NCBI GenBank assembly: GCA_945859975.1
Contig: CAMAPH010000047.1
Location: forward strand, 1 to 18,893
Source of the DNA: Chthonomonas calidirosea
Lineage (GTDB): Bacteria; Armatimonadota; Fimbriimonadia; Fimbriimonadales; Fimbriimonadaceae
Direction: 5' to 3'
Length of the DNA stretch: 18,893 nt
Both the position numbers and the translations under genes were made by a program. The notes under the pieces were generated by a model that ran no database searches, was not told the DNA's origin, and saw only the letters and a list, made by a program, of their open reading frames with translations. Shown here one piece after another: positions 1 to 18,893 of this stretch. The number at the start of each line of letters is the position of its first letter. Within the stretch, counting starts at the first letter, position 1.

Positions 1-30
1 CGGAGATGCGCGGTTTTGCTGCGTGAAAAG

Positions 31-1578
31 ATGGCGAACAATCAGGCTCGTCCCGATGAACCAACTAACGGTCCGGCAGCGTTAGCAGCGGAGCCAGCGG
101 CTTCGATTATCCAAGAAATCTCTAAGATTCCCACTCCGGAAGAGTCGACCCAACCCATGGCAAACGAACAATTTGATGCTGATCTAATCGTTATTGGTTC
201 CGGACCCGGTGGATACCACGCCGCAATTCGGGCCGCGCAACTTGGCGCGAGCGTGATTTGCGTTGAGCGCGAGTACCTCGGCGGAACCTGTCTGAACTGG
301 GGATGCATCCCGAGTAAGGCGATGATCGCGGCGGCGGAGCGACTCCACCACGTCAAGCACGCATCGGACTTCGGCGTTTTGGTCAACGGCGATGTCACGG
401 TCAACTTTGAAAAGTTGATGGCGCACAAGGAGAAGGTAGTTCTCACCGAGCGCGGCGGTATCGGGATGTTGTTCAAGAAGAACAAGATTCGCCACGTTGA
501 AGGGTTTGCCAGCTTCACCGACGCCCACACGATTTCGGTTGACAAGGACGGGGTCAAAACCTCCCTTCGAGCCAAGAACTTCATCATCGCTACCGGCGCG
601 ACCGCGATTCGGCCAAACATTCCGGGCCTTGGCGATGCAGGCCGAGATCAGGGAATCTGGTTCTCGGACGATGCCGTTACGGCACCTTTCATTCCAAAGC
701 GACTCTTGATCCTTGGCGGAGGCGCAATCGGCTGCGAGTTCTCGTACGTTTTCAACACCCTCGGAACCCAGGTGACGGTCGTCGAAATGATGCCAAACCT
801 AATCCCGCTGATGGATACGGACCTTGGCGTGGAGCTCGGCAAGTTGTTGGGCCGACAGGGCGTAAAGATGAAGGTCGGCTCAGCGCTTGAGAAGGTCGAG
901 CGCGTTGGCGATGCTTGGAAGTGCACGGTCAAGAAGGGTGCTGACGTCGAAGAGATCGAAGTCGATGTCGTCCTCCTGGGCGTTGGCCGAAAAGCCGCGA
1001 TCGACGGTCTTAACTTGGAAAGCATCGGCGTCAAGCTTCACCGAAAGGGAATTGAAGTTGCGGATGACTCGATGGTCACAAGCGTTTCTCACATCTACGC
1101 CATTGGCGACGTGACGGGCCGAATTCAGCTGGCTCACACCGCAATGCACGAAGGCACGATTGCCGCCCAGAACATCGTTCGAGGCGAGAGCAAGAAGGCC
1201 AAGTACAAGGCCGTTCCAAACGCGGTTTACACAAATCCTGAGGTTGCCAGCGTTGGACTTACCGAAGGCGAAGCAAAGGAAAAGGGATACGACGTCGTTG
1301 TTGGTCGAAGCAAGTTCATGATCTTCGGAAAGGCGATGGCAATCAAGGAAACCGACGGCTTTGTAAAGGTAGTTGCCGAGAAGAAGTACGGCGAAATCCT
1401 TGGCGTTCACATGATTGGCGCGCACACTACGGACATGATTCAAGAGCTGGTGGTTGCGCTCAATCACGAAGCGACGCTTGAGTCGATGGCCGAGTGCATT
1501 CACGCTCACCCGACGATGAGCGAAGCGATCTTCGAGGCCATCGAAGACGCCCAAGGTCACGCTATTCACAAAATGTAA
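31..1578 (+). CDS. lpdA: Dihydrolipoyl dehydrogenase (E3)
   Basis: FAD-binding GSGPGG, redox-active GGTCLNWGCIPSK, NAD-binding GGGAIGCE and C-terminal HAHPTMSE. Start is uncertain: ATG31 (4 nt after a frame-3 TGA at 24-26 that may end an upstream gene) or ATG157 (MANEQFDAD..., canonical length of 473 aa). Confidence 0.96.
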   Translation: MANNQARPDEPTNGPAALAAEPAASIIQEISKIPTPEESTQPMANEQFDADLIVIGSGPGGYHAAIRAAQLGASVICVEREYLGGTCLNWGCIPSKAMIAAAERLHHVKHASDFGVLVNGDVTVNFEKLMAHKEKVVLTERGGIGMLFKKNKIRHVEGFASFTDAHTISVDKDGVKTSLRAKNFIIATGATAIRPNIPGLGDAGRDQGIWFSDDAVTAPFIPKRLLILGGGAIGCEFSYVFNTLGTQVTVVEMMPNLIPLMDTDLGVELGKLLGRQGVKMKVGSALEKVERVGDAWKCTVKKGADVEEIEVDVVLLGVGRKAAIDGLNLESIGVKLHRKGIEVADDSMVTSVSHIYAIGDVTGRIQLAHTAMHEGTIAAQNIVRGESKKAKYKAVPNAVYTNPEVASVGLTEGEAKEKGYDVVVGRSKFMIFGKAMAIKETDGFVKVVAEKKYGEILGVHMIGAHTTDMIQELVVALNHEATLESMAECIHAHPTMSEAIFEAIEDAQGHAIHKM

Positions 1579-1591
1579 CCAAAACGGTTAC
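1575..1591. promoter_or_regulatory. Perfect dyad GTAACC-N5-GGTTAC, candidate operator upstream of the histidine kinase
   Basis: GTAACC 1575-1580 and GGTTAC 1586-1591, with a TANNNT box (TAATTT 1601-1606) 9 nt downstream. Confidence 0.3.
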
Positions 1592-1619
1592 GAAACCTGG
1601 TAATTTCTACGGCATCGAG

Positions 1620-2672
1620 ATGATTCGCAAGTGGGTTGAGCATCTCGATGCCTTTTTCCGTCCAAAAAGCGCCAATGTCAATTTAGGCTGGGCGTTTCTG
1701 TTTGCCCTTTTGATCGGTGGGGTGGACTATTTCCTTCCGGGAGAGCTGTACGTTCTGTATCTGTTCCCGGTCGCATTCGCGAGCTGGTATGGGGGGGCGA
1801 GTTATGGGTTCGTCGTCGCGATCTATGCCGCAACCGCGATCCTCGTTTCCGATTCGTTCCTGGAACGTCGCTTTGTAGACCCGCTCCCGCCGGTTATCAC
1901 ATTTGTTGTCCGGCTCGTATCGTATGCGTTGATGGCACTACTGGTTGGGCAGTTGAAGGAAGCTCAACGGCTACAGCAACAGCTCACCGAGTTCATCGTT
2001 CACGATATCCGGTCCCCGCTCACATCTTCCATTTCTGGATTGGAGACCTTGCAACAGATCTCGGACGGGATGGACGACATTCAGAAAGAGATGGTCGAGC
2101 TGGCGCTCGTGGGAAGCCAACGGACGCTAGGCCTGGTGAACGGAATTCTTGATGTTTCCAAGCTTCAGAACGGCAAGATGGAACCCGACTGGCAGCGCGT
2201 GCAGGTGGAAGATGTGGTAGCCGGGGCGGTAGACGACGTTGCCCTTTGGGCACAAACGAACGACGTGGCCATCCAAGTTGACGTCAGGTCCGCGGAGTGG
2301 GTGCTAGACCCGACCCTCATTCGCCGCGTCATGGTCAACTTGCTGAGCAACGCGCTGAAGTTTTCTCCGCCGCAATCGCAGATTACGGTAGCAGCTGAGA
2401 GCCAAAACAACGTGCTTCGCATCAGCATTGCGGACCAGGGACCCGGTATTCCACCGGAGTTTCGGCAGTCCATCTTCGAGCCGTTCAGTCAGGTGAAGGG
2501 GACGAAGGGCGGCACCGGACTTGGCCTAACGTTCTGCCGACTCGCCGTGAATTCTCACGGTGGACACATTTGGCTGGAAAGCACCGTAGGCAAAGGCACC
2601 ACGATGATCTTTACGTTGCCTCAGCAGGAACTGCCATCGGTGCCGGAAAGTAAACTGGAACCCAAAGCATGA
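1620..2672 (+). CDS. Membrane sensor histidine kinase (N-terminal multi-TM DUF4118-like region + HisKA + HATPase_c)
   Basis: H-box FIVHDIRSPL, N-box NLLSNALKF, G1 DQGPGIP, F-box IFEPF, G2 GTGLGL, and about 4 hydrophobic N-terminal segments. Start ATG1620 chosen because the longer ORF overlaps lpdA. Confidence 0.93.
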   Translation: MIRKWVEHLDAFFRPKSANVNLGWAFLFALLIGGVDYFLPGELYVLYLFPVAFASWYGGASYGFVVAIYAATAILVSDSFLERRFVDPLPPVITFVVRLVSYALMALLVGQLKEAQRLQQQLTEFIVHDIRSPLTSSISGLETLQQISDGMDDIQKEMVELALVGSQRTLGLVNGILDVSKLQNGKMEPDWQRVQVEDVVAGAVDDVALWAQTNDVAIQVDVRSAEWVLDPTLIRRVMVNLLSNALKFSPPQSQITVAAESQNNVLRISIADQGPGIPPEFRQSIFEPFSQVKGTKGGTGLGLTFCRLAVNSHGGHIWLESTVGKGTTMIFTLPQQELPSVPESKLEPKA

Positions 2673-3010
2673 GCATTTTAGAGACTTTTCCGAACCCGGC
2701 GGTTGGCCGCGATTACACGATCAAGCACGTCTGCCCCGAGTTCACGAGCGTTTGCCCGAAGACCGGGCAGCCCGATTTTGCGACGATTGAGCTGGAATAC
2801 ATCCCGAACGAGCTCTGCGTTGAGTTGAAGTCACTGAAGCTGTACTACTACTCTTTCCGAAACGAGGGGATCTATTACGAAGCGGTGACTAACCGGTTGC
2901 TGAACGAGATTTCCGAGGCTTGTTCCCCACGCTGGATGCGCATCACCGGGCACTTCAACGTTCGTGGTGGCATCAGCAGCGTGATCACGGTCGAGACCGG
3001 CTCTCGCTGA
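2669..3010 (+). CDS. queF: NADPH-dependent 7-cyano-7-deazaguanine (preQ0) reductase QueF, short unimodular type
   Basis: EFTSVCPKTGQPDFA with the catalytic Cys/Asp, QueF motif ELKSLKLY, C-terminal FNVRGGI. ATGA overlap with the kinase stop. Confidence 0.95.
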   Translation: MSILETFPNPAVGRDYTIKHVCPEFTSVCPKTGQPDFATIELEYIPNELCVELKSLKLYYYSFRNEGIYYEAVTNRLLNEISEACSPRWMRITGHFNVRGGISSVITVETGSR

Positions 3011-3044
3011 GCGAGCCACATCTCTGGTAGCTGTTTGAGAGGTT

Positions 3045-3074
3045 GAAAATTTCTGTCCGATCACGGGAATTTTC
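3045..3074 (+). terminator. Hairpin downstream of queF (possible terminator or regulatory stem)
   Basis: GAAAATTTCTGT(3045-3056)-CCGATC-ACGGGAATTTTC(3063-3074): 12-bp stem with two G-U pairs, followed by TTGTACTATT. AT-rich stem, so atypical for a terminator. Confidence 0.35.
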
Positions 3075-3167
3075 TTGTACTATTACGGCAACGGGTCATA
3101 TTAATGCGATTGCTTTAGGGAAACCTTACGATTGGCTTGGATCAGAACCACCCCGAGCCGAGGTCAG

Positions 3168-3770
3168 ATGGTAGCGTTCAGTAAATTCCTTAAAGTTGCG
3201 TGTGGAATCGCCGTTTTGATTGCTGGTTTCGGGGTCGGCCGGGCGATGGCCGGCCCTACCGGATCAGCTGCAGCAGTCAAATCAAAAGCGCTAGGCGAGG
3301 TTCGGGAACCTCGACCCGAGCATGTCGAAGCTGGAGTGACTCACCTTCGCTCAATCTACGCGCGGTTAGAGGCAGAGGATTTTTCTGAAGCAGCGATCCG
3401 TGCTCTGTCCAAGAGTGACCGGCGAATGCCGTTTTCCGATCTCGCGGAGAATGTCACGTTCCACAAGTCAACGAACCTCGGGTTCCCGAAGTATGCGGAG
3501 ACGCCGGAGGTGCTTGCGGTGACGGAGGTGTATCACTACTACAATCGCACGCCGAAGGCTCCAGGAATGAATCGGTTTCAGCCTCGTGGCTACCATCTCG
3601 TCCTCTTCCGCGACGGAGAAATCGGAAAGTTCACCGAGTGCGAGTTGCGATTCCCTGCGGAACCCGATAAAGACGGGGTCTATCACGTTCTCTATCCGAA
3701 CTCGAAAGGTTACGACAAAGGTGTGCCAACGCCGGAATGCGAGTACTCCGAGGAGCCGAAACCGGAATAA
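3168..3770 (+). CDS. Hypothetical exported or membrane-anchored protein
   Basis: 200-aa ORF filling the gap, with an N-terminal K-rich then hydrophobic segment (SKFLKVACGIAVLIAGFGVG...AMA). Alternative start TTG3132. Confidence 0.7.
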   Translation: MVAFSKFLKVACGIAVLIAGFGVGRAMAGPTGSAAAVKSKALGEVREPRPEHVEAGVTHLRSIYARLEAEDFSEAAIRALSKSDRRMPFSDLAENVTFHKSTNLGFPKYAETPEVLAVTEVYHYYNRTPKAPGMNRFQPRGYHLVLFRDGEIGKFTECELRFPAEPDKDGVYHVLYPNSKGYDKGVPTPECEYSEEPKPE

Positions 3771-3785
3771 CCCGTTTAGGTAGCT

Positions 3786-3820
3786 GAAAGCACCGCGATC
3801 TTCTAGTCCGCGGTGCTTTC
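3786..3820. terminator. Hairpin between convergent genes, probable bidirectional terminator
   Basis: Perfect 12-bp stem GAAAGCACCGCG(3786-3797)/CGCGGTGCTTTC(3809-3820). The loop contains the minus-strand stop codon (3803-3805). Confidence 0.6.
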
Positions 3821-4987
3821 GACCGATCTCAAGACAATCGCATTCATTTCTTCCTGCTGAGCGAGCATCGACTTAAGCAAGGTGGCCTGCACAGCCGCGC
3901 GGTGTAGGTTGAAATCTGCGCGCTGGTCTTGGAGAACGTAATAGGTGTCCCCGCGCAGGTAATCGGTGAAAAACCGGAGGCACTGCTCCCATGCAAGGCT
4001 GAGCGGCGCGAGGCTGAGCGCTTGGATCTCCGCGTCGGAGAGTTCGTCGGCTAGGGACAGGAAACCTTGGACGGCAGATTCAAATGTCGGCAGATGAAAC
4101 GCGACGTTCTCCGGGTTCTCGGCGTGTTCGCCCGCGAGATTTGCAACGGATCGCATGCTGTCGCCAAAGTCCACGAGCCAGGTGTGCGGCATCACCGTAT
4201 CGAGATCGATGAGGGCGCAGATTTCGGCGGAAGAAGCATCGAACAGGAAGTTGTCCAGCTTGGTGTCACCGTGGATGACCGTTTTTTCGAGCTCGCCGGA
4301 AGCCAGTCCAGCGCTGAGGTAGCGACCTTCGGTTAGGTGCGCCTGAAGAACGCGAGCGATCTGCTGTGCTACGGGGTTGTCTCGGCGCGCTCCGAATTCA
4401 GGCTCGCTGAGGCGGCGCTCGAAATGACGTCCCGTGGATTGCAAAAGCTCCGGGCTTTCGGGAAGGTAAGCCGTTGGCTCGCCGGACCAAATCGCTTGGT
4501 GCTGTCGCCAGTACTGTTCGGCATCTCGATAGCCAGGCAGGCTTGGTTCGATTTCTTCGGCAACGAGCATTGAGCCAATGGCGCGGGAAATGGCAAGGCC
4601 GCGGCCGAGTTCGAAGCTGGCATTTGTTGGAGCACCATCGAGTTTTCGGTAGCCACGTACGTTTGGCAGGAGCCGGCAAGCCCGCCACCAGCCGTGCTCC
4701 GACTCGAGCCACGGCGTTTCGTCGGCGGTTTCGGCAAGCTCAAGCTCGCGCCAACCGAGATCGGGGTTAACGAGAGCAAACGCGTTGGAGGCATCCAGCC
4801 ATTGAACGTAGCCGGTCATCACCCGGTCGGGAAAACGGAAGACTTCGGAGTTGATTCGTTGGAGCAGCCAATCGCCATCTGCCACCACCCGAAAGGCGTC
4901 GGAGTTGATATTTCCCTTTTCCTCGAAGGGCTCAACGCGGACGATTTCTCCAAGATCAAACTGAGCGGCGATTTCGTTAACCATCAT
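3803..4987 (-). CDS. Aminoglycoside-phosphotransferase/choline-kinase-fold enzyme, N-acetylhexosamine 1-kinase (NahK)-like subfamily
   Basis: GNIN glycine loop, LLQRIN, Brenner motif HGDTKLDN, IDLDTVMP, DFGDSMRS, RFFTDYLRGDTYY and NLHRA, all typical of NahK-like APH-family proteins. Substrate not determinable from sequence. Confidence 0.85.
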   Translation of the reverse strand: MMVNEIAAQFDLGEIVRVEPFEEKGNINSDAFRVVADGDWLLQRINSEVFRFPDRVMTGYVQWLDASNAFALVNPDLGWRELELAETADETPWLESEHGWWRACRLLPNVRGYRKLDGAPTNASFELGRGLAISRAIGSMLVAEEIEPSLPGYRDAEQYWRQHQAIWSGEPTAYLPESPELLQSTGRHFERRLSEPEFGARRDNPVAQQIARVLQAHLTEGRYLSAGLASGELEKTVIHGDTKLDNFLFDASSAEICALIDLDTVMPHTWLVDFGDSMRSVANLAGEHAENPENVAFHLPTFESAVQGFLSLADELSDAEIQALSLAPLSLAWEQCLRFFTDYLRGDTYYVLQDQRADFNLHRAAVQATLLKSMLAQQEEMNAIVLRSVESTAD

Positions 4988-5174
4988 TGGCTTGCACTCT
5001 GGCAGGACCGCGAGCGGAGCGGTCGAGAGCGGAAGACCAAGCTACCCAAACCGGTTGCCAAAACTAAGGGTAACTGCCCTAGCAAAACTGCGGAGTTTTT
5101 CGCATAAAACGTTTAGATCGGCGCGCTTAACCTTACGTTAGTCTGGGTTTCACTATACTTTCATCACAAGAACC

Positions 5175-5612
5175 ATGTCGATTGTCGTTCAGGATTCAAC
5201 TTCACTGCAGCCCATAGAAGAAATTATTCAGGGGGAAGTGACCAAAGCAAGAGAAGCTTACAAGCCGATCTCGCGGCGCATGATCGCGCTCGCTTTGGCC
5301 GAAAAGCGGCGAATCCAGATGAAGGAAGCGATGGATTTGGTGGACGAGTATTGCGACGAGCACGAGCCAGCCATCCCGGGCTACATCTCATCGGAGTTCG
5401 GCATCTATTACCTAAAGGTCGTAGCGATCGCAAACGTCGGCATCGGCATTTTCCTTTGCTATCTCGGAGTGCAGGCGTTCAAAAATCCTCGTGCCCCTGG
5501 CCTTCCGTCTTACGCCTGGTTCGTGCTTGGGACGCTGTTCGTTGGCTTTGCCGCCTTGTGTTGGGTCAAGTCGGTTGAGCGCGCTTTAGGCGGGCCAAAA
5601 GACACCGCCTAA
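5175..5612 (+). CDS. Hypothetical membrane protein (helical N-terminal domain + 2 C-terminal TM helices)
   Basis: 145-aa ORF with two hydrophobic segments. TATACT at 5154-5159 upstream. Stop lies 1 nt from the stop of the convergent gene. Confidence 0.75.
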   Translation: MSIVVQDSTSLQPIEEIIQGEVTKAREAYKPISRRMIALALAEKRRIQMKEAMDLVDEYCDEHEPAIPGYISSEFGIYYLKVVAIANVGIGIFLCYLGVQAFKNPRAPGLPSYAWFVLGTLFVGFAALCWVKSVERALGGPKDTA

Positions 5613-5613
5613 T

Positions 5614-6120
5614 TCAGCAAGGTTCAGACTTCTTTTGGGTCACGAAGGCCGCTTGCTCGTCTGGCGAGAGGATCACCACATTGACCTTCGCCTTTTCGAT
5701 GAAGGCTTCGAACGGGAGTGGGTCTACTTGGCCGGACTTCACGAACTCGTCGTACATCGCTTCGAGAACGGCGACTTCGCTCGGGGCACCCTCGAACGCA
5801 TCGACCCATAGGCCGGGTCGATCTTCCGAGGTTCGATAGGCAACCGCAGCTACATGCGCGGGGAATGGCGGTGCAAGTTCGTCTTCTATGCTGCCATCCA
5901 CAGCCCAAGCTCCGTTCCACATGGCGAGGCCCTGCCGTTCCAGTTGCGTTCTTGCTTGCTCGACCGATTCTCGGGTCACGGAGACCACCACGGTAGCGCT
6001 ATCTGCCGAAGCGGCGGTGACCAAGCTGCCTCCAGGATGAGCCGAAATGTAGGCGTCGCCGATGCCCAGAACGCGTTTCACGGTCGGCGCAAATTCGATA
6101 AATGGAACCTGAAGCGTCAC
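5614..6120 (-). CDS. Hypothetical protein
   Basis: 168-aa ORF with globular, acidic composition. GTG start preceded by TAGAAT-N6. No family recognised. Confidence 0.75.
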   Translation of the reverse strand: MTLQVPFIEFAPTVKRVLGIGDAYISAHPGGSLVTAASADSATVVVSVTRESVEQARTQLERQGLAMWNGAWAVDGSIEDELAPPFPAHVAAVAYRTSEDRPGLWVDAFEGAPSEVAVLEAMYDEFVKSGQVDPLPFEAFIEKAKVNVVILSPDEQAAFVTQKKSEPC

Positions 6121-6126
6121 GTGCCT

Positions 6127-6132
6127 ATTCTA
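6127..6132 (-). promoter_or_regulatory. -10 box TAGAAT 6 nt before a GTG start (leaderless-type promoter)
   Basis: Minus strand reads gcgcga-TAGAAT-aggcac-GTG(6120), with no SD. Confidence 0.55.
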
Positions 6133-6190
6133 TCGCGCTAAAATCCGTTGGCCCTCATGATTGTTCTGAGTTCGGCTAGGAAAGACTAGG

Positions 6191-8155
6191 ATGTCGCAAC
6201 CGATCGAAAACCTCCTTCACGAAAACCGGAATTTTCCGCCCGCGGCCGACTTTGTCGCGCAAGCAAACGCTTCTGATCCGGCCATTTATGCAGAGGCAGA
6301 CGCTGACTATGAAGCGTGGTGGGCCAAGTGGGCGAGGGAACTGCACTGGTTTGAGCCATTTGGAACGGTTTGCGAATTCGAAGCCCCGAACGCCAAGTGG
6401 TTCTTGGGCGGGAAGCTAAACGCTGCGTATAACTGCATCGATCGCCACGCTGAAGCGAATCCCGACAAGGTCGCAATCATTTGGGAAGGCGAGCCAGGCG
6501 ACGTCCGGCATGTCACCTACGGCGAACTGAAGGATGAAGTCAGCCGGTTGGGCAACGCGCTGAAGCAGCTTGGGGTTCAAAAGGGAGATCGCGTCTGCAT
6601 CTATCTTCCGATGGTTCCAGAACTGCCTATGGCCATGCTGGCCTGCGCTCGAATCGGCGCGGCGCATACGGTTGTCTTTGGCGGATTTAGCGCGGAGTCT
6701 TTGCAAGAGCGAACGAACGACGCCGAAGCTAAAGTGATCATCTCGGCCAACGGCGGCTGGCGTCGCGGAAAGGTCGTCCCGTTGCTGCAAATTACGGAAG
6801 AGGCAGTTTCGAAGGGCTGCCCAACGGTCCAGAGCGTTGTGGTTCTGAATCGAGCCGGTGATCACCCGATCCCGAACGGTTCGTTCTATCACGCCTGGAG
6901 CGAACTCGTCGCGTCGCAGTCCACGGATTGCCCATGCGAACCGATGGACAGCGAAGACATGCTGTTCATCCTCTATACGAGCGGCTCAACGGGCAAGCCA
7001 AAAGGGATTGTTCACACCACCGGCGGGTACTTGACGCAGACTTACGCGACCACCAAACTCACGTTTGACCTGAAGCCGGACGACATTTTCTTCTGCACCG
7101 CCGACTGCGGCTGGGTAACCGGGCACAGCTACATCACCTACGGACCGCTCGCGAATGGCGGAACGGTGTTGATGTACGAAGGCGCTCCAGATACGCCGAA
7201 CAAGGACCGATTCTGGCGGCTCATCGAGCGCCATAAGGCAACGATTCTTTACACGGCACCAACGGCGATTCGAACCTTTATGAAGTGGGGTGAGCATTTC
7301 CCGGCGGATTGCGATTTGAGTTCGCTTCGACTCTTGGGAAGCGTTGGCGAGCCGATCAATCCGGAGGCTTGGGTTTGGTACCACGAGCACATCGGTCACG
7401 GCAAGTGCCCGATTGTCGACACCTGGTGGCAAACCGAAACCGGCGCGCACATGGTGACGCCGCTTCCAGGAATCACCGCTAACAAGCCGGGCTCGGCCAC
7501 TCATCCTTTCCCCGGAATCGCGATTTCAATTTTGGACGAGCAAGGGGAAGGTCCAGTCGTCACCGGACCAGGAAGCGAAACCACGGCCTCAGGCTTCTTG
7601 GTGATCGATCGACCTTGGCCGAGCATGACGCGCGGTATCTACAAAGATCCCGAGCGATTCCAGGCCACCTACTGGAGCAAATTCCCGGGCAAGTACTTCG
7701 CGGGAGACGGCGTTGCAGTCGACGACGATGGCTTCCTGTGGCTTCTGGGGCGCGTGGACGACATTATGCTGGTCGCCGGCCATAACATCAGCACGATGGA
7801 GGTTGAGAGCGCGCTGGTGGACCACCACGCGGTTGCAGAAGCCGCCGTTATCGGCCGCACTCACGATTTGAAGGGGCAGGCGATTGCGGCGTTCGTCATT
7901 CTGAAATCAGAAGTCACGGAAACGCCAGCGTTGGTTGAAGAAATTCGACGTCACGTCGCCGAGAAGATCGGCCCGATCGCGCGGCCGGATGACATGTATC
8001 TTTGCGGCGAGTTGCCGAAGACCCGGAGCGGAAAGATCATGCGTCGCTTGCTGCGAGATATAGCCGAAGGCAGAGCGCTCGGAGATACGACGACGCTGGC
8101 TGATCCGTCGGTTGTGGCTACTTTGAAGCTGCAGTACGAGGAAAAAGAAGGTTGA
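6191..8155 (+). CDS. acs: Acetate--CoA ligase (AMP-forming acetyl-CoA synthetase)
   Basis: YTSGSTGKPKG, DCGWVTGHSY, VDTWWQTETG, GRVDD and LPKTRSGKIMRR (acetylatable Lys). SD-like AGGAAAG upstream. Confidence 0.97.
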   Translation: MSQPIENLLHENRNFPPAADFVAQANASDPAIYAEADADYEAWWAKWARELHWFEPFGTVCEFEAPNAKWFLGGKLNAAYNCIDRHAEANPDKVAIIWEGEPGDVRHVTYGELKDEVSRLGNALKQLGVQKGDRVCIYLPMVPELPMAMLACARIGAAHTVVFGGFSAESLQERTNDAEAKVIISANGGWRRGKVVPLLQITEEAVSKGCPTVQSVVVLNRAGDHPIPNGSFYHAWSELVASQSTDCPCEPMDSEDMLFILYTSGSTGKPKGIVHTTGGYLTQTYATTKLTFDLKPDDIFFCTADCGWVTGHSYITYGPLANGGTVLMYEGAPDTPNKDRFWRLIERHKATILYTAPTAIRTFMKWGEHFPADCDLSSLRLLGSVGEPINPEAWVWYHEHIGHGKCPIVDTWWQTETGAHMVTPLPGITANKPGSATHPFPGIAISILDEQGEGPVVTGPGSETTASGFLVIDRPWPSMTRGIYKDPERFQATYWSKFPGKYFAGDGVAVDDDGFLWLLGRVDDIMLVAGHNISTMEVESALVDHHAVAEAAVIGRTHDLKGQAIAAFVILKSEVTETPALVEEIRRHVAEKIGPIARPDDMYLCGELPKTRSGKIMRRLLRDIAEGRALGDTTTLADPSVVATLKLQYEEKEG

Positions 8156-9000
8156 TGTCGCCGACCGATGTCGCGCAGGTGCTTAACCAGGCTCTGCCGT
8201 ACATCCAGAAGTTTCGCGGGCAAACGTTTGTCGTTAAGTACGGCGGAAGCGCAATGCGTGAGCCAGAGCGGATGGCAAACGTGGTGCGCAATGTGCTGCT
8301 ACTGCACGTGGTTGGAATCCGCATCGTCCTTGTCCACGGGGGTGGGCCAGAGATTGATTCCCTGGTCGGTCGGCTTGGGCTTGAGAAGCGAACCTTAGAT
8401 GGTCTGCGCGTGACCGATGACGCCACGATGGAGGCGGTTGAGATGGCGCTTCTACGGGCAAACCAGGGGCTGGTGGCGGAAATTCTGCGCCAGGGAGGAA
8501 GCGCAGTCGGCCTATCTGGGCGCGACGGCGGCTTGATGCGCGGCGAACCGATTAGCGAGGCTTTGGGAAGAGCCGGTCGCGTGACCTCGATCAATACGGC
8601 GCCGCTCACTTATGCGCAGGATTCGGGCGTGATTCCGGTGGTTTGCACGATTGCGGGAGACGCTGAGTTTCAGCCGCTGAACATCAATGCCGATATGGCG
8701 GCAGCCGCGGTCGCGAAGGCGATGACGGCCCGAAAGCTGATTCTGATGACCGACACAAACGGGGTTCTGTCGAACGCGGATGATGGCCAGTCGACGATTT
8801 CCGAGCTCTCCTGCGCGGACGCAGAGACGCTGATTTCGAACGGAAAAGCGACGCGGGGCATGATTCCAAAGCTGGAATCGGCGGTCGACGCTTTGCGCGG
8901 CGGTGTGAATGCGGTTCACCTGATCAATGGATCGTCACCTCATTCATTGCTCATTGAGATCTTTACCGATTCCGGAATTGGCACGATGATGCGTCCATAA
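8155..9000 (+). CDS. argB: Acetylglutamate kinase
   Basis: ALPYIQKF N-helix, VVKYGGSAM, VHGGGPEI, GLRVTD, NINAD, GMIPK, LLIEIFTDSGIGT. TGATG overlap with the acs stop. Confidence 0.96.
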   Translation: MSPTDVAQVLNQALPYIQKFRGQTFVVKYGGSAMREPERMANVVRNVLLLHVVGIRIVLVHGGGPEIDSLVGRLGLEKRTLDGLRVTDDATMEAVEMALLRANQGLVAEILRQGGSAVGLSGRDGGLMRGEPISEALGRAGRVTSINTAPLTYAQDSGVIPVVCTIAGDAEFQPLNINADMAAAAVAKAMTARKLILMTDTNGVLSNADDGQSTISELSCADAETLISNGKATRGMIPKLESAVDALRGGVNAVHLINGSSPHSLLIEIFTDSGIGTMMRP

Positions 9001-10118
9001 TGAGCGCGATGGGGACAGAACCAGCAACCGTCGTGAAACCAGAAACGCCAAAGAAATCGAGCCGTAATGCTTCGATAGAGGGCTTGCGCGGCTTCGCAGC
9101 GCTGCTGGTTGTCATTTCGCACGTTAACGGGATTGCGGTCGATCGGGGCTTTGCTCCGGGCTGGCAGAAGTGGGTGGACACGGTTCTGCTGAACCACCTC
9201 GGCACTTTCGGCGTTTGCGCGTTCTTCTGCATCTCCGGTTTTCTCATTCTGCAGAGCTTGCTGAAGAGTAAGAGCCTGGGCGAGTTTGCGATCAATCGCG
9301 TCAAGCGAATCTATCCGCTGTTTATCGCGATGCAGTTGGTCGCGTTCCCGATTGCGCTTGTTTTAGAAAGTGATCTGATGCCGTATCGGAAGCAACCGAC
9401 GGCGTTGATCGGGCACTTCTTCTCTAACCTGTTCTTCATTCCGGGCGTTTTCGAGGGGCCGTTGGCGCAGAAGAACGCCTGGACGCTGAGCTATGAGGCG
9501 GTGTTCTATGTCACCAGCGCGCTGATTTTCTTGGGGCTTGGGCTTTCGAAGAATGGAGCCGTGCGGGTGTTGGCAACGGTCGTCGGAATCGCGGCGGCAG
9601 TGGCGCTACTTGTGCTTCGTCCGTACTTCTGGTTCTTTGCCGTCGGCACGCTTACTTACTGGATGTTCAGCTTGGTGAAGACCGCGCCGAGCTGGCTGAA
9701 GATTGCGCCGCTTGGTTTGGTGACAATGATCGCGGCCTATCTCCTTCTCCCCGCCGCCGGGCGAACGGGCTTCACGGTTAGCGATGCGCCGCTATGGGTC
9801 GCTTGTCTTCCGCTCTCGTTCATTTTCTTCGCGACTTTGGTTTACGAAGAGGGCTGGCTGTCATCGTTCTTGCAGCAGGGTTGGCTGCAGCACCTTGGCG
9901 CGATTAGTTACAGCTTGTACTTGGTCCACCCGTTTGTTCTACATCCCCTGCGAATGGTGATTGGCAAATTGCCAAGCTCCGTCGGGCCGTATGCGTTCAT
10001 CGTGCTTGGCCTAGGTTTGTCCATCTGGGTTGCGGGACTGACGTTTAAGTGGATCGAAGTTGAGCTCACTCGAAAGCTGTTCCCGCGAAAGCCAGCGGCT
10101 CCAACGCCTTCTACTTAA
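9000..10118 (+). CDS. Acyltransferase-3 (OafA/YrhL-like) integral-membrane O-acyltransferase, no SGNH domain
   Basis: IEGLRGFAALLVVISH, GVCAFFCISGFLI, RVKRIYP, WTLSYEAVFY, LGAISYSLYLVH and about 10 TM segments. TAATG overlap with argB; 8-nt overlap with the convergent gene. Confidence 0.92.
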   Translation: MSAMGTEPATVVKPETPKKSSRNASIEGLRGFAALLVVISHVNGIAVDRGFAPGWQKWVDTVLLNHLGTFGVCAFFCISGFLILQSLLKSKSLGEFAINRVKRIYPLFIAMQLVAFPIALVLESDLMPYRKQPTALIGHFFSNLFFIPGVFEGPLAQKNAWTLSYEAVFYVTSALIFLGLGLSKNGAVRVLATVVGIAAAVALLVLRPYFWFFAVGTLTYWMFSLVKTAPSWLKIAPLGLVTMIAAYLLLPAAGRTGFTVSDAPLWVACLPLSFIFFATLVYEEGWLSSFLQQGWLQHLGAISYSLYLVHPFVLHPLRMVIGKLPSSVGPYAFIVLGLGLSIWVAGLTFKWIEVELTRKLFPRKPAAPTPST

Positions 10119-10818
10119 GCGGAACTAGCCCGCCGGTGAGGACGCCGTTATTCCAATCATAAACGCCCGCAAACTTGGCGTGCGAACCGCCTTGGCATAC
10201 GAACGTTGAACCTACCTGTACGGGTTCGTGGACAACGGTATGCGAATGCCCGCCAAGGATGATGTCGAGTTGCGGGCACTTCGCCGCGAGGTCCAGATCT
10301 TGCCGATGGCCGATGTGGGTCAGCGCGATGAGGACATCTACCTGTGGTCGGAGTTCTTCGGCAAGTTGAATGATCGTGTCGTTCGCGGGCTCCCAGGTGA
10401 GGGTAACGGCGGACTGGGAAGACATCTTCGGCGTAACCATGGCGATCATCGCAGAGACGATTCCGATTCGGTAGCCTTCGCGATTGATCACAAGGGAGCG
10501 GGGGAGCAGATAGTCGCCTCCCTTTCGCTTCAAATTTCCGCAAAGTACGGGATGGGTTGCCCCAGATAGCTTCATTCGCACGGCGAATTCGTACAAGTGG
10601 CACTCTCGATTTCCGGTCACGCTGGCATCGCAATTCAGGTCCGTGAGGTGTTTCCAGATCGCTTCGGGCCGCAAGACGAACGCTAGGTTGCCGGCTTTGA
10701 TGCAGTCACCGGAATCGAAGTACAGGTCGGCGTCTTGCCGCAACTCCGTCAGCTTTTCTAACGCAGGACCGACGAGGGCACCATGAAAATCGTTCGTGTG
10801 CAAAATTTTCAGAGGCAT
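10111..10818 (-). CDS. Calcineurin-like metallophosphoesterase, UshA/5'-nucleotidase N-terminal domain only
   Basis: ILHTNDFHG, DSGD, GNRE, LTHIG, IILGGHSH. Start ATG10818 with strong SD AAGGAGA, giving 235 aa. Confidence 0.9.
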   Translation of the reverse strand: MPLKILHTNDFHGALVGPALEKLTELRQDADLYFDSGDCIKAGNLAFVLRPEAIWKHLTDLNCDASVTGNRECHLYEFAVRMKLSGATHPVLCGNLKRKGGDYLLPRSLVINREGYRIGIVSAMIAMVTPKMSSQSAVTLTWEPANDTIIQLAEELRPQVDVLIALTHIGHRQDLDLAAKCPQLDIILGGHSHTVVHEPVQVGSTFVCQGGSHAKFAGVYDWNNGVLTGGLVPLK

Positions 10819-10861
10819 TTTGTTCGGGTCTCCTTTTATCGCGCCGGTATGTTCAATGGCA

Positions 10862-10907
10862 AAATCGCGTAGAGTTAAGGGTAGCCGATCCATTCTTTAC
10901 GCGATTT
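10862..10907. promoter_or_regulatory. Long inverted repeat in the divergent intergenic region
   Basis: AAATCGCGTAGAG(10862-10874) / CTTTACGCGATTT(10895-10907): 12 of 13 Watson-Crick pairs plus one G-T, 20-nt spacer with an inner mini-stem GGGT/ATCC. Confidence 0.5.
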
Positions 10908-10928
10908 GGACGGTCCGAAGGGAAATCA

Positions 10929-11216
10929 ATGAAGAAATTTATGTTCGTATCCGTTCTTGCGGTGGCTGCGGTCAGCGTGTCGTTTGGCCAGGCGAAACCT
11001 GCTCCAAAGGCTCCAACGTCGGTCAAGTGCGCGGTCATGACGTCGGAATCCGTTAACATCGCGAAGGCAACGAAGGAAAAGATGTTCTCGGACTACAAGG
11101 GACGCCGATACTTCTTCTGCTGCGGCGGATGCCCAGGCGCTTTCAAGGCCGATCCAGCGAAGTTTGCGAAGGGACCAAGCATCCCAACGCCAAAGGCTCC
11201 AAAGAAGAAAGTCTGA
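10929..11216 (+). CDS. Exported YHS/TRASH-domain metal-binding protein
   Basis: Signal peptide MKKFMFVSVLAVAAVSVSFG, then C-A-V-M ... SDYKGRRYFFCCGGCPGAFKADPAKF, the YHS pattern. Confidence 0.85.
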   Translation: MKKFMFVSVLAVAAVSVSFGQAKPAPKAPTSVKCAVMTSESVNIAKATKEKMFSDYKGRRYFFCCGGCPGAFKADPAKFAKGPSIPTPKAPKKKV

Positions 11217-11226
11217 TCCAGACACG

Positions 11227-11269
11227 AAAGAGCCCGCCCGAACATTATTCGGGCGGGCTCTTTTATTTG
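11227..11269 (+). terminator. Rho-independent terminator, probably bidirectional (YHS gene / secG)
   Basis: AAAGAGCCCGCCCGAA(11227-11242)-CATTA-TTCGGGCGGGCTCTTT(11248-11263) followed by TATTTG, between convergent stops. Confidence 0.9.
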
Positions 11270-11273
11270 TTAA

Positions 11274-11516
11274 CTACTTCTTTGGCAGGAATCGGCTCGT
11301 GAAGTCGATCGCGAGCATAAGGACCATGAAGGTCGCGCCGAGGTAGAGCGTCCAGTTCGACACTTGGTCGTCGAAACTAGCCTTTCCTTTGTAGCTGGTG
11401 CGGATGCTTCCGCCGCCGGACATGGCGTCACCTTTGCCGGTCAAGATGACGAGCACGCTAAAAACGAGGGCGACAAGGATGCCCAGCCAGAGTAAAACTT
11501 GGTACGTAACCGACAC
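11274..11516 (-). CDS. secG: Preprotein translocase subunit SecG
   Basis: 80 aa, two TM helices flanking a GKGDAMSGGG glycine-rich loop, matching SecG size and topology. The usual LLQ motif has diverged (ILT). Confidence 0.75.
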   Translation of the reverse strand: MSVTYQVLLWLGILVALVFSVLVILTGKGDAMSGGGSIRTSYKGKASFDDQVSNWTLYLGATFMVLMLAIDFTSRFLPKK

Positions 11517-11532
11517 GAGGTCTACAGGATAC

Positions 11533-12633
11533 CTACAGTCGAACGTCGATCTTGAAGATGTAGGCGATTCCGGTGAGGATTCCGGCCCCTAGCAAGCTGC
11601 CAGAAATCACCTGGAGGATGCCCATATTCCAGAGTCGCACAATCGGCGGAGCCTGCAATCGCCGGACGAGCGAATAGTTTTTCAGCAGGTCATTGGCGCT
11701 GTTGATGGCTCGGGCGACCTGAGCGTCGCTTGGCGGACGGGTCGTGATGAACTTCTGCATGAAGCTTCCGACTGTCTTCCAGAGAAGGAGCGTCGCTAAC
11801 ACCGCCGCAAGCAAGCGCACTTCGGAACTGGGAACCCAAGGGGTGCGAAAGATTGACAGGAACAGCATCATGCCGGCAGCCAGGTTTGTTCCGCAACGTG
11901 GATGCACGCGAGGCATTCGCTTGACCACATCCACGGAAAGCGTCTCTCCGCGCTCAAGGGTGTGGACGACTTGGTGCTCAGCTCCGTGAATGCCCGCGAG
12001 CGGCGAAAGGCGGAGGCCGCCTAGAAACAGCGCAAGCGCCAAAAACTCTGCCGCCGGATTCTGCATCCAGGTTGGGATGACTTTCACCAACCAGTCTTCG
12101 GTGATCCACGCTCCGAGGTAGTTGCCAGTTGCGAGAAGGGCGAACATCGAGAATCCAGTGGCTACAAGCGCCCACTTGTTCGGCCCACCGCTGGCGGTTC
12201 CGGTTGTGAGATATACGCCGAACGGAGTTGCCATTCCACCAACTAGCGGCAAAACCGGGCGCGGGAGTGGTCGGGGATAGAGGTCGGCGTACGACATGGC
12301 GCCTAGGAGCGCATTTGCATCGTCAACAACCCACAGCCGGTCAACACTTTCGGTTTCCATGAGCCGGAGCGCGTCAGCGGCGCTTTGGTAGGCACGGATT
12401 GTCACGGCGGGGGAAGCGACGGTAGGGCCGGTGAGGTCAACGCCGTCGGCGAGGGCATTGCCAAGGGCTTTTGCGGTGACGAGACCAATGAGAATTTCGC
12501 CGTCCGTAACCGGAACCGCTCCGTCCAAGGCGTCTCGCATGAGCGTTGCCGCGCGTTCCCAAGAATCCTCGGGTTGCAGGGTTCTTACCGGCCGTGCGAA
12601 CAGGCTCACGGGAACATCAAGGCGGATACTCAC
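11533..12633 (-). CDS. CBS-pair + DUF1385 (YqhQ-like) membrane protein
   Basis: Two N-terminal CBS repeats (AVPVTDGEILIGLVT; RLWVVDDANALLGAMS), followed by DUF1385 motifs VGGMA..FGV, HGAEHQVVH..E.GE.L and PRVHPRCGTN, plus TM segments. Confidence 0.85.
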   Translation of the reverse strand: MSIRLDVPVSLFARPVRTLQPEDSWERAATLMRDALDGAVPVTDGEILIGLVTAKALGNALADGVDLTGPTVASPAVTIRAYQSAADALRLMETESVDRLWVVDDANALLGAMSYADLYPRPLPRPVLPLVGGMATPFGVYLTTGTASGGPNKWALVATGFSMFALLATGNYLGAWITEDWLVKVIPTWMQNPAAEFLALALFLGGLRLSPLAGIHGAEHQVVHTLERGETLSVDVVKRMPRVHPRCGTNLAAGMMLFLSIFRTPWVPSSEVRLLAAVLATLLLWKTVGSFMQKFITTRPPSDAQVARAINSANDLLKNYSLVRRLQAPPIVRLWNMGILQVISGSLLGAGILTGIAYIFKIDVRL

Positions 12634-12716
12634 AACCTACAAGGGTACGCCATGGCGGCGGGTTGCCGTCGCGTTGGTGGCTCAGCGGCGTATGGAGACA
12701 TACTCTCCCAGAGACG

Positions 12717-13679
12717 ATGAAGCGAATTGCCGTGATTACCAGCGGTGGCGACGCGCCAGGCATGAACGCCGCCCTTAGGGCAGTGGTCCGAGCCGCAATT
12801 GGTCGTGGCGCAGAGGTCGTTGGTTTTGGCCACGGCTACGAAGGCATCATCAACAACGAAGCCGTTGAGATGAATTCTCAGGCGGTTGGCGGCATCATCG
12901 ATCGCGGCGGCACGATTCTCCGAACCGCGCGAAGCGCAACATTTAGGACCATCGAAGGTCGTCAGAAAGCACTGGACATGCTGACGGCTAACGGCGCGGA
13001 AGGCTTGGTGGTCATCGGCGGAGACGGTTCGCTTACCGGCGCGCTCAAACTTCACGAAGAGTTTCAGTTCCCGGTGATGGGCGTTCCTGGTTCGATTGAT
13101 AACGACATCGCGGGAACGGACTTCTCGATCGGTTTTGATACGGCGGTGAACACAGCGGTGCAAGCGATCGACCGCGTTCGCGATACGGCCTATTCCCACG
13201 AGCGCGTGTTTGTCATCGAAGTGATGGGTAGGCGAAACGGCTTTATCGCGCTGGAAGCGGGGCTAAGTGGCGGCGCAGAGGCCGTGCTGATTCCGGAAGT
13301 GCCTTACTCGCTGTTGGACATTTGCCGATACTTGCGTTCGGCGGCCTCCAAAGGCAAGCGAAGCTCGATCCTCGTGGTGGCAGAAGGCGCGGCGAAAGCG
13401 AGCGATGTTAGCGACTTCATTGGCAAGAACACCGGTTTTGAGACCCGGCACGTTGTGCTGGGGCATATGCAGCGTGGCGGTTCGCCAACGGCGTTTGATC
13501 GTGTTTTGGCACTTCGCCTGGGCGCGATGGCGACGAACCGTTTACTTTCTGGCTTCCGGGGCGAAATGGTAGGTGTGGACGGTCGTAACCTCGTGTCACA
13601 TCCGCTTTCTTACGTGTTGAGCACGGATCGGCAGATTGATCCTGAACGTTTGCTGCTGACCGAAGTCATGGCGCAGTGA
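12717..13679 (+). CDS. pfkA: ATP-dependent 6-phosphofructokinase
   Basis: MKRIAVITSGGDAPGMNAA, GGTILRTAR, GGDGS (Gly indicates ATP type), PGSIDND, EVMGR, LGHMQRGG. 320 aa. Confidence 0.97.
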   Translation: MKRIAVITSGGDAPGMNAALRAVVRAAIGRGAEVVGFGHGYEGIINNEAVEMNSQAVGGIIDRGGTILRTARSATFRTIEGRQKALDMLTANGAEGLVVIGGDGSLTGALKLHEEFQFPVMGVPGSIDNDIAGTDFSIGFDTAVNTAVQAIDRVRDTAYSHERVFVIEVMGRRNGFIALEAGLSGGAEAVLIPEVPYSLLDICRYLRSAASKGKRSSILVVAEGAAKASDVSDFIGKNTGFETRHVVLGHMQRGGSPTAFDRVLALRLGAMATNRLLSGFRGEMVGVDGRNLVSHPLSYVLSTDRQIDPERLLLTEVMAQ

Positions 13680-14945
13680 TTAGAGCTTCGTAATGTTCGA
13701 ACTCGTCACGGCCGATGCTTGTGGCGGCGTGTCGGAGTACGTCATTCGGTAAGAGGCGGTGCTGCCGTACATTCCGGAAATGCCGTCCTTGGACCACGGC
13801 GCGAGGTATCCCGTGGCGACTCGTTCATTGAGTCGCGGCACGATGTAGAAGAAGTAGGGGTGGAAACCCTCTTTGTCGACGCCATCCGAGAACGTTGGGT
13901 CTTGCGGTAGCCAGCCGGTGCCAGGGACAAAAATTTCGACCCAGGCGTGGTTTTGCGGGCGGCTATTTCGAAGGTCTACACCCAGAACTACTCGGGACGG
14001 AATTCCGATCGAGCTGATGGCGCGGGCATATAGGCTGCTGAAGCCGAAGCAGGTGGCTTTCTTGGCCTTGCAAACCTCAACAAACGTTGGCGGTTCTGGG
14101 ATTTGGTACGAGAAGTCCTTCACCAGCCCGCGGAAGAGCGTCTGCGCGGCCTTCATCGGGGCCATCGTTTGCTTAAAGTTCGTCGGCAAGTGGCGGTCGA
14201 CGAACTCTTTCGTGACGGCAACGTCTGCTGCCTCACCCGGGATTACGTTGTATTGCTTTGCTTCGGGAGGCAACGCTGCATAGTTGGTCCACGCCACTGC
14301 CTCCAGCTTCTTCGGGTTTAGCCGAATGTTGTACGCGACAACAATCTGATTTCGAATGACGTCGTACTCTCCCGGTCCGGCACTATCCTTTACCAAGCCA
14401 TCGGAGTCTTTCGTGCTCGGAGTCTCGGGTTCTTGGTGGGAGAACCGATCTTGGATCGGCATCGCGATCTCAAGTCGCTTGGCCACGCCCTGCCGGATGG
14501 TGACTTTGAATTTGTTCTCCAGCCGGTATTTAATCGGATCGACGCGCTCAAACTTATCTGGCAACACCGCCTCGATGACGCCCGTGTTTGGTTTGCCGCT
14601 CTCTACTGGTGCCCCGACTGGTACGGCGCGGACGGCATACTCCAGTCCGTAGTCAACGTTTGTGCCGGGTGACCACATGACGGTCCAGATCTTTCCGGGG
14701 GTTGCAACGAAGGATGGGCTTTGTTGGAGCTTTGTGGCGCCCGCGACTTGGTAGACGATCTGGAACGGTTCGCCGGAACCACCATTGCACCGAACTGTGG
14801 TTTGCAGGAAGAACGGTCCCTCTCCGAATCCAAATTTCTTCTCTTCGCCGGTGGAGGTCGTTACCTTAACTTGAGTCACGACAAGATCGGCCGCCATGTT
14901 TGGCGACTTCGTGAGATGGAGCAATCCTAGTAACGACAGGCTCAT
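13680..14945 (-). CDS. Transglutaminase-like (Cys-His-Asp) domain protein with a beta-rich N-terminal region, probably exported
   Basis: ATCFGFS...IGIPSRVVLG...NHAWVEIFVPGTGWLPQDPT, triad intact. Short hydrophobic N-terminus, then an Ig/CARDB-like DLVVTQVKV start. Confidence 0.85.
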   Translation of the reverse strand: MSLSLLGLLHLTKSPNMAADLVVTQVKVTTSTGEEKKFGFGEGPFFLQTTVRCNGGSGEPFQIVYQVAGATKLQQSPSFVATPGKIWTVMWSPGTNVDYGLEYAVRAVPVGAPVESGKPNTGVIEAVLPDKFERVDPIKYRLENKFKVTIRQGVAKRLEIAMPIQDRFSHQEPETPSTKDSDGLVKDSAGPGEYDVIRNQIVVAYNIRLNPKKLEAVAWTNYAALPPEAKQYNVIPGEAADVAVTKEFVDRHLPTNFKQTMAPMKAAQTLFRGLVKDFSYQIPEPPTFVEVCKAKKATCFGFSSLYARAISSIGIPSRVVLGVDLRNSRPQNHAWVEIFVPGTGWLPQDPTFSDGVDKEGFHPYFFYIVPRLNERVATGYLAPWSKDGISGMYGSTASYRMTYSDTPPQASAVTSSNITKL

Positions 14946-14987
14946 CTTGTCTGTAAGCTATTTTGACGAACGGATAATGTGATCAAT

Positions 14988-15677
14988 TCAACTTTTCTTA
15001 AGTTTGCGCAACTCATCCTCCGCCCTTTTCGCGTAGTCAGTGTCCGGATTCAACTGTATCAGCTTTTTGAAGGTCTCGACGGCTTTTTTGGTGTCTCCGA
15101 GATTCTTGTATGCAATTCCGAGCTCGCCGTACGCTTCTCCGCGCACGTGAGTTGAGACTTTTGGCATACGAGTGGGGCCGATGAACTTGATGAACGTGTT
15201 GCAATCATCGCGCAACGTCTCCCAAACTCGGCGCGGCAGCTTGTCTGCTGGCCAGTATTGGCCCTGAATGTAGAGTGTCGCAGCTCGCATCATGTAAATG
15301 TTCGGGTCCTTTGGCTTCAACTTCACGGCCGAATCAAGGGTTTTCCGCGAGGTTTCCAAAAGCGCCTCAGCCTCCGCCTGCTTTCCTTGAACACGCAGTA
15401 GCCCAGCTTTTACGGTCTGCCCGTTCCCAAGCCAGACTAGGGCGCGGGCATCTTTCGGATTCTTTTCGAGCATCGCGTTGATTTCTGCGTACCCAGTCTC
15501 GAAGGTTTTAAAGTCACCTCGGAAGACGGCGAAGAACTTTCGGCGGTACGTGACGATGAACGGATCTTCCTGGTACGTGCCGGCTACCGACTTGTTGTAT
15601 TCCGGCTTTGGATAGACGAACTGGGCGTGCGCGTGGGGGAGAAACAGCAGGACTGAGGCAATAGCGAAGGCGCGCAT
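14988..15677 (-). CDS. Exported tetratricopeptide-repeat protein
   Basis: Signal peptide MRAFAIASVLLFLPHAHA. TPR-like units LEKNPKDARALVWLG, AVKLKPKD and EAYGELGIAYKNLGDTKKAVETFKKLIQLNPD. Alternative start ATG15710 (GGGGG upstream). Confidence 0.8.
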   Translation of the reverse strand: MRAFAIASVLLFLPHAHAQFVYPKPEYNKSVAGTYQEDPFIVTYRRKFFAVFRGDFKTFETGYAEINAMLEKNPKDARALVWLGNGQTVKAGLLRVQGKQAEAEALLETSRKTLDSAVKLKPKDPNIYMMRAATLYIQGQYWPADKLPRRVWETLRDDCNTFIKFIGPTRMPKVSTHVRGEAYGELGIAYKNLGDTKKAVETFKKLIQLNPDTDYAKRAEDELRKLKKS

Positions 15678-15809
15678 GTCACTAGGTTTTACGTCAAAGT
15701 GCGCGAACATATCCCCCTATGGGACCGCCAGTTGGTGAGTTATGGTTCAACCCGTGCCAAAATGAGCGTGATTCGTTTGGCATCGGCCTGCGATATCGAG
15801 GGGCACTCA

Positions 15810-16376
15810 TTGGCAATTGACACCAGCGATTTTAGAAACGGTCTTTCCTTCGTGATGGACAACGAGTTTTGGACGATCATCGAGTTCCAGCACGTCAAGC
15901 CTGGAAAGGGTGGCGCGTTCGTCCGAACTCGACTCCGAAAGATCAAGTCCGGACAGGTCATCGAAAAGACTTTCCGATCCGGAGAAAAAGTAGAGCCAGC
16001 TTTCATCGAAAAGGTGGAAATGCAGTACCTGTACAAGCAGGGTGACGACGCGATCGTGATGGACCTCGACACCTATGAGCAGATTCCAATCCCGATGGCT
16101 ACGCTTGGAGACCAAGCCAAGTACCTGAAGGAAGAGTCGAAAATCATCGCGTCCGTCAGCGGAGCGGAAACCCTTGGCTACGAGCTTCCAAACTTTATGG
16201 AGCTAGAGGTCACGGAGACGGACCCAGGATTTAAGGGCGACACCGTGAGTGGAAGCAACAAACCAGCGACGTTGGAAACCGGTGCGGTAGTTCAAGTTCC
16301 TTTTCACATTAATATTGGTGATGTGATTAAGGTAGATACTCGTACCGATTCGTATCTTGAACGCGTCAAGAAGTAA
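15810..16376 (+). CDS. efp: Elongation factor P (lysine-type PGKG loop)
   Basis: HVKPGKGGAFVRTRL, KTFRSGEKV, MQYLY, PGFKGDT, KPATLETG..VQVPFHI..GD.IKVDTR. TTG start at 15810 with SD GAGGGG 6 nt upstream; 188 aa. Confidence 0.97.
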   Translation: MAIDTSDFRNGLSFVMDNEFWTIIEFQHVKPGKGGAFVRTRLRKIKSGQVIEKTFRSGEKVEPAFIEKVEMQYLYKQGDDAIVMDLDTYEQIPIPMATLGDQAKYLKEESKIIASVSGAETLGYELPNFMELEVTETDPGFKGDTVSGSNKPATLETGAVVQVPFHINIGDVIKVDTRTDSYLERVKK

Positions 16377-16381
16377 GAGCT

Positions 16382-17437
16382 ATGGCCGCCGGCAGAGACC
16401 TCAACGAGACACTTCAAGATTTTCTGTCGGCGTGTGCCCGATTCTTGCTTTATGCGGGCGCAGTCGCAGCCGTCGGCGCGGCTGGCCTACTCATTTTCAC
16501 CATCATTCGGATGGCTGACCCTGGAGCAGCGTCGCAAACGGCGGACGCCCTTCGCAATGTCGGCATTTTCCAAAACGTTCTGCTCGTTAGCGTTTTGGCC
16601 GCCGGGGTTGGTGCCAGCTACATGTTCTGGGGCGAGGATCTGCTGAGCGGTGGCTTGCTGATCCTAGCAGCCGTCCTTTACTTTGCTCCGCTTTACATTC
16701 CGATGATGGTCGCGAATTCCGACCAGAACGATGCTGGGCGGAAGAGTTACGAGGCACTTCAATCTGCCGGCACCTGGCTGGGTGTCATTGCGATAATCGT
16801 AGTTGTCGCGGATCTGTTTAACCGCGTCCGAAACCGATCAAAGGAAGGCGTCAAAGCCGATCTCCTGAAGTACGGCAAGGGTGTTAAACAAGAGCAGGAC
16901 CGCGAGAACGTGTTCCTTGGCAAGTGCTGGCAGCTGCCGTTTTGCCGAAAGTTCGTTCGCGAGCGCTGCCCGATTTACCATTCAAAGCGGACTTGCTGGA
17001 AGGAGCAGGTCGGCTGTATGTGCGAAGAGCAAGTCATCAAGGGTGCCATGGAGAACCGTCCGATTCCAAAGGACGCTTTGCTGGCCGCCCAGATGATCCC
17101 GCGGAACCATAAGCTCACTCCCGCGCAGAAGAAAGAGCGATGCAACGTTTGCGTGATCTACAACGAGCACCAGCGGCACAAGTACCGAGCCCTGTTGCCG
17201 GGCGTACTCGCTGGATTCATCGCCTTTTACGTCTTGTTCCGAAGTCCGCTGATGAGCGGGATGACCGCGCTCGTAGGACAGATCAATAAGGTTATGTACG
17301 GTTTCACCTACGGCGCGAGTGGCCAGCAGAAGATTCCGGTGCTCTTTACGGAGATGCTCTTGGTTGTCTTCTTCTTGGTCGCCCTGAGTTACGCATTGAA
17401 GATGATTGAATATGCCGTCTTCAAGCTGAAGATTTAA
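16382..17437 (+). CDS. Hypothetical ~6-TM membrane protein with a central 8-Cys 'two-CW'-like domain
   Basis: Four N-terminal and two C-terminal hydrophobic helices flank CWQLPFC..CPIY..CWKEQVGCMC....CNVCVIY. Starts 5 nt after the efp stop. Confidence 0.85.
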   Translation: MAAGRDLNETLQDFLSACARFLLYAGAVAAVGAAGLLIFTIIRMADPGAASQTADALRNVGIFQNVLLVSVLAAGVGASYMFWGEDLLSGGLLILAAVLYFAPLYIPMMVANSDQNDAGRKSYEALQSAGTWLGVIAIIVVVADLFNRVRNRSKEGVKADLLKYGKGVKQEQDRENVFLGKCWQLPFCRKFVRERCPIYHSKRTCWKEQVGCMCEEQVIKGAMENRPIPKDALLAAQMIPRNHKLTPAQKKERCNVCVIYNEHQRHKYRALLPGVLAGFIAFYVLFRSPLMSGMTALVGQINKVMYGFTYGASGQQKIPVLFTEMLLVVFFLVALSYALKMIEYAVFKLKI

Positions 17438-18492
17438 TGGCCCTGAGTCCGTTTCTACGGATCGATGGCTCGTTTGGCGAAGGTGGGGGCGGGTTGGTCC
17501 GGACAGCGCTGACCGTCTCCGCGATGATTCAGCAGCCCGTAGAAATCATCAACGTCCGCGCCGGGACACGGTTCCCCGGACTTGACGTCGAGGACGTCGT
17601 TTTACTTCGCGCGCTGGCCAAAGTGACTGGTACCGAGACGAGTGCGTGCAACGTTGGCGACCATTCGATCACGTTCCATCCGAACCATCGAGCAAAAGGG
17701 CTCTCGGGGAAGGTCGGAGGTGAGCGGAACGTTCACGGCCGAACCGCTAATGGGCCGATCACGCTTACGGCCCTCATTCCGGCTTTGGCGCGAAGCGGAA
17801 TGTACTCTTCGCTCCTCGTTGAAGGTGAGACTTTCGGAACGAATGCGCTCGGGTTTGATGCCTTTGCGGAGGGCACGCTTGGTGTACTTCGAGAGATGGG
17901 GATTTACGCATTTCCAGAGCATCAGCAGGTCGGGTTCGGGCGAGATTCGGCCGGCGAGATTGCGATTGATATTGAGCCTTCGGTGGTTAATGGACTCGAC
18001 TGGCCGGATCGCGGCAAGTTGATCGCGGTTCGGGGGCGGGTTTCCACCGCGAGAGTGCCGGAGTCGATTGCGGCGCGCGCGCTATCTCACCTTGAAAAGC
18101 TGGCGAAAGCGGCGAACGTGCCAGTTGAGGCAGAAGCGGTCGAGCTAGAAGGCGCGGCCTCCGGCGTGCACGTGACGCTTTGGGCGGTTTATGAACGTGG
18201 GCTGGCTACGGGCACTTCGATGGGAGTTAAGGGGCTGCGTGTGGAAGCGCTGGTGCAAGATGCTTTTGATCAGCTTGCGGAGTGGATGACTTCCAATGCG
18301 ACGCTGGATGCTTACTTGGCGGACCAGATTTTGGTTCCGGCGGCGTTTGCAGATTCCGGCAGCGTGTTCCGCGTTTCGGAACTGACATCTCGGTTTATGA
18401 CCGCGGTATGGGTGATCAAGCAGTTCGTGCCGGCCCGGATTACGGTTCGAGGTTCCGAGGGTGGGCCTGGGCTTGTAACCATTGAGCGGTAG
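17437..18492 (+). CDS. RNA 3'-terminal phosphate cyclase (RtcA)-like protein with a degenerate active site
   Basis: IDGSFGEGGG..VRTAL, NVRAG..PGL, D.YLADQILVP and colinear full length identify the RTC family. The catalytic His and several other motifs are substituted, so the symbol rtcA is withheld. TAATG overlap with the upstream gene. Confidence 0.88.
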   Translation: MALSPFLRIDGSFGEGGGGLVRTALTVSAMIQQPVEIINVRAGTRFPGLDVEDVVLLRALAKVTGTETSACNVGDHSITFHPNHRAKGLSGKVGGERNVHGRTANGPITLTALIPALARSGMYSSLLVEGETFGTNALGFDAFAEGTLGVLREMGIYAFPEHQQVGFGRDSAGEIAIDIEPSVVNGLDWPDRGKLIAVRGRVSTARVPESIAARALSHLEKLAKAANVPVEAEAVELEGAASGVHVTLWAVYERGLATGTSMGVKGLRVEALVQDAFDQLAEWMTSNATLDAYLADQILVPAAFADSGSVFRVSELTSRFMTAVWVIKQFVPARITVRGSEGGPGLVTIER

Positions 18493-18510
18493 GTAGAGAT
18501 ACCGTTCGGG

Positions 18511-18516
18511 TACTTT
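18511..18516 (+). promoter_or_regulatory. -10 box TACTTT 6 nt before a GTG start (leaderless-type promoter)
   Basis: ggg-TACTTT-cccacg-GTG(18523), with no SD. Confidence 0.5.
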
Positions 18517-18522
18517 CCCACG

Positions 18523-18893
18523 GTGCGCGTCGCCTTCCTTTTTGCGTTCGGAGCTTTGGCTGCCTTTGCTTCGGCAGATCGTTTGATCACGATCCCAACG
18601 GGGCGGAAGATTCCGTTCAAGGCGGTTCGGGCCGAGCTTTGGTACCAGCCGACGAAGGACGGCACGACGGAGTACTACTTTGGAACCGGATTGACGGACC
18701 TTTTTGAAATTGAAGTCCGAACTCAGCGACTTCCGCAACGGGATGTCAACACGGCGGTTGACCTGAGCTACAACATCATCGGTCCGATTCCTGACTTGAC
18801 TCCGGGCATTAGTATTGGCGTTCAGGACATTGCCAATGCGACCGTGGACGGGCGAAGGCCATACGCGGCACTCACTTTACGGCAGACACTTTC
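18523..18893 (+). CDS. Exported protein, probably a YjbH-like outer-membrane beta-barrel (partial, runs off the window; absent from the ORF track)
   Basis: My translation: MRVAFLFAFGALAAFASA-DRLITIPTGRKIPFKAVRAELWY...FEIEVRT...AVDLSYNII..IPDLTPGISIGVQDI...RRPYAALT. Signal peptide, IPT motif, P.ISIGVQD and alternating beta-strand pattern; no stop before the window end. Confidence 0.7.
   Translation, partial: MRVAFLFAFGALAAFASADRLITIPTGRKIPFKAVRAELWYQPTKDGTTEYYFGTGLTDLFEIEVRTQRLPQRDVNTAVDLSYNIIGPIPDLTPGISIGVQDIANATVDGRRPYAALTLRQTL

Follow-up and report, generated by a model that had tools for sequence, protein, structure and literature searches.

Genes whose products modify elongation factor P (EF-P) are frequently found close to efp. 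The locus described here, in a bacterium of the Fimbriimonadaceae (Armatimonadota), carries two genes packed behind efp, one for a cysteine-rich membrane protein and one for a paralogue of the RNA 3′-phosphate cyclase RtcA, and raises the question of whether the three form a dedicated EF-P modification system. Such a system had been proposed in an earlier note on the same 18,893-nucleotide stretch of DNA (the window), in which the RtcA-like protein was thought to have been retargeted to EF-P or to the ribosome, with the membrane protein as its metal or redox partner. The analysis reported here favours a different explanation: the locus is probably a housekeeping operon, the single one with efp in this Fimbriimonadaceae genome, that acquired a conserved pseudoenzyme, with no dedicated EF-P system.

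Organization and transcription of the locus

The efp gene (positions 15810–16376, plus strand) encodes a protein of 188 aa and is separated by a leader (15711–15809) from a divergent TPR gene on the minus strand (14988–15710). The TTG codon at 15810 appears to be the best-placed start because the alignment to the NCBIfam efp model begins at residue 3 and a likely ribosome-binding site, GAGGGG, lies at 15799–15804 within the leader; a GTG codon at 15699 was rejected on the same two grounds. The second gene (16382–17437) encodes a 351-aa polytopic membrane protein (MEM) that belongs to no Pfam or NCBIfam family, and the third (17437–18492) encodes a 351-aa RtcA paralogue with an inactivated and remodelled active site, here called pseudo-RtcA. 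All three genes are read head to tail on the plus strand. The efp stop codon TAA (16374–16376) is followed after a 5-nt gap by the MEM start codon ATG at 16382, and in the sequence TAATG at 17435–17439 one base is common to the MEM stop codon and the pseudo-RtcA start codon. The GC content across the three genes is 0.51–0.61, with no sharp break at pseudo-RtcA.

A scan of positions 14900–18893 found no terminator-like site at either junction, in agreement with the absence of intergenic hairpins reported earlier. The scan found six such sites in total, compared with 5.4 ± 2.0 in shuffled sequences, and all six lie inside or upstream of open reading frames. No promoter-like site was found in the same interval, and the efp leader has no sigma-70-like match. 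RNA-library contigs from related strains, which are 95–99% alike and possibly derive from contaminating DNA, start at 15790–15797, upstream of efp, in three runs, a weak hint of the 5′ end of a transcript. Contigs from two runs span the efp/MEM junction (16221–16488 and 16287–16487), and the interval 16848–18542, which includes the entire pseudo-RtcA gene, is without contig cover. The tight spacing, the terminator-free junctions and the contigs bridging efp and MEM suggest that the three genes are probably co-transcribed.

EF-P and the search for its modifiers

The efp gene is the single match in the 3.12-Mb genome, and its product is a typical EF-P that scores 247.7 bits with TIGR00038 (cut-off 185.8) and matches all three EF-P domains (PF08207, PF01132 and PF09285). 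The lysine loop noted previously as PGKGG reads KPGKGG, with Lys33 at its tip. Over the sampled families the loop KPGKGGAFVR is nearly invariant, whether the dead cyclase is present or absent.

Known modifiers are missing from the window, where the larger open reading frames match no EpmA, EpmB or EarP family, and a survey of the genome (95.8% complete) extends this observation: EpmA had no match above cut-off, and EpmB and deoxyhypusine synthase had none. The EpmA model TIGR00462 found four matches, the best reaching 223.1 bits (cut-off 286.9) in a reading frame of 571 aa on contig C93, and all four appear to be ordinary class-II aminoacyl-tRNA synthetases. The EpmB model TIGR03821 gave 0 matches. 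The EarP model PF10093 also gave 0, as did a control search with it in 14 reference genomes. Known EF-P modifiers are often missing, and their absence here is uninformative with regard to a new one, because for 51% of the largest EF-P family the modification is listed as unknown in one survey (PMC11388002).

An RtcA paralogue with a remodelled active site

Pseudo-RtcA has the RTC fold, matching PF01137 with 135.3 bits and the insert domain PF05189 with 45.3 bits. It aligns over its full length with the Pyrococcus horikoshii RtcA structure 4o89 (E 1.7e-29, about 30% identity), and likewise over its full length with 3tut from E. coli. Its scores fall below both RtcA equivalog cut-offs (NF003246, 194.7 against 352; TIGR03399, 191.7 against 250.05). 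An identity as RtcA (EC 6.5.1.4) was rejected, since the equivalog score, the catalytic histidine and the phosphate contacts all fail. The databases consulted nevertheless call the members of this clade 'RNA 3′-terminal phosphate cyclase', an annotation that is misleading because the residues defining cyclase activity are absent.

According to passages in PMC4174438, variants of P. horikoshii RtcA at Arg17, Arg36, Arg39 and His307 are inactive, and Gly13, Arg17, Arg36, Gln47 and His48 are strictly conserved contacts of the RNA 3′-phosphate. In pseudo-RtcA the AMP-accepting histidine (His307 in P. horikoshii, His309 in E. coli) is replaced by Arg319 (codon CGG, 18391–18393). Of 95 clade members, 91 have Arg in this column and not one has His, which all 17 of 17 canonical RtcAs have; the sister family has Thr here instead of Arg. 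A protein so altered would clearly be unable to form the canonical His-AMP intermediate. Substitutions extend to the residues that hold the RNA: Arg39, Arg45 and Gln47/His48 of P. horikoshii correspond to Thr44, Asp50 and Glu52/Asp53, and Trp125 and Tyr157 to Asn136 and Gly168. No clade member has Arg in the Arg39 column (0/95), where all 17 canonical RtcAs retain it. Glu52 is found in 93 and Asp53 in all 95, at positions where all 17 canonical RtcAs have Gln and His, respectively. The segment D50-V51-E52-D53 (codons 17584–17595, from the alignment to 4o89) occupies the place of the 3′-phosphate-binding R-P-Q-H of the P. horikoshii enzyme. Arg22 and Arg41, at the positions of Arg17 and Arg36, are retained, as is the LADQ motif (L294 A295 D296 Q297). 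The earlier note had described a paralogue that keeps LADQ and has lost its RNA-phosphate contacts; both points are borne out, and the loss goes beyond that description to include the catalytic histidine.

These changes form part of a wider remodelling. Canonical RtcAs share 75 conserved positions, of which the clade retains 36; another 10 have switched residue and 29 show relaxed conservation, and a further 27 positions are conserved in the clade only. Novelties of the clade include the acidic residues D50, E52, D53 and E131 and the new arginines R169 and R319. The gene is under strong purifying selection: it differs from that of close relative L006 by 79 synonymous and 0 nonsynonymous changes (dN/dS 0.000), and dN/dS against close relative L007 is 0.018. 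Pseudo-RtcA would most likely, if tentatively, be a non-cyclizing nucleotide- or metal-binding protein made together with the membrane protein.

A relationship to the eukaryotic protein Rcl1 was also considered. The Rcl1 model TIGR03400 gave 37.7 bits (cut-off 227.95), and PDB chains of Rcl1 match only part of the protein, at E 2e-4. Orthology with Rcl1 was rejected on the weakness of this match and on the tree, in which the clade groups next to bacterial RtcAs from its own phylum; pseudo-RtcA would represent an independent, bacterial loss of function. Literature searches on inactive RtcA- or Rcl1-like paralogues, at the level of the listed records, returned no paper on a bacterial dead RtcA, and the main text of the F. 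ginsengisoli genome paper mentions neither a cyclase, nor efp, nor RtcA.

A cysteine-rich membrane protein of the Armatimonadota

From the N terminus, MEM has four helices, then a Cys-rich domain and, towards the C terminus, further helices (AF2 model, pLDDT 87.3). A collection at 90% identity contains 794 relatives of the protein, and 347 representative clusters were found as well; 381 of the 401 Armatimonadota genomes sampled carry it, mostly as a single copy. Its core (16925–17152) contains C182, C188, C196, C205, C212, C214, C254 and C257 together with W183 and W206. None of the eight cysteines varies among 37 diverse relatives, nor in a second set of 46 domain sequences. This pattern suggests that the domain probably binds metal, and a basic stretch after helix 4 would place it on the cytoplasmic side of the membrane.

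Searches for relatives outside this family were negative. A model of the Cys domain alone (pLDDT 81.3) found no relative in the PDB (Foldseek best E 9.5; VIA best Z 2.3), a result that does not prove a new fold. The model of the full protein gave a best Foldseek E of 1.1 and a best VIA Z of 8.4, the latter to generic helices over residues 1–141. Pfam searches with the 37 members of the MEM alignment, at E up to 1, yielded scattered weak matches only. Among the candidates rejected were zf-CCCH_PARP12 and nsP3_ZBD, each matching 2 of 37 members with a best E of about 0.09, and Nad4, which gave chance-level matches only in the PDB sequence search. The ESM Atlas returned solely unnamed Armatimonadota clusters, and the ten distant and ten weakest relatives bear the labels 'Armatimonadota bacterium', 'bacterium' or 'hypothetical protein', or none. 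Literature searches that included Armatimonadetes signature proteins, again at the level of listed records, returned no paper on the family. Near-universal in its phylum and with an invariant eight-Cys domain, MEM offers a promising entry point into the cell biology of a little-studied group.

Gene neighbourhoods and the origin of the locus

The three genes do not behave as a single co-inherited unit. In the window's own family, the Fimbriimonadaceae, 77 of 80 loci have efp upstream of MEM and 71 of 80 have the RtcA-like gene downstream of it, with pseudo-RtcA identity across the loci that keep this order falling to 35%; the genes past pseudo-RtcA vary, often standing on the opposite strand. 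Across the phylum, where family sampling beyond the window's own family and family f16 is one to three genomes each, MEM directly follows efp in 14 of 25 testable families, even where MEM identity falls to about 25–30%, and in 11 sampled families the two genes are not paired. Immediately downstream of MEM in 13 sampled families is accB, with accC further on in most, in the order (efp)-MEM-accB-(small gene)-accC. Family f3 keeps accB beside MEM but not efp, and eleven families have MEM with no accB nearby. In the window's family accB-accC no longer adjoin MEM; in the genome under study, accC-like matches lie on contigs C1 and C97. The accB-efp cluster may be conserved more widely. A conserved accB-efp cluster appears in one of the tables published with Gecko 3 (PMC5175365). 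With efp in front of it in 14 of the 25 families and accB-accC behind it as a rule, MEM has the appearance of a gene inserted long ago into an efp-accB-accC cluster.

The distribution of pseudo-RtcA is far narrower. Strong matches are confined to the window's own family (45/47) and its sister family (3/3), and among 26 sampled families the gene stands behind MEM in the former only. The sister family has it in the context DAGK/PAP2 – CNNM/CBS/CorC – pseudo-RtcA – M48 peptidase. No RTC-family gene was found in 18 genomes of f16, a family with the efp-MEM pair, or in 11 genomes of another, f20. The copies of the two families form one clade with 100/100 support, and opposite it fall the phylum's canonical RtcAs, among them second copies from three genomes of the window's own family. 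On this tree pseudo-RtcA would have arisen once, in the common ancestor of the two families.

The preferred explanation can be set out as a series of putative steps. MEM would have been inserted early into the efp-accB-accC neighbourhood, where it still lies between these genes in about half of the sampled families. Before the two families split, a paralogue of the RNA 3′-phosphate cyclase would have lost its AMP-accepting histidine and most of the residues that hold the RNA 3′-phosphate and stack on RNA bases, and would have gained the conserved acidic loop and the new arginines. In the window's own family alone, this gene may then have been placed behind MEM, with accB-accC located elsewhere.

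Alternative interpretations

The proposal of one EF-P-directed system drew on the gene order, and here the synteny divides: the order is kept within the Fimbriimonadaceae, and in the sister family pseudo-RtcA is unlinked. A co-inherited efp-MEM-pseudo-RtcA module was rejected on the unlinked gene of the sister family and on the contrast between a nearly universal MEM and a cyclase paralogue restricted to two families. Retargeting of the RtcA-like protein to EF-P or the ribosome would fit the Lys-type loop, the retained Asp-Gln ribose contacts, the order in the family and the failure to find EpmA, EpmB or deoxyhypusine synthase in the genome (EarP likewise had no match, in a search whose control matched none of 14 reference genomes). 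However, the missing modifiers carry no information on this point, the loss of the AMP-accepting histidine would make the nucleotidyl-transfer chemistry of the family unavailable, some families with an efp-MEM pair yielded no RTC-family gene, and the EF-P loop does not co-vary with pseudo-RtcA. A complex prediction for EF-P, MEM residues 150–270 and pseudo-RtcA gave a score of 0.00 in both of its runs, which had no control pairs, and speaks neither for nor against an interaction. A dedicated EF-P-modifying system is unlikely, and its version with a retargeted cyclase paralogue and MEM as metal or redox partner is highly improbable; as regards the biology of EF-P the outcome is largely negative, and the locus is poor evidence for a new modification pathway. 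A partnership of EF-P with MEM alone, in which MEM, bound to the membrane, would modify EF-P, tether it or regulate it across the Armatimonadota, is an unlikely but less remote reading. The frequent adjacency of the two genes, the near-universal presence of MEM and the bridging RNA-library contigs favour it; linkage to accB is, however, as frequent as linkage to efp, the pairing is often broken, MEM shows no detectable enzyme-like fold or family, and if the accB-efp cluster is widely conserved the adjacency may reflect inherited position only. Alternatively, the function of MEM could be tied to acetyl-CoA carboxylase and the synthesis of lipids, in a role such as membrane anchor or redox sensor for AccB/AccC, leaving efp and pseudo-RtcA as bystanders. 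The accB gene that follows MEM even where efp is absent speaks for this slightly more doubtful assignment, and the families in which accB is not nearby, including that of the window, speak against it.

With regard to pseudo-RtcA itself, the conserved novelties might instead mark a neo-functionalized enzyme that uses Glu52, Asp53, Glu131, Arg169 and Arg319, for example as a metal-dependent hydrolase or transferase on a nucleotide-like substrate. Ten canonical positions switched to other strongly conserved residues, the further clade-only positions, a dN/dS near zero and the retained Glu15, Arg22, Arg41, Asp296 and Gln297 speak for this reading, the least improbable of the alternatives, though still an unlikely one: a binding or scaffold role, as in Rcl1, would lead one to expect such conservation just as much, and the Thr of the sister family implies that the Arg is not a fixed catalytic requirement. 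It is also conceivable, though quite speculative, that the dead cyclase senses a nucleotide or metal and is recruited to the membrane, docking on the cytoplasmic eight-Cys domain of MEM in the Fimbriimonadaceae and on a CorC-type transporter in the sister family, with MEM acting as a hitherto unrecognized redox- or metal-sensing regulator, universal in the phylum, that couples EF-P-dependent translation or acetyl-CoA carboxylase to the state of the membrane through a metal-binding fold that has no solved relative. A housekeeping efp operon with an acquired pseudoenzyme remains the preferred reading. Two observations weigh against it: the stable order within the family could reflect a real functional tie, and a genome in which no known EF-P modifier was found may have one of an unfamiliar kind.

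Comparison with known systems

The EpmA/EpmB/EpmC, EarP and YmfI/YnbB/GsaB systems share with this locus a modifiable Lys in EF-P, and neither neighbour of efp, MEM or pseudo-RtcA, resembles their components. Compared with the efp-accB-accC neighbourhood, sampled Armatimonadota families with this gene order have an extra membrane-protein gene between efp and accB, and in the window's family pseudo-RtcA stands in the place of accB-accC. With the RtcAs of E. coli and P. horikoshii, pseudo-RtcA has in common the two-domain PF01137 and PF05189 architecture, Glu15, the GGG loop, Arg22, Arg41 and the Asp-Gln of LADQ; it lacks counterparts of His307, Arg39, Arg45, Gln47, His48, Trp125 and Tyr157 (P. 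horikoshii numbering). RtcA operons include rtcB (and rtcR), whereas the sole RtcB match in this genome lies apart on contig C35. A further parallel is Rcl1 of the eukaryotic 90S/SSU processome, likewise a non-cyclase member of the RTC superfamily. Rcl1, which is not known to have the histidine and is conserved with a binding or scaffold role, shows that a paralogue associated with the translation machinery can be conserved without acting as a cyclase. Pseudo-RtcA, a bacterial pseudoenzyme of this superfamily maintained by strong purifying selection, would be comparable with Rcl1, and because a cultured Fimbriimonas carries it, it would offer a tractable case of the change from enzyme to non-enzyme.

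Organization and transcription of the locus

The window is the entire contig C47 (18,893 bases) of a 3.12-Mb genome in 101 contigs with an estimated completeness of 95.8%; by the names that its nearest homologues bear, it belongs to Fimbriimonadaceae, Armatimonadota. Open reading frames on the plus strand confirm the arrangement given in the earlier note, in which efp (15810-16376) is followed after 5 nt by the gene for a 351-aa Cys-rich membrane protein (MEM; ATG at 16382, reading frame ending at 17437), whose stop codon shares one base with the gene for a 351-aa RtcA-like protein (pseudo-RtcA; 17437-18492) in a TAATG stop-start overlap (17435-17439). The lack of a hairpin between the genes is borne out by a consensus scan that found a terminator-like site at neither junction; the six such sites in 14900-18893 (5.4 +/- 2.0 in shuffles) all lie within or upstream of reading frames, and no sigma-70-like promoter was found by consensus scan of that interval. 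The efp start is best placed at TTG 15810, because efp models align from residue 3 and a GAGGGG sequence lies 6 nt upstream.

In freshwater metatranscriptome libraries efp is covered by contigs that are 95-99% like the window, and contigs of two runs span the efp/MEM junction (16221-16488 and 16287-16487), reaching more than 100 nt beyond it in both directions. Contigs of three runs start at 15790-15797, a possible transcript 5′ end. DNA can be present in such libraries and a contig spanning two genes is not proof of one transcript, but the contigs fit co-transcription from a start just upstream of the efp TTG, and efp, MEM and pseudo-RtcA are probably all co-transcribed.

Synonymous divergence from the closest relative, locus L006, is very uneven across the block (15810-18492; efp 0.033, MEM 0.090, pseudo-RtcA 0.355), which suggests recombination inside it. 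A further plus-strand reading frame (18523-18891) is cut short by the contig end; the corresponding frame of the close relative (L006 6115-6750) encodes 211 aa with no Pfam match. Elsewhere, a minus-strand frame (11533-12633) combines CBS domains with DUF1385 and DUF6391 matches, and the rest of the window resembles ordinary metabolism (acetyl-CoA synthetase, amino-acid kinase, acyltransferase_3, phosphofructokinase, a QueF-like protein, a histidine kinase and a dihydrolipoamide-dehydrogenase-like protein).

An RtcA relative without the canonical active site

Pseudo-RtcA has the RTC fold (PF01137 and PF05189), and its score falls below both RtcA equivalog cut-offs. Alignment to the Pyrococcus horikoshii and Escherichia coli enzymes placed Arg319 at the position of P. 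horikoshii His307, the AMP acceptor; Arg39, Arg45, Gln47, His48, Trp125 and Tyr157 are likewise lost, being replaced by Thr44, Asp50, Glu52, Asp53, Asn136 and Gly168, respectively, so that the phosphate loop has turned acidic. Arg17 and Arg36 are kept as Arg22 and Arg41, as are the GGG loop, Glu15 and the Asp-Gln of the LADQ motif, whose retention had been recognized earlier. Passages of the RtcA-RNA structure report describe variants at Arg17, Arg36, Arg39 and His307 as inactive, list Arg17, Arg36, Gln47, His48 and the Gly13 backbone as strictly conserved contacts to the terminal 3′-phosphate, and have Trp125 and Tyr157 stacking bases (PMC4174438). On these roles, pseudo-RtcA retains neither the nucleophile nor either stacking residue, and it is short of one essential arginine and of two of the five phosphate contacts.

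Maintenance and origin of the pseudoenzyme

The query and all 112 RtcA-like matches were aligned, 95 sequences being members of the pseudo-RtcA clade and 17 canonical. In the clade the His column holds Arg in 91 of 95 members and His in none, the Arg39 column is devoid of Arg, and Glu52 (93/95) and Asp53 (95/95) are almost fixed; the canonical matches retain all of these key residues (17/17). Among 75 canonically conserved positions, 36 persist in the clade, 29 have relaxed and 10 now carry a different residue that is itself conserved, among them G to E131, Y to G168, P to R169 and H to R319; another 27 positions are conserved in the clade alone. Pseudo-RtcA differs from its L006 counterpart by 79 synonymous and 0 nonsynonymous changes, and dN/dS is 0.018 against the second of two close relatives. 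Judged by this clade-wide residue conservation, the switched positions and the near-zero nonsynonymous change, pseudo-RtcA is not decaying and is under strong purifying selection.

The RTC-family search profile P0003 matched 196 of 401 sampled genomes, with strong matches (E at most 1e-56) limited to the window's own family, f1 (45/47), and its sister family, f2 (3/3). Twenty matches from other places were extracted for a residue check. In the three f2 copies, which are dead too, the His column is Thr, the Arg39 column Leu and the Gln-His pair Met/Val-Asp. The other 17 are canonical at all key positions; they come from three f3 genomes, from eight further families (eleven matches) and, as second copies, from three f1 genomes. 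In a maximum-likelihood tree of 62 sequences (every fourth clade member and all canonical sequences), f1 and f2 copies form one clade (100/100) apart from the canonical enzymes, with f2 sister to f1. Tree and residue survey together indicate that the pseudoenzyme arose once, before the f1/f2 split. The three f1 genomes with second copies (G209, G255 and G315; loci L146-L148) carry a canonical RtcA with all catalytic residues plus the dead copy; the window's genome has the dead copy alone, plus RtcB on contig C35.

The Cys-rich membrane protein

MEM matched no family in Pfam or NCBIfam. In an AlphaFold2 model based on 37 diverse relatives (pLDDT 87.3), four long helices at the N terminus lead into a compact region (about residues 175-257), and three helices follow at the C terminus. 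C182, C188, C196, C205, C212, C214, C254, C257 and W206 are invariant in the 37-relative alignment and W183 nearly so, and all ten positions are invariant in 46 domain sequences from at least 20 families. Neither the full model (Foldseek, VIA) nor a domain-only model (pLDDT 81.3; best Foldseek E 9.5, best VIA Z 2.3) matched a solved structure. A basic stretch after helix 4 suggests that the Cys domain faces the cytoplasm, where it probably binds metal.

The MEM profile matched 381 of the 401 Armatimonadota genomes sampled, usually with a single match in each; among the 301 of high quality, 292 had a match. The sole f1 members without a match, G380 and G390 (genus g22, ~1.5 Mb each), have an RTC match of 1e-9 only; these may be reduced genomes that have lost both genes. 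Family f23 has tandem duplicates, two adjacent full-length copies on the same strand (G238:C11:48404-50600, G398:C5:1713809-1716005). Long forms of 559-602 aa occur in L116 (f8; 817-2625), L117 (f6; 871-2556) and L122 (f30; 1498-3177), and their N-terminal extension has no Pfam match.

Gene order within the family and across the phylum

A search with MEM gave 204 genome loci, of which the best 80 were used to read synteny in close relatives. In 77 of these 80, efp is the gene immediately upstream, in the same orientation, and upstream DNA is lacking in two of the three exceptions; in 71, pseudo-RtcA is no more than 450 nt downstream, and one of the nine exceptions stops at a contig edge. Genes past pseudo-RtcA vary among f1 loci (GH31, MIP, ComM-like, PfkB, unknown) and are often on the opposite strand, so the conserved block ends at pseudo-RtcA. 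A block of this type also occurs in L085 (CALRVI020000001.1, 432796-441857; MEM 44% identical), on a 1.44-Mb contig from a MAG that bears the name Methyloversatilis discipulorum; either this label or the bin looks wrong.

Across the phylum, 24 further families were sampled with one to three genomes apiece, together with 11 genomes of f16. Directly upstream of MEM, efp was found in 14 of 25 testable families (f1, f2, f7, f9, f10, f14, f16, f18, f20, f23, f27, f28, f30 and f44) and was not there in f3, f6, f8, f11, f15, f17, f19, f21, f26, f33 and f34; the f25 locus stops at a contig edge. In 13 families, including f3, where efp is missing from this position, accB follows MEM. Among sampled families pseudo-RtcA follows MEM in f1 only, and several families with efp-MEM yielded no RTC-family match (f16 0/18, f20 0/11, f27 0/6, f18 0/5, f10 0/3). 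In f2, accB, a small pilin-like gene and accC come after the efp-MEM pair, and the dead cyclase is away from efp, behind a CNNM/CBS/CorC transporter gene that itself follows a DAGK/PAP2 gene; an M48 peptidase gene comes next in two of the three genomes, and the reading frames overlap or abut. The three-gene order expected to be shared among relatives is thus conserved close to the window and not across the phylum: the linkage of pseudo-RtcA to efp-MEM is family-restricted. Small genes with an N-terminal methylation motif lie between accB and accC in L134 (f2; 2964-3365) and L082 (5470-5871), and in f6 (L117 2-856) and f33 (L125 2547-3656) the gene just before MEM encodes a T2SSE (PilB/PilT-type) ATPase.

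EF-P and its modification

The first gene, the single efp copy found in the genome, encodes a genuine EF-P, with 247.7 bits for TIGR00038 (cut-off 185.8) and matches to three Pfam domains; its loop reads KPGKGG, in keeping with the lysine loop PGKGG given earlier. Among the 118 EF-P genes taken from the loci, the segment KPGKGGAFVR hardly varies, and families that have the dead cyclase share it with those that do not; PGKGP in f10 and KLGRGG in f18 are the two departures, and neither family has the dead cyclase. The lack of known modification genes in the window, remarked on in the earlier note, extended across the genome (95.8% complete) for EpmB and deoxyhypusine synthase, which gave no match, and for EpmA above its cut-off (best 223.1 against 286.9, within a 571-aa frame that we take to be an ordinary aminoacyl-tRNA synthetase); the zero matches for EarP came from a search without a positive control. 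Such absences are weak evidence, because the modification is unknown for 51% of the largest EF-P family in a survey of more than 3,000 species (PMC11388002). The proposal of a dedicated EF-P-targeting three-gene system is not supported, the dead cyclase being linked to efp-MEM in a single family and the EF-P loop mostly unchanged where it is lacking; as an efp operon, the locus is ordinary.

History, possible role and comparison with known systems

Clustering of accB with efp is probably widespread in other phyla. The simplest history that we propose is that an efp-accB-accC neighbourhood was inherited, that MEM was inserted early and that the pseudo-cyclase took the place of accB-accC in one family. 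Because the Asp-Gln ribose contacts and Arg22/Arg41 are kept and the acidic loop and arginines are new, the pseudo-cyclase might hold a nucleotide-like or metal ligand in a rebuilt cleft and act without a His-AMP intermediate. In both f1 and f2 its gene is directly behind a membrane-protein gene, the sole, and thin, hint of a partner. Literature searches turned up no description of a dead bacterial RtcA clade or of the MEM family, and in a modest sense both are new: a selectively maintained bacterial clade of dead RtcA proteins, active cyclases by their source-record names, and an uncharacterized signature membrane protein of Armatimonadota.

Relative to the accB-efp cluster that the Gecko 3 paper tabulates as conserved (PMC5175365), MEM intervenes here and, in f1, pseudo-RtcA stands in place of accB-accC. 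Pseudo-RtcA shares the RTC fold of canonical RtcA but is without the AMP-accepting His, Arg39, the Gln47/His48 pair and the Trp125/Tyr157 pair.

What the first reader, a model, noticed from the sequence alone, without database searches (positions are those of the whole stretch)
17437..18492. Bacterial RtcA homologue that lacks the catalytic histidine (pseudo-cyclase, analogous to eukaryotic Rcl1)
Seen: an intact 351-aa RTC-family ORF. By-eye comparison with E. coli RtcA as I recall it gives: GEGGGQ->GEGGGG (G19); RAGRxKPGL..QH->RAGTRFPGLDVED (QH replaced by acidic E52/D53, nt 17590-17595); LQT->LTA; GGT..P.AP->GETFGTNAL; GFYP.GGG->GFGRDSAG; and the nucleophile motif (S/T)xHxxTN->TSRFMTA (His->Arg319, nt 18391-18393). 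Retained: E15, R22, the R of the RAG motif, and LADQ. Established: RtcA needs His309 to form the covalent enzyme-AMP intermediate, and eukaryotic Rcl1 keeps the fold without this His and has a different role in rRNA processing. Inference: this protein cannot use the standard cyclase chemistry, yet it is not decayed (no frameshift or stop, coupled start). It may be a repurposed nucleotide-, RNA- or protein-binding factor. No rtcB or rtcR is present in the window.
Basis: partly seen in the sequence, partly recalled or inferred. Interest (0 to 1): 0.8.

Follow-up and report, generated by a model that had tools for sequence, protein, structure and literature searches.

The report
Histidine-less RtcA relative in Fimbriimonadaceae bacteria
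This gene encodes a well-preserved copy of the RNA-end cyclase RtcA whose catalytic histidine and four other pocket residues were swapped for charged ones in a whole bacterial family, a bacterial parallel to eukaryotic Rcl1 whose new job is still unknown.

Summary
ORF 17437-18492 encodes a 351-aa RtcA-fold protein: Pfam RTC plus insert domain, and an AF2 model with TM 0.91 to Pyrococcus RtcA. Alignment to solved RtcAs puts Arg319 on the nucleophile His and Glu52-Asp53 on the 3'-phosphate ligands Gln-His.

This is not a one-off. About 90 proteins and 48 genomic loci, all Fimbriimonadaceae-type Armatimonadota, share the changes. The clade is monophyletic. Its sister group has His->Thr.

Only five positions are conserved in both this clade and canonical RtcA but with different residues (Q19A, Q52E, H53D, G131E, H319R). 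All five lie in catalytic-pocket motifs.

Selection is strongly purifying (dN/dS 0.018). Two genomes of the same genus also carry a canonical RtcA, so the gene is a distinct paralogue. Eukaryotic Rcl1 has the same His->Arg change, but profile scores place this clade with RtcA, so the change arose separately.

The gene is translationally coupled to a phylum-wide Cys-rich membrane protein gene downstream of efp. That linkage partly reflects an old housekeeping cluster.

Canonical cyclase chemistry is excluded. I favour a non-catalytic binding role (about 0.45) over a new metal-dependent enzyme (about 0.3). Function is untested. Earlier notes of this scan describe separate histidine-less RtcAs in DPANN archaea.

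The parts
17437..18492 (+). R-type RtcA-fold gene (351 aa, P0001), a histidine-less paralogue of RNA 3'-phosphate cyclase
   Evidence: The ORF is intact. Pfam RTC and RTC_insert both match. The AF2 model has pLDDT 93.8. Foldseek gives TM 0.91/0.94 to 4o89_A.
17479..17502 (+). E15...R22 segment (GEGGGG-LVR). E15 and R22 are retained. The Gln of GEGGGQ is Gly here and Ala in most of the clade.
   Evidence: Alignment to solved RtcAs. In the clade, position 19 is A 69, G 8 of 93, and R22 is 90 of 90 non-gap. Canonical RtcA has Q in 45 of 45 rows.
17557..17595 (+). R41 to D53 segment. R41 is kept. T44 replaces the transition-state Arg (Pho R39). D50 replaces Pho R45. E52-D53 replace the 3'-phosphate ligands Gln-His.
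   Evidence: Alignment. Residue roles come from PMC4174438 passages. E52 and D53 are 93 of 93.
17824..17850 (+). G130-E131-T132...L138 segment, GETFGTNAL in place of GGTH..P. It carries the G->E change. The adenine-contact Pro becomes Leu and the RNA-stacking Trp becomes Asn.
   Evidence: E131 is 92 of 93. Canonical RtcA has G in 45 of 45 rows.
18307..18327 (+). D291...Y293-L-A-D296-Q297. The aromatic and Asp residues of the AMP-nucleoside pocket are retained.
   Evidence: D296 is 89 of 93 (E in 4) and Q297 is 83 of 93.
18391..18393 (+). CGG codon for Arg319, at the position of the adenylylated His (E. coli H309, P. horikoshii H307)
   Evidence: R is 91 of 93. Canonical RtcA has H in 45 of 45 rows and the sister clade has T in 5 of 5.
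16382..17437 (+). Upstream, translationally coupled gene for a 351-aa membrane protein. It has six predicted helical hairpin/TM segments and a cytoplasmic loop with 8 invariant Cys plus one His. It matches no Pfam family.
   Evidence: It lies directly upstream of the R-type gene in 41 of 48 R-type loci. It is found in 284 of 301 Armatimonadota genomes.
15810..16376 (+). efp (elongation factor P, Lys-type KPGKGG loop). The start is probably the TTG at 15810. Its stop lies 5 nt before the membrane-protein gene.
   Evidence: The order efp, membrane gene, R-type gene is found in 39 loci.

Best explanation
Shown. The gene belongs to a paralogue lineage of RtcA (here 'R-type') that is specific to Fimbriimonadaceae. 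It keeps the whole RtcA fold. Five pocket positions have been exchanged: Gln19->Ala/Gly, Gln52->Glu, His53->Asp, Gly131->Glu and the nucleophile His319->Arg. In addition, the transition-state Arg (Pho R39) is Thr. The exchanged residues are themselves fixed across the clade, and the gene is under strong purifying selection.

Inferred from published RtcA mechanism. Without the His nucleophile, the Gln/His phosphate ligands and the transition-state Arg, the protein cannot form the His-AMP intermediate. It also cannot bind an RNA 3'-phosphate or pyrophosphate in the canonical way. It is therefore not an RNA 3'-phosphate cyclase.

Inferred, my preferred reading. The new carboxylates (E52, D53, E131, beside the retained E15) pair with the retained or gained arginines (R22, R41, R319). 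They occupy the former phosphate site, so the pocket is closed by an internal charge network. The protein then works as a non-catalytic binding module, as Rcl1 does in eukaryotes.

Inferred from gene context. The gene is probably co-expressed with efp and a Cys-rich membrane protein. Its His->Thr sister clade is coupled in the same way to the ybeY-dgkA-corC cluster. This hints at a housekeeping role near translation or ribosome maturation, or at the cytoplasmic face of a membrane protein. Neither the partner nor the ligand is known.
For: Fold and family.

Residue mapping to solved RtcAs. Residue roles were read in PMC4174438. R17/R36/Q47/H48 bind the 3'-phosphate, R39 stabilises the transition state, H307 is the nucleophile, and D286/P127/F283 hold the adenosine.

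Clade-wide fixation: E52 93/93, D53 93/93, E131 92/93, R319 91/93.

Conserved-but-different positions: only five, between 45 R-type and 45 canonical rows. All five lie in pocket motifs.

Relaxed positions: residues that are conserved in canonical RtcA and touch RNA or nucleotide are variable in the R-type. These are positions 103, 104, 111, 133, 142, 171 and 172.

Selection: dN/dS is 0.018 for the window against L003 and 0.014 for L033 against L053.

Tree: the R-type forms one clade (SH-aLRT 99). The His->Thr sister group forms one clade (99). Both are split from all His-bearing sequences (100).

Paralogy: two genomes of the same genus carry both the R-type and a fully canonical RtcA.

Rcl1 parallel: Rcl1 has the same His->Arg (PMC4150785) and an acidic residue at the His52 position in the profile alignment.

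Charge: R-type proteins are more acidic, median pI 6.2 against 8.3.

Fringe members: they vary position 319 (Pro, Lys, Glu, Gln, Ser) yet keep Glu-Asp. This fits a structural rather than a nucleophilic role for Arg319.

Gene coupling: the gap between the membrane gene and the R-type gene is 10 nt or less in 35 of 41 loci. The sister clade overlaps a corC-type gene in 5 of 5 loci.
Against: A truly inert pocket usually drifts. In Rcl1 the pocket residues are reported as not conserved (PMC4150785 passages). Here the most conserved residues of the clade are the pocket residues. Four carboxylates beside three arginines could equally be a metal and substrate site.

The adenosine-pocket residues Y/F293, D296 and Q297 are largely kept. 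This would be unexpected if no nucleotide were bound.

I had no model coordinates, so the proposed salt bridges were not measured.

The context evidence is weak. The membrane protein occurs in 284 of 301 genomes of the phylum, and the R-type only in one family. The ancestral order is efp, membrane gene, accB, x, accC, nusB. The efp linkage is therefore partly inherited synteny. Four assessable R-type loci lack the membrane gene upstream.

No experiment exists.
Confidence: 0.5

Rival explanations
1. New enzyme. The remodelled pocket (E15, E52, D53, E131 with R22, R41, R319, and the retained adenosine-binding Y293/D296/Q297) binds metal ions and a nucleotide or RNA end. It catalyses a different reaction without a covalent His intermediate, for example phosphoester hydrolysis or cleavage, or direct nucleotidyl transfer.
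For: All five conserved-but-different positions lie in the pocket and are near-invariant. E15, R22, R41, D296 and Q297 are retained. Purifying selection is strong. A carboxylate cluster is the usual signature of metal-dependent phosphoryl chemistry (general knowledge). Rcl1 itself has been proposed, and disputed, as a nuclease (PMC4150785 passages).
Against: Loops that bind RNA in RtcA are relaxed. Position 319 is Pro, Lys, Glu, Gln or Ser in scattered members. LADQ becomes (T/A)AEH in a subclade (4 full-length loci: L018, L020, L041, L044) and is absent in three divergent representatives. The proteins are acidic overall. There is no precedent for such chemistry on this fold.
Confidence: 0.3
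2. Dedicated partner of the neighbouring genes. The protein binds the Cys-rich cytoplasmic loop of the upstream membrane protein, or acts on EF-P (for instance in a so far unknown EF-P modification).
For: The start is coupled in 41 of 48 loci, while the outer flanks differ between loci. The EF-P loop is of the Lys type, and no EpmA, EpmB or EarP was found in this genome. The EarP control rang nowhere, so that search is uninformative.
Against: The membrane protein and its efp linkage are phylum-wide without the R-type. The ancestral cluster is efp, membrane gene, accB, accC, nusB. The sister clade sits elsewhere, after corC. Four R-type loci lack the neighbour.
Confidence: 0.1
3. Still a cyclase or adenylyltransferase that uses another nucleophile (Arg319 itself or a different residue).
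For: The fold and the adenosine pocket are largely kept.
Against: The phosphate ligands Gln/His are acidic and the transition-state Arg is Thr. No His is conserved in the clade, and the only conserved Lys is K328, far along the helix. Position 319 varies in fringe members. NCBIfam RtcA equivalog scores are 192-195 bits, below the cut-offs of 250 and 352.
Confidence: 0.05
4. A decaying or recently inactivated rtcA under relaxed selection.
For: None beyond the loss of catalytic residues.
Against: dN/dS is 0.018 and 0.014 in the two closest pairs. A high-scoring match was found in 31 of 31 sampled genomes of the family. There are no stops or frameshifts. The replacement residues are fixed.
Confidence: 0.02

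Closest known systems
RtcA, RNA 3'-terminal phosphate cyclase (E. coli 3tut/3kgd/1qmh, P. horikoshii 4o89; Pfam PF01137+PF05189; TIGR03399)
   Same: It has the same two-domain fold (TM 0.91/0.94, rmsd 1.9 A to 4o89_A). It makes the same Pfam matches. It retains E15, R22, R41, the LADQ adenosine-pocket motif and T322. By profile score it is closest to RtcA, at 181 bits.
   Different: The nucleophile His is Arg. The Gln-His phosphate ligands are Glu-Asp. The transition-state Arg is Thr. The Gln of GEGGGQ is Ala/Gly. GGT is GET. RNA-contact residues are lost or variable. Scores fall below both NCBIfam RtcA cut-offs. The gene is not next to rtcB or rtcR. It coexists with a canonical RtcA in two genomes.
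Rcl1 (eukaryotic RNA cyclase-like protein of the small-subunit processome; 4clq, 3pqv, 7suk)
   Same: It has the RtcA fold without cyclase residues. It carries the same His->Arg at the nucleophile position (PMC4150785), followed by Phe in both, and an acidic residue at the His52 position (alignment). TM is about 0.82.
   Different: Sequence kinship is only distant: 35 bits to the clade profile, and TIGR03400 scores 37.7 bits against a cut-off of 228. Rcl1 lacks LADQ in that alignment. Its pocket is reported as not conserved, whereas here the pocket is the most conserved part. Rcl1's partner Bms1 and the U3 processome are eukaryotic.
Histidine-less RtcA homologues of DPANN archaea noted earlier in this scan (e1-2587427, e1-5774741)
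   Same: They are prokaryotic RtcA-fold proteins that lost the catalytic His and are conserved within a lineage (AI notes, not checked here).
   Different: They come from another domain and from other genomes. A sequence look-up found no look-alike of this protein among earlier findings. They are therefore separate losses.
His->Thr 'T-type' sister clade in Fimbriimonadales (L045, L047, L048, L101, L102, P0095, P0096)
   Same: It is the sister group of the R-type clade in the tree. It also lacks the nucleophile, has Asp at position 53 and lacks the Gln of GEGGGQ.
   Different: It keeps GGTH, the Gln of LQT, the AG loop and most of PxGGG. It has Thr, not Arg, at 319. Its gene follows ybeY-dgkA-corC rather than efp and the membrane gene.

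Membership tests
RtcA (RNA 3'-phosphate cyclase, catalytically active class) | RTC fold: large domain of repeated units plus inserted domain | tested here: met
   Pfam RTC scores 135 bits and RTC_insert 45 bits. The AF2 model has pLDDT 93.8. Foldseek gives TM 0.91/0.94 to 4o89_A.
RtcA (RNA 3'-phosphate cyclase, catalytically active class) | Nucleophile His that forms the covalent His-AMP intermediate (E. coli H309, Pho H307) | tested here: not met
   Arg319 aligns to it. R is 91 of 93 in the clade.
RtcA (RNA 3'-phosphate cyclase, catalytically active class) | 3'-phosphate/pyrophosphate ligands Gln-His (Pho Q47, H48) and the transition-state Arg (Pho R39) | tested here: not met
   These positions are E52, D53 and T44.
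RtcA (RNA 3'-phosphate cyclase, catalytically active class) | Arg pair that binds the terminal phosphate (Pho R17, R36) and the Glu of GEGGGQ | tested here: met
   R22, R41 and E15 are retained.
RtcA (RNA 3'-phosphate cyclase, catalytically active class) | Score above the curated equivalog cut-offs (TIGR03399, NF003246) | tested here: not met
   191.7 bits against 250.05, and 194.7 bits against 352.
RtcA (RNA 3'-phosphate cyclase, catalytically active class) | ATP-dependent adenylylation and cyclisation activity | not testable with these tools
   This needs purified protein.
RtcA (RNA 3'-phosphate cyclase, catalytically active class) | Frequent operon with rtcB and rtcR (typical, not obligatory) | tested here: not met
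   Neither gene is in the window. rtcB lies on another contig.
Rcl1 (eukaryotic cyclase-like processome protein) | RtcA fold lacking the nucleophile His (Arg in yeasts) | tested here: met
Rcl1 (eukaryotic cyclase-like processome protein) | Sequence membership (TIGR03400 cut-off 227.95 bits) | tested here: not met
   TIGR03400 scores 37.7 bits. The clade profile scores 35 bits on Rcl1 chains and 181 bits on RtcA.
Rcl1 (eukaryotic cyclase-like processome protein) | Complex with the GTPase Bms1 and a role in 18S pre-rRNA processing | not testable with these tools
   The partner is eukaryotic. No bacterial counterpart was examined.

The most novel reading that the evidence does not exclude
The R-type protein is a working bacterial counterpart of Rcl1 or a new enzyme. 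On this reading its re-lined pocket (four carboxylates, three arginines and a retained adenosine site) binds metal and a nucleotide or RNA end. It would then carry out a new reaction or a checkpoint in ribosome or translation-factor maturation. The His->Thr sister clade next to ybeY would be the evolutionary intermediate.
Probability: 0.25. Interest if true: 0.8.

Novelty: new variant of a known kind. Interest (0 to 1): 0.6.

Why it matters
RtcA and Rcl1 are the textbook pair of an enzyme and its non-catalytic descendant. Rcl1's real role is still debated.

This is a bacterial lineage that made the same His->Arg change independently. It also keeps a recognisable intermediate, the His->Thr sister clade. 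In some genomes it sits beside the ancestral enzyme.

That gives a tractable system for asking how and why this fold is repurposed. Fimbriimonas ginsengisoli is a named species with a complete genome, and its record carries a clade member (P0013).

There is also an annotation problem. Public records name these proteins 'RNA 3'-terminal phosphate cyclase'. The residue evidence says they cannot be that.

My literature searches found no description of a bacterial histidine-less RtcA. The library searched is open-access only.

Tried and rejected
Complex prediction. I predicted the R-type protein (alignment A1) together with the Cys-rich loop of the upstream membrane protein (A2, residues 148-275). 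There was no verdict: ipSAE was 0.01 and 0.00, and the controls were not run. This is neither for nor against binding.

Expression. Four metatranscriptome runs were laid on 15700-18600. Contigs of related strains (95-99% alike) cover efp, bridge the junction between efp and the membrane gene (16221-16488 and 16287-16487), and cover 16681-16847. None lies on the R-type gene. These are contigs, so this shows neither expression nor silence.

Membrane protein. Its AF2 model has pLDDT 76 overall but about 50 in the Cys-rich loop, so no fold search was made. Pfam at E<=10 gave only noise. The Atlas gave only unnamed Armatimonadota clusters.

EF-P modification enzymes in the own genome. The EpmA model's best hit is 223 bits, below the cut-off of 287, in a 571-aa frame. 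I take this to be a lysyl-tRNA synthetase, which I did not verify. EpmB gave no hit. EarP gave no hit, but its control rang in no genome, so that search says nothing.

dN/dS on distant pairs. 390 of 903 pairs are saturated at synonymous sites. The median of 0.35 over the 241 pairs with dS below 2 is inflated by saturation. Only the two closest pairs are quoted. A first script timed out.

Tree. The careful tree search did not finish, so the quick IQ-TREE tree is reported. Six fragments were left out: L027, L046, L050, L051, L069 and L078. The root is at the midpoint only, so 'derived from Armatimonadota RtcA' is not shown.

Context of the canonical second copies (L121, L122). No obvious rtcB or rtcR was seen in the ORF lists. 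Pfam was not run on them.

Papers. Tanaka et al. 2010 and 2011 (the RtcA-AMP and Rcl1 structures) are not held. Supplemental Fig. S4 of PMC4174438 was not seen.
Full report
THE OBSERVATION

The ORF at 17437-18492 (+) is intact and encodes 351 residues. Its ATG shares one base with the TAA of the upstream ORF, TAATG at 17435-17439. It matches Pfam RTC (135.3 bits) and RTC_insert (45.3 bits). It scores only 191.7 and 194.7 bits on the two NCBIfam RtcA equivalog models, whose cut-offs are 250 and 352. It scores 37.7 bits on the Rcl1 model, whose cut-off is 228.

HMMER alignments to solved structures are gap-free through the N-terminal motifs (P. horikoshii RtcA 4o89, E 1.7e-29; E. coli RtcA, E about 1e-25). 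They give the following mapping:
- R319 lies on the nucleophile His.
- E52-D53 lie on Gln-His.
- G19 lies on the Gln of GEGGGQ.
- GETFG lies on GGT(D/H).
- GFGRDSAG lies on the G-x-Y-P-x-GGG motif.
- E15, R22, R41 and LADQ are retained.

An AF2 model built from 41 clade sequences is confident (pLDDT 93.8, pTM 0.91). It superposes on P. horikoshii RtcA with TM 0.91/0.94 and rmsd 1.9 A, and on Rcl1 chains with TM about 0.82.

WHAT THE LOST RESIDUES DO

I read passages of Desai et al. 2014 (PMC4174438). In P. horikoshii RtcA:
- The RNA 3'-phosphate is held by R17, R36, Q47, H48 and the backbone of G13.
- R39 stabilises the transition state.
- H307 carries the AMP.
- D286, P127 and F283 hold the adenosine.
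- R45, T91, A92, S94, S124, W125, Y157 and P158 contact the RNA.

With the offsets these map as follows:
- Kept: R22, R41, G18, Y293 and D296.
- Changed: T44 (for R39), D50 (R45), E52 (Q47), D53 (H48), N136 (W125), L138 (P127), G168 (Y157) and R319 (H307).

Variants of R17, R36, R39 and H307 were inactive in that paper. The canonical three-step cyclase chemistry therefore cannot run here. This is an inference from published mechanism, not an assay.

IT IS A CLADE, NOT AN ACCIDENT

A search of 5.8 billion proteins gave 112 hits. P0002-P0094 are 37-98% identical to the window protein. Where a source names them, they come from Fimbriimonadaceae, Fimbriimonas ginsengisoli or Armatimonadetes. Identity then drops sharply to canonical RtcAs at 27-32%.

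In those 93 proteins the counts are E52 93/93, D53 93/93, E131 92/93, R41 93/93 and R319 91/93 (one Gln, one Ser). Position 19 is Ala in 69 and position 44 is Thr in 69.

In one genome per species I obtained 80 loci. Of these, 48 are R-type, 3 have Thr at the His position ('T-type') and 29 are canonical.

A profile search of 301 Armatimonadota genomes gave matches of 361 bits or more in 31 of 31 sampled genomes of the window's own family. It gave 322-339 bits in 2 of 2 genomes of a second family of the same order. Everywhere else the score was 273 bits or less. I fetched 20 of these matches:
- The two from the second family are T-type.
- All 16 from other families are canonical.
- The second matches in two genomes of the window's own genus (G209, G255) are fully canonical RtcAs.

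So the R-type and the true enzyme coexist in those two genomes. The window's own genome has only the R-type, and an rtcB on another contig.

An exhaustive HMM search of 1.84 billion cluster representatives found 6462 family members at E<=0.001. Of the best 150 plus the query, 110 have the canonical five-residue pattern, 33 are R- or T-like and 8 are other variants. Fringe R-like members carry Pro, Lys or Glu at 319 but keep Glu-Asp.

TREE AND SELECTION

I built a quick IQ-TREE tree (LG+C20, 101 rows). Six fragments were dropped, and the careful search did not finish. The tree makes the 45 R-type rows one clade (SH-aLRT 99) and the 7 T-type rows one clade (99). It splits R+T from all 49 His-bearing rows with support 100. 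The root is at the midpoint only.

Nei-Gojobori estimates for the two closest pairs are:
- Window against L003: dN 0.026, dS 1.385, ratio 0.018.
- L033 against L053: ratio 0.014.
- The neighbours efp and the membrane gene give 0.008 and 0.029 for the window-L003 pair.

More distant pairs are saturated.

WHERE THE CHANGE IS CONCENTRATED

I compared 45 R-type with 45 canonical rows. Only five positions are at least 85% conserved in both groups but with different residues: 19 (Q->A), 52 (Q->E), 53 (H->D), 131 (G->E) and 319 (H->R). All five lie in the catalytic-pocket motifs.

Positions conserved in canonical RtcA but free in the R-type include the AG loop (103, 104), the Gln of LQT (111), the His of GGTH (133) and the GGG of the YP-GGG motif (171, 172). 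The T-type is intermediate. It has S19, V/I52, D53 and T319 but still has G131, H133, Q111 and G104.

R-type proteins are also more acidic, with median pI 6.2 against 8.3. No His is conserved in the clade. The only conserved Lys is K328, nine residues down the helix from 319.

COMPARISON WITH Rcl1

Delprato et al. 2014 (PMC4150785, passages) state that E. coli H309 is replaced by R321 in yeast Rcl1p and by R319 in K. lactis Rcl1. They state that pocket substitutions gave no growth defect and that the residues around the former adenylate site are not conserved.

The clade profile aligns its S-R-F to the E-R-F of Rcl1, and its E-D to Y-E. It scores 35 bits on Rcl1 and 181 bits on RtcA. The two His->Arg changes are thus best read as independent.

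Earlier notes of this scan describe separate histidine-less RtcAs in DPANN archaea (unchecked). A sequence look-up found nothing like the present protein among earlier findings.

CONTEXT

The upstream gene (16382-17437) encodes a membrane protein with a cytoplasmic loop bearing eight invariant Cys and one His. It has no Pfam family. efp ends 5 nt before it.

The membrane gene lies directly upstream of the R-type gene in 41 of 48 loci. Four assessable loci lack it and three are too short to assess. The gap is 10 nt or less in 35 of the 41. efp precedes the membrane gene in 39 loci.

However, the membrane protein is found in 284 of 301 genomes of the phylum. It follows efp in 15 of 18 sampled loci outside the family. 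There it is followed by accB, a small ORF, accC and nusB. So efp plus the membrane gene is an old pair inside a housekeeping cluster, and the R-type gene joined it only in Fimbriimonadaceae.

The T-type gene overlaps the end of a corC-type (CNNM/CBS) membrane protein gene in 5 of 5 loci. ybeY or dgkA lie upstream where sequence is available and Pfam was run: L045, L101, L102, and L047 for corC only. The window's genome has ybeY-dgkA-corC without an RTC gene after it.

Both histidine-less lineages are thus coupled to the 3' end of a membrane-protein gene inside clusters tied to translation or ribosome maturation. This is suggestive, but it is only association.

READING

Shown:
- A conserved, selected, monophyletic RtcA paralogue lineage.
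- A pocket that has been exchanged specifically and coordinately.

Inferred with high confidence:
- There is no canonical cyclase chemistry.

Open:
- What the protein does.

I prefer a non-catalytic binding module whose former phosphate site is filled by carboxylate-arginine pairs (about 0.45). The reasons are that RNA-contact residues are relaxed, position 319 is replaceable in fringe members, the proteins are acidic, and Rcl1 reached the same solution.

The main rival is a new metal-dependent enzyme (about 0.3). It is supported by the near-invariance of the pocket and by the retained adenosine-binding residues.

The other rivals have lower odds:
- A dedicated role with the neighbouring genes: about 0.1.
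- Residual cyclase activity: about 0.05.
- Decay: about 0.02.

LITERATURE

Four full-text searches found no description of a bacterial histidine-less RtcA. Public records name these proteins as cyclases. Tanaka et al. 2010 and 2011 were not held. What I say about ATP and metal contacts of E. coli RtcA beyond the passages cited is recalled, not read.

Noticed in passing
window 16382-17437 (+): This is a 351-aa membrane protein with a cytoplasmic loop carrying 8 invariant Cys (C182, 188, 196, 205, 212, 214, 254, 257) and H200. It has no Pfam family. It is present in 284 of 301 Armatimonadota genomes and sits directly after efp in 15 of 18 sampled loci outside the family. It is a phylum-wide, efp-linked protein of unknown function, possibly binding metal or an Fe-S cluster.
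   Followed up: partly
L045:6001-7056, L047:921-1973, L048:5995-7047, L101:2564-3628 (-), L102 about 2640-3686: This is the sister 'T-type' RtcA clade. It has Thr at the nucleophile position and Asp at His52 but otherwise keeps most RtcA motifs. Its gene always overlaps the end of a corC-type gene in a 7TM-HD, ybeY, dgkA, corC cluster.
   Followed up: partly
window 15699-16376 (+): The efp ORF as listed starts at GTG 15699, but the EF-P domains begin at residue 40. TTG at 15810 gives a normal 188-aa EF-P. The loop is the Lys type (KPGKGG). No EpmA or EpmB was found in the genome, and the EarP search was uninformative.
   Followed up: partly
L042 (record titled Methanoregulaceae archaeon): An R-type gene 46% identical to the window's sits on a contig labelled as archaeal. 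In the tree it nests among Fimbriimonadaceae sequences, next to L030. The contig is probably mis-binned.
   Followed up: no
window 15796-16847: Metatranscriptome contigs of related lake strains (95-99% alike) cover efp. In two runs they bridge the junction between efp and the membrane gene.
   Followed up: no
P0145, P0151, P0153, P0172, P0198, P0252, P0253: These are RtcA-family representatives of 539-641 aa with the canonical five-residue pattern, that is, fused forms with an extra domain on one side.
   Followed up: no
P0227, P0223, P0195: These are isolated RtcA-family representatives outside the clade with other pocket changes. For example, P0227 has Arg at the His position and E-Q for Q-H. 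They may be further independent losses.
   Followed up: no
G025:C10:8976-9656 and G120:C2:195721-196191: These are second, partial RTC-profile matches (80-86 bits, covering the first half only) inside 448-aa frames in two genomes of the same family. They were not examined.
   Followed up: no
window 11533-12633 (-): This ORF combines CBS domains with DUF1385/DUF6391 matches, which is an unusual combination.
   Followed up: no
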